Part shown: positions 1 through 64,000 of the stretch, one piece after another
Position numbering within the stretch: the first letter of the stretch is position 1
How the letters are laid out: every line of letters starts with the position of its first letter
Assembly: GCA_031835245.2 (NCBI GenBank)
Contig: JAVKOQ020000102.1
Location: 1 to 64,000, forward strand
Direction: 5' to 3'
DNA length: 64,000 nucleotides
From: Balamuthia mandrillaris
Lineage: Eukaryota
Notes under the pieces: model-generated
What the model saw: only the letters and a program-made list of their open reading frames with translations
Told to the model about the DNA's origin: nothing
Database searches by the model: none
Translations under genes and position numbers: made by a program

Positions 1-2404
1 TCGGAAGAGACAACATCCGATAAAGGAACGTCATCCTGCTTAACTTTTGCTTCTTGCTTCACTTTCGTTTCACTATCTTCATCGGCTTCTTCATCCTCGT
101 CTTCCTCTTCTTCGTCCTCACTGCTGTCACTGCTGCTATCACTGTCCGACACCAATCCTTCCTCTGAAGAAGAAGAGGAGTAACCACGAGGAGAAGAAGT
201 TTTTCGTCGTCGTCGTGACCTACCTACATCATTACTGTTGATACGAGAAGAGAGATAAACAGAAGCAGCTCCAAGATCGCAAGGCACCCAACACATTCCA
301 TGCGCTGATACATTGGGAAAAGCGGTTGCAGCGATGTTTGGAGGCTGATGTCGACCCAAGTTACATGTCTTTGATTTTCCATGGCAGTTGATTAGTGATT
401 TTACAAAGCAGAAGAAGGATCAAGAAGAGGGAGGAGAAGGAACAAGAAGAAAAGAAAGAAAAAGAAGAAGAATGAAAGGTATACCTCATATATACAAGAA
501 AGTTCTCGAAAAAAATCAATGACGGTAAGAGCGCCTGCTGGGGAGGAAGGCTGCGGGCAAAGCACATAGTAGATCACATCCTTGCGAGGAGCATAAGGTT
601 CCAGCTGACCCTTCTCCCACCACCGCATGGCCGTGGCGGGCGGCACCCGCAGCCACTCTTCCTTGTAACCGACCTGCACCATCGGCACATCCAGCCGTAC
701 TAGTCCTAAGTAAGAGCAGCCAGAGGGAGTAGGAGAGAGCCTGCTCTCAATAGGAGCTTGGGCTTGCCATTGCTCTAAAGTCAGAGGGCCATTCACGGCA
801 GCCGCCCACTCAGAGAAGGTTTGGCTTAGAAGAGGCCGCAGAGCAAATAAAGTGTGTACAATACTGGCAGCAGAGGTTTCCTCCAATTCATCGCTATCGT
901 CCTCTTCGTCTGTTAGCGCGTCTTCCTCTTCCTCTTCATATGCTGCGTCAGACAACACATCATATTCGTGTAAAGAGGAAACGGTGTGATGCCGTTGCAG
1001 TTTGTTCGACCAAAAAGGAGGGGCCGTATGGGGCTTGATAATGGGCGGCGACAACGAACAGAGCGCCCAGCAGTTTTGTTGAACCAGTTGGAGTTCGTCA
1101 TAAGAGGGAGGAACAGATGACAGCGATGAAGAAGATGGCGGTGGTGCAGTTCTTTCACTTGATGAGAATTGATATGACGTGGGGGAGGCTTGGGTCGGTA
1201 TGGATGGCGGAGGAAGTGAGACAGTAGGAGAGGGTACAGAAGATGATGAGGATGATGATGACGACGACGGAGTAAGGAAAGGAGAAGTTGATGGTATGGT
1301 GGTAGAAAGCGTGAGTGACGCGACTTTAGGGTTGTAGGCCAGCCGTTCCATTTTAAAGGGAACCAGAGACGAGGATGAGAAAGAAGATGGCACAGGAGAG
1401 TTGTGGGGGGGAGGAGGAAGAAGATGCAAATGCATATCAGCAGGTGTTGTAGCGGAGGAATGGCGGTGGACAGAAGAAAGCAAAGGAGAGGGCATCAATG
1501 AAGAGGTGGAAGATGAGGTTGAGGCCAACAAAGGAGAAGAGGATGGCTGGCTGGATAGTGGAAAGAAGTGGTGCCACGGTCTAGGCTTGGCACTATAGAA
1601 GGTAGGCGGAGCTATGGGCGGTTTGTTAACAAAGGGAATCAATTGTTGTTTAGCTGTAGGCCAACCAGCAGCCTCTGCTGATTTGGCAGCACCAGGCCAG
1701 GTGGTAGAAGAAGAGGAATAAGTATGAGAGGGAAATATGGAGAAGGCTCCATGCAACTGTAGTTGAGGTTGTGTAGGAGGACAGGTCCGGAGAACAGAAG
1801 CGAGGTCGAGTGTGGAGGTGGTTTGTGGTAATGGTTTGTATAGAGGTGGGCAGACATGGAGATAAGAGGAAGAAGAAGCAGCATTAGATGGAGCAGTTGA
1901 AGAGGAAGAGTAGGAAAAGAAATTGGGGTAAAAGGAAGGAAATTGGGACGACGAAGAAGTAACAGAAGAAGAAAAGGCATAAGAGGAGTAGGACAACAGT
2001 TGTTGCTGTTGTGATTGTGGCAAATAGGTCAAGCTCTCCCACAATTCATCTACAGCGTTGTAATTATGATCCCCTCCTCCCTCCCCACTCATCATCATCG
2101 CATTTGTGAAGTCACTATGCGTCAAAGCAGAAGAGGAAGATAATGAAGTGGAGGAGGAAGAGGAAAAAGAAGAAGAGGAAGAAAATGAAGATATGGGCAT
2201 TGACATTGCCCCGACATCTCCTTCTAGTTGGGTTGCTTCTTGTTGGTCCGTTGCGGCGGCTATGGGAGAATGAATTCCCATTGAACGAGAGGACACAGTA
2301 GAAGCTGTAGTTGTAGATGTAGAAGAAGAAGCTAAAGAAGAAGAAGAATAACCAGAGATAGCATCGTCGGGTTCTAACTTTAAGTTTGAATGGTTGGGTT
2401 GGCA
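1..2404 (-). CDS. MED13: Mediator subunit 13 (MID-domain region), partial; runs off the window and appears 5'-truncated
   Basis: VPMVQVGYKEEWLRVPPATAMRWWEKGQLEPYAPRKDVIYYVLCP matches the MED13 middle domain. Intron 484-369 (GTATAC...AAAG) joins ELSCIYE to TCNLGRHQP (MED13 YE.C.LG.H.P). The frame stays open up to a TGA at about 2405; first ATG at about 2282. Confidence 0.8.
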
Positions 2405-3240
2405 TCACTGCAGAGCAGGGTAGGGCTCTTCTCTTTTGCTCGCTATGACCCTTGTTTCCAGCTAAAGTTTCATCGACCATCGATTTTACGAGAGAAGACC
2501 AAACATGATGAACCAGCGCAGAAACATGCAAAAGAGAAGGAAGAGGAAAACGTAAATGGCAAAACAAAAGGAAAAAAGAGAAAGAGAGCTGGAAACTCGG
2601 ACACAGAAAAAAAGAAGAATCGAAAGAGCATACGAGAAGGTAGTGAGCAAACAAAAGAGGATGAGGAAGAGAATGAACGAATATTAATTGCTCGAAGCTG
2701 CAAAGTTATGGCACATGAGGTCTGTCACATGTTTAACGTTGGCCACTGTGTTTACTACCATTGCTGTATGAATGGTAACGACCTCTTCCTTTTTACTCAC
2801 ATATGTAGGTATTAATACACGTTTTCAATCTTATCTAAGGGTCGGGCCACGTTGCTGAGGACGATAGCCAACCTCTGCATTTATGTCCAGTTGACTTGCA
2901 CAAACTCTTCCATGCAATGAACGGCTTTGATGTAGAGGAAAGGTTCGTTTTCATTTTTTGTCCAGGTAAACTGTCACCCACTAACGTTGCGTTTCCATTG
3001 GTGTTATTCTATTGCAGGTATCGCCGTTTGGGCGAGTTTTACACTATCAACGGAATGTCAAAAGAGGCACAATGGATCGTTGCCAGACTAGAGGACCTGA
3101 GATCATCATCAACATCTTCTTCTTCTTCTTCTGCTGGTGCTTCTGTGTCTTCCGCTGATACCCAACAAACGAGACGCCAGTCAGCAAGACTGCGGCAAAA
3201 ATCACAGCTAGCCGAGATGGTCAATGCCTTAACGTCCTGA
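2390..3240 (+). CDS. Archaemetzincin (peptidase M54) zinc metalloprotease, C-terminal half only
   Basis: GLASL..RVGLFSFARY; RSCKVMAHEVCHMFNVGHCVYYHCCMNG / SGHVAEDDSQPLHLCPVDLHKL (HExxH plus Cys motif). Introns at about 2775-2839 and 2943-3017. An in-frame TGA sits directly before ATG 2390 and the usual N-terminal part is absent. Confidence 0.8.
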
Positions 3241-3425
3241 GGACCACACCCCTGTTTTGCTTTCTCTCTTTCTCTGGTTTGCTTCTTGTTCAAGATATTT
3301 CGCGCAACAAAAAAATAACAAAACAAAAACGAAGAAAAACAAAAAACAAAAACAAAGAAAAACAAAAACGAAGAAAAACAAAAAACAAAAAACAAAAGGA
3401 GGTACATAAGCAAGGAAGAGAATTT

Positions 3426-5660
3426 ATGAAAGAAGAAGGCAGCAACCGAGGGAGCAGTGCCTTCAGTTCTTCGCTGCGCTACCCAACATTACCCAAAAAT
3501 GCGACTGTCTGGTTTGCTGTGGTGGTCACGCTAATCAGTGGATTGACCTTGTTGGGAGCGGCGGGGCAGGCCGAGAAGGAACTGCTGTTAGTAGTAGGAG
3601 ACGTCTCTGACCACACCGCTCGAGTTCTCTACGAAGGATACCACGCACTCGGCCAAAAGGGAGAGGAAACTATGATTGCCTCCCTCATTGACGAAACCAC
3701 TGCCAGCCTCATTGTCGACACCGTGTAGGTACCTTCGATTTCTCACAAAAAAAAAAAAAAAGAGAAAGAAGTGAACGTTACTGACAAGGAAAACGACCAG
3801 CATACAAGTAAGAACGTTTCCTGCTGTACTGAAGCTTGCCGATTTACTGCCAGAACACAACTACTCCGTCAGTTTTTATTCCTTCAGCAGTGGCCGCGAG
3901 AACGCTGATGTGTTTCGCGGGCAAGTCTTCTTTAGGACGTTTCCCTCTCACTCGACTGCCCCTGTTTTGTTCAAAGTTGCCGCTTTGTCCTGCAACCGTT
4001 GGTACGATGATAGGGATGTGGAGTTGTGGGAAAAGCTCGCTCTTCTTGACAATGACAGCGACGTCATGCTTCACCTCGGTGATAACATATATGCTGATCG
4101 TATTTGGAAGGACTTCATATCTTACCTCTCCCAAGTTCCTGGTATTGCCTCTTCTCTTTTCCGTTCTCTCCCTTCTCTCGCTCTGCTTCTCTGCTTCCCT
4201 GCTTCTCTTTCTCTTGTGCTCTCGCTTACTCACTCGCTCTCACTGTCACAGAAAACAGTGCAGAGTGGGAGACGCGACGAGCAGAGGCAACCTATGAATA
4301 CTTCCTTCCCAAGTATAGGCACATCTACCGCGAGACGTTCGGCCAAGAGACCGTACAGAAGGTCCTCCGTCGCAATGCCCACTGGATCATAACAGACGAC
4401 CACGAGTTTGTCAACAACTTTGGTCCCGATCTGCTGAAGGATCCAGTGCTAGCGCCTATGGTTTGGGCGGGCCGAACTGCATTTTTGGAATATCAAATGC
4501 AGCTGCTGATGGATATAGAACCTGCTGTAATGTACTTCCAAGGTTTGTTAGTGTTTTAAATGGCGTCGCTACTTTTTGCTTTCTTAGACTTATTTGCATG
4601 CGAGCAGCAAATGCAACAGCAAATGCAAATGCGCATGTTCCGACCCCTGAAAGGCAGGAAGTTCAAACGTACTATGCTAAAACGGTGGGAAAGAACTTGG
4701 TCTTCATTTTCCTGGACCTGCGCTATCAACGTAGTTTTGAGTTTGACGTATCGCATCCCATGATTGGAAGCAAACAGCTACGGTGGTTCCAAGAACAACT
4801 GGCAAAGTACGGTTCAGATGACTCTATCACGGATATCGTTGTGAGCGCCAGCGTGCCGCTGCTTTATTTCACAGAGAGCATGGCTAAGCTTACCTACGCC
4901 GTGGAGCAGGAAACCTACCCCACCCATCCTAACCACATCAACGATACTCTTCTTCTGATGGAAATGCTTTTGCCACACGCTCCTAAAGTCAAGTTGTTAG
5001 GAGGCGACGTCCATCAGGTAATTGACGGTTTTTGTTTTTTCTGATTTATTGAAGGTTTACCCATTCGGCAAATCGCATGCTTCAGTTTGCTCTGCTTTGG
5101 CTTTGTCATGAGAGAGGGCCATGCATTCCAGAAATGGTTACCAGCGGCATTACACGAGGTAACTCAATTGCTTCTTTCTCCTAATGTTATATTATCTTTC
5201 CTCCTTTTTTTTTTTTTTTTTTTTTTCATCTGATGTTTGGTATTTTTTGAAATGATAGGATCATCTATCATCGAGCACTTGAAGTTGTACCTGTTTTACC
5301 TGCTTGGCTTACAGTTGACGAACGACCAAGTGGGCAACTGGCACGTCATGAGAGAGCAACAGGTAAGTGTAATTTCGTACTCGCAAGAACTTTCCTTTGT
5401 GGGTTTACTCACTTGTGTGACTTTTAATCCATCAGGTTGGCTTTCGAAACTATGGTGTGCTCTACTTCCAGCAAAGGAGCGATGCAGATAGCAGCACAAG
5501 TTGGCGTTGGGAAGGTCGCTTTCCAGATAATATCCCAACAAAACATTTGCTGCTCCAATGGATCTTCGACCACTTTCTCATCCTGTTAAGCGTCTTAGTT
5601 GGTGCATTGATTGCGCTTTGCATTTTCTGTTGTGGTCACTTCTCTCAGAAAAGGCCTTAA
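3426..5660 (+). CDS. PhoD-like alkaline phosphatase/metallophosphoesterase, multi-exon, N- and C-terminal hydrophobic segments
   Basis: Motifs LHLGDNIYAD, TDDHEFVNN, LDLRYQRS, LLGGDVH, EMVTSGI across GT-AG-bounded exons. Confidence 0.85.
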
Positions 5661-5738
5661 ACCTAATTGTTTATTGTTCTCTACTGTAACGTTGGAAAAA
5701 GAGAAGATCTCCCCTTTGTACAACCTTCCTCTATTCCT

Positions 5739-6085
5739 CTACTTCTTCTTTTGTGGCATAGTGCTTTCTTTTTTCTGTATCAACAAAGATGTTTGCATGA
5801 CTGTGTCTGGATTAAGGCTGATGGCCTGGATGCCTTGTTCCACCAAGAATTCGGCGAATTCAGGATAGTCGGATGGTGCTTGTCCACAAATGCCAACATA
5901 CTTGCCCATGTCGTTGCAAACCTTGATCACCTCTGCTATCATGGTCTTCACGGCGTCATCCCTTTCGTTGAAGATCTTGGAAACGATGCCGGAGTTCCTA
6001 TCTACTCCCAATATCAGTTGAGTCAAGTCATTCGATCCAATGCTGTAACCTACATTGGAAAAATAGCGTGTGGATGTATTAAATT

Positions 6086-6132
<47 letters not shown>

Positions 6133-9077
6133 TAGAGAGAGAGAGAGACAAACTTCAGGAAGAGAGAGATAGAACTTTACCATCGAGAATATGAAGGAAC
6201 TGTTTGGCGAGGATCACATTGGAAGGGATTTCACACATACCCATTATCTGTAACCTTTTCTCTCCAGAGCCTTCTCTCTTTAGTCCATTCTTCTCCATTT
6301 CTTGGATGACCAGCTCTGCCTCTTTTACTGTCCTACAAAACGGGATCATTACAGAGAGGTTCCACAGGCCATACTCCTCTCGTATCTTCTTAATAGCTTT
6401 GCACTCCAACGAAAATCCATCCTGTGCAGTTCACAACAAGTGAGCAAACAACAGTAAAATTCAATGAGATGAAGATTACCTTGTAGTCCGGATCATAGTA
6501 ACGAGATGCTCCACGCCAGCCCAGCATTGGATTGTCTTCTTTTGGCTCGAATGTTTTGCCTACAGTAACATACAACGAAAAAAAAGTTAGGATGGTATTT
6601 TGTTTGGTTCACACATTTTAGGAGATGAAGCAACAGTTCAATACGGACCGCCAAGAAGACCGGCATACTCATCTGTTTTAAAATCAGAGAAGCGCAAGAT
6701 GACGCGTTTCGGAAAGAATGCTGCAGCAATCATGCCGATACCCTGGGCTAACTTCTCTACAAAAAACTCTTCTCCGTTTTTGTATGGCTTGATGAGCTGC
6801 TTTAATTCTTTTCTCTCTTGCTTGGATTTCACCTTCTTCGGACAAAGAAGTGCCATTGGATGTGCTTTGATGTGATTTCCTATGATAAACTCCATTCGAA
6901 CTAGTCCTGGATTGCAATGTGGCAATGAGCAGTGCTGTAGAACACAAGGGAAATCAAAATAATGCCATAACATACCAACTCCATCGCTGGGAATCGCCCG
7001 TAAATGGAACGCTGTTTCTGGATTAGCCAAGTTCATGCATATCTTGGTCTTTAGTCCTTTTGTAGCTTCGATGGTATGTTCTTCTTCTTCGAATTTGAGA
7101 GTACCATCGTATACAACACCAGCATCGCCGGAAGAGCAATCCACCGTCACTTGCTGTCCTGTTTTCACTACTTGAGTGGCACATCCACAGCCGACCACAC
7201 ACGGTATACCCAACTCTCTTGAAATGATTGCAGCGTGGCAACTTTGTGCACAAAGAAAAGGCGTGAGGAAAGGAAAACAAGAAGAAACAAACAAAGTGGA
7301 AGAAAAGACTAACGTTCTACCACCGCGATTGGTGATGATTGCTTTGGCGTGCTTGAGGATAGGCTCCCAGTCGGGATCCGTCATTTCGGTGATAAGCACC
7401 TCACCCTGCTTAAAGTCATGGATTTGGTCCACGCTCTTCAAAACTCGAGCCTTGCCTTGCGCAACCGACATTCCTACGCTGGTTCCTTTGCATAGAACCT
7501 TTCCTTTCTCCAGCAATTTGTAGGTGTGGAACTTGGTGATGTCCTTTTGGCTTTGTACAGTTTCAGGTCTGGCCTGAACGACGAACATTTGATTGAGAAC
7601 ACCATCCTTGGCCCATTCGATGTCCATCGGTGTGTGCTTCCCGTTCTTCTTGGAGTAATGGTCCTCAATGATGCACGCCCACTCGGCCAGTTGCATGATC
7701 TCGTCATCATTCAGACAGAACATGTCTCTCTTTTCTATGAAACATATAAACAAATAAAGAATTTTGGGGAGTGGGCGCAGGAAGAAAATAGGAACTCGTG
7801 AACCGAATAGCATCTAGATGAGAGAAAGAGAATGAGAGGAGGGAGAATAAATTACCTCGATCTGTGGTGAGATTCTTGGTGGTGGGCTTAGACGGATGAT
7901 AGACCATCGTCATTTCTTTGCTGCCCAACTTCTTCTGAATGATGGGTTTGCAGCCGTTGTTCATGGTCCCTTTGAATACCAGAAACTCATCCGGGTTAAC
8001 TGCTCCTTGAACAACGTTCTCTCCAAGGCCCCAAGCTGCTGTTATCAATACAACATCCTTGAAACCACTTTCAGTATCAATGGTGAAGGTCACGCCACTG
8101 CAAGCTTTATCGCTGCGAGCCATTCTTTGCACACAAATGGATAGTGCCACCTGGTGAAACAAAACAAAATGTAAGTATGGGTGAGACAACAAACAGAGAT
8201 AGAAGAACTGAGAGTTAAAGAAAAACGGAACCTGCATGTGATCAAAGCCTTTATCTATTCGATAATTGATAGCACGGTCGTTGAAAAGACTCGCCATGCA
8301 TCTCTTACACGCAGAAAGTAACTCGCCTTCTCCTGAAATGTTCAAATATGTATCTACAAAGATAACAAATGAGCACAAATAGAATAATGATGATGATCAC
8401 AGGCCGAGGAACACGAAGAGAAAAAAAAAAGGACATGAAGAAGAATAAGAAGAACAACAGGGACAAGCAGACGAAGATGAGCTCAAGCAGTAAAAGCAAG
8501 CAGACAAAGAAGCGAAAAAGAACAAGCAGAAGAAGCAAACCTTGTTGGCCAGCAAAACTTGCACCAGGCAAATCTTCAGCCGTGGCGCTGCTTCGAACGG
8601 CCACATCAATGTCCGTTTCCTCGTACTCCTTCCCTAGCCTCTTGTAATGTTCGCAGATGGTCTCCTCCAGGTCGGACGGCAGTTGCGCATTGAGGATCAA
8701 ACGACGGACCTCTCGGCCTCTCTTTCTCAGGTCTTTGGTGTCGCCTTGCTTCAACCCATCCAAAACCTCTTTGATCTTGTCCTCGATGTTGGCTTCTTTG
8801 AGGAAGTATCGATAGGCCTTGGCCGTGATGGCAAATCCATTTGGCACTTCGATGCCTGTAGACCATCGATTCAAAGCCAGACATTAAAAAAAAAAGTTCA
8901 GAAAAAGAAATGGAAGAAGGAAAAAAAAAAGCACGAGAAGAGTGTTAACAAACCCTTAGAGCCAAGTTCGCAGTACATCTCTCCTAAGCTGGCGTTCTTT
9001 CCGCCCACCAGCTCGACGTCATCATTGCTGATATCTTTGAACCACAGCACCAGCTCTTCCTTTCGCTTATCGGTCAT
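5739..9077 (-). CDS. ppsA: Phosphoenolpyruvate synthase (pyruvate, water dikinase), bacterial type, with many spliceosomal introns
   Basis: [76 protein letters not shown] (phospho-His), [38 protein letters not shown]. Confidence 0.95.
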
Positions 9078-9534
9078 TCTTGGGTTTGCTCTCTCTCTCC
9101 GCTGACCTCTCTTCCTTGCCGTCGTGTTCGCTTCGTTCGTTCTGTGTTCGTATCCAGCTGGGCTGACTCGTTTGCAAAGAAGAAAACAAACCTTCATAAA
9201 AAGGCACAAAAGAACGTCTCTCGACAGGCAGGCAGGCAGGCAGACAGGCAGGGAGCAAGAAGGAATAATAATGGAACAGAAGCGGCAGCAAACAGCGTGA
9301 CAATCGGAGGAAAGATGGCGCGTTGGTCTCCTTCCTGGCTGCAGAGCGCAGCGTTGGCACCTCTGCATGAAAACTCGGGTCCAACAGAACGAAAACCGAC
9401 CGCTTTGGCCATTCTAAGAGGAGAGGCAGCTTTGGTGTGGGACGGAACCATGGAACCTGGTTTCGTCTTCATCAACACTCAGTGGTGCATGCATTATTGA
9501 CTTCATTATAATTGTTAGCAAGAAGAAGAGGATC

Positions 9535-10474
9535 TTAGTCCTCCAGGTACATCTTTACTGGGTGAAACAGAAACTGCCCCGAGTCCATCCCTTTCTCCAG
9601 TTCTTCCAGACCGAAGGTGGGGCGATACCGCACATTGACTCCAGGGTAGTCCAGCTTCCCGGCGGTGTATCCATGCCTCTGCGACAAGGAAGCCAACAAG
9701 ACCTCGTGGAAGAGCAGCGTGTTGTGTTGGCGGGCGAAATCATCCACCCTTTGCAGCAGCCGCAGAGAGAGCCTGCAGATGACGTTGTACGTTTTGCACA
9801 GCTCCTCTTCCTTCAAGATGCCCTTTCCTTCGCCCCATAGGGGCCAATCTTCCTTGTTCTCGGCCTTGCAAACACGATGTGAAGGAGTAACCAGATCGGT
9901 GTCATCGTCGATGTAATGCCTGACCATCTCAGCCACTGCTGATGAATTAGCCCACCATACATCGTCCTCCACAAACCAAACGTGAGGGAGCTTCTGCTTG
10001 TGCGCCCAGAATAGTGCCCTCTCCCAACTGGTGACGGAGAGGCTTTCGCGTTTTTGATGGTTTTGCTTGTAAACTGATGATAACAGGTTCACCCATCCCT
10101 TCTCTTGAAGAGGTCGATTTGGTTGCCATAGAACCAGGTTCTGTTCCTGTCTTGCCATCGGGTGAAGGTTGTTCTGAGAATGCAAGCAGATAAAGGCATT
10201 CACCCCATTCTCCCGCAGGGCTTCCGCCCTGTTGACGATATCCTCGGAGAGCTTTTTCGCAAGGAGGACCAACACTGGCTTTGGTGGGTCTGCATGGTGT
10301 ACCAGAAATGAGTAAAGAAACAGCCCTTCCAGTTCGATAACCTTACATACCTTCGCTTGGCTGTGGTGAGACTGGACTGTCCCCCTTGTCATAGGGGAGC
10401 AACATAAAGACGTTGAAGACAACAAACACAACCATAAACAGAGCAAAACCCCTAAAGACTAGATTTGTGTTCAT
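9535..10474 (-). CDS. Putative type II membrane glycosyltransferase-like protein (2 exons: 10474-10351, 10289-9535)
   Basis: Exon 1 MNTNLVFRGFALFMVVFVVFNVFMLL is a signal anchor missed by the ORF track. A 61-nt intron (GTATGT...GCAG) restores frame. VWFVEDDV acidic motif and terminal FHPVK resemble GT-A fold enzymes. Confidence 0.6.
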
Positions 10475-10854
10475 GGGTGCTCTCCTCCTCTTGATAGCCT
10501 AAACTCTCGGCTCCCGTGTGCCGCATACTAACAAGCCTGCTTTGGATCCAGAGAACCACCAATGGATAATAAAAAAAAGTTACAAACCCAACGAAAACCT
10601 CCCTTGATTTAGGCACAAGGCCATAGCCCGTGTCGAACTTGCATGACGTGTGCTCGAACCCAGAGAGGCCTCTGCTGCTGCCTTGGTAATGCTGCATTAC
10701 ACACGCTCATTCATTAGAGGTAATTAGCCGAAGGATCTTTCGGCGATTTGTTTTCAGAAGAAAGCAAGGTACAGGAGGAAGTAAGGAAGCGCTGAATCAT
10801 TCCACCCCGGCACAAGCCAACGCAACAAAGCGTACAGCCTCTTAACGTAACAGA

Positions 10855-11682
10855 ATGACCACATCCTCTCTCTTGCTTGCGACTCTCTTGCTCTCGGTGG
10901 CAATGCCTATAAGTCATGCCGCCGAGCAAACCGTCCGAGTGAAGAACAACCTGCCCGTTTCTAGCTGTGCCAACGGCAACTCCTTGACTCTCTTTCTAGA
11001 CTTTCCAAACCAACAAAACGTCCCAAGAGGAGAGTACTACGACCACAGCGGTGACTTTACCAACGCTCCTGGCATTGGCATTCAGATTAACAACTGGTAC
11101 TGGACGCAAGAGGAACTTCCGGTTCAGGTTTGGTCCCTCTCCTTCTTTGCCTCTCTTTTCACTCCCTAACCACCCCCCCCCCTCCACCCCACCCCCAAAA
11201 CAAAACTAAAGGAAGGCAATGGGGACGATCTACATCAGAATCCCGACAACTCTGGCGCCCAGTTCATGCTCTCTGATGACTGTGAGCTCTCCTATGAGGA
11301 TCCCTGGTTTGGACTGGGCATTCAGACATGGCTGGTAGCGGACGTGCAGGCAGCCATCGATCCCGAGAGTGGGCTGTGCACCGTCACCATCTCTGGCAAT
11401 GCGGACACGGACAGCGTCACTCCCGATTGTTGTGCTCCTCCTCTTTTCGAGAGTGGAGTTTGTGATGACGAGACGCAAACATGGGGCATCACGAATAACG
11501 GACGACCATGGCCTCCAACAGGAGAAGATGATGATGGAACTACGGATGGAGCTGTTGATGGAGATGAAGATGGCACAGAGGATGGTACGAATGACGGCGA
11601 TGATGGCGGTGATGGCAATAATGATGGCGACAATGACGACGGAGGATCATCAGCACGCATCCATCCATTTACCCTGTATTAA
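10855..11682 (+). CDS. Secreted Cys-containing protein of unknown function with Asp/Gly-rich tail (2 exons)
   Basis: Signal peptide MTTSSLLLATLLLSVAMPISHA; intron from 11128 (GTTTGG) to about 11210; acidic tail GEDDDGTTDG... Confidence 0.7.
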
Positions 11683-12102
11683 AACACCTGTTCAGATATT
11701 CGTTTTGCTGCTGTATGTGCCCGTTTTTTCCGGCTTGCGCACCAGGAACAACCTTACCGATGAAAAGACGCAGCGGGCAGCTCCGGCGGGGCTTGTGTGG
11801 TGGTCCTCCAGAACGATTGCTGCTCCCCTTGCGCTCTTTTTCTGCTCCATTTTAATATCACATATCTATAAAAGGATATAAATGTCGACAAAATAACCAT
11901 AAAAGGACCTCGGAACAAAAAATTTGAACTCGGCCCATTTCCTTTCCGCGACACTACTATAGCAAGGGGCCGCTACGCGCAACTGAAACCACGAAGCAGG
12001 AGGAGGAGGAGAGCCGCTCCACACTTTGCTAGTAGCCAAGGCCACAGAAGTAAGAGAGACTCCCCCCACCCTCCTTCTTGCCTTCAGCACTCCAACCAAA
12101 GG

Positions 12103-14416
12103 ATGAAAGGAGCGAGCAAACCGGTAGCTGCTGCGCAGGCCACTGCCCGGTCGCGGCCTGGCAAGGACGAACCCGGCGCTGGCAAGGCTAAGGGAAGCCA
12201 TAACAACAAGAAAGAGGAGGGCCAGGTGTTGGGTCGGTTCAAGAACACAAAGCAAGAGGTAGCGATGGGTCCGATGGCCAACGTGCTTGCGGGAACCGTG
12301 ATGCTGGCTTTGCATGGCTGGTTCCTGGCCTTTTTGCAGTCAGAGTACGAGGCCGTCCAGCTGAAAGAGGGCCACAAAATAAAGGACTACGTGGCCATGT
12401 GGTCCCCTATTTTCATCGGCTCCATCATTCTCGAAGTTGGTTCGTTCTTACTTCTTCTTTGTATCTTTGCTTAGCTTCTATTCTCCTTCTTCTCCGCAAA
12501 CCGTTTTCTTATGTACGCGGTACTTTCAACCAACACCACCGAAAAGCATGGTCTTGGTACAAAGGAAGTGCAGTATATCGCACCAACGACTCTGTCTCTT
12601 CCATGTCGCTCGGCATCTATTCGATGCTCTTCAAACATTTGTGGGTCGGTGTGGTGACCTTTACTCCTTATACTTATGTGTACCAAAACTTTGCCCTTAC
12701 ACGACGCTTTGAGGACGGCGGTATGCTTGCCTGGTGGCTCATGTTCGTTTGTGTTGAGTTGGGCTACTATTGTAAGTATTTCTTTTTTCTTTCTTCTATG
12801 TTCTTTCTTCGTTCTCTTTGCTCCTCTCTAACTTTCGCTTGCTGCTTCTCTCAATCTGGTTTCCGTTTCTTCTTGTCTCCAAAAGGGTATCACAGAACGG
12901 GACATACAGTGCACGCCTTTTGGGCTATGCATTCTGTGCATCACTCATCAGAAGAGTACAACCTCTCAACAGCACTGCGTCAGTCTACTCTGACCTCCTT
13001 CATATCTTGGCTGTACTACGTTCCGTGGGCATTGTTCTTTCCTCCCTCTCTGTTTTACATACACAGCCAGTTCAACCTGCTGTACCAGTTTTGGATTCAC
13101 ACAGCAGCTGTGGGCAAGCTTGGCCCCTTGGAGTGGATTTTGAATACGCCTAGTCAGCATCGTGTTCATCATGGCAAGAATGAGTACTGTATTGACAAGG
13201 TGCTTATAACTTTTCGTTGTTACTAGTTTTCGGATGTGTGTGTTCTGAATCTTAACCTCTACTCTGTTAATAGAATTACGGGGGCACGCTATGCATCTTT
13301 GATCGTTTGTTTGGAACCTTTCAAGAAGAGCTGGACGAGGTAAATGATTTCTCATTTATCAACATGCCTTACTTCTTACCTCTCAACTCAATCTGTGATG
13401 CCGACAGGTCCCGATAGCATATGGAACAATCCATCCAATCAATACATGGGACCCAATCGAATCCAACATTCATCCTTGGAGAGCCATTTTTGCCAACATT
13501 CGGTTCGTCTATCGCTTCTCTCTCTCTCTCTTTGCTTTCTTCTTTCTTCTTTCTACCAAAAGTTGAGACATTGATAGACAGTTAGCGTATCATTTCATTT
13601 ATCTGAGATTCTTCAAAACATGCAATAGGAAAGTGAAAGGATTCAAAAATAAGCTGTTGTGTTTATTTAATGGACCAGGATGGATTCCTGGCAGTCAGCC
13701 TCATGCAGAGTACCCAATCCCGCCGTGCTCCACTGATGCCATGGTCAAATACAACCCCGCTTTATCTGCTCGGTACTGTTGATTCTTTTTTATTTTTTCT
13801 TCCTTTCGTCTTCTTTCATGCTTCTTTCATCTTTGACACCTCGATTTTCTGTTGTCTCTACTTGAAAAGTGCTCAGTGGTACATAGGGGTTCACTGCTTG
13901 CTAATGGTCATTATTTTCAACATGGCTTTGATCGCGGAATCGGCCATGCCTTACTATTGGTTCTTCTTGTTTAATGGTTATGTCGTCTGGGGCTTGTACA
14001 ACCTTGGTGCCATCAGTAACCGCAAGACATGGGCTTTCTTGATGGAGATAACGCGGATCATCGTTGCCATTCCTTTGGGATGTTGGACTGTTGCTTTGTA
14101 TCTCTCTTCATTCGTTGCAGGTATTTAACCTTTTTTCTCATCTTCTGCTGCTTCCCTCTGCTTCTATCCCCCATGTAGAAACCAAAAAAAAACTCAACAC
14201 AAACAAAACGCAGAAGTGGAGTTGTTCTTGGTTATGAGCCATCCTCTGTGCATTGCAGTTTATGGAATCGTTGCGGTGAGTGCGTTGTTGCTTCTCTCCT
14301 GCAGGAAGGAGTTGAAGGTCGCTGTGCAGAAGCACGAACTGGGAGATATGGACCTGGTGCAAGCCGAAAAGGACCAGGCCCTCCAGTTGCAGCTGCTGCA
14401 TGCAAAGCGTGATTAA
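12103..14416 (+). CDS. AGMO: Alkylglycerol monooxygenase (fatty acid hydroxylase/sterol desaturase family)
   Basis: His boxes YHRTGH, HSVHHSSEEYNLSTALRQS, NTPSQHRVHHG, IDK/NYGG..IFDRLFGTF, GPGWIPG; multiple TM segments. Confidence 0.9.
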
Positions 14417-14944
14417 AAACACGTGCTCATGCACACGCTTCTTCTCTCTCTCTTTCGCTCTCGATCTCATGTCTTCTCTCCTGTCTTATTCCGAATCTCC
14501 TATCCTCTCTCTCATCCTTCGCTCTCATTCCATTGCAGCGAAAATCTGTCCTCGCTCTCGTCCATACCAAAAAAAGGCAGGGGCGCCCCTTTGGCTTAGT
14601 TTGGGCTTTTTTTATCTATTATTTTTGTTTATTGGAGCGTTCGTTTTTCTTTGCTTCTTTTTTTTTTTTTTTTTGTTTGTTTTAATCTTGGGTGTGTGGT
14701 CTCACAAGCGTTGCAGGGGAAGAAGTAGCGAAAGAAGATAGCATCGACAAACAAAGTGAGTTGGTGAACCGCTCCCCCACAAGGCTCATTCGAGCTCATT
14801 TTGTTGGGCAGGTGTGTTTCTTTGTATTTCTTTTTTTTTCATGATAAACGCCTACAAGACGAGAGGAAGGGCATTAAAAAAGAAGCTGTTTACGCACCTC
14901 AACGCCGATACTCTGTACAGAATACTGCCCCCGCAAGATAGAAA

Positions 14945-17900
14945 ATGAAAACATCGGTCAAGCGCAAAAGCAGCAAGGCCTTGGACGTTCGCCCTCCTGC
15001 AGAAGCCATATTGACGAGCCCCGAAGAAGAGAATAAAGAGGAAGAGAAGACCAAGGATGAACATGAGGACCAGAGGAAAGGCAGCGGCTCTACTATACCC
15101 ACCAAGAAAACAGTGAAGCTCGTGGTATCGGAAGGTGTGCCCGAGGATAAACAACGTCAAGAGGAGGAAGAGGATAAGCAACAAACTACGGATAAGGCCT
15201 CCAAAGAAAAAGAAATGGGGAAAACGAGCGAAGAGGTTGACAAAGATGATGACGCGGAGAAACGGCGCACCGCCCTGAAGAACGAGAAGAACCCCAAAGC
15301 ATCCGCTATCATCAAAGGCTCCTCTTCTGCGACAAACTTGGCCTCTAGTCAGCTCCCTCTGTCCACTTCCAACTCCTCCATCTCTCTCACCGTCACAAAA
15401 GAGAAAGAGAAAGAGAAAGAAAAAGAGGCGCTTCCTTCTTCCTCTTCTTCATCCCTTCGCGATGGCGACACCGCCACCTCTCAACAACAGTGTTCAGAGA
15501 CCCCTTCGTCTGCTGCGCCATCCAACAAAGAATCAACTGCTCCAACAGCCAACCAAGAGCTCCAAGAAGAGCTCGCAGTCCTCCCTTGCATCGGTGATAG
15601 TGTTGGTTCGTTCTCGCCGTCCACTTCTGCCCACCACTCTTCCTCCTCTTCCTCTCCCTCTTCTCCCTCCGCTGCGACCAAACCAACAGCATTGTTATCG
15701 GTGGATAGCTCAGAAGGAGGAGTGCTTCCTTCTTCCTCCTCTTCGAGCGGGGGAGGGTTGAAGGCTCCCGTTTCTCTTTCCTTCCTTCGAGGCGGAAGCA
15801 GCAAAGACAAAGCGGACAAGGAACGAGAGAAGGAGAAGGATAGTGGTGGCAGCGCTGGTAGCAACAAGGAAAAAACGGAGAAGGAACGAGAGAAGGAAAA
15901 GGAAAGGGAGCGGGAGAAGGAGCGAGAAAGAGAGAAGGAGAGAGAAAAGGAGAGGGAAAAGGAAAAGGAACGGGATCGTGAGCGCAAGAAGAAATTTTTG
16001 GAACTCTCCAAGAAGGACCAGAAGAAGTTCAAGAGGCTGCTCGAGGAATGTCCCTCCATAGTCAACCATCCACTCCGTACGCATATTTCTTGCTGTTCTT
16101 GTTAGCTTTTTTTTTTTTTGCTTCTCTCTTCTCTTTCCTCTGGTGCCTCACCATTATTGTTTATTGTGGAACACCGTATAGTGTTGCCGGAAGAAGTCAA
16201 GTACTTATGGAAGCACTGGAACGGACAGGTCTTGGCCTTTGTCCGCAGCGAGAAGCACAAGGCGCTGGTCGGCCCCGACAAGGAAGAGTGGGGCAGGTAC
16301 CTCTCCGAATATGCTGCCTTTCCTTTGGCTTCTTTTCTCGTCTCCACCCCCTCTTCCACCCTCTCCGCTTCGGGTTCGGGCATCGGAGGGACTGCTGCGT
16401 CTTTGTTGCCAAACCCGAGCCCTTCCCCTTCAGCCTCCTCTTTGCTGAACAACACGGCAGGCATTCCGTTTGCCACCGCAGCCACGTTCTCGCTTTTGTT
16501 TGATCTGCTGTTTCAGGCGGTGGACAGCAAGTGTGATGGCCTGGTTGACTTTGAAGAGTTCCTTTCCACTTTGGCTGTTTCTGCCAGAGGCACTCTTGAC
16601 GCTCGCCTTGAACGTAAAGTTTTTTTCTTCTGTCTTCGTTCTTCTTCTTCTTTCTTTAAGCTTCATTCGTTTCACACTGTTTTGCTACAGTGGTGTTCCG
16701 GTTCTTGGACAAAGAACAACAAGGACAGATCCAAAAGGGAGAAACCAAGGAGCTCATGGTGGGAGCTGCCGAGTACTTCGCCATGATATCAAGAGGTGGC
16801 GCCCACACGCCAACCTACTCCTCATCCCAGGAGGCTGCTGCTCGCAAGAAGGACTCTGATGCTGCTCTGATGGTGGATGCCTTGTTTGGAGCGAAGAGCT
16901 CCCTTTCTTTAATCTCTTTCAAACAACGGTTTGCCTTCCCTTCCTTTCTCTTTCTTTTCTTGTCTGCTTCTCCCTCATTTGTGCATACAAACAGAGCGAT
17001 GAGCAACGAGGGAGTACAAAACTGCTTTCACCTCTTCGAATGTGCATTCGGAGGCCTGGCCAACCGCATGGAACTGGAATTGGGCAGCAGAAAGACGTTT
17101 GGGAGGGACTTGATGTATGTGTTGAAAGGCGAGCGGCGGGAGATACCCCTCATCATGGAACAAACAGTAGCCTGTCTCATGCCTCGTACGCTCTCTCTCT
17201 CTCTCTCTCTCATTCTCTCTCTCATTCTCTCCTTCTCTTTGTCATATTCTTATAATATCTTGTACTTTCGACCAAAAGAGTTGGAAACAGAAGGCCTGTT
17301 CAGGCTTTCAGGAAATGCAAAGAGCTTGAACCAAGTGAAGGAAAAGTACGATAGCGGAGAGCCCGTCCCTCTCTCTCAGTACAGCCCACACGTGGTCGCC
17401 GATCTGCTCAAAACGTTCCTTCGAAACCTTCCGGAACCTCTCTTGACTTATGCTCACTATCAAAGCTTTATAGACTTGTACAATAACGAAGACTCTCGCA
17501 CCCAGTTTCTGAAGTTGAGAGTGCTGTTGGCGTCTTTGCCCGAGGCAAATCTCAAGATATTCAAGTTTCTCGTTGCCTTCCTTGCTGAAGTACACAAACG
17601 GTTCGTTTTCTTCTTTCTCTTCTTCTTCTTCTTCTTCTTCTTCTTCTTCTTCTTCTTCTTCTTCTTCTTCTTCTTCTCTTCCTTCTTCTGGTTTTTTCGT
17701 TCATGCTTTTCCTTCTATCTGTTTTTTTACTCTCCTGATGTATTGCATATATCATGTAGGTCGGACAAGAATAGAATGGACGCGTTCAACCTGGCGACTG
17801 TATTTGCGCCATTAGTGCTGATGCGGAAGGACGAGACGGATGCTGTGCGAATGGTATCCGAGTCAAGGGCCACTATTGACATTCTTCTCAAAGCCATAAC

Positions 17901-20900
17901 CTCCCACGCTGAACTCTTTAACGAACTGACCGAAGACGAGAGTGACAAGGAGGAGCAACGATGGAGAGAAGGCCGCAACAAACGCAGCGAGGAACTGCGA
18001 AAGTACGTCAACGAGAGTAAGCACGCCATCACCGTCATCTTTGATCGCCTCTGCAGCGAGGTGGAGGACAAGGATCGAGAAATAAGTATGCTCAGAGAAA
18101 GGATCAAAGAGTTACATCTCATCATCACCAGACAGAGGCGTATCATCGTATCTATGGACATTGGCGGACCCGGCCCTGCCTCTTCTTCTGTTGGAAGTAC
18201 TCCTGAACCACGTGGTTTCGCTTCTGTTTCATCTTCTGAAAACGCTGGTCTCTCTCCTTCTACTTCCGGACGAAAAGGAACAAAACATAAACGGGGCAAG
18301 AGCGCGTCCTCCTGGGATGATGGCTCTGAGAGCGAAGGCAGCAACAGCAGCCGAAAGTCCAGCGACCTTCAGTCAACTGCCGACGATCTAACTTCGGCTG
18401 ATGAGACGCCACCTGTATCGGCTTCTCGTGCGGCTTATTCAAAGGAAGAGAGCAAAGCTCAACAAGAGAAAACGGGCAAAAAGAAGAAAAAGAAGAAAGG
18501 GAAGCAACAACAGCAAGCACAACAACCCTCTCTCAAAGTCAGTGCTGAAGGAGAGAGCGAAGAAGAAAAACCGGTAGCATCCACTACAGCTGCCACCACA
18601 ACAGGCGCAACTGGAAGCAAACTGCATCGTCATAGAAGCAGCATTGACTCTGCTGCCAGTATTGCTGACATCGGAAAGGCGAGCAAAAGAAAGCGAAAAT
18701 CGTCTGCTGCTGCCGTTGTAGCTGCCACCACCTCGAAGGAAGAAAGCAAAGACTCTACTGAAGGTAAAGATGGGGATACAAAGACCCAAAAGAAGGCAGA
18801 ACCGGCAATAACAGTTGCAAATGAGGAGATGATCGGTGATGATGAGGTAGAAGAGGATGAGGAAATGGATGCTCCGCCCCCCAAGGAAGAGAGTGCCGAT
18901 AGGAGGAGGACGACCAAGAAGAAGACAAAGGCGAAGAAACAGAAGGACAAACAGGAGAAAGACAAAGAAAAGACAACGGAACAAGAAAAAGAACACCAAA
19001 AGGAAAAGACGACAAAAGATCAGGAGAGAGAATACGAGAGACATAAGGAGGATGAGCCAACAGAAGCATTCAAGCAAGATGTCACTGAAGCAAAGGAAGA
19101 AGAGGAGGAGAAAAAAGAAGTACCTGCGCATGAAGAAGACCAAACTGATGCTGAAGCGCATGGTGCCCCTACAGAAAAGCAAGACGAGACAGAGGAAACA
19201 GAGAAGGAATCAAGCGGGCCAACTGAGAGTAGTATAGATGCAAACCAAAAGCCGGGTAAAGGTCATTTCTCACGTTGTCTTCTTGTTTTCCACTTCTGAT
19301 GTTGTAATCCCCTATAGGAGAAGGCATTCAAAAGTTCTTGACCTTGTACACCAACAAAATACAAGAAGAGCTGGAACAGGACCTCAGAAAAAAAGTAGAA
19401 CTTCAGCGTCAGGGCCGAGTGGCCGACAACGATCGAAAGGTCGGCATTCTCTCTCAAATACAAGCCATAGAGTTGGAAATGAAAAGAAAGGAAGAGGAAG
19501 CCAGACGACAGAAAGAACTAGAGGCGCGCTCCCTCTCTCGAGAAGAAAGCTTGAAGAAGGTGCTGTCTGCCAGAAAAGGTTCCAAGGAGGACGCCTTGTC
19601 CGTTCCGCTTACTCCTACAAGCGCTTCAACATCTGCTTCTTCTTCCAGTTCTTTTTCTTCTGCTACTGCTTCTTCTTCGGAGACCAAAGAAGCAGCAGAC
19701 ACGACAGAGGAAGAAGAGAGGAAAGAGGAAGGGGAGACAGAAGAAGAGAAAGAGGAAGACACAGCACAACAGGCAAGCTCTGCAAAAGAAAGCAATGAAG
19801 CATTGGAGCCATCGACAAAAGAGAAAGATGCAGGCCTCTCCAAGAAGACCGCTAATAAGAAAAAACGAGAAAAGCGTCGGAGCGTGTCTCTGCGTGACCT
19901 TCGGCTCATGAATGCTTCCGACAAAGAGGAGGAAGAAGAGGAAGCAAACGAAGAAGCGGTTAAAGAAACCGCTAATGTTGCTGTACCAATACAAGCAAAG
20001 ACTTCTAAGAATAAGAGTGATGACCCGGCCACGGCTACAGCTGAAACGAAGAAAGACAAGCAACAATCCACCTCTTCTTCCGGCTCGTCCGTGGTGACAG
20101 AGAAGAAATCGGAAAAGAAAAGCAAGAGCCGAAGACAAAGGCACGATACTACTGCAGTTGTTTCTCTCGAAGGAAAGCAGAACAAAGGAGGAAGTAAAGT
20201 GGCAACCCCTTTGGAGAAGGAGGCGACAGCGGAGCCTAAACCTGTGACCAAAGGCAAACACGCCCGCTCCAAGTCCATAACTTCCTCGTCTGGAGAGGAG
20301 AGCGGCAATCCTTCTTCCTCCTCTCCAAGCTCCTCTCCTCGTCAGCTCATCTCTGTGGACTCTCCTGCGAGCACCACCAAAGCGGGAGCTTCACGAAGAC
20401 AACGAACCAAGACAGCTTGCGAGACCAAGGAAGCCGCTGCTCAACGAACGAAAGAGATGACAGGAGAGACCACCCCTTCCGCTTCTGCTTCTGCTGCTTC
20501 TTCTTCTCCTCCTCTTCCTTCATTATCCTCCTCTGCTTCAGTAGGATCACCAACCACTAGAAGCAGCGCCGCAACCACCATTCCTGCCAAGAAGAAAAGG
20601 CCAGACGCTGGAGCAAAGGCGCACACGCTTCGCATTCCTCGCAATAGGGCTCACGCCAAAGAAGACAAAGAGAGCCAAGACGACCGAGAGAAAAGCAACA
20701 GCGACAGAGCGGGCAAACCTGCCCAGGATAAAGAGGCCGCCGTGGCTGATGTCTCTTCAACCTCTCCTCCTTCTCCCTTCGTCACCGCCAAAGAGGCTTT
20801 CTCTCCTTCGGTCGGTGACTCTCCTACCAAAAGGAAAATGGGAGGAAGCATGATCATTGTCCCTTCTGCCCAGAGAGACACGACCACTTCTCCTGGTAAC

Positions 20901-20969
20901 AAAGAAGACGAAGGAGGTTGTGGTGCTCACATGTCCAACAAGAAAAAAGCGAAAGAAGGAGGAGCGTGA
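14945..20969 (+). CDS. Large RhoGAP with EF-hands and long charged low-complexity regions
   Basis: EF loops DSKCDGLVDFEEF and DKEQQGQIQKGE; RhoGAP motifs ETEGLFRLSG (Arg finger), VADLLKTFLRNLPEPLLT, NRMDAFNLATVFAP. Confidence 0.85.
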
Positions 20970-21040
20970 AAACAAACAACGAACAACGAATGATGTTGTT
21001 GTATTTGAAGATGTAATGACCCAACTTATAAATGTTCTTG

Positions 21041-22140
21041 TTATAGCGGTAAACGAAAGGGAAATGATGTGGTGTCTCCGTTCGCCATCTCGACAATGTT
21101 CTGATGTTCCACTCCGCCTCCAATGGATGAAATCTTTTCTTTTCCTTTCCCCTCCTCTTTGTCTTTCGTCGCTTCCTTTTCTTCTCCAATTTCATCATCC
21201 TCTTCTTCTCTCCAATAATTCTCAGAGTAATCTAAAAAGATTTGCTGACCTCTCTCGATACGGTGTAATGCTGTGACGATGGCTTGTTCTGCTCCTCTAT
21301 CAAAGAAGCATTGAAGTTCTGCATTTGGAGTTGCGGAGTGGTTCATCATGCCGCCAAAGTTGCGGTAACGCTTTGCATCCAGCGCCACGCCTTCCACTCC
21401 CGATACCACTGTATAAGCTTTATCCTTTATTTCGTCTGTAGAGGAATAAAATGGATGAGATCACGAAAAACAAAATACGGAATGAGGAACCGAGCGATGA
21501 GAGCAGCAAATAGAGAACAGAAAGATACCTTCAGCAGTAAGACAACCGCCATAACGAACGATAAAGTCGCCAGCCTCGAAGTCTTTCGCCGCAAACACAC
21601 CATATCCGACCCTATCATCAATCTTTGCCAAGATGACGTTGTGTTGGTCGCCGGTGCTCTCCTCCCAAATATGTTTCTGGTGCCTCTTTCTAAACTCCGT
21701 GTCAACAGTATTGATAGAGAATCCACTATACATCAACTCCAACAAATAGTCGCTTGTGCAACGAATGAACGGACAAAATGTCACGCTGAACAATTTCTGT
21801 TTTTGTATTTTTGTTGTTTGTTGAGTAAGCACAAAAACAAAGGAGTGGAGAACGCACTTCGAATTCGGAAACGGGCCATTGAGTATCAACTGTTTGTGTA
21901 TCGGGCCGCCACAGCTGTAAGTAACGTGGCATCATGTGGGTGGGTGTTGTAGGCACCATCCCCAACATTCGTGCATAATCTACGTTGTCATCCATTCGTT
22001 TTTAAAAGAGGAACCCAACAGAGACAAGCGAACGACAAGAAGACCAACACAAGTCAAAGACAATATAAGAAAGCGTGAAAGAAGAGAATGGATAAAGGCG
22101 AGGGCAGAGAGCAGAGTCAGGAGGTTAAAGAAAACAGAAG

Positions 22141-22185
<45 letters not shown>

Positions 22186-22897
22186 CTAAAGGTGTGGCAA
22201 AAAAGTTATCAAGCTTGTCTATATCAGCATGATAGCGCCGCAGCAACAGCTCCAACACTTCAGCGCTCTGCACAAAGACCGCAAAGTGGAGCGGGGTGAA
22301 GCCGGTGATCAGATCGTTCTTGTTGATGTCGAGTGAGGCCGAAGAAGAAGCCGCTGCGCTCAGCAAAGCCTCCACCATGCGAGGCTTACGTGAGAGCACG
22401 GCGTAGTGCAGCGCTGACTTGTGCCTCTCGTCGAGGCGAGGCGGAGGCAGCGTGTTGCGGATGACGCTGAGCTCGTGCTGGAGGCAACTCTCCATAGCTC
22501 TGACGCTGCCGGAGAGAAGCCGCCGTTGGAGCGAGGTTTGATACTCTCCTGTCGTCTATTTGTTGTTGTCAAAGAAGAAGGATTAGGGAGAGATTGGTGA
22601 AGAAGCGCACTTTCACTCACTTCATTCTTGTTGGCTAATACTCACCTCATCGATGATGGATTTGGCCTTCGCACTGAAGGCACGACCTACGTTCTCATCA
22701 AAACTAACGTTGGAGAGATAAAAAACCTTTTGAACGCGATCAATAAGTTGCAGTGTGAAAACAGAAAAAAAAAAGGGAGGATAATCTACCCGCCACAACA
22801 ACGGTGAAGGTTTCTCCTCCAACAGCCGATTATCGCTACCAAAATCTCTCTTGAACCTTCGCCACCAGCTCTCCTCCTCTCCTTCTGTTCTTTCCAT
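21041..22897 (-). CDS. Ankyrin-repeat + SET-domain protein (putative lysine methyltransferase)
   Basis: Ankyrin: SALHYAV, GFTPLHFAV, ATPL. SET: VGYGVFAAKDF..GDFIVRYGG, DAKRYRNFGGMMNHSATPN, GQQIFLDYSENYW. Confidence 0.85.
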
Positions 22898-22960
22898 CTC
22901 TCTGTGTTTAGAAAAAAGACAGAAAGGGATAAAGTTTGTTTTTTTCTTTAAAATAAAGTT

Positions 22961-23128
22961 TGGTGGGGGGCGACTAGCACTCCCCCACCGCTACCATAAA
23001 TTATGCTGTCCAAACATCCATGAAGGATGTTGGTCCGCAATCCACTTCCTACCGGCTGTGCAATGGTAGGGTGGATAAACGAAGAGCACCGCCTTGTTGA
23101 TCGCAGCAACTCCCAGCAAGGTACGTAT
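22961..23128 (-). ncRNA. U1: U1 spliceosomal snRNA (about 168 nt) with variant 5' end AUACGUACCU
   Basis: Helix H UGCUG/CAGCA; SL-I with loop GAUCAACAAG (U1-70K site); SL-II with loop AUUGCAC (U1A site); SL-III CCAACAUCC-UUCAU-GGAUGUUUGG; Sm site AAUUUAUGG; terminal SL-IV GGUGGGGG...CCCCCACC. Confidence 0.95.
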
Positions 23129-23153
23129 GAGACTTAGAGTTGTGCGTTGTGGC

Positions 23154-23190
23154 TATTTATAATCGCGAGAACCAAATTTTGATTATGGGA
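23154..23190 (-). promoter_or_regulatory. snRNA promoter: DUSE/USE-like TCCCATAA (23190-23183) and TATAAATA (23161-23154)
   Basis: TCCCATAA at -62..-55 matches the Dictyostelium upstream sequence element WCCCAYAA in sequence and position; TATA box at -33..-26 from U1 +1. Confidence 0.8.
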
Positions 23191-23356
23191 CAAACCTTTT
23201 CCCCTTTTATGGTTTATTTTCATTTTCAGCGCCGATTCTAAAGAACGACTCCTCAATTAGCAGCAGAAAATGTTTCGTCAAAAAAAAAAAAATAAATGAA
23301 AGATGTACATTCACGTGACCCAAAAATCCATAGCGCACCTTCCTCTCCATCCATCA

Positions 23357-25667
23357 TCAATCATTCCAAACAACGCACCACCGTTTCTTCAATGGGAGAG
23401 AACGTCCTTCGCCTTCCTTGCCCTCTCCTTCTTTCTCCTCCTCTGAAGTATTTGTTGACTGTGCTGCTTTCAGTTGATCTTCGGACAGAGAAGAAGAAGA
23501 TGAAGAGGAACCATTGGAAGCATCTCTTTGCTCCTCCCCTCCTTCTTTGCTTCGCTGCTCTCCTTCTCTTCGTTCAGTCTCACCGCCGCTGCCAGGAGCA
23601 ACTATGATACCGTTCGTCGATGATGTTTGCCAACGTTGATGATCAAGATTCCCTTTGTCCTTGTTCTCGCCATCATCACTATTTTTGTTGATGTCATTGT
23701 TGTTGGTTCGTTGGCGTTTGCGTAAAGGTTCATCCATTGCTGCCATCTTCACCAAAAGCTGCTTTTTCTTTTCCTCATCAATATGCTCCTGGTGCTCTTT
23801 TTTGTCATCGGTCCCTTTGTCGAGGGACACTCGGATGCCATTGGTAACCTTCTTTTGTTGCCGATCTTTGTTGTCGTTGTGGTTATGATTGTTGTTAATA
23901 TGTACATCATGATCTCCGTTTCTCCTCCGCTCTTTCTTGTTCGTCGTTTCAACAACATGCTCTGTTGCTGAGGCTTTCTTTCCTCCTAGACTGTCACGAA
24001 GTGGTTTTTGCTGTTTTTGCAGCGAGTCTGCTCGTTTACGTTTCAGAGTTTCTTCTTCGTGACGCTCCTTCTCTCTTACTCTCTCTGTTTCTGTCTTCTC
24101 TTCACCATCTGCTCCTTTTCCGCGAGATCTCTTCAACCGCTCTCCGTTGTTATTGTTGTTCTCCGTTCCTTCGGTTTGTTGTTGAGCATGAGATGTAACA
24201 TCTTCGCTTGTTGTAACTACGTCCATTTTTGAGTTGTTGGCATGTTCTTCCGTCTTCGTTGTAGAAGTTGCAGATTTAGTATCTTTTCGTTTGTCGAGAG
24301 GAACATCCTTTCGTTCAGTGATTTTATCATCGGCGCTTTTATTTCCATTGTTGAGCTTTTTTGTTGTTTCGCCTCTGTCGTCCAGCTTTTGGGCTTGTGC
24401 GAGTTGTAGCATCAGCTCCTCTTTACGCTTTTGTCTTTCTCGCTCGCGTTCCATGCGAATAGCCCATTGCCGCATGCGCAGCTGTTCTCGTTCTTCTCTT
24501 CGCTTCTCCCTGTCCTTAACCCGTTTCTTTTCCTGCATTCGCTCCCGTTCTCTCAATCGTTCGCGTTCCCGCTTTCGCGCCAAACGTTTCATTCTTCGTC
24601 TCGTTTCTCGTTCCTTCTCCTCGTCTTCTCCATCTGCAGCAGAAGCTTCCTCCTCTTCCTCTTCTTCAGTTTCTTCAGGTTTTAGCTTTTCCTTCTCACC
24701 CTCCTTTTCTTCTTGTTCATCATCTTCTATGCGTCTTTTGCGTGTCGTTACCGTCGTTGTTCTCGAACGTATTTTCGAGCCACCTCGTCCTCTGGTGGCG
24801 CCACCTCGTCTTCCTCTACCAGAGTACCCTCTGCCTCTTCCTCGGCCAGTTGTAGATTTTTGAGATCGTTTATTGAGTTTGTTGGTGGCCCCTTCGTCTT
24901 CCATTTCTTCGGCTGCTTCTTCCTCCTCCTCCTCCTCGTCGCTGTCCTCATCGCTGTCAGAATCTTCTTCCACTTCTTCTTCCACTAAAGCCGCTTCGGC
25001 AACATCTTCCTCGTCTTCTTCTTCTCCTTCGTCTGCATTCCATTCGGTTTCTTCTTCCTTTTTCTTTCTTCCAGCGCGTCTTTTCCTTCCGTCCTCTTCC
25101 TCTTCTTCACTTTCTGCTTCGAAAAGGAACTTGTACCATTCAGCTCGTACTTGTTCTTCTTCCGGCTCCTTTTTCCTTCTGCCCTTCTTTCGCTTATTAT
25201 TGACAATCGCAGGCTCATTCTTTGTTTCCTCGCTTTCTTCCGAACTATCTTCTCTTTCGTCGCTGTCAGAACGCGTTTTACGTTGTTTCTGTTTGTGCTT
25301 CTGCTTCGCTTCTTCTTCTTCCTTTAGTTTTTTGTTTTTTTGCTTTCGTCTGTCTGGTTTGCCGCTTCCGTCTTCTTGCATGGCCATTTTCCTTCTCTTG
25401 CGTACTTTCTCGCTTTCCCAAACAAATCCGATTGAGTTAAGCATCTTAATTCTTGTTTGGCTGTAGCGAGGCGAGTTTCTGCGTGAGCGCTGATTCGTGC
25501 ACCATTTGCCCAGTTGTCTTTCCTTGGCAGAGCGAGAACGATTCATCGCTGATACGTCGCAGTGCCCATGCTTTTTCTGTAAAATAGGTTCAAGGTCAGG
25601 AAAACAAAAAAGAAAACAAATTACAACATGAGTAAGCGAGCAGGCGGAGAAAAAAAAAACAGACAAA

Positions 25668-25743
<76 letters not shown>

Positions 25744-25791
25744 GAGAGTGAGAGTGGAGAGTGAGAGTGAGAGTGAGAGTGAGAGGAGAGG

Positions 25792-25881
<90 letters not shown>

Positions 25882-26460
25882 AGAGACGCGCAGAGAGGAG
25901 CAGAAAGGAGAAGAGATTACAAAAAAACAAAAACAAAAACAAAAAAAAAAACACACAAAAAGAACATGGTAAACCTTAAATGCGAGAAGTTGTTGAAACA
26001 TTTGAGTCCACCTATCCTCTCTACTTCCAGTTTTTCTAGGTCGTACAACAACAGCTCCGTCCGAGTCCTCTTTTTCTTCATCTTCGTTTTCTTCCTCATG
26101 TTCTTCAACTTCCTCATCCTCTTCATGTTCGTCTCCCTCCTGCTCACCTTTCACGCTGGTCAATTTACTCGTCGCCTTTCTCTTCGCATCTTTAACGACA
26201 CTTCCACTCGTTTGTTTTGCTTCTTTTGCAAGTGCGTTCTTTGAAGACTTGACATCTTCTTCTTCTTCTTCGTCAGAAGGGGATGCTTTGTTGGCCTTGC
26301 TCGGAGCCTTTCGTTTTCTGGCCTTGTCTTCGTTGTCGGGAGGAAGTTCTTTTGCGTTGGTTTTTTGAAGAGATGAGACCGTAGCTTTGAGTTGGTCAAG
26401 CTCCGTTCTTAAGTTTGTTACAAGATCTTCGAGCTCTGTTACACGTTGCTGCAACTCCAT
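23357..26460 (-). CDS. Helicase-associated (HA) domain protein with long charged tail, 2 exons
   Basis: RWTQMFQQLLAFK / KKHGHCDV...LGKWCTNQR...RIKMLNSIGFVWE; intron at about 25971-25578 holds a hexamer repeat. Confidence 0.8.
25667..25879. repeat. (GAGAGT)n hexamer microsatellite, intronic
   Basis: Directly visible tandem array. Confidence 0.95.
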
Positions 26461-27748
26461 TTTCTTGTTCTTCTTTAGGGAAAAAAAAGGTTAGAACAAA
26501 AGAAAAAAAAGAGCGAACCACATTAATATTACTATTTGAAAGCGAAATATTCAAACGAAGAAACGAAAAAAGAGTTTTTGCAAATTTTAAAAAGAAAACG
26601 AGAAAAAGGAACCGGAGGAAAAAAAAAAGATGAGAAAGGGACATAAACTGAGAACAAGAAAGAAATGAGACGGAAGAGAAAGAGCTAAACAAATATATTT
26701 TAAAGAAAAGAGAACAAGAGAGAGTGAAACGAGAAAGTGAAAACAATAAGGAAACAAAACAGAACAAAGATGAATTTAAAGAAAAAAAAAAGAGCAAACA
26801 AAACAACAGGCGCGAGAAAACAAAAGGCGAGAGAGAAAGAAAAGGGAAAAGAGAAAAGAGAGGGAAAAAACACAAACCTTAATGTTCAAGCACAATCAAG
26901 CTCACCAAAGTTAATACAAAGATCAACAAATGTGCCGAGCCTTGGTTTGTTTTTTTTTTGAAACTCCACAAACTTTAAAGAAAAAAAAAAGCAAGTTTTA
27001 AATAGGAGAAGCAGCTCCCTCCTGAGTTCCTTCCTGTGTAATAACATAAACACGAATGAGAAATAACAACACAACCAGATTTTTTCAAAAAAAAAAAAAA
27101 AAAAAAAGCAAACCGCCAACAAGCCTTTGAAAGGATTTTTTTTCCGTCCCAACAACAAGCAAGGGTCCCTTCTCCTCTGTTCTCCTTCGGCTTTTTTTCC
27201 CCCCCTTGCTCCCCTCCAACTCCCACTTTCCTACACTACACACACACACACACAGAGAGAGTTGCTTCAAACGAACAACAACAACAACAAAAAAAATACT
27301 CTGGTCTTTCTTTTTTTGTTGTTTCCCCTTTTTCTTGTGCTCTTTTTTTTTTATTTTTTTTTCTTTTTACTTTTTTTTTTGTCGGTTGCTCCAATTTTCG
27401 AACGACTCCTCGTGCATAATTTTTTTAAAATTTAATGCATATTTGGTAATGATTGAACCAATTTACCTAATTTGGATACGATTCATGATTTGGTTTAAAG
27501 AATGCAAGGAATGTTCATGTACGCCAGGAATGCTAGGAATGTTGAGAATATTTAATATATGGCACAAAGTATTAAAAGTGCAAAATTTCACACACATTCA
27601 TCGCGAAAAGCACGAGAAGCGGGTGCGAACGGCGAAAAAGGTTTCTCTTTCTTCCTCCTCCTCTTGCTTCTCTTCCTCCTCATCCCCTCACTTCTTGAAA
27701 CAAAAAATTAAAAATAAACAACAAAGAAACAACAAAAAAAAAGCGGAG

Positions 27749-28514
27749 ATGGAAACACAGAGAACTTTTGGCGCTCGTTCGGCCTCGCGCCGGTTGGGAG
27801 CGGTGTTGCACCACTTGAGCGCGGAGGACAAGAACGGTTCCGCTGCACCGCTTGCGATGGGCCCGTCTCCATGTTTTGACGCGGAGGAAGAGAAAGGCAC
27901 TCCCCTCTATGAGGAAAGGCTTGGTGCTTCCTTTGACGTGAAACGAATGACTTGCTTTCTGGAAGGCAGTGAGCAATACGCTCAGTTCAAGGTTTTCCCC
28001 TTTGTCTTTTCTACTCTTCCTTTGTCCCTCTCTTCTTCGCACTCCACTGCTCTTCTACTCATCCTCGCTTTTATACATTCTCTCAACTCTCACTCGCCCG
28101 TTCTCTTCTTTTCCCTTCAACGCTTCTCTTCGTCGTTCTCTTAGCTTCTGTTCACTAACAAAAAAACATCCAGGAAATATCAGCAGCGAGAATAGAAATA
28201 GACGCTGTTCTTCGGGACAAAGGCAGACACGACCGAACTCGCGAGGAGGCTCGCTTCATCACCATGCAGAAGTTGGCCACCTCGCGAAGCCTTTGGGGCG
28301 AGAATAAGATAAAATCCGGCGAGAAGGCGCTCAACGAGTTGGACAAGGACGAAGTGGACGTGCCTGGTGGTGGCAAGAAGATCTACAACGCCTTTTTTGA
28401 GGTTATGAGGTTAAGTTTTGTTCTTTTGTCAAATCGAGTTGTTTCGTCTTCTTTTTCTTTCCTTTCTTCTGCCTTTCTTGCTTGTTTTTTGTTTCTTCAC
28501 TCTTGTTTATTTTA

Positions 28515-28555
<41 letters not shown>

Positions 28556-31013
28556 AAGTTTGTACGATCCATCGTGGGCAACCCGCATTGCAGTTCATCA
28601 TGGTCTCTTCCAGGGAGCTATCTTGGGACAGGGCAACCAAGAGCAGAGGGCCAAGTGGGGCCTCGATGCATTGAACATGCGTATCTTTGGTTGCTTTGCC
28701 ATGACCGAGCTGGGCCATGGCTCTCACGTTCGCGGCTTAGAGGTCTCTCTCCCCTATCTCTCTCGTCGTTTTTTTTTTCCCTTTCTCTCCCTTTGCATAT
28801 CACATTTCTTATTTGCTATCATTTTTTCTTTACAGACGACAGCATCGTATGATCCAGAAACACAAGAGTTTGTGCTGAACACACCCACGGTCACGGCTAC
28901 CAAGTGGTGGATTGGAGCTGCCGGACAAACAGCCACTCACGCCGTTGTATTTGCGCGGCTTATTACTCTTGGGTCGGTTTTTGTTTTTGTTTTTATTTTC
29001 ATATCCCTCACATATGAAGATGAACTTGAATTACAACAGAAAGGACGAAGGCGTGCATCCGTTCATTGTTCAGTTGCGAAGGATAGAAGATGGCTCACCC
29101 CTGCCTGGCATCTCTTTGGGAGATTGTGGAGCAAAGATGGTATGTATGGTCAACAGCCTGTTTCTTTGCATGCGCAACCTTTGTTTATGTATGCATGTAC
29201 GTGGTTGGTGCTGCTCACCCATAGGGCCGAAATGGAGTTGATAACGGATGGATTCAATTCGATCATGTTAGGATTCCTCGTAACCAAATGCTCATGCGAT
29301 GGGCCAATGTCACGCCTGAAGTAATTCTACCTTTCTATCTTTGTTTCTCTAAAGGCCTCTCCTCTACTTTCTACTTCTTTCATTTTATCCACTCCCTAAC
29401 GGTTTTTTAAACAACAAAAAGGGCAAATACATCCCACCACCAAAACGAGAGCTGACCTACGGACCTTTAGTAGGAGGGCGTGTGCTCATGGTCAAAGACT
29501 CGTCCGACTTTTTGAAGAAGGCTCTCACCATTGCTGTTCGTTACAGCGCCGTCCGAAGGCAAGGCGAGGAGAACAACCAAATAATCGACTTTCAGACTCA
29601 TCAACATCGTCTCCTTCCTGTTTTGGCCACTACTTTTGCGGTTCACATCACGAGCGTTGGTCTCAATGAAAAGTTCGCAGCGTTGATGAAGTCGTTTAAG
29701 GAGGAGAAGCTCAGCCCGGAGTTGTTGCAGGATGTTCATGCCACTAGTGCTGGATTGAAGGCCGTTTGTACTTGGTGGGCCAACGAATGTATGCCTTCGC
29801 CCTCCTGTTACTGCATTCTCTCCTTTCTTATCCCCATTTCTCATCTTTTGTCACTTCTGACCTCTCTTTTTCATTCTCTCTTCTCTTCGGTCTATCATTT
29901 TCTATCTTTGTCTTCATAGCTCTGGAAACATGCAGACAATGTTTAGGAGGGCATGGCTATTCCTCGTATAGCGGCTTTCAGGAGATGTTAGGCGACTTTG
30001 CTGTACAATGCACTTGGGAGGGAGACAACACCGTTCTGTCCCAACAAACGGCTCGCTTCCTTCTCAAGCAACACAAACTAGCAACCAAGGGCAAGGAGGT
30101 CAAAGGCTTCTCAGCCTACCTCGCTCAGGCTCCCTCTATTCTTCGCCAAAAGATGAGAGCCACCAATGTCGATCAACTTTTGGACTTCTCTGCCCTTTTG
30201 GAGGTTCTTTTCTTTTCTGTGTTGACACTAGAAAGTGTTTTTTTGTCCATATTTCTGTTTTTTCTCTTCTTGTTGCTTCTCTCCTCTTCTTCCTCCTTCC
30301 TCCTCTCTCTTCGTCGTTCTCTTATCTTTTGTTTCCTCTCTTGTTTTTGTAGCCTGTATGTTTCTTCTGAACTAATTTATTTATTTTTAAAAGGCGTGTC
30401 GCTACATAGCCACAGCGTGTGTCGTCCGAACAGCCACTCGCTATGAACAGGAAAAGCAGAAGTTGAACAACAACCAAACGCAAGCGTGGAATGAGTGCAT
30501 GGTGGACCTGGTCTACTGCACCAAGGTGCATTGCTATTACTTTATGGCGGACTGCTTTGCTGAAGCCATCGAGAAAGCGGAGGAGGGACTGCGTCCAGTC
30601 TTATCACAGCTCTACCGCCTGTTTGCGTTGCACCACATGGAGGTCAATATGGCGGCCTTGCTGCATGATGGATATGTTTCTGCACAACAGGCCGAACTCA
30701 TTCGCCAACAGGTTTGTTGCTCCTTTGGTTTTCAATTGCTTCATTTATGCTCATTTTAAATGCTAAATAACAGATCCGAGAGCTATACAAGTGTCTGCGA
30801 AAGCAAGCCGTTCCTTTGGTGGATTCCTTCGCTCTTCCCGACTTTATGTTAAACACTCCTCTCGGCCGTTACGATGGAGATATCTATCCTCATTACCTGG
30901 AAACGGTGAAGCAGGCTCCGCATGGCGTTGGCCCCACTCCTTATTGGCAAGAACTTATCAGGCCTCTTCTTCAAGATGGTGTCAACGAGAAAAACTTTCG
31001 AAGGGTCATGTAA
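27749..31013 (+). CDS. Peroxisomal acyl-CoA oxidase with N-terminal PTS2
   Basis: [88 protein letters not shown] fits RLx5HL. Confidence 0.93.
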
Positions 31014-31169
31014 GAAAAAAAAAATAATAATACACGTGCCTCAGCTTTGTTATGTTTGTCTCTATCATACGAATACTGTTAAAGTCATGTTGTGGGGAAT
31101 GTTCTTCTTCTTCACAGCTTTCGTTTTCACATTTCCCTTCTTCCGCGTCCTCTTTCTCCCTTCTTTTGC

Positions 31170-32909
31170 TTAGGAGACAAGTGCTTCTGGGCAGGGACAA
31201 CCATGCTCACGGAGATAGTTTAGCACTTCCTGATTTCCCTGCTGTTGAGCATTGGAAAACGTTAGCTCGTCCCAAGGACACCCGTTCTCTCTGGTCCATT
31301 TCAGCACTTCCAAATGCCCCCCTATAGCAGCACATGCACAAGTGAACTCATTCCACGGACATCCGTGCTCTTTAGCCCATTTCAGCACTTCCAAATGGCC
31401 ATTCAAAGCAGCGCAGCAGCAGGTGCTCTCGTTCCAAGGACACCCGTTGTTCCTGGCCCATTGCAAGACTTCCAAATTCCCCCCACCGGCAGCACGCGTA
31501 CATGTGTCCTCATTCCACGGGCACCCATGCTCTTTGGCCCATTGCAGCACTTCCAAATGGCCGTCCTGAGCTGCCAAGCAACTGGTTTGTTCATCCCACG
31601 GACAGCCGTGCTCTCTCACCCATTTCAGCATTTCCAGGTTGCCATTCCCTGCCACATTGGCACAAGTGCATGTGTCCCAAGGGCATCCGTGAGTTCTGGC
31701 CCATTTCAGCACGTCCCAATGCCCATTCCGAGCTGCAGAGGAACAGACCTCTTCGTCCCAAGACCATCCTTGCTTTCTCGCCCATTTCAACGCCTCCAAA
31801 TGGCCGCCTTTGGCTGCTGCACAGCACGTTAACGGGCTGCTATCAGCACAGCCATGTTCCAAAGCCCACTGTAGCACTGATACATGGCCGTTCTCAGCAG
31901 CAGAGATGCAAGTTTCCTCGTCCCAGGGACACCCATGTTGCCTTGCCCACTTCAAAACTTCCAAGTGACCGTTGAAGGCCGCTATGGTGCATGTCCACTT
32001 GTCCCAAGGGCATCCTTGTTCCCGTAGCCACTGCAACATTTCCAGATCATTATTTCGTGCTGCTTCCACACATGTCGCTGTGTCCAACGTTCCACCATTC
32101 TTGATGGCCCACTTCAACACCTCCAAATGTCCTTTCTTGGCCGCCTCATTGCAAACTTTATAGCCAACCGAACATCCGTGCTTTCGTGCCCATGTCAGCA
32201 CTTCCAAGTGTCCACCACCTACAGCAGCTACTCCAATCTGAAGAGACCAGGGGCAACCATTTTTTCTTGCCCACTTCAAGACCTTCAAACGTCCTGTTGA
32301 GGCTGCTGCCATACAAGTCTGCTCGTCCCAAGGGCATTCATGCTCCCTGAGCCATTGCAACACTTCCAAGTGCCCGCCTCTGGCCGCCGCGCTGCATGCT
32401 CTCGCGTCCCAAGGGCATCCTTGCTCATGCAGCCACTTCAGCACCTCCAGATGACCATTACTTGCCGCCATGGCGCACATCTCTGCGTCCCAAGAGCATA
32501 CTCGCTCTCCACAGGGCAACCATTTCAGCACTTCCAGCTGGCCTTGAGAGGCTGCAGCTGCACAAGTCCTTGCATCGAGGGTGTACCCATTGGCCACTGC
32601 CCACTGCAACATCGTCACGCTGCCGCACATCGCTTTGATCGCCAACTTTTGTCTGAGCTGTAGAGGAGAGCAAGAAAACCACCGACGGCAAGTTCTGGCA
32701 GCCACGGCCACCCAGGCATCCGGCAGGAAGCCAAGCACGTGACAGAGCAGTTCTCCCGGTAACAACGCTTCTATCCAGCACGGCATGTCGCCTAATCGGT
32801 CGGAGGAGGAGGAGGAAAAGTGAAGCTGCCCGGCGTCCTTTTTTCGCTTGTTCATGTTGGAAGTGTCCCTGGTTCTCCTCTTGGTTGCTTTCTGGTTTTT
32901 TCGTTTCAT
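31170..32909 (-). CDS. Intronless F-box-like + ankyrin-like repeat protein (giant-virus-type GCPWD repeats)
   Basis: LLPGELLCHVLGFL...AARTCRRW (F-box-like) followed by more than ten roughly 37-aa repeats TC..AA..GHLEVLKWARE.GCPW(D/N). Confidence 0.88.
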   Translation of the reverse strand: MKRKNQKATKRRTRDTSNMNKRKKDAGQLHFSSSSSDRLGDMPCWIEALLPGELLCHVLGFLPDAWVAVAARTCRRWFSCSPLQLRQKLAIKAMCGSVTMLQWAVANGYTLDARTCAAAASQGQLEVLKWLPCGERVCSWDAEMCAMAASNGHLEVLKWLHEQGCPWDARACSAAARGGHLEVLQWLREHECPWDEQTCMAAASTGRLKVLKWARKNGCPWSLQIGVAAVGGGHLEVLTWARKHGCSVGYKVCNEAAKKGHLEVLKWAIKNGGTLDTATCVEAARNNDLEMLQWLREQGCPWDKWTCTIAAFNGHLEVLKWARQHGCPWDEETCISAAENGHVSVLQWALEHGCADSSPLTCCAAAKGGHLEALKWARKQGWSWDEEVCSSAARNGHWDVLKWARTHGCPWDTCTCANVAGNGNLEMLKWVREHGCPWDEQTSCLAAQDGHLEVLQWAKEHGCPWNEDTCTRAAGGGNLEVLQWARNNGCPWNESTCCCAALNGHLEVLKWAKEHGCPWNEFTCACAAIGGHLEVLKWTRENGCPWDELTFSNAQQQGNQEVLNYLREHGCPCPEALVS

Positions 32910-33190
32910 TTTTATTGCAGCATGTGCAGCAAAACACGTCCTCGGTCCCCGCGTCGATTCGGGGAAACAAAGTTTTTTTGCTTTCTTTCTGCTAAAAAGA
33001 AAAACGATCGTCCAAAGGAAGATCCTCTGATTCCCTCCTCCAATTGTAAATCAAACGCTCTGCTTTGATTAAGAGAGAGGAGAGAGTAGAAGATCCAGGA
33101 GAAGAGCTAGGAGAAGAGAGCTTCATGGGAGAGGAGAGGAGAGAGGAGAAGAGAGAAGAAGGAAGAAAGAAAGAAAGAAAGAAGAAAGAA

Positions 33191-35547
33191 ATGAAGAGCG
33201 GAGGAAGAGGAGGAAGAGGAGGAGGAAGAGGAGGAAGAGGAGGAAGAGGAGGAGGAAGAGGAGGAAGAGGAAGAGGAGGAGGAAGAGGAGGAAAGACCCA
33301 CCGCGGAGCGGCCGCGGATGACTCCGCGGTGCGAGCGACGGCGGAGCTGTTCAGCGTTGTGGCGGGCACCTACGAGAAGCTGCTCTACGGGTTGTCGCTG
33401 CACAGGCTCCGCGTGGAGCAGGAGGAGGAAGGGCCTCGTCGCTCGAGAGAGACCCCCGCAAAGAAGAACAAAGAAAAAGAAGCAGAAGAGGAAGAAGAAG
33501 AAGGAGAGAAGGGAGAAGAAGAGGAGGAGTACGGAACTTCGGAGGAGGAGGAGGAAGAGTTTGATTCGGAGGAGGAGGAGGAGGACAGTTTGGATGAGGA
33601 TGAGAAGGCGGAGCGAGAGGCGGCCAAACGGAGACAGGGAAAGTACCGCCTGGTGCCGACCTTCATCTATTCCTCTCACCTCAACTCGGTGCGCGCTTTG
33701 GCCTCCTACAAACATTTGCTGGCTTCCGGCAGTGCGGATGAATCCATCAAGTATGTCTCTTTTCACTCTTGCTTTTTTGAAGCTTCCGCCACTCTGCTTT
33801 CCTTGTTCTTTCCACCCCTTTTTTCACTCACTCTGCTTTCTCTCTTCTCTCGTTCTCTCCCGAAAACAAAAAGAGTGTACGACTTGAAGAAGAAGGTGGA
33901 GGAGGCCACTTTGTTGGAGCACAGCGGACCCATCACCAGCGTCGCGCTCTACGAGCACCACCTGCTAGCCGGCAGCCAGGACGGCGCCATCACCGTCTTT
34001 GATGGTGAGAACGACTGGGACTGCGCCGCCACCCTCAAGGCTCATAAGTTTGTTTTACTCTTCCGTCTGCTTCGCTTCTCTTTTCTCGTGCTTCTCTTTT
34101 CTTTCTTTTCTCTTTCTCTCGTTCGCTCTGCTTCCACTGATTCTCTCGTTCTTCTTGTCGCCGCTGTTTCTCTCACCTCTCCTCTTCTCTCGTTCTATGC
34201 TCCATTGTTTTGCTTTCCCTTAACGTTCGAAGGGGAGGAGTATTGGCGCTCTCGGTGCACCCAACCGGGCGCTTGGCATTGTCGGTGGGCAAAGATAAGA
34301 ACCTCAAGATGTGGAACCTTATCACCGGCCGCTGCGCTTTCACCACTAAACTCGACACTGGTATCACTTCTCTCGTATCCCCCCTCCTGCATTCTGCATG
34401 CTTTATTCGTTATTCTTTTGTGACCTTCATTCTCTCGTTCATGCATTCTAACATCTTCCGCAACAGAAGTAGAATTGGTGAAATGGTGTCCTTCCGGAAA
34501 CGTGTTTGCAACGAGCAGCGGAAAGCAACTCACAATCACCGAGGCAGAGTCTGGGAAAGCGAGGCATGTCATCGATGCGCCTAACCACATCCTTGCCGTA
34601 GAGTTTGTTACTGTATGATCTTATTCCTCGCCCTTGTTTTTTCTCTCTTCTCCTTTCTTCCTTCCTATTCCGTTGTGTTATCACTGAACATTATCTCAAT
34701 AGGATCAAGTGGTGGCGATTGGTGGAGAAGATGGGTTTCTGCAGTGCTGGAACATTACCCACCGCACATTGGTCCTGGAAATACAGGCTCACTCCAACCG
34801 TATAAAGGATCTCTCCGCTGTCACCGTACAAACCGTCCATCGTACTTCCTCTCCCTCTCTCCCTCTCTCCCTCTCTTCTGTTTTTATTTCCATTAACTCT
34901 CTCGCTCTCCGCTATAACAGTGGAAGAAGTGAAAACCAAACATTATCTTGTTTCGGCATCCTCTGACGGCTACGTCAAAGGTACTTTCTTGTCGCTCCTC
35001 TTGTTCTGTCTAGCTTGTTGCTCCCTCTTACTCATCCTCTCCCTTCTTTCTCTGAACGCGTTCATCAGTGTGGAAGTTGGATCTATCAAAAGCCAATTTG
35101 ACGGGAAGCAAAGCTGAGGCGGTGAAGACACCAGTTGCCATTCGCAACTTGGACGCTCGTCTGACTTGCGTGACCGCAACTGTGGTCAATCCTCCCATTC
35201 TCCCAACGGACGAAAACGAGGGAAGAGAACGTGAGCGAACAGGAAAGAGGTTCAACAAGGGCAAAAAGAATAACAATAACAAACAACAAAAGAACCCGCA
35301 TCAACAACAAAAAGCTGGAGGAGAAGAGAAAGATCAAAAAGGAGGAAACCGCAAACGGAAATGGAATAACAACGATAACAACAACAACAGCCAGAGTAAC
35401 AATAACAACAACAAATTCAACAAGAATAGTGGAGGCGGCGGAGGAGGAAGAGGAAGAGGAAAAGGTGGACGAGGAGGAAGAGGAGGCGGTGGCAGGGGAG
35501 GTGGAAAGAGTCCACAACCGCCAAAGAAAAAGACCAGAAACCACTAA
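33191..35547 (+). CDS. PAK1IP1: PAK1IP1/Mak11 WD40 60S biogenesis factor with RGG-rich ends
   Basis: VVAGTYEKLLYG, LASGSADESIK, HPTGRLALSVGKDKNLKMWNLITGR, AHSNRIKDL, LVSASSDG; C-terminal PPKKKTR NLS-like. Confidence 0.88.
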
Positions 35548-35655
35548 ACGAGTACTTTTTTGTGTTCTTCTTTGACTAAAGAAAGAAAGAAGGCAAGAAA
35601 GACATGAAGAAGAAAATGTCTCCTGACGAACTAAAAATAAACAAAATAAGGGTTT

Positions 35656-36853
35656 TTAACCTAAATGATGGGAGGCAGGATGGCCTCCGCCGGATGCTGC
35701 TGCGTTGATGTCTTCCTGTTGAACTTCTTCCAACCAACGCTTGGCCCCACTTGTCTTCCATTCGTTGCATAGCTTTACCACCTGCTCCCCTTCAACGGTG
35801 AGAAGAGGAAGAGGAAGAGAAGAAGAGAGAGAAGAGAAGAGAGATAGGAAAGAAGAATAGAGAACGAGAGAAGAAGAACCAAAGAAGACAACTACGGAAT
35901 ACGCACCGCAGAAGCACGAGCAATTTGTTGGTCCCCTCGTTCATAGTGTCGGTCACGCGACCTTTGAAGGTTCGTCACTTCTGCTCGCAAAGTCGTTTGC
36001 TCTTCCTCTAACTTCATTCACATATGAAAATGAGAACAACAAAGATATGCAATGAAAATGAGAGAAAGCACCTTTTGAAGTATTGCTGTAAGTTGCTCTT
36101 TTGTTTCAAGTTTGATGTGTTGTGCTGTTCTGGTGTTCAAAGCTGTTGGCGTTACCGGAAGAGCAGCTATCTTGTATCTATCGTTTCAAATGACAGAAGT
36201 TAGGACTCGGGATACACTGCAAGAAGAAGAAGAAGAAGAAGAAGAAGAAGAAGAAGAAGAACAAGAAGGAGAAGAAGAAGAACGAGAACGAGAACGAGAA
36301 AAGAGGAAGAAAGAAAAAAAGGGAAGAAGAATAATAAGAGAGTTGAAGAATAGCGAGAACGGACAAAGAGAGAGTGTGTGTGAGAGAGTGAGAGAAGGGA
36401 TACTTTTCGTTCTTGGCCTGTTGCAAGGAGTCGTACAAACGGTCTAACCGCTGAAGCTTCTCCCTCAATTCTCGTTTCTCACATACTTCTTTCAACTCAT
36501 CCTTTTTTTTTTGTTTTGTGTTGCAAAAAAATCAATTTTTTGTAAAAAAAAAAAGGAGATTTTCTAATACTACTTACTTGAAGGTTCTCTTGAAAGGTTC
36601 TCATAGCTTGAGAATGAGCGGCTTCAAACAGCTCGACGTGCTGGGCGGTCAGTTCGGGAGGGAAGCAGCCGAGCAGCTTTTGGAGGCTGCACCCCGTGGC
36701 CGTTTTCTCGATCGCCTTTTGCAAGGCCAGCTCCAGCTTTTGCATGCGAAGGCTTCTACTTTCCTCGCCACCATCCCCCCCATTGTTGTTGCTGCTGCCG
36801 TACCCTGCTGACATCGCGGAAGCTGAGCCTTCCTCACGCATCATTTCATCCAT
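35656..36853 (-). CDS. Nnf1/PMF1-like kinetochore (MIS12 complex) subunit, about 5 exons
   Basis: RMQKLELALQKAIEKT..CSLQKLLGCFP..HSQ / EEVCEKRELREKLQRLDRL resembles Nnf1; the 3' exons were inferred by eye. Confidence 0.6.
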
Positions 36854-36896
36854 CTTTTTTTTTTTGTGCGCACCGAACTTTTGGCGGGAAGATTTA

Positions 36897-37027
36897 TGTC
36901 GACGCATCATGCCTTGCAGAAACAATCCACTCCTCAAGCGAAACAGTGTCGACAAATTTTGAACGAACCACTCCTCAGACAGTGTCGACTAATTTTAAAT
37001 GATGAACCCTCAAGTATCGGGTCGACG
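36897..37027. promoter_or_regulatory. Four GTCGAC-core motifs, partly in a direct repeat (CCACTCCTCA...ACAGTGTCGAC), in a 218-bp divergent promoter
   Basis: GTCGAC cores at 36898, 36948, 36984 and 37021 between the Nnf1 and CELF start codons. Confidence 0.55.
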
Positions 37028-37071
37028 AAAAAAAGCTGAATAAAAGTCAAAAGAAGAAAACGCCAACAACG

Positions 37072-37668
37072 ATGGAAGCGCCACAGCCCCACCAAGCACA
37101 ACAACAGCAGCAGCCAGAAGCACTTGAGCCACAACAAGAGCAAACGCAACAACAACAACAACAACAACAACAATCCGCTCCCGTCGTCACAACTCCAACC
37201 GAATCGGACGCTCAAATCGGTGTCCCAGCTTCAACAGATTCTTTCCCCCAGTCGTCAGCATCATCGTCTGCCGACTCCTCCTCCTCTTCTTCCTCTACCA
37301 CAACAATGACTTCCACCTCTACCACCACAACGCAACTTTCCCCCTCCCCCTCTTCCTCTTCCGCAACTGCCACAGGCGTGACGCTACCAGCCGTCTCCGC
37401 GCAGACCTCCACGCCGCTGCTTCACTCCATAAAGCTCTTCATAGGGCAGATCCCCAAACACATGAATGAGGAGGCCCTCACCCCGCTCTTCTCCCCCTAC
37501 GGCACCATCCACACGCTCACCGTGCTCAGGGACAGGGTGACAGGGGTGCACAGGGGCTGTGCCTTTTTGACCTACACCACACAGGCCGCTGCCGAGGCGG
37601 CCATCGCGCACCTTCACAACAAACACACCCTGCAAGGCGTATGCGCCCCCTTCTTTTTCTGCTCGTTC

Positions 37669-37710
<42 letters not shown>

Positions 37711-38524
37711 TTTCTCCCTCTTTCCTTTTGTCTTTTCTCTTTTAAGTTTCTTGTCGCTCTCTAAACAATTTAACCATACGAACGCAAACACAAACAGATG
37801 ACCCATCCTATGCAAGTCAAATGGGCAGAAGCCGAGGCGGAGGCAAGAAAGGACCACAAGCTCTTTATCGGGATGATCCCCAAGCACATCGGAGAGAACG
37901 AGCTCCGCCCTTATTTCTCCCCGTTTGGCACCATTTTGGAGTTGACGCTGCTCAGAGGACCCGATGGAGAGAGCAAGTGCTGCGGCTTTCTTCGCTATCA
38001 GTCTCGCGAACAGGCTGAAGCAGCCATCGCTGGTACTCAAGGCAAGATCTTTTTTGAGGTACGACTTTGCTGCTGTATTCTTTGCTTCTTTGCTTCTTTC
38101 TAAACAAATAAACTTTTACTTTACAAACAATAGGGAAGCACACAAGCATTAGTTGTAAAGTACGCCGACTCTGACAAGAAGAAAGCCCAAAAGAAACAAG
38201 AAGACACACTCATGCAACAACTCCGCTTACAACAGCTCGCCTTCTTCTCCTACTACAACACTGCTGCTGCCACCACAGCGGTGACCGGCATGCAGCCTCC
38301 TTCCATGGCGATGCCGCCTCCCGCCACAACGACTGCTGTCGTGCCGCCTCCCGCCGTTGCTGCTGCTCAGATGAGCAATAACAATGCGTACATGCGAACG
38401 CTTCCTCCGCAGCAACCACAACCGGTTTATGGCATGATGCCTTCCGCCACTGGAATGATACCAATGGATCCATTTGGTCAGGCTTTCAAAGTGCCCACCA
38501 CGCAAACCCAAGGTTCTCTCCTTT

Positions 38525-38573
<49 letters not shown>

Positions 38574-38971
38574 CCTTTCTCTTGTACTTATTCGAGAACA
38601 ATAGGACCACAAGGAGCCAATCTGTTCATCTATCATTTGCCGCAGCACTATACCGACCAAGACTTGTGGCTGAGCTTTGCCCCGTTTGGCAACTTGCTCA
38701 GCGCCAAAGTATTTGTAGACAAAAACACTGGACAGAGCAAATGTTTTGGTAATATCTATTCTCAATTTTTTTCCCATCTTTCTCTTTTTCTCTTCCTTCT
38801 CTCTCCTCTCTCTCTCTCTAACTCGTTTGTTAAAAATATAAATAAATAGGATTTGTGAGCTATGGCTCACCTGCAGAGGCGCAAGCAGCCATTCATCACA
38901 TGAATGGCTTCCAAATTGGCGACAAACGACTGAAGGTACAGGTTAAACGACCAAGAGGTACACCCTACTAG
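37072..38971 (+). CDS. CELF: CELF/Bruno family RNA-binding protein, 3 RRMs
   Basis: [82 protein letters not shown]. Confidence 0.93.
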
Positions 38972-39219
38972 ATTTGACTTGGTGGTCTCTTTTCTTCGAT
39001 ATCCGTTTCCACTTTGTTTTGTTGCATTTATTGTCTTTCGTTGTCGTCGTTTGACCGTCGTCAACTGTCTGTTTGTTTTTTTTCTGTCTAAGAAAGGGAG
39101 TACCTTTTTTGTTTATTCGTTCACCCGTTCGTTTTCTTCTTGTGTTTTGATTTGCTTTTCAATGGATGGTAGTGGTAGTGTTTTCCTGTGGTGTACTCGC
39201 GTTTGTTTACCAGCCCCAC

Positions 39220-39262
<43 letters not shown>

Positions 39263-39583
39263 TCTTGCTTTGTTTTTGTGTGCGTGAGACCATTCGTCGT
39301 CACACATGTCTCATGTTGGTTGGTTCACGGGTTGATGATATTTAGTTAGGGGTGTTTGTAGTCCCTTGTTTTTCTGTCTTCATTAGTGCCGTTTATGTTT
39401 TGGGTTCGCTGTTGTTCGCATCTGTAACGTGGTCGTGTCTTGTTCTTTTCGGTCGTGATCTCTCTGTCTCTCTCTTCATGCAAGTGTTTGTTGTCAGGTG
39501 CCGTTCTATTGTTGCTCTCCTGCAACTTTCTTTGTTTTTCTTTGTCGTAGTTTTTTCCCCTTTTCGTCTGCTCCTTTCAACAG

Positions 39584-39615
39584 GTCCTCAAGGAGTGAAC
39601 AAGATCGACGACTGA
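39584..39615 (+). other. Candidate alternative terminal exon of CELF ((G)PQGVNKIDD*)
   Basis: Pyrimidine tract + CAG at 39581-39583; same phase and near-identical start to the RRM3 exon at 38605 ((G)PQGAN). Confidence 0.55.
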
Positions 39616-39847
39616 TTCGAATTGCTTGGCTTCGCTATTCCCCGTGCGTATCATTAAGTACTTCCCTCCCTCGTTCTCTCCAACACAAAATTGAAACAGA
39701 AAACAACCCTCTTCGAGCAAATGGACAGGGAAGTTGACGACGCCTTTTTTTCAATTTGCCCGTTAAAGTTTGCTTCCTTTCTGAAGTTGCAAAACAAAAG
39801 CAGAAAGAGCCAAAGGTTTCGTTATAATCTCTATTTACTCTTCTCTC

Positions 39848-41031
39848 TCATTCAATATAGATTTCATCATCACAACTTGAAGAAGACGAGGGAAATGCTA
39901 CTGTTACATTCTGTTTCTGTTTCGCGTCTTCAGTGGATGGGGATGGGGCGGTTGAAAGATGGTTGCTTCCAATGACGACAACGGGTATGGTTGGTGTGGG
40001 CGAGGGTGCTTGGCGGTGGTTCAACAACAACTTTTGTTGCTCTAAAGTTCGTTTCCATATGGCTTGTAGCTTCAGGCAGATGTCTTTGAAAGTAGGTCGG
40101 AACTGTGGCACTTTTTTTTTTTTTGAGAAGCAATGAGAATGAAAGAGAGAAGAGAGAAGAGAAGAGAGAGGAAAGACGCATACGCAGGCTCCAACAATCG
40201 GTCATGATCTTGTAAACCTCTTCAGGACATTCTTCAGGACGTGGCATCCTATACCCCTCCTTCAAATGTCGAAGCAGCGCCTCCGTGTCTTTTTTTTTTT
40301 GTTGTTTTCAAAACACACGTTAGCTTGAAAGAGGAGAGAGAGAGAGAGAGAGAAACAGAGAAGAATGCGTTACCAAGAGTGTTACTTCCAACGCCCAAAG
40401 CAGAAAACGGCGTATCTCCAAAGCTATAGAGCTCCCACAAGACAATCCCAAAGGACCAAACATCCGACTTGAACGTGAACTTGTTGCTCTCTATCGCCTC
40501 GGGGGCGGTCCATCTCAAAGGAATACGTCGAACGGGGCCGCCGATGAGCGTTCCCCTCTGGCTCTCCTCCATCAAGGTTCGCCTTCTGTCCGACAAGGTC
40601 TTCTTGGCCAGGCCAAAGTCGCTTACTTTGGCGATGTACTCGCGTTGCGTGCCGCGTATCTCGAGGAGGATGTTGCGAAGGGATAAGTCCCGGTGAATGA
40701 CGTTGTTGGCCTCGAGGTGGTCCATTCCAGCGGCTATTCCTGTTCATTGTTTGTGTTTGGCATAAGAGAGAGAAGACAACCAACCTGAAAGAAGGATGAA
40801 TGGAACAGGAGAGAAAGAGGTAATGCTAACCCATTGCCAACTGAAGAAGTTGGAGGTTGCCAACGTCGGTGGGGTGTTGTTGCAGGTATTCACGAACGCC
40901 GCCATCGCTAACGTACTCCATCACCAACAATAGCTCCTTTCCTTTGTTGCTCATGCATCCGCCCAGCATTCCCACTATGTTTGGGTGGCGAGGCATGCTC
41001 CTGTTTATATGGTAAAAGAGTAAGAGAGGAG

Positions 41032-41073
<42 letters not shown>

Positions 41074-44000
41074 ATGACTCGCATCTCATTGATAAAGTCT
41101 TTGCGATGGTTTTCATCCATCAAAAGGTCGCTACGCATTCGCTTCACCGCGACTGTGGTCGTTTGCCTCCATACAGCCTTTTGTTTATTTGTCGTTTAGT
41201 TTCGATGAATTCAACATTCTTTTTTGGTTAACAAGCACAGCATAAAGAAAAAGGAAGGACACGAACCTTCAAAACATCTCCAAATGCACCGTTTCCGAGT
41301 TTCTTTTCAACCATCAAGTCCTCCACTTTAATGGCACACATCGAAGCGAAGTCTTCCCTCATTCCTTGCTTTGCCGAAGATCGTTTTCTTTCGCTATGGC
41401 TCTTCTTTTTCTTTCTCCTCTCTTTGCTCTTCATTCCCTGTCCCTGGCTTCTTTCTTCTGAACTGCTGTTGTTGTCATCATCGCTGTTGTTGTTGTTCTT
41501 CATCTTCTTCTTCTCCTCCTTCACTTTGAGGTATACTTTTCTTCTTACTCCGAGTGGCAACAACAGCTCTTTCAAGTCGTTCTCCTCCAACAAGACGACA
41601 TCCGCCAAGTAGATCTTTTCTGCCAGGAAGTTGTCGGCGTAGCCGATAAAACTTGGGTCGATGCTTTGCAACCACCGTCTAAGCTTCTCCCTCTCTTCCT
41701 CCTCTTTTCTCTTTTCTTCCTTCTTGTCCTTCTTCTTTTGTTGCTGTCGTTTGTTAGTCGGTTCAAGGGACATTCTTCTCCAATTCTTCGTCTTCTCATC
41801 TCGTTCTCTTGCTTTTCTCTCTTTGACATGGTTTCCATCCGAAGCTAAAAAGCTGTTGCTGAATAAGATAGAGGTGGAAGAACGAGGAGACTTTGGTTTT
41901 GGCGACGAAGCAGCAGATGAAGGAGACGAAGCCACAGATGGAGAGGTCGGAGAAAGAAGAAGAGCAGAAGAGACTTGTTGTCCATTTGGAGAAGTGAAGG
42001 CCATCATCGCCAGTTCCACCGCTCCTAGGCTCGACCCCTTCCTGTCATCCTGGATGCGTTGTTTTGTCTTGGAGCGACGAATGGAGGGCAAAGAGAAGGC
42101 AGCTTGTGAGAAGAGAGAGTTTCTCCGTTTTTTGTCCTTAGCTTCACCCTCATTCTCTGCTCCGTCGTGGCTGTTGCGCAACGAAGCGGGAGGAGAAGAT
42201 GAACGTAATGCAGAAGAGGAGGAGGAAGAAGGAGAAGGAGAAGTAGATGTAAAGGAAGAATGCAATGGACTAAATGAAGAAGAGGAAGTGGGAGTGGAGG
42301 GACTAGAAGAAGATTTGTGGTTTTTGTTGAGGGATAATGGTGGGACCTTGGCCTTCGCGTCCTCTTCTCCTGCATCGTCTTTCTTCTTTTTCTTGGTTTG
42401 TGATGTAGTGGTCTCTTTCTTCTTTCCCCTCGTCTTGTTGAGCTGGTTTTTCTTTTGCACAACTGGTTCCTCTTTCTTATGTTGCTTCGCGTCGTCTTTG
42501 CCCGCTTCCTGTTCTTCCTTTTCTTTCTTCTTGGATGCTTTGATATCTTCCATTATTTGTCTTTCGATCTGCGCTTTCTTCTTTGCTTTCTTCTCTTCCT
42601 CTGCTTCCTCCTCCTCCTTTTCATCTTCTTCATCTTCATCGCGCTCCTCCGCTTCTGCTTGATCATTTCTCTTTCGTTGTTGTTGGCGTGCCGATAAAAC
42701 TAGTTTCAAGCTCTGCTGTCTCGCCTCTTGTTCCTGTTGAATGCTCTCCATCTTTCTTTCAAACGCCGAAACGAGACTTCCCGACAGCTTGTTCAGTTGT
42801 TCTTCCTCGTCTTTCTCTTTCTTCTTCATCACCTTGTTCCCATCCTCATCCGTTACATAAACCATTATATCCGATCCGCTCTGGCTCAAATCGGTCCCAC
42901 TCTCGCCCTCGCTCCCTTCCTCTCCGTTTGTTGTTTGAATACTGCTTCCGCTTTTGGTTTCCTCGTCCTCATCATCTTCTTCTCCTTCGATGGTGCATTC
43001 GAAGAACGAAACGTTTTGAAGCTTGTCCACCGATGTGCTGAGGCTCGAGAATGCAGCGCAAAACTCCTTTATCTTCTTTGATATGCGATACTTGTCTCTA
43101 GCTTTAAACTCCTCCACAAAGAGTTGCGTTCTTTCTGGCTCTTCCACCACAAAAGAGAAGGAAGGTGTTGATGAAGAAGCTTGCGCGTGTTCAACTTCGG
43201 TGGGCATTGGAGCGGAGGCTGAAGAAAGAATGGGAGCGAAGATGGATGCCGGAAGAGCAACCTTGGTGTAAGCAAACATCCCGCTAATGTTGAGCAGAGA
43301 GCGAATGCAGTCGACGCATTGCGCCATGGTGGTTAGCAGGTCCGTTACCAAGGGTTTGTGTTCTGGCCATTCTCTCCTGTTGAAGCACATGGTGAGAACG
43401 GAGAAAGGAAGAGAGGCGGAACGCGTCGACGTACAAATGAGGAAGACGGGCATAGTTCAACAGCACGACATGCACAAGGTCTCTCGCTCTCTGCATGACG
43501 CACTCGGTGCATTGAATGGCCTCCACCTCCAGCTGAGGCTCGCTTAGCTCCTCGCAGAGAACGTGCATGCCCGTCAGGAGGCGTGCCAGCCGCGATCCCT
43601 CCAGCACCAACGCCTTGCAGTCGTCCCTCACCTCCAAGCAAAAGTCCAACAGCATTTCCTGTTGTTCTGTTATAGGTCGATGCTCTTCTCTCTTTGGTTT
43701 TTTTAAAAAACAAAAAATAAATAGAAACAAAGTTGAGAAGAAAAGAAGATAAGAAGAGAGGGAAAAAAGAAAATAATAGAAATAATAGGAATAATAGGAA
43801 TAAAGAATAAATAAAATAATAAATAAAATAATAAATAAATAAAATAAAGAAAGAACAACAGAGAGAATAACGATACCGAAAGCGTAGAAACGGAAGAAGA
43901 GGAGAGGTTAAAGCTCGTCTCCCTCACGAGCGCTTTGCTCAGATTTGTCAACTCCAGCTCCCAATTCACCTCATGGTGCTCTCGCCGCTGTTTCTTCTGA

Positions 44001-44191
44001 CCGGCCTCCGCCTCCTCCCTCAAAGCCGAACAAGTCTCGTCGGGTTGTTGAGGTTCTTGTGGCTGTTGCTGGCAACGTTGCCCGCGTGCCTTTCGCAAGT
44101 TGCTGCTGCTGAGCATGGCATTGTAGCTCTCCGGAAGCTTGAGAGAACTTTGCAACCGGTTGAGCGGTCTTGGTCGTCCTCCTCCTTTCAT
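39848..44191 (-). CDS. Cytoplasmic tyrosine kinase with SAM domain
   Basis: SAM WLQSIDPSFIGYADNF..LPLGVRRKV; kinase LGNGAFGDV, VAVK, HRDLSLRN, KVSDFGL, IPLRWTAPE, SDVWSFGIVLWELYSFGDTPF, GYRMPRPEECP. An upstream ATG at 44314 is also possible. Confidence 0.9.
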
Positions 44192-44648
44192 TCGAGCTTT
44201 TTGTGGTTCGTTGTCTGCAGAGTGAAGTTCTAACGGAAGCAGAGAGGGAGGGTTGGTGTGCCAGCAAGTTCGTTCTTCTTTATTCGCCTTCTTTTTTAAT
44301 GGATGCACATTCATTAAACAGATGTCTATATTAATGAAAATTGATCATTACAAATAATATTCATGACGACATGAAAATAAAGAGCTACGGGTACAAATAT
44401 AAAGGAATAAATTTGGATATTTTATAATAATAATCATTCGTGTCTTTTTTTGTAGACGCTGCAGCAGCACTGAATCTATCGTGATATCGATAATATTTTT
44501 TCCAGTGTGAAATATTTCAAAAAGATAAAAGATAAGGAAAGGAAAGAAATGCAAACACAGAGCCACGCCATGAAGGTCCGTTGTTTGTGGCTGTTCGCTG
44601 TCTTTTTCCCTCTACACCCTGAGTGACGCACTAACTCTTTTTCTATTT

Positions 44649-44650
<2 letters not shown>

Positions 44651-44682
<32 letters not shown>

Positions 44683-44706
44683 CTCTCTCTCTCTCTCTAT
44701 CTCTCC
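44651..44706. repeat. (CA)n(CT)n compound microsatellite
   Basis: Directly visible. Confidence 0.9.
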
Positions 44707-45656
44707 TCGATCGTACGAACAGCCGCAGCAGACAGGAGGATTACTGCCTCTTCCACCACTAGGAGGAGCACAACCGCTTCACCAACAACAACACCCCTCC
44801 TTCGTTCCTTCTCCACACTTCAACCCACACAAACGAAGAGGTGGAGGAGGAGGAAGAGAAAGAAGAGAGGGAGGGAACCACTACCACAACCACAACCACA
44901 ACAAAAGACAAAGAGGGCAACCCTATTATGACAACCACAGAAGAGGTGGTGGTTTTGGGGGCAGAGGACGAGGGAGAGACAGAGGAAGGGGAGGAAGGGA
45001 TGCAGCTCCAAGCGGACCTTATTTCAAGGCCTCATTCTTGGAGGACCCTTGGGCTGAGCTGGAGGGAAGACCCAAGCAAAGCGTGGTCCCGCTACCGCAA
45101 CGACAGGCAGAGAGAGAATGCATTCACGAGCTCGCACCACAGCGAGAAGCAGAAGAAAAGAACGAAAAAGAGGAAACAAAAAGGGTGGAAAGTGTTGAGG
45201 GAAGCGCAACAGAAAGCTTAAACGATGACAGTCGAGAAGAAAAAGAAGAAAGCAAAGAAGAAGCACAAGCAGCAAAAACAGAAACAGAGATAGTTGGTAG
45301 CGAAGAGCTCAGCAACGTTCAACAACAATAGATTGCTGGGATAACAACAAGTGCACACAAAGAGAAAGAGCGCCTGAAGGAGAAGAGGAGGAGGAAAGAG
45401 AAGGAAGGACACGACAAGAAAGCCAGGCAACGGGAAGGAAAGGTCTGGCCTAAAAAAAGAAACGAAATATGATACGAATGAGTTGATAGCAAAGAAAGAG
45501 AAAATACGAGATGCATGCTCCTTCGACACAATGCTTGTTCAAGAAGACCTCCTCCTCCTCCCCTCTCCTCCTTTCTCTCTCTGCCTGGAGAGGAAGAGTT
45601 GTTGCAACATTCTTGCAAGGCCTTGTGCTTGAGCTACAAACCACGGAGAGATGTTT

Positions 45657-45749
45657 GAATTTCTATTCGCTGGAGATAAATCTTAATCTGAATTTTCGAA
45701 TTTCTATTCGCTGGAGATTAATCTTAATCTTAATTTTCGAATTTCTATT
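45657..45749. repeat. 41-bp tandem repeat, about 2.3 copies, just upstream of the F-box/RCC1 gene
   Basis: GAATTTCTATTCGCTGGAGATWAATCTTAATCTKAATTTTC at 45657 and 45698, partial copy at 45739. Confidence 0.9.
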
Positions 45750-45801
45750 GGTGAATGGGCCGATCGGAAGATTTTGACGACCGAAAAGAAAACAAAAAAA
45801 G

Positions 45802-46613
45802 ATGAACAGAGGAACTAACAGGTGCCCTGCTGCTGCTGCTGCCGAAGAAGAAGATGGCTACGCAAAGGAGCTGCAGGAAGCGTTCGCCAAAGGCCTGTCC
45901 CTTGGGGAAACGGAAGACGGCCTTCAACTCTTGCCCGTTGAAATCTGGCACCTGATCCTTTCCAGCCTTCAAGGCCGACAGGTCAGAAAAGCCGCCCAAG
46001 TCTGTCGCACTTGGAAAGATCTCCTCCAAACCAGAGGTTTCCCCCTTCCTTCCTTCCTTCCTTCCTTCCTTCCTTCTTCTTTTTCTCATCGCTCACAAAA
46101 AATGAAAATCAGAGAAACGTAAAACACTTTTGATTTGGGGCAGTTTAGACGGCAACAAACCATACCTCGAGGCCTATTCGCCTCCTCGCCATGCATCGAG
46201 CGAGCAAGGCCCTTCAACGGTTCAGCTATGGACCATACCCCTCCTCAAGGAGGTGGACATTGTGCAGATCTCGTCGGGCTGGGGGTGCGCCCTCTTGCTG
46301 GACAGCCAAGGCAGGGTGTGGAAGTTGGGTCCGGATGCGTCCAACAACAACGAGCCGGCCGTTGTGAAGGAGCTCTGTCACGAGCGCGTGGTTTATGTGG
46401 CTACCAGTGAATTCCACTCTTTAGCCGTCACTTGTATGTGTTGTGTGCACTTGTTCCTTGTATTCTTCTTTGTTCTTTCTTTTCGTTACTTTCTTTCTTT
46501 CTTTCTTTCTTTCTTGTCGTTTCTTTCTTTCTTTCTTTCTTGTCGTTTCTTTCTTTCTTTCTTTCTTGTCGTTTCTTTCTTTCTTTCTTTCTTGTCGTTT
46601 CTTTCTTGTCGTT

Positions 46614-46692
<79 letters not shown>

Positions 46693-47217
46693 GTCTTTCT
46701 TTCCTTCTTTCTTTCCTTCTTTCTTTCCTTCTTTCTTTCCTTCTTTCTTTCCTGATCTTCTTCTCGTTTCGTGCCACTCTTCATTTTCTTCCTCTTTAAT
46801 AGGTAAAGGAGAAGTTTATTCATGGGGAACAGGAGGAATCCAATTGGGGAGAACCACTGCTGAGTATCCTGCTGCACAACCGGCAGTGATACCTGCCTTG
46901 CGAGGACATCGCGTCGTTCAAGTGGCCGTTGGCATTTACCACAGTGTTGCTTTGACGGGTCTCTCCATTTTTCTTCTTTTATTTTCTTTTCTTCTCTTTT
47001 TTAATTTATTTTTTTGTTTTTAAACTGTAGAAGAAGGAAAAGTCTTTGCATGGGGCGGAGGGTCACAAGGATGCCCAGGCCAAGGCAGCTTAGACAACTG
47101 CCCTGTTCCCACCGTTGTTCTCTTTGAGGAGACCGCCCCTCAACCTAGAATCGTTCAAATTGCATCTGGTGGCTTCCATGTGCTTGCTCTTGCTGGTAAT
47201 CAATTCGTTCTAGTTTT

Positions 47218-47259
<42 letters not shown>

Positions 47260-48363
47260 ATTTTGTTTCTGTTCCATCAATTTATTAAGAGTTTTTTCTA
47301 CAGATAGTGGAAAGCTCTATTCATGGGGATGGTATTATTTACCTTGTCTTCGTTCTTGTTCTTGTTCTTGTTCTTGTTCTTGTTCTTGTTCTTGTTCTTG
47401 TTCTTGTTCTTTTTCTTCTTCTTCTTCATTCTGGTTTTTGTCACAAAATTCTCTTTTTCTATTCTTTAACCTCCATCATACAAACGAAAATAACCAAATA
47501 AAGGGCTTATCATGGAGCACTAGGTTATGATCACCCATCCAGCAGCATGACGCCAAAGCATGTGCAAAATGTGGATGGTGTTGCGATCAGCAGGATCGAA
47601 ACTGGAAGACACCAAACATTCATCATAAGTGGTTCGTTTTGTCATTTTTCTTTTTATGCTTTTTTTCTTATTCTTTATTTTTTAAACCAACAATGAATGC
47701 AGAGACCGGAAAAGTACTTACATTTGGGTGTAATGTGCATGGTCGCTTAGGATTGGGCCACGAGACTTCCGTCACCAAACCTCATTCCATTCCAACCTTT
47801 GCCGACATTCCTTTGGCACACATCGCCTCCAATGAGTTTCATACTCTCTTCCTCACTGGTACTTTCTTTCTTCCTTTTTTTTTTTTAATTTTAGTTTCTT
47901 GTCGTTACTTTCCGTTTCTTTAGTTCTTCCATGCTCCGTTCCCTTCCTTTGTTCAATACGCTATATACACAAAATGAAATAGGAAGCGGACACGTATATT
48001 CATGCGGCTCGGAGGACGAAGAATACAAGAGATTAGGCCTGGATGGGACGACGAAATCAACACCCACGCCGATGCCCGTCAAAGCCCTCGCCCACGAGAA
48101 CATTGTGCAAGTTAGTTGTGGCAGAAACTTTAGTCTTGCTCTTGCTGGTACCATCTACCGTTTATTCCATTTCTTATCGTTCTCTCCTTTTCGTTTCTTG
48201 ATTCTATTTTCGTTCGCGTTTCTCTTTCCTCTTCATTGCTGAGATTCTTCTTTTCTTGGTCGGTAAAGATGAAATAGGATGTGCAACTGATAACTTACAA
48301 AACGCAACTCTACGATTCGAGAAACGAATCGCAAGGATGAAGTCTCTTGAGCAAAACCAATAA
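45802..48363 (+). CDS. F-box + RCC1-repeat protein
   Basis: F-box LPVEIWHLILSSL..AAQVCRTW; RCC1 repeats GEVYSWG..QLG..VVQVAVGIYHSVALT, GKVLTFGCNVHGRLGLG, IVQVSCGRNFSLAL. Confidence 0.88.
46490..46750. repeat. (TTTC)n-type intronic microsatellite
   Basis: Directly visible. Confidence 0.9.
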
Positions 48364-48370
48364 TCTGTTC

Positions 48371-50756
48371 TTATAGTATCTTATTATGGTGTTTGTTGTT
48401 GGAAGCAGCAGAAGAAGCGGAAGAGGAAAATGGAGAAGGGATAGGAGCAAGGAACAATCCGAGAAGCAGCACGACGTGGCAGAATAGAAGACAGGCGGAA
48501 CTTGTTGGGGTGGATGGGTACACGTTCCATAAAGCTTCTATGCAACAAAACAGAATCACTCTATGATTTGTTTATTTTGTCAGTCTTGTTTTGAAGAAGA
48601 AAAAAATATGCAAAAGAAAAAGAAAAACAGAAAACAGAAAACAGAAAACGACGATTGCAGAAAGGAAGATATGAGAAGAAAGGAGTACGAACTTGAGATG
48701 GCGAGGATATTCGGCGTGATGCAGAAGGAACGGAATCGTGTGGAAGTACCAAACGTAGAACTGGTAATGCAGAGAGCGCGCGCAGACGATTCCTATAAAG
48801 TTGCCAGTGAACAGCAGCAGCACAATATCTAGATACGCGTATAACATTCTTTAAAACTTTGGAAATAAATAAAACTCAAAGCATAAACACGTACGTTCTG
48901 CATCAAGCAGCTTGGTGGTGGAGAGCATCGAAGAGTCGAATCCCTTCCACACCACACGAAGGGGTCCTCCCTCCTCTTTGCACCACTTCAAAAAGAGGAA
49001 CAGGAGAAGGACCGTCAAGTGGAGAGCCAACAAAGAAAGCGCCCACGTGCCGCCCAAAAACGTCTCCTCCTGCAAAAACTGCCAGTTGACGCTCCACACG
49101 AAGAGGAACTGACGCCCAAAGTTAAAGCTGCGCGCCAAATAGCCCCATGCATTTACTTGTAAGAAAGGCAATGCTACTAACACCTGTTTGTTGATATTTG
49201 ATATAGCGAAGCGATAAGAAATGACGGAAAAAGAAGGGACAAAAGAAAAAAGTGAAAGAAAAAAGAGAACAGAAAAAGAAGAACTTTGTCTGATATCTTT
49301 AAGAGAAAAATGAAGTAAAAAGAATTAAGATTGCAAACCTGAAGAATAAGACAGAGAAAGGCGTAGCAGAGAGCACGCAAGACACCCACCGATTTTACAA
49401 GGAGAAGAGCAAGTGGGGGAGCAAATAAAAGAATGTTCATTTTGACAGAAAGAGCCACCCTAAGAAATAGACGACCATTAGAAAAAGACGAAAGAAAGAA
49501 AGAACGAACGAACGAAAGAAAGAAAAAAAGAAACGACAAAAAAGAAAGAAAGAAAGAAAGAAACGACAAGAAAGAGGGAGACGAACGAGTAAATAATGCA
49601 ACCAATGAGCCAACGATGATGTGTGAAGAGGTAGACGGCGATATAGAGGAAGAACATAGCAAAACAGTCATTGAAGAGGCGAAGCGCAAATATGGAATGT
49701 ATCCTCTTTGACAAACACAACAGAAACAGAAGCCATGGGGGACACTATTTGTTTGTTAAAGAAATGAGAAGAAGAAGAAGAAGAAGAAGAAGAAGAAGAA
49801 GAAGAAGAAGAAGAAGAAGAAGAAGAAGAACAAGAAGAAGAACAAGAAGAAGAAGAAGAAGAACAAGAACGAGAAGTAGAAGAACATGTAGAATAAGAAT
49901 AAGAATAGAATAAGTAAAAATAGAAAAGTAAGGAGAACGAAGTTACCTTGGTGCGAATATAGATGCTCATTACAATGGCGAGACATGCCATATACAGTCC
50001 CACGAACAAATACTACAATAGATTTAACCATGTCATCAGCAACTTTGAAGAGTGTGTGCTTACTCTGCTCTCTGCTCTCTGCTCTCTGCTCTCTCTGCTT
50101 ACGTATATGCTTCCTCCCCTTTCCTCTCTCTCTCTCTCTCTATCTATCTCTCTCTCTCCCCGCTCTCCTCTGTACCTCTCTCTGCTCTCTGCTCTCTGCT
50201 CTCTGCTCTCTGCTCTCTGCTCTCTGCTCTCTGCTCTCTGCTCTCTGCTCTCTGCTCTCTGCTCTCTCTTTGCTCTCTCTTCTCTCCTCTCTCGCCGCAC
50301 TCTCAGAGCGAGAAACAAAAAAAACCCAAACCTGAGCCAAAAGGATGTTCGTTCCTTTGTTGGTGAGGAAGTACAAGACGGAATAGATCCAAACAAAGCC
50401 GGCCGGATAGACCAGCGGCCCGGTCCCTCCTTCCAGCTGAGTGTAGTCGTAGTTCCCTTCCTCCAACACTCCCGCTACTTCCTCCATGTACGCCTTCCAA
50501 TCGATTTCTGTATCTTTTTTTTTAAAAGATTTAAAAAACAATAATAAAAAGATCAGAAAAGAAAAGAAAAATATTTACAAGCGACAAATCGGACGATGAG
50601 AAGATTGAAGATGAGTTCGCCGATCCATAAAACGACCGCCACGGAGAGTGCGTAGGAAGGGTCCCATAGGAATCGCAGCAGCGCCCGCATGCCCACAACG
50701 GGCTTTGTTTTGCGCGTTCGTCTATCGTAATGGTAGTCCTCTTCTTTGCTGTTCAT
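48371..50756 (-). CDS. ALG3: Dol-P-Man:Man5GlcNAc2-PP-Dol alpha-1,3-mannosyltransferase
   Basis: [73 protein letters not shown]. Confidence 0.95.
50063..50268. repeat. (CTCTGCT)n heptamer arrays in an ALG3 intron
   Basis: Directly visible, two blocks separated by (CT)n. Confidence 0.9.
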
Positions 50757-50994
50757 CTTCGTTTCTTTTTATTGTTGTTTTTTGTCTTGCTCTAATCATG
50801 TCGTCACGAATGTAAATTTGGAAGGCAAAGCATGATGAAAATGCAAATTCTTTCATATTTCAAATACCTATCGCTCCGCAGATGCTATTCATTATTAGCA
50901 TATTTAACATTCCTGAAAGCAAATTTGACCGAAAAGTGAACGAAAATATGTAATTTTTGACGACAAAGAAAGAAATTAAAATAAACCTAAAGAG

Positions 50995-51380
50995 ATGAAG
51001 TCAAGCAGCACCGTTCGTGGTGGTGGTCTTCTTTGCCTGCGCCCGTCGACTTCCTCGGCTGTGGGGAGAGTGCCCTTCATTGGCTCTATGCCCTTCCGTT
51101 CTGCTCTTTTCGGAGGACAATGCGCTTATTCCTCCTCGCATGCGGGTCGGTCTTTTTTTTTTTTGTTTCAGAAATTGGGATTAGAACTCACCAAATCATT
51201 TGTTGCTCTTGTTGGAGTATAGGACCGGTGGTGGGTCCAGAATGGGTGAAGCAACATATGGGAAGGGTCACCCTCGTTGATGCCACTTGGAGCCTCAAGA
51301 AACCCGAGAAGCCCCATAAAGTTCAAATTCCTGGTATGCTACGTTCTTCTATTCGTTCTTTGTTCATCTTCTTGTTTTTG

Positions 51381-51412
<32 letters not shown>

Positions 51413-51946
51413 CTTGTTCTTCTTCTTGTGCTTGTGCTTGTGCTTGTGCTTGTGCTTGTGCTTGTGCTTGTGCTTGTGCTTGTGCTTGTGCTTGTGCTTG
51501 TGCTTGTGCTTGTGCTCGTGCTTGTTCTGCTTCTTCTGCTTCTTCTTCCTTCCTCAAATACAAAACATCAAAAATAGGCGCAGTATACTTTGATATCGAT
51601 GACATAGCGGATAAGACAACGCAGCTCCCTCACATGCTGCCCACTCCTGAATTCTTTGAACAAAAGATGAACCAGCTTGGCATCCATCACAACGATGACC
51701 TCCTCATCTACGACAACAGCAACGGGCAATTCGTGGCCAGCGCCAGGTTCGTCTTCTCTCCTTGTTTCCTCCTTCTCTGCTTTTATCATTCCGCCGTTTC
51801 TCTTTCTCTCTTCTTTCATATTACGACAATCTACTGACTCTTGAGTGCTTTTGTGTGATGAACAGAGTGTGGTGGACCTTCAGGGTATCCTATCCCTTTT
51901 CGTCTCCTTTCGTGTCTCTGTCTCTGTCTCTGTCTCTGTCTCTCTG

Positions 51947-51985
<39 letters not shown>

Positions 51986-52656
51986 CTCACTTCCGGTTGT
52001 CTTGTCTCGAACAAAAGGTATATGGCCACCGTGGAAAGATATCCGTATTAGAGGGCGGGTTTCAGAACTGGCCACAAGATGTTGATATCTCATCATCATC
52101 TTCTGCCTTTGTCAACCGCTCTGCTTCTTCGTCTTCTCCTTATAAAGCTGACTTTCACCCAGAGCTCGTCGTAGACTGTAACTACGTTGCAAATCTCGCT
52201 AAAACCAATATTCAACTTCATCAACAACAAACCGACAAAACAACCAAAGAGAAAGAACTCTTCATGTTAAAAGAAGCAAAAAATGAGGAAGAGAGAGCTC
52301 AAATCTTAGATGCACGTCCCAAAGGAAGGTTCGAAGGCAAAGAGCCAGAGCCCCGACCAGGCATTCCCTCTGGCCACATCCCTTATAGCATCTCCTTACC
52401 GCACACCGACCTCTTCCATCCTTCTTTCTCTGCCTCCTCCTCTTCTTTCCTGAAACTAAAGCCAAAAGAGGAGCTGGTAGAGTTGTTGGTGAAGGACAAG
52501 GGAGTGGACTTGACCAAACCGATCATAACTTCTTGCGGAAGCGGGGTGACGGCGTCGGTCTTGGCGTTGGCTTTGGAGACGTTGGGCAAGAGCGCACGCG
52601 TGTTTGATGGCTCATGGACTGAATATGCTTCTCGTAAAGACACACCGAAACAGTAA
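50995..52656 (+). CDS. MPST: 3-mercaptopyruvate/thiosulfate sulfurtransferase with probable mitochondrial presequence
   Basis: IPGAVYFDID..LPHMLP, SAR/VWW, LDARPKGRFEG..EPRPG..SGHIP, active site CGSGVTA, FDGSWTEY. Confidence 0.92.
51427..51525. repeat. (TGTGCT)n intronic hexamer repeat
   Basis: Directly visible. Confidence 0.9.
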
Positions 52657-52733
52657 AACAAACTTTCACTCTTCTTCATTTTTCTCACTCTTTTTTTAAC
52701 TGAACAAAAATAAAAAAGACAAAAAGACAAAAG

Positions 52734-53850
52734 ATGAATGAAGAAAAGCAGAGGCGCGAAGAAGACCTTGTGCTGAAGGTGGCGTTGGTGGGAGATAGCA
52801 TGTGCGGTAAAGTAGGAATGCCTGTTTCTTGTTCTATGTGTTTCGTTTTTGGCTGACCCTATGCATCCTCCCCCGGTGGGACGGGATAGACCAGCTTTAT
52901 GACTGCTTTTGTGGAGGGCAAGTGCTCGCTGGATGCGGTGGACTTTTACCATTGGGGCTTCATGGAGAAGAAGGTCAAAGTTGGCAAACAGTTTGTCACG
53001 TTTTCGCTTTGGGAGGCAGGTATTTTGAATGTTAAAGGAGGGGAGAAAGAACACGATAGAAGAAGGACGAACTCAAGAAGAGGAGGAGAAAAAGCAGAAA
53101 GAGATGAACATAAACAAGAACACCAGGAGAATAAGAGCAACAGATATAGGAAAAAGAGTAGGAAGAAGCAAGAGGTAAAGGAAAGAGCTTCAAGCCATCT
53201 CACCACTTACTTGCTTCCTCAACAAAACAAAAGCAGGAAAGCGCAACTTACAGACGACATTTCCTCTTGCGGTGCGTGATGCAGCGGTCATCCTGTTTTT
53301 CTTCGATCTTACACGCCTCGACACCCTTGCCAACATCAAGGCATGGTACCAAGAGTGCCGTCGTCACAACAAAACCGCTTATCGCGTTTTGGTGGGCGGA
53401 AAGTTTGACTTGTTCTATGAGACGAGTAAAGAAGAAGAAGCAGGAGGAGGAGGAGGAGACCATGAAAGAAAAGCAGAGGAAGCACTAACTGAAAGCAAAG
53501 CTAAAGTGCTGACTCAAGCTAGAAGGTATGCCAAAGCGATGAAATGCCCGTTGGTCTTCACCTCCGTCAACCCAAAGATAAATGTGACGACGACTATGAA
53601 AGTGGCCTTGCGGCTGGCTTGTGGTTTGAGTTTGGCGGACATCGAAACGAAAACGAATGACCATTCCCCTTTGGTGGAGTTCAACCCACCGATTGCCCGA
53701 GCGCCCAGGAGCTTGAAGGAGCAGTGTGTACGCTATGTGAGGAGAACGTGGAGCGAAGCAGGAGGAGGAGAAGCGGAAGGCCGGGAGCGGTGGGACCTTG
53801 CCATGTTACCCTTGGACCTCCAAGAGCTGTTTGTAGCAAAAAAGACCTGA
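52734..53850 (+). CDS. Divergent Tem1/Spg1-like small GTPase with C-terminal SOCS/BC-box, 3 exons
   Basis: LKVALVGDSMCGK/TSFM; PLAVRDAAVILFFFDLTRLDTLANIKAWYQECRRHNKTA..LVGGKFD (Spg1-like); PRSLKEQCVRYV...LPLDLQEL. Confidence 0.8.
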
Positions 53851-54164
53851 GGCATTGGCCGAGAAGACTAGTCTTATTTTTGGTTAGCTTTCCCCTCTTG
53901 AACGAGTCTCTGTTCTTCAAAGGACGAGGTATTCCCGGAGGAATGTCTCCATGCAAAGTGTCCACCCCTCCTAGTTTCGAAAAGCGGTGCTATCTGCTCA
54001 CAGGCTGACATGCATGCATGCATGCGAAACAAGCGCAGCTCCTTTCAAGTGACTCCAGGGAAGCCAACAGCAGCGTTTTGCGATGACCCAACAGAGGGAT
54101 GCATGCTGGACTATTGTTGGCTGTTCTCTCATTCGGTCTCCCTCCCGTGTGCCATTGAACTCTT

Positions 54165-54334
54165 CGCGTCGTCATGACATTATTTCCAGGATTTCGTGTC
54201 GTCACGTACGTTATTCTAAAAATTCGTGTCGACATGAAAGCCTGCTGTAATTCTAAAAAAAAACAATAATCTACAATGTCGTCATGAAGTGTCACATCTC
54301 TTGTCTATTTCTGCTGTTCTCTTATCTGTCGACA
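54165..54334. promoter_or_regulatory. Cluster of five GTCG(A/T)CA motifs upstream of the E2 gene
   Basis: 8-mers at 54167, 54197, 54227, 54277 and 54327. Confidence 0.55.
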
Positions 54335-54446
54335 GTAACTCCCCTACAAAAGGAAACTCCAATTTAAATTTAACAAAAAAAAAGAATTCCATTCAAAAAA
54401 AAAAAAAAGAAACAGAAAAAACGAGAAAGAAAGAAAAAGGGGGAAG

Positions 54447-55379
54447 ATGGGGTGCACGTTAGGGAAACCTCCTTGTGGCTCCAGCAACAAGCACAAACAA
54501 CAACAGGCTGCTTCCAACAAGGCAGCGGCGGCAGGGACCGATGCAGCTTGGCAAAATACCCCTCCCTCCATGGACATGGAGACTTTCCTGGCGAACAACC
54601 TTCACGGCGGAGGAGGAGGAGCCCCACAACAGCAACACCACACCTGGGCCTCTTCTGGGTTCATTACGTGGGGTGGCGGCGGTGGCGCTACGTGGAAGCT
54701 GCCCAAGGGGGAGTCGGAGGAAAGCCGCCTGCTCTGGGAGGAGCTGAACGCCATCAGAAAGGAACAGAAAAGAGTCCGTGAAGTCCTGGACAAGAACAAG
54801 TATTCGTTGGATCAACTGCTCGGAAGGGTACCTCCCTTCCCCCCCTTTTTTTTTTCTCTCTTCATCGGATTTGAGTGCTACATTTTTTTCCTCTCTTTCT
54901 TTCTGTTTTATTTTTCCATCTTTGTTTTTTTTCCATTTGTTAACGTGTCGTGTCGTTCATGTCAAACGTTTTTTTTTTCGTTCTTTCCTATTTGTTTGTT
55001 TGTTCTGCTTTCGCTTTCCCGTTCTTTCTTTCGAAATTCCTTTTTATTAAACTCTATTTTTTTTCTCCTTGCCCTTTTATCTCCTCCTTCTCCTTCTCCT
55101 CCTTCTCCTTCTCCTTCTCCTTCTCCTTCTCCTTCTCCTTCTCCTTCTCCTTCTCCTTCTCCTTCTCCTTCTCCTTCCTGTTTTGTCAACAGGGACGACT
55201 GTTGGATCGGGCGTTAGAATGCTTAGCGGACTTGTGCATTACTGATGACTCCAACGGTACCGCGACGACCAGGAACAACACAACTACACAAACTAGAGAC
55301 GATAGGGCGAGTAGCGTTGCTCAACCTTCCAAAGTTTATTACTGGGAAAAGGTAAAATAACAGACTATCGGAAAATTTT

Positions 55380-55419
<40 letters not shown>

Positions 55420-55553
55420 TATTGTTTAACGTTTTATGATGAATTTATTTAATTGTAGGGTACAGGATATGGTTATGACACGGGCTTTAACACTCCTACC
55501 ATCCACCCTCATCTTCTTGAAATTCGAAAGGTTACATTTCCCTCTGTTCTACT

Positions 55554-55589
<36 letters not shown>

Positions 55590-58286
55590 GTAGTTTTATC
55601 ATGTTCTGTCTAGTTGTCTGCAATACTTTTAGCTGATGTTCATCAAAAAAAAAATAGGATCTGATAGCAGAGTCTCTTTGCATAGTTGTTCGATTTTTGG
55701 AGGGTCCCGTCGTGGACACCATCTACGAGGAAAGCCTTAAAGAAATGAAACAACAGATTCTGAACTCTTGTATCCCATTTGTGCTGGAGAATTATCTCGC
55801 CAACGATTCATTGTTGGATATCTTCAACAACTCCATCATCTATCACAACTTGTTGCTGTTGTTGGTGTCTATCGGCAAAGTGAAGCATCTTCGTCCACTT
55901 CTGTTCTCATTTAACGGTGGCCTTTTGTATAAACTTTTTTTGGACATGGCCGCCAATGCGGATGAATATCTATCAAGGTTTGATTCTATTATGCTTCTTC
56001 CTGTTGATGTCTTCTTCCTCTTTCCTTCTTTTCTTCTTGTGATGTTCTTCTCTAATGCTATTCCTTTTTAACTTGAAATACAGAGTGTCAACATTAAAGT
56101 CTGAGAGTATTGGAGAAGAGATGAAGCAGGCTAACAAGTTAGCAGCAACTGTCAAACAAACAGCGCAGTTTTTGCAAATGCATCACGACAAGTGGTCAGA
56201 AAAACAGACGCCAAAGAAAGAACGACGGAAGCAAAAGGCTCACCAGTCAACACAAGAAGACAGAAATAGTGACGAAGAAGAAGGTATCAACGATGATGAT
56301 GATGATGAAGATGCAGACGAGAAAGTAGAGAAAGAAGAGAAAAGGAAAACGGTTGAATACGAGGCAGCAAACAAAGAACAGGTGATAAAGAATGAAAAAA
56401 GTGTTGTGGACAGGATCCATCAAAGCTTGGAAGCAATCAGCACTACACTGAAAAAGATGCATAGCGACGAGACGAACAAAACAAAAGACGGGAAGCAACT
56501 GAAACAGTCGGCGAAGAAAATGAAGGAGAAGAAGAGCTCAACCATGTCTTCTCTTCCACCCAACCTGAGCGAAGAAGATGTACGTTTCAAATCAGCGGCA
56601 TATCTCCTTGCAAAGATCCAAAGCTCCATTACGGGTGCTGTTTGGTACTCAAGCGACAGCGATTTTTGGTGGACAGAAGATGAAGAAGAAGAAGAAGATA
56701 AAGCAGAAGATGAAACAAAAGCCCAAGAAGAACAGCAGAAAGTTGGAGTGAATGATGCGAAAGAAAAAGACACAAAAAATAACAAGAACGGTGATAAAGT
56801 GGAGGAGTCGAGGGAACAAATGACAAATAGTTCAGCTTCTTCCGAGGTTGCTGCAAGCAAGGAAAAGCTTAGTAAAGGAAAGGAGAAGGTCTCTCCCGAA
56901 GAGGCGCACAAGGATATACCTATCGTCGACGATGAACACATTTCCGAAGAGATAGACGAGAAAGAAGAGGAAGAGGAAGAAGAGGAAAGTTGGGAGACTC
57001 TCAGTGACTCTTCCGAACTATCCGACGAAGAGGAGGAGGAAGAGGAAGAAGAGAAAGCAAAAGAGAAACAAGAGGATGGTGCCGAAGAAGAGCCATTGTA
57101 CAACAAAGCATTGAAGAAGCACCAGATGCAGAGCAAAGATTTGGTAGGGCTTAAGAATCATCATTACCAACAAAACATTTTGTCGGAGCGAGTGCCAGCA
57201 CCAAGCAAGATGATGCGGTTAGTCCTGGAAATGGGTTTGTTATTTCTTCCATTCTCTCCTTTTGGCTTATTTTCCGGTTTATTAACTCTGCTGTTATGAA
57301 TTACAGCGAGTCTTCGCAAGTCCCTTCCTCTTAGCGAGGGATCATCAGTATTTATTTGTACAGACAGTTCACGATTGGATGTAATGAAAGCTCTTATCAC
57401 AGGACCAGAAGGCACACGTAAGTGAATTCACGCAACGTTCTTTCATTCTTCACGTTGACGCAAACTGATCTTCTCTCGCCTTACAACAAACAGCGTATTC
57501 GGGTGGTTGTTTCGAGTTTGATATTTACTTTCCTTCCACCTATCCCAACCAACCTCCTTTGGTGAACCTGTGCACCACCGGCAACGGCAGCGTTCGATTT
57601 AATCCTAACTTGTACGTTTCTTCTTCCTTTCTTCTTTGTTTTCTTTCTTCTTTCTGCTTATGCCATCACTTTCAACCCGCTTATGCCTTTCAAACAGATA
57701 CAATTGCGGCAAAGTCTGTTTGTCTCTATTGGGCACGTGGGGAGGCGGCGAAGGGGAGAATTGGGACAACCGGACGAGCACCCTGCTGCAAGTGTTGGTC
57801 TCCATTCAGGCACTGATCTTCGTGCCGGAGCCCTACTTCAACGAACCGGGCTATGAGAGCAGCAGGGGCACCCCTTGGGGAGATTCTCAGAGTAAATATT
57901 ACACGGAGGGCATTCGTGTTGCTACCAGTAAGATTTTTTTTTTGTCTCCTTCTCTTTTCTATTTTTTGACCTTTTCTTCTCTAAATTATTTTTTGTTTAC
58001 ATAACAGTGCAATGGGCAATGACGGGGCAGCTTCGAAACAAATCATCGGTGTTTGCAGATGTTATCCGACAACATTTTACCCATCGGCGGGACTTTATCC
58101 TTGCACAATGCGAAGTTAGTATTTCAGCTCTCTTTCTTTTTCATTCCTTTCTATTACTCTATTCTTACAAAAACAACATCAAAAAAGGAATGGTTGAAGG
58201 AAGGACTCGCGACGGAAAGCCATCAATATCATCCTTTGAGAACACCTTTGTCAGATCTTCGGGCAGAGCTAGAAAAGCTATCATAG
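54447..58286 (+). CDS. Large BIRC6/UBE2O/UBE2Z-class ubiquitin-conjugating enzyme (no BIR domain seen)
   Basis: [81 protein letters not shown]-terminal MGCTLGK. Confidence 0.9.
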
Positions 58287-58379
58287 GAGTAAAACATAAC
58301 TTACATGCACTCCTTTTTCCTTTTTGCTTGGTTCTTCTTTCTCCTCCGTTTCTTTCTTTCCTTCTTCTCAAAATTTTCG

Positions 58380-58760
58380 TTGTTGTTGTTGTTGTTGTTC
58401 TTCTTCTTCTTCTTCTTCTTGTTCTTCTTCTTCTTCTTGTTCTTGTTCTTCTTGTTCTTCTTCTTCTTCTTCTTCTTCTTCTTGTTCTTCTTCTTGTTGT
58501 TCTTCTCCTCCTCCTCCTCCTCCTCCTCCTCCTCCTCCCCTCCTCCTCCTCCTCCTCCTCCTCTCCTCCTTCCTCCTCCTCCTCCTCCTCCTCCTCCTCC
58601 TCCTCCTCCTTCTTCTTCTTCTTCTTCTTCTTCTTCTTCTTCTCCTCCTCCTCCTCCTCCTCCTCCTCCTCCTCCTCCTCCTCCTCCTCCTCCCCTCCTC
58701 TCCTCCTCCTCCTCCTCCTCCTCCTCCTCCTCCTCCTCCTCCTCCTTCTCCTCCTCCGTC
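58380..58760. repeat. Compound trinucleotide tract (GTT)n/(CTT)n/(CCT)n, intergenic
   Basis: Directly visible; explains the spurious low-complexity ORFs here. Confidence 0.95.
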
Positions 58761-59105
58761 TTCTCCCTTGCTCCTTTTTTTCCTGTCTCTTTATCTTGTC
58801 GAGACGACATGAAATATCCATGTCGTCCTGATATGTAATTACTTCCAAAAGGAAAAAATGAACGAAGGGGAAAAGGGAGAAAGAAAAAGAGCAGAGAAGA
58901 AGTGCAGGAGAGATGAACGAAAACTGAAAAGCAACTGCTTTCCTGTTGTTCACCGCCTTCCATGACCTCTCACCTGGAGTTGGTTTAAGCTTAAAGACCA
59001 GGCAACGCGGTTTGCTTTGAAAAGAAAAAAAATTTCCACCTATACTATTGTAACTCAACTCTTCTTCCCATCTTGTCTCTCACAAGAAAAAACCCAGAAA
59101 ACAAA

Positions 59106-59678
59106 ATGGGAAAACAGAACAACTCCACTCCCTCTCCTCCTTCTTCTTCTCGTGCAACGGCAGAAGAAACGCTCCACCGCACGCACATGCAACAATCACG
59201 CTCCGCAACAACTCTCCCTCACTCCAAGCATTCGGCAAAGAGGATGGCGCTGAACGATCTGAAGGAGGGCACAGCGAAAGAAGCAAAAGAAACGCTCAAC
59301 AGCAAGTTGCTGCGATGGGCCAGCGTTGGCGGAATCGTTTTGGGTTGGCTGCTGTTCACCTCGACCGTACAGAAGGTGGAGTACTTCCTGATGGCTTTCC
59401 TGTTTGCTGGCATTGAATACACGTTTCGGGCATTGACCACCATGTCTGAGGAAGAAAAGAGAGCTTTGATGAAGAAGAAGGAAGAAGAAGAAGAGAAAGA
59501 GGAGGAAACGGAAGAAACGGGAGAAAAGGCAGAGAGGCCACGTGCAAAGTTGAGACGGAGCAGCAGTCGATTGTCATTGCGTCATATCACAGAGAAAGGT
59601 GCTTCTCACTTCTCTTCTCTCGCTCTCTCTCTTTTTTTCTCTTCTTTCTCTCTCTCTCTCTCTCTCTCTCTTTGTGGT

Positions 59679-59714
<36 letters not shown>

Positions 59715-60193
59715 AAACCTTTTCTTAACTCGTTTTGCAACGAAGGCGATACAACATGGGAACAATTTTGGATGAATGTGTTCTGGAATCCGATCGGCAC
59801 TCACCTCTACCGAGCGATGTTCTCCAGCGTTGTGGTTCGTCTCTTGTTGTTCCCTTTCAACGTTTGGTTGGCCGAGATCCTCGGCGGCTATTTTCTTTCG
59901 CGGTTTGTCTATCTTTCTTTATTGTTATGGTTTTTTTTAATCCCAATTGCTGTCTCTTATTTTTGTCTTATGCAAAAAAAAAAACCCACAGTATTTGGAA
60001 GAGAAGAGCATGGCATTATACAGGGCGATGGGCGTTCTTTGATGGCAACATAACGTTGGCCTATGCACCCTTTTGGTTGCTGCTGGGCCTGGGTCACGAG
60101 CTCATGATGTTCTTCTTCTACGAACCGGTGAGCATGTTCGCGGTGTCCTTCCTTTGCGCCGACCCTTTGCTGCCTTGGATTTCTCTCTGGTAG
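59106..60193 (+). CDS. Multi-pass membrane protein, TMEM229/CmpB-like, 3 exons
   Basis: Several TM helices; VWLAEILGGY..RAWHY...GNITLAYAPFW resembles the TMEM229 C-terminal motif. Confidence 0.55.
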
Positions 60194-60546
60194 ACATCAT
60201 TTTTGGTTTGCTCTTTTTGTTCTTCGAACAAAGAGAGACGATGATTTATTATGTCGACACGAAGTTTTGTATCCATGATATCATTCGTCGTGTCGACACA
60301 AGATCTTATTTGGGGTGAAATTTCGTGCCAAATTCTCCCTCTTTTTGGATAAACATGTCCATTCACGGACCCAACCAGAACAAAAAGGAAAAGATACATG
60401 TGCACCATGTTAATGTATTTATAGACAAAACCAAAAACATACCCCCAAAAAACCAAACATAAAAGACCAAACAACAAACAAACCACATAAACAAGGGGAG
60501 GGGAAAAAAAAAAAAGAAACAAACATACAAACAAACGACGCGAGGG

Positions 60547-62194
60547 ATGGCGGCGGAGAGCACTTGGCGGACACTGGCCTTTTTGGTGTTGATGTCTATG
60601 GGCTTCTTGCTATGCTACGTCTCTCTGCTCTCACCGGACAGACTGAGAGGGATAGAGCCCGCCGCCGCTGCGGGAGAAAATTGCCAGGCAGCTCGTCCAC
60701 CGCAACCCTCTCTCCACGAAAGAAGTCGGGAGCGTGTGTCCACCCGACAGTGGAGCACCACGGAGCCTGCCCCTAAAACAACGGCGAGAACCAAGGAGGA
60801 ACGGAAACGGGTGTTCCTAGAAAGAGCTGACCCTTATTCGCGTGACCTCATCGTAGTGTACACGAACACCGAGTTCTTGTCTATGGCCATGAACAACTTT
60901 TGCGCTCTCTCCTCCCTCGACCTCCTTCACCGCGCCGTTCTTTTTGCTTTGGACGACCAAACCTGCATCACCTATGCTGAAACCATCGCTAAATGGGCTC
61001 ACCTCGCGTCTGTCACTCCTCCTCCTTGCGTGCAGGGCGACGTTAACATTACGGGGCTGTACGGTTTTGCCAGCAAATGGGAATCTCCCTACCTTCGCAT
61101 CCTCTTGCAAAAGGCAGAGCTGGTGGAGGAGGTGGTCTCCGCAGGGCTGAATATTGTCCTCATGGATGCCGATGTGTTGATGCTCCAGGACTACCGATCA
61201 GCCTTTACAGAGGCTTTGCAATTCAGAGAAGACCCAAACGAAACCACCCCTGAGCTGGACTGGTTGGACAAGGCGATTGATGGATGGAGGCACAGGAACT
61301 CGAAGAAGCACCTTGTTCTCTCTGATGCCGAAGGAAGAGAGAGGGATATGAGGAATTGGGATATGCTGATACAAGCGGACCGGCGACCAGGCTATATGAA
61401 TGAGGGAGCACGGTTACACGAAGCTGACAGGTCCACGCGGTGGGCCTGTGCTGGGTTCTTTTATGCGCGTCATAGTGACGCTACTGTGGCGTTCTTTCGG
61501 GTTTGTTTTGCTGTTTCTTCCACTTCGTCTGTATTTCTTCGTTTGTTCATCCTCTTCTATGTTCTTCGTTCTTTATTCTTTTCTTCGTCTTCGTTCTTCT
61601 TCTTCTTCTTGTTCTTCTTCTTCTTGTTCTTCTTCTTCTTCTTCGTCTTCGTTCTACTTCTTCTTCTTGTTCTTCTTCTTCTTGTTCTTCTTCTTCTTCT
61701 TCTTCTTCTTCTTCTTCTTCTTCTTCTTCTTCTTCTTCTTCTTCTTCTGCTTCTGCTGGTTCTTCCCTCTTGTAGCCCTGCTTATAAGTTGATACAAACA
61801 GGAGGTTGTAAAAGTTATAAATGAAGCTCACATAGGCGACCAAGAGGCCGTCCAACTCCTCCTTACCGGTGAACTCCAACTGGAGCAAGCTGCCAAGAAC
61901 AAGGAAAACGCGGATGTCATTGACCGTTACGTTGCCATGGCCGGCCGGAGAACCAGCCCTCCTTTGAAATGGAGACGCCTGCCGAGCCCCTTCTTCCCCA
62001 GCGGAACCGTCTTTCCTGATCTGCTAAAGTGGTACACGAAGCTCAAGCTTCCTCCACCCGCAGTGGTTCACCTGAATTCCATGCCCCACGGCCAGAAGCT
62101 GGCGATGTTCAAGGAGTCTCAGCTGTGGTTCTTGGACCCCTCTGCCCAGTATTGTCGTCCCCCACAGCAGCCGGTCATCCCCAAAAGTAGGTGA
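60547..62194 (+). CDS. Nucleotide-diphospho-sugar transferase (GT77-like), type II membrane
   Basis: N-terminal anchor; LFALD; K..LV..V..GLNIVLMDADV (DxD); CAGFFYAR; LP..FP.G; VVHLN..KL..FKE..LWF. Confidence 0.85.
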
Positions 62195-62398
62195 GCTCCA
62201 GGGAAAGACTCTTTATATTATTTTTTTTTTGTTTCTGTGCAAAGGTGGGAAGAAAGTGAAAACAAACAAAAAAAAAAAAGAGAGAGAGCCTCTTTGCATC
62301 TGCCTTAAACACTATTGTAGCCTGTGGTTTTGTGCAGACATATAAGGGTCAAAAAATAAAAAAAAAATAATATATACAAAAGAAAAACAAAAAAAGAG

Positions 62399-62785
62399 AT
62401 GCCCTTGGACCACTTGGTGTTGTTGAAGCTGAAGGAAGGCACCTCCAAGGAGACGGTGAGCGCCATTATCGCTGGCGCTGCTTCCCTTAAAAATATCCCA
62501 GGCGTTTTGGAGCTCACCATCGGTTTTTCCACCAGCTTAATCTTTTCTCAGTGGTTTATTTTTTGTTTAAATAAGTCTTACGGTTTTTTTTTTTAATGTC
62601 TACACACAACAGGAGAGAACATCTCGCCAGGCCGAGCCAAAGGCCACCACATAGGCCTGCGCGTGACCATGGACTCTGAGGAGACCCTGCAAAACTACGG
62701 CCCCTGCGAGATCCACCAAGCCTTCGTCAGCGAGTTCGTGAAGCCCAACGTGGATGACATCACCTGTGTCGACTTTCTTTTTTGA
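62399..62785 (+). CDS. Stress-responsive A/B barrel (Dabb) protein, 2 exons
   Basis: HLVLLKLK..LKNIPGVLELTI/GENISP.RAKG..YGPCEIHQAFV..VDF; intron 62523-62612. Confidence 0.88.
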
Positions 62786-63267
62786 TCATCAAGGAATGGC
62801 GGTATGTCCGGAATGTGAAGCATCCATTGGAATGCCGTCGTGTTGAATTAATTAATAATTACACGAAAAAAATGATTGAGATCTTCCCAAAAAAATCTCA
62901 TATTTGCACAAAAACCAGATTTTAATTTCGGTTTCTCTGATAAATAAACCAGACAACTCTTTCCAATTGGTCATTGTACTGCTACAAGATATCCGATCTG
63001 CCGATCGCCGGCACCCTGACGACCCTCCGCTCAATCTCGTTGCCGATGGCAGGCTGGCGCAAAGAAATCGGCTGACTTTGGCATCGGCCTTCTGCCGCCG
63101 CACAACACATGTTTTGTGACCAAACACCGAATCGAACGGCAACAAAAGTCAAAACAGCAAAACCTCCGCCTCTCAATTTTGTCTTCTTCTTCCCTCCTTT
63201 TTTTTTTCCCCTTTGTTGACAATAAGCAATAACACAGCGTTAGCACACTCCCCACACGCACCACCAC

Positions 63268-63753
63268 ATGGACCTTCTTCCTACCATAGAGCTGGACGGC
63301 GATCGCATCAACGACCTGGACAGCTTCTTCGACGAGGTCACCGACAAGCTCCTCTCCTCCAACAGCAAGCCCTGGCCTCGCACCCTCGAAGCCTTTGACA
63401 AGCTCCTCGGCGGTCGCCGCTTCGCCAACACCCACAGCAACACCACCAACTCCAACAACAACGTCTACCAGTACCACTACAACAGCGCCATCCCGCGGCA
63501 GGGCGTCTGGCGGCTGCGCTGGCTCAACTCCAAGCGCTCCCAGAAGCAGCTGGGCTATGCCGCCACGGTGCGTTGGCTGGAGGGGCGCCTGGCCGAGATG
63601 CACCCCTCCAACAGGGAGCTGTGGCAGGGTCGGCTCCAGGCCGCCAAGAACGGGAAGGGCGACACGCTCTTTGACCAGCTGGTGAACATGATCAGGCAGC
63701 ACGCCCCGTTGGTGGAGATCTCGGACGAGGGAGTCATCCTGGAGCTTGCCTGA
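63268..63753 (+). CDS. Barstar-family (ribonuclease inhibitor-like) protein, intronless, bacterial-like
   Basis: IELDGDRINDLDSFFDEV...WPRTLEAFDKLLGG...LRWLNSKRS..LGY..TV..L......HPSNR....L.AA..G.G.TLFD.LV..IR. Confidence 0.8.
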   Translation: MDLLPTIELDGDRINDLDSFFDEVTDKLLSSNSKPWPRTLEAFDKLLGGRRFANTHSNTTNSNNNVYQYHYNSAIPRQGVWRLRWLNSKRSQKQLGYAATVRWLEGRLAEMHPSNRELWQGRLQAAKNGKGDTLFDQLVNMIRQHAPLVEISDEGVILELA

Positions 63754-64000
63754 AGGAGGAGATAGTTAGAAGACATGAGAGCGAGTGGGACACACACGTG
63801 AAAAGGAACGCTGTTCACTTTCCTTTGTTCTTGTTTTGTTTTTGTTAGAGAAGAAGAAACGCCTTTTAGAAAAAGCATTGGCTTCTATCGTACTATCCAT
63901 ATTTTTTTTGACATGAATGAACAGCAAGCTGAACGCCGCATATATATTATTATTTTCATTTTTTAAATAAAAAGCCTAGTCTGTGTGGAATACAGAGCAG

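Follow-up and report, generated by a model that had tools for sequence, protein, structure and literature searches.

The described U1 small nuclear RNA closest to the one analysed here is that of Mastigamoeba balamuthi, an intron-rich amoebozoan in which, according to the text of Roy and Bowser (2022, bioRxiv 10.1101/2022.06.08.495308), U1 carries ACGUAC and introns begin with GUGCGC. The same text gives AACAAAC for Entamoeba U1, cites Physarum copies with ACAUAC alongside standard ones, and terms the amoebozoan changes independent; the names Acanthamoeba and Balamuthia are absent from that text, a statement that does not extend to its figures and supplements. The available part of Davila Lopez et al. 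(2008, PMC2396436) gives ATACATACC for Physarum U1, a canonical U1 for Dictyostelium and an unchanged U6 ACAGAGA box for A. castellanii, Physarum and Entamoeba, with AUACAGAGAAG retained in A. castellanii U6 (its supplement 3), and one table row, as we read it, has 0 U1 for A. castellanii. The pairing register that places U1 nucleotide (nt) 5 opposite intron position +4 is that of Parker et al. (2023, PMC10581693), whose available text describes yeast U1 as invariant (227 of the 230 Saccharomycotina in which it was found) and ties the +4 base to METTL16. According to the available sections of these two sources (10.1101/2022.06.08.495308, PMC10581693), yeasts, Thecamonas and Mamiellales combine a +4 pyrimidine with a canonical U1. 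We found no report of G at nt 5 (G5; likewise U5 and A5) in Balamuthia or Acanthamoeba in the accessible literature, whereas subscription papers, Rfam full alignments and supplements may contain one; the accessible parts of PMC2846911 (with supplements), PMC11347168, PMC13326754, PMC4053784, PMC12404691, PMC2114752 and 10.1101/2020.10.12.336362 held nothing on the U1 described below, and the literature passages searched held no text on the major-donor consensus of A. castellanii. The G5 variant is thus already known from another amoebozoan, and its occurrence in Discosea is the new point.

The window, that is, the whole 64,000-nt stretch of Balamuthia mandrillaris contig JAVKOQ020000102.1 that was analysed, contains one U1 gene of 168 nt on the reverse strand (22961..23128). 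The Rfam check proposed in the first-pass annotation was run on the window and matched RF00003 at 23128-22961 (-) with 75.3 bits (gathering score 69.5; E 7.9e-17), over the whole model (positions 1-166 of 166), and this was the sole match reaching a gathering score. U11 snRNA, which reads AUAUCCU/GUAUCCU donors, was ruled out since the best Rfam match here stays U1, and three weak plant-miRNA matches far under the gathering score in the E-value scan were set aside as chance. The gene opens with ATACGTACCTT; its 5' splice-site recognition sequence (nt 1-11, 23118..23128, -) is AUACGUACCUU, compared with AUACUUACCUG at the start of the RF00003 model, and has G at nt 5 (23124, -) and T at nt 11 (23118), both as the first reading of the sequence had it. 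The single-stranded 5' end is therefore present, with the canonical ACUUAC replaced by ACGUAC at nt 3-8, and the complementarity to GUACGU claimed for it is supported. The Rfam alignment also contains the four-way junction closed by helix H and stem-loops I-IV, with the loop GAUCAACAAG of stem-loop I (nt 27-36, 23093..23102, -), the loop CAUUGCACAG of stem-loop II (nt 64-73, 23056..23065, -), the Sm site AUAAUUUAUGG (nt 125-135, 22994..23004, -) and stem-loop IV (22961..22990, -), the last also defined by an alignment of six U1 genes. We take the two loops, on established knowledge, to be the sites of the U1-70K and U1A proteins, respectively, and the earlier description of an intact U1 with all hallmarks agrees with the full-model match, the two loops and the Sm site.

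Comparison with the described systems revealed that the window U1 and Mastigamoeba U1 share the hexamer ACGUAC and the G facing intron +4, although Mastigamoeba balamuthi and Balamuthia mandrillaris are different organisms despite their similar names and belong to separate phyla (Evosea/Archamoebae and Discosea/Centramoebida, respectively). Mastigamoeba donors are GUGCGC whereas those of Balamuthia are degenerate, and the Mastigamoeba U1 is predicted whereas the body of the Balamuthia U1 is covered by RNA reads. The U1 of Physarum polycephalum (X13841) is likewise altered at nt 5 and fits +4 U donors, but it has A5, and standard copies are reported alongside it. Entamoeba U1 is also amoebozoan and recoded to atypical donors, but with two changes, near-uniform GUUUGU donors and intron-poor genomes. 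U1A-D of Dictyostelium discoideum (RF00003) have all structural elements and a DUSE-type upstream element, as the window gene does, but begin with the canonical AUACUUACC.

Upstream of the gene, the elements noticed in the first-pass annotation were found again: a DUSE-like TCCCATAA at -62 (23183..23190, -) and a TATA-like TATAAAT at -33 (23155..23161, -). The pattern [ACT]CCCA[AT]AA has 13 matches in the window, of which only the one upstream of U1 is TCCCATAA. Each of the six aligned U1 genes (the window gene and five metagenome genes described below) has CCATAA some 60 nt upstream, and TATAA/TACAA is present at -32 to -35 in three of the five others. The Dictyostelium DUSE lies about 60 nt upstream and was not expected outside Dictyostelia, according to the available text of Kjellin et al. 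(2021, PMC7919456). The U1 gene is intergenic, with a long ORF ending at 23360 on one side and a SET-domain gene on the other. The ALG3, SET and Mak11 genes of the window are 100% identical to Balamuthia mandrillaris proteins over the aligned length, as is an acyl-CoA oxidase exon to a protein of the same species. Elsewhere in the window, a PEP synthase gene (5700-9100, -) with nine introns is 57% identical to cyanobacterial PpsA and looks like an intronised bacterial-type gene. An intronless 626-codon ORF (31170-33050, -) encodes 27-residue W...GCPW repeats in an 81-nt tandem unit, in our view similar to ankyrin-like repeat proteins encoded by giant viruses of amoebae, and another intronless ORF lies at 63244-63753 (+), the start of which presumably resembles barstar-family proteins.

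Two raw RNA runs (X18 and X19) and two contig sets were mapped onto 6200-25600. Read depth beside 23116 was 238-263 (X18) and 458-470 (X19) per orientation, while bins of the PEP synthase gene reached 16 at most and most other bins were lower still; the U1 transcript is abundant. Loose read ends inside U1 at 22991, 22996, 23106 and 23116 were sequencing adapters, and the inserts are therefore 110-125 nt of the lineage-specific body of the window U1 itself. Although this is the deepest locus by far, no difference in the U1 gene appeared among the 40 listed of 373 differences. The RNA evidence is for the gene body, since numerous molecules stop at nt 13 and the listed differences leave out those close to the ends of reads; the depth sums the window copy with any identical copy. 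A DNA contig of another sample (X3 record 7) that spans the gene differs in seven letters somewhere along its length. Another run (X8), marked "DNA?", gave contigs that skip introns and therefore stems from RNA, of a strain that differs from the window by several percent. From its sequence and transcripts we conclude that the window gene is a real, transcribed U1 snRNA gene, with a cap, protein binding and action in splicing that are predicted.

U1-like patterns in which nt 5 is any base but U were sought in metagenome contigs, a design that excludes canonical U1 and so gives no denominator. Of 18 loci, 12 represented five distinct U1 genes: four with G5 (L003/L008/L017, L007/L010, L009/L012 and L015) and one with A5 (L001/L002/L013/L016). 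Five loci without U1 structure (L004, L005, L011, L014 and L018) were left out as chance matches, as was L006, an animal-type U1 cluster; the U1 there (L006:3717-3882) has A at nt 5 and is clustered with U2, another U1 and a histone stem-loop. Eight of the 12 retained loci reached the Rfam gathering score, and L007/L010 and L009/L012, under it, were called U1 by motifs and alignment. Viral contigs gave no U1-pattern match, and a search for cap-methyltransferase homologues gave a single 15-residue hit. The five G5 genes, the window gene included, are 50-62% identical, yet nt 1-10 are invariant among them. In the six-gene alignment, two-sided changes were found in 24 of 37 pairs (helix H, 4/4; stem I, 9/11; stem II partly recovered), a number reached by 0 of 500 shuffles, with a structure derived from the same sequences. 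The L015 U1 shares its first 16 nt with the window U1, and the exon flanking it is identical at 41 of 42 residues to A. castellanii Neff XP_004335719.1; the lineages of L003, L007 and L009 are putatively amoebozoan, judging from the upstream element.

These genes bear directly on the suspicion that G5 is a sequencing error or that the window copy is a pseudogene. The RNA and DNA reads cover the gene body and not nt 5 directly, and U1 trace reads with a stray ATACGTAC occur in lamprey and Daphnia sets, according to the available part of PMC2396436. Against this, the same 5' end recurs in the Acanthamoeba-like U1 and three more lineages, structure and promoter are intact, and RNA depth is high. 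An error at nt 5 appears unlikely because four other U1 genes, from metagenomes and 50-62% identical, carry G5, and we regard this explanation as a whole as largely refuted, with a very small residual probability.

Donor sites in Balamuthia were placed with a spliced protein aligner that follows the GT/GC-AG rule alone, with no donor weights; with cyanobacterial PEP synthase as query it recovered exactly all four read-supported introns of the PEP synthase gene. Of the resulting 53 introns, eight were placed by reads or spliced contigs, 35 by proteins identical to Balamuthia ones, and ten by homologues alone; the 35 protein-placed introns are annotation-derived, and many were confirmed by foreign homologues. 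Introns at 12645 and 52171 were dropped before this count owing to poor alignment, and that at 10350 was kept outside the statistics. All 17 donor hexamers quoted in the first-pass annotation are in place; seven are among the 53 independently placed introns and an eighth (10350, -) is backed by a spliced contig. Strong +4 A is typical of animals and plants, with about 70% in human, and it is clearly absent from Balamuthia donors, in which position +4 is C in 18, T in 22, A in 11 and G in 2. Of the 53 donors, 26 have A and 20 have T at +3, 27 have G at +5 and 34 have T at +6; the most frequent hexamer, GTTCGT, is found in seven, GTACGT in one, and GTACGC and GTAAGT in none. Pairing at +4 is accordingly possible for G5 in 40 of the 53 donors, for U5 in 13 and for A5 in 22. 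The U at nt 11 has no matching preference at -3 (A 18, C 18). Comparison of GTNNGN hexamer counts in the window and loci with a Markov expectation was uninformative, being swamped by non-donor GTs. Among acceptors, 11 of 53 end in AAG (two read-supported), often after a run of A, and introns have their T/C-rich tract rather toward the 5' side, by a hand count.

The abundance of +4 pyrimidine has to be read against intron composition. In intron interiors, T makes up 50% and C 27%, and therefore neither the 40 pyrimidines (75%; background 77% in interiors and 83% at +7..+20; p 0.7-0.9) nor the 18 C (34%; p 0.16-0.29) were significantly enriched, and +4 C was as frequent in real donors as in 428 decoy GTs (p 0.75). 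Thus, the earlier statement that many donors carry a pyrimidine at +4 stands as a count, but its list of donors was selective and there is no excess over the intron background; +4 A (11/53) lies slightly over background (p 0.009-0.03). Of the 27 +5 G donors, 10 have C at +4, where intron dinucleotides would predict 20% (p 0.033), and two have A (p 0.024), both p values uncorrected and the former from one of several tests. The predicted pairing of G5 was stronger than that of U5 by 1.27 kcal/mol in real donors and by 0.42 in decoys, a difference confounded by flanking pairs, and predicted pairing separated real donors from the 428 decoys about equally well with G5 (AUC 0.935) and U5 (0.930).

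The donors beside other non-U5 U1 genes gave a different picture. The seven L003 donors (GTACGC, GTACGT, GTATGT, GTACGC, GTACGA, GTGCGC and GTGCGT; six placed by alignment to bacterial homologues and one by frame) have C at +4 in six, and both L015 donors (GTCCGC and GTACGA) have it, so that eight of nine carry +4 C; these GTRCG-type donors fit G5 well. A clear +4 C preference, the Mastigamoeba-type trait, is thus present on these two contigs, whereas in Balamuthia +4 C is not over background and a weak excess is confined to +5 G donors. The co-evolution of U1 and donors suggested in the first-pass annotation accordingly fits L003 and L015 but is not supported by the Balamuthia +4 position itself. 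Elsewhere, +4 C was found in one of nine donors of L007/L010 and in two of three of L009 (3/12 together), placed by weak alignments or by eye, and in four of four on the A5 contig L016 (by eye and frame), where A5 cannot pair with C. The observed/expected CpG ratio was 1.06-1.15 in the contigs with strong +4 C and 0.64-0.77 in those with weak +4 C.

This parallel with CpG, together with the dependence of Balamuthia +4 on intron composition and the +4 pyrimidine of yeasts, Thecamonas and Mamiellales despite a canonical U1 (in the sections cited above), favours the view that G5 is tolerated rather than co-adapted, the +4 base being set by base composition and U6/METTL16 and U1 nt 5 being minor for donor choice in these amoebae. 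We consider this rather improbable: G5 has been retained among genes only 50-62% identical, for which selection would be needed, and all three reported amoebozoan changes, as far as the available text describes them, fit a +4 pyrimidine.

The A5 gene raises a further alternative, namely a set of U1 paralogues (U5, G5 and A5) with a canonical or A5 copy elsewhere in Balamuthia and donor classes divided between GTAAH and GTHYGY. Balamuthia donors do form two groups: -1 G and +5 G are anti-correlated (p 0.028), and +4 A accompanies the lack of +5 G. The latter point, +4 A in 9 of 26 donors without +5 G against 2 of 27 with it (p 0.019), speaks for divided classes, although U6 pairing also explains the +4 A class. 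The G5 gene of L003 (1638-1803, +) and the A5 gene of L016 (1234-1399, -) are the closest pair, 71% identical; their contigs have a tetranucleotide correlation of r 0.88 (three pieces of the window among themselves, 0.84-0.91), and the A5 gene and an L003-type G5 gene share an assembly prefix in three of the four assemblies containing the A5 gene. One amoeba-like organism likely carries both, which lends the paralogue idea some indirect backing, and Physarum has standard and modified U1s according to the text of Roy and Bowser (10.1101/2022.06.08.495308). In Balamuthia, however, no paralogue at least 90% alike was evident at 3% of reads among the 40 listed of 373 differences, a survey blind to copies less than 90% alike and to differences at the 5' end only. 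We therefore give the paralogue set a minor share of probability, somewhat above that of mere tolerance.

The explanation that we favour, and consider fairly probable, is that the window gene is a transcribed and likely working U1 of the major spliceosome of Centramoebida, whose G5, able to pair with either C or U at +4, was matched to ancestral GTRCG donors and is compatible with the relaxed donors of Balamuthia. G5 would pair with +4 C by Watson-Crick pairing or with +4 U by wobble, replacing the usual A, and would have been inherited at least from the ancestor of Balamuthia and Acanthamoeba, where it may have matched GTRCG donors of the type still found on the Acanthamoeba-like and L003 contigs. 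Balamuthia donors would since have loosened to G|GTWYGT or a weaker consensus, with introns opening directly into T/C-rich sequence, which would be why three quarters of donors can still pair with G5, against one quarter for U5; U6 has probably stayed as it was. We counted in favour of this explanation the full Rfam match, the RNA depth, the invariant nt 1-10 amid two-sided changes in the stems, the 5' end and flanking exon of L015, the L003 and L015 donors, the 40 of 53 Balamuthia donors open to G5, the +4 C among +5 G donors, the retained AUACAGAGAAG of A. castellanii U6 and the Mastigamoeba precedent, and against it the background level of Balamuthia +4 C and pyrimidine, the slight surplus of +4 A, the tiny gain in AUC, the mixed donors of L007/L010 and L009, and A5 on L016 amid +4 C.

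Discosea and Evosea lie on opposite sides of the amoebozoan root and are separate phyla in the NCBI taxonomy; with G5 in Discosea, the recoding is present in each of the two amoebozoan phyla sampled and may be of old date instead of an isolated event in Mastigamoeba. A bolder version, which we put forward tentatively and hold to be less likely true than false, is that the purine at nt 5 dates back to early Amoebozoa, with one early G5 shared by Discosea and Evosea, the A5 of Physarum and Entamoeba arising from it by transition, and some amoebae keeping G5 and A5 paralogues that read +4 C and +4 U, respectively. Dictyostelium would then have reverted or lost a paralogue; repeated convergence is the alternative to a single ancient G5. 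In the sources as available, the U1 5' end is near invariant even where donors changed at +4, as in yeasts, Thecamonas and Mamiellales, and the reported exceptions we found are amoebozoan only and treated as separate events. The G5 genes of Balamuthia and of the Acanthamoeba-like contig carry the exception into a second phylum and a laboratory organism, in which an allele swap could test which of the two, U1 nt 5 or U6, determines the +4 preference. G5 may also explain the apparent absence of A. castellanii U1 from the earlier screen (PMC2396436, in its available part), and in Balamuthia it persists after the donors relaxed. If so early an origin were true, the published cases of "independent co-evolution" would amount to a single change of the splicing code across the supergroup.
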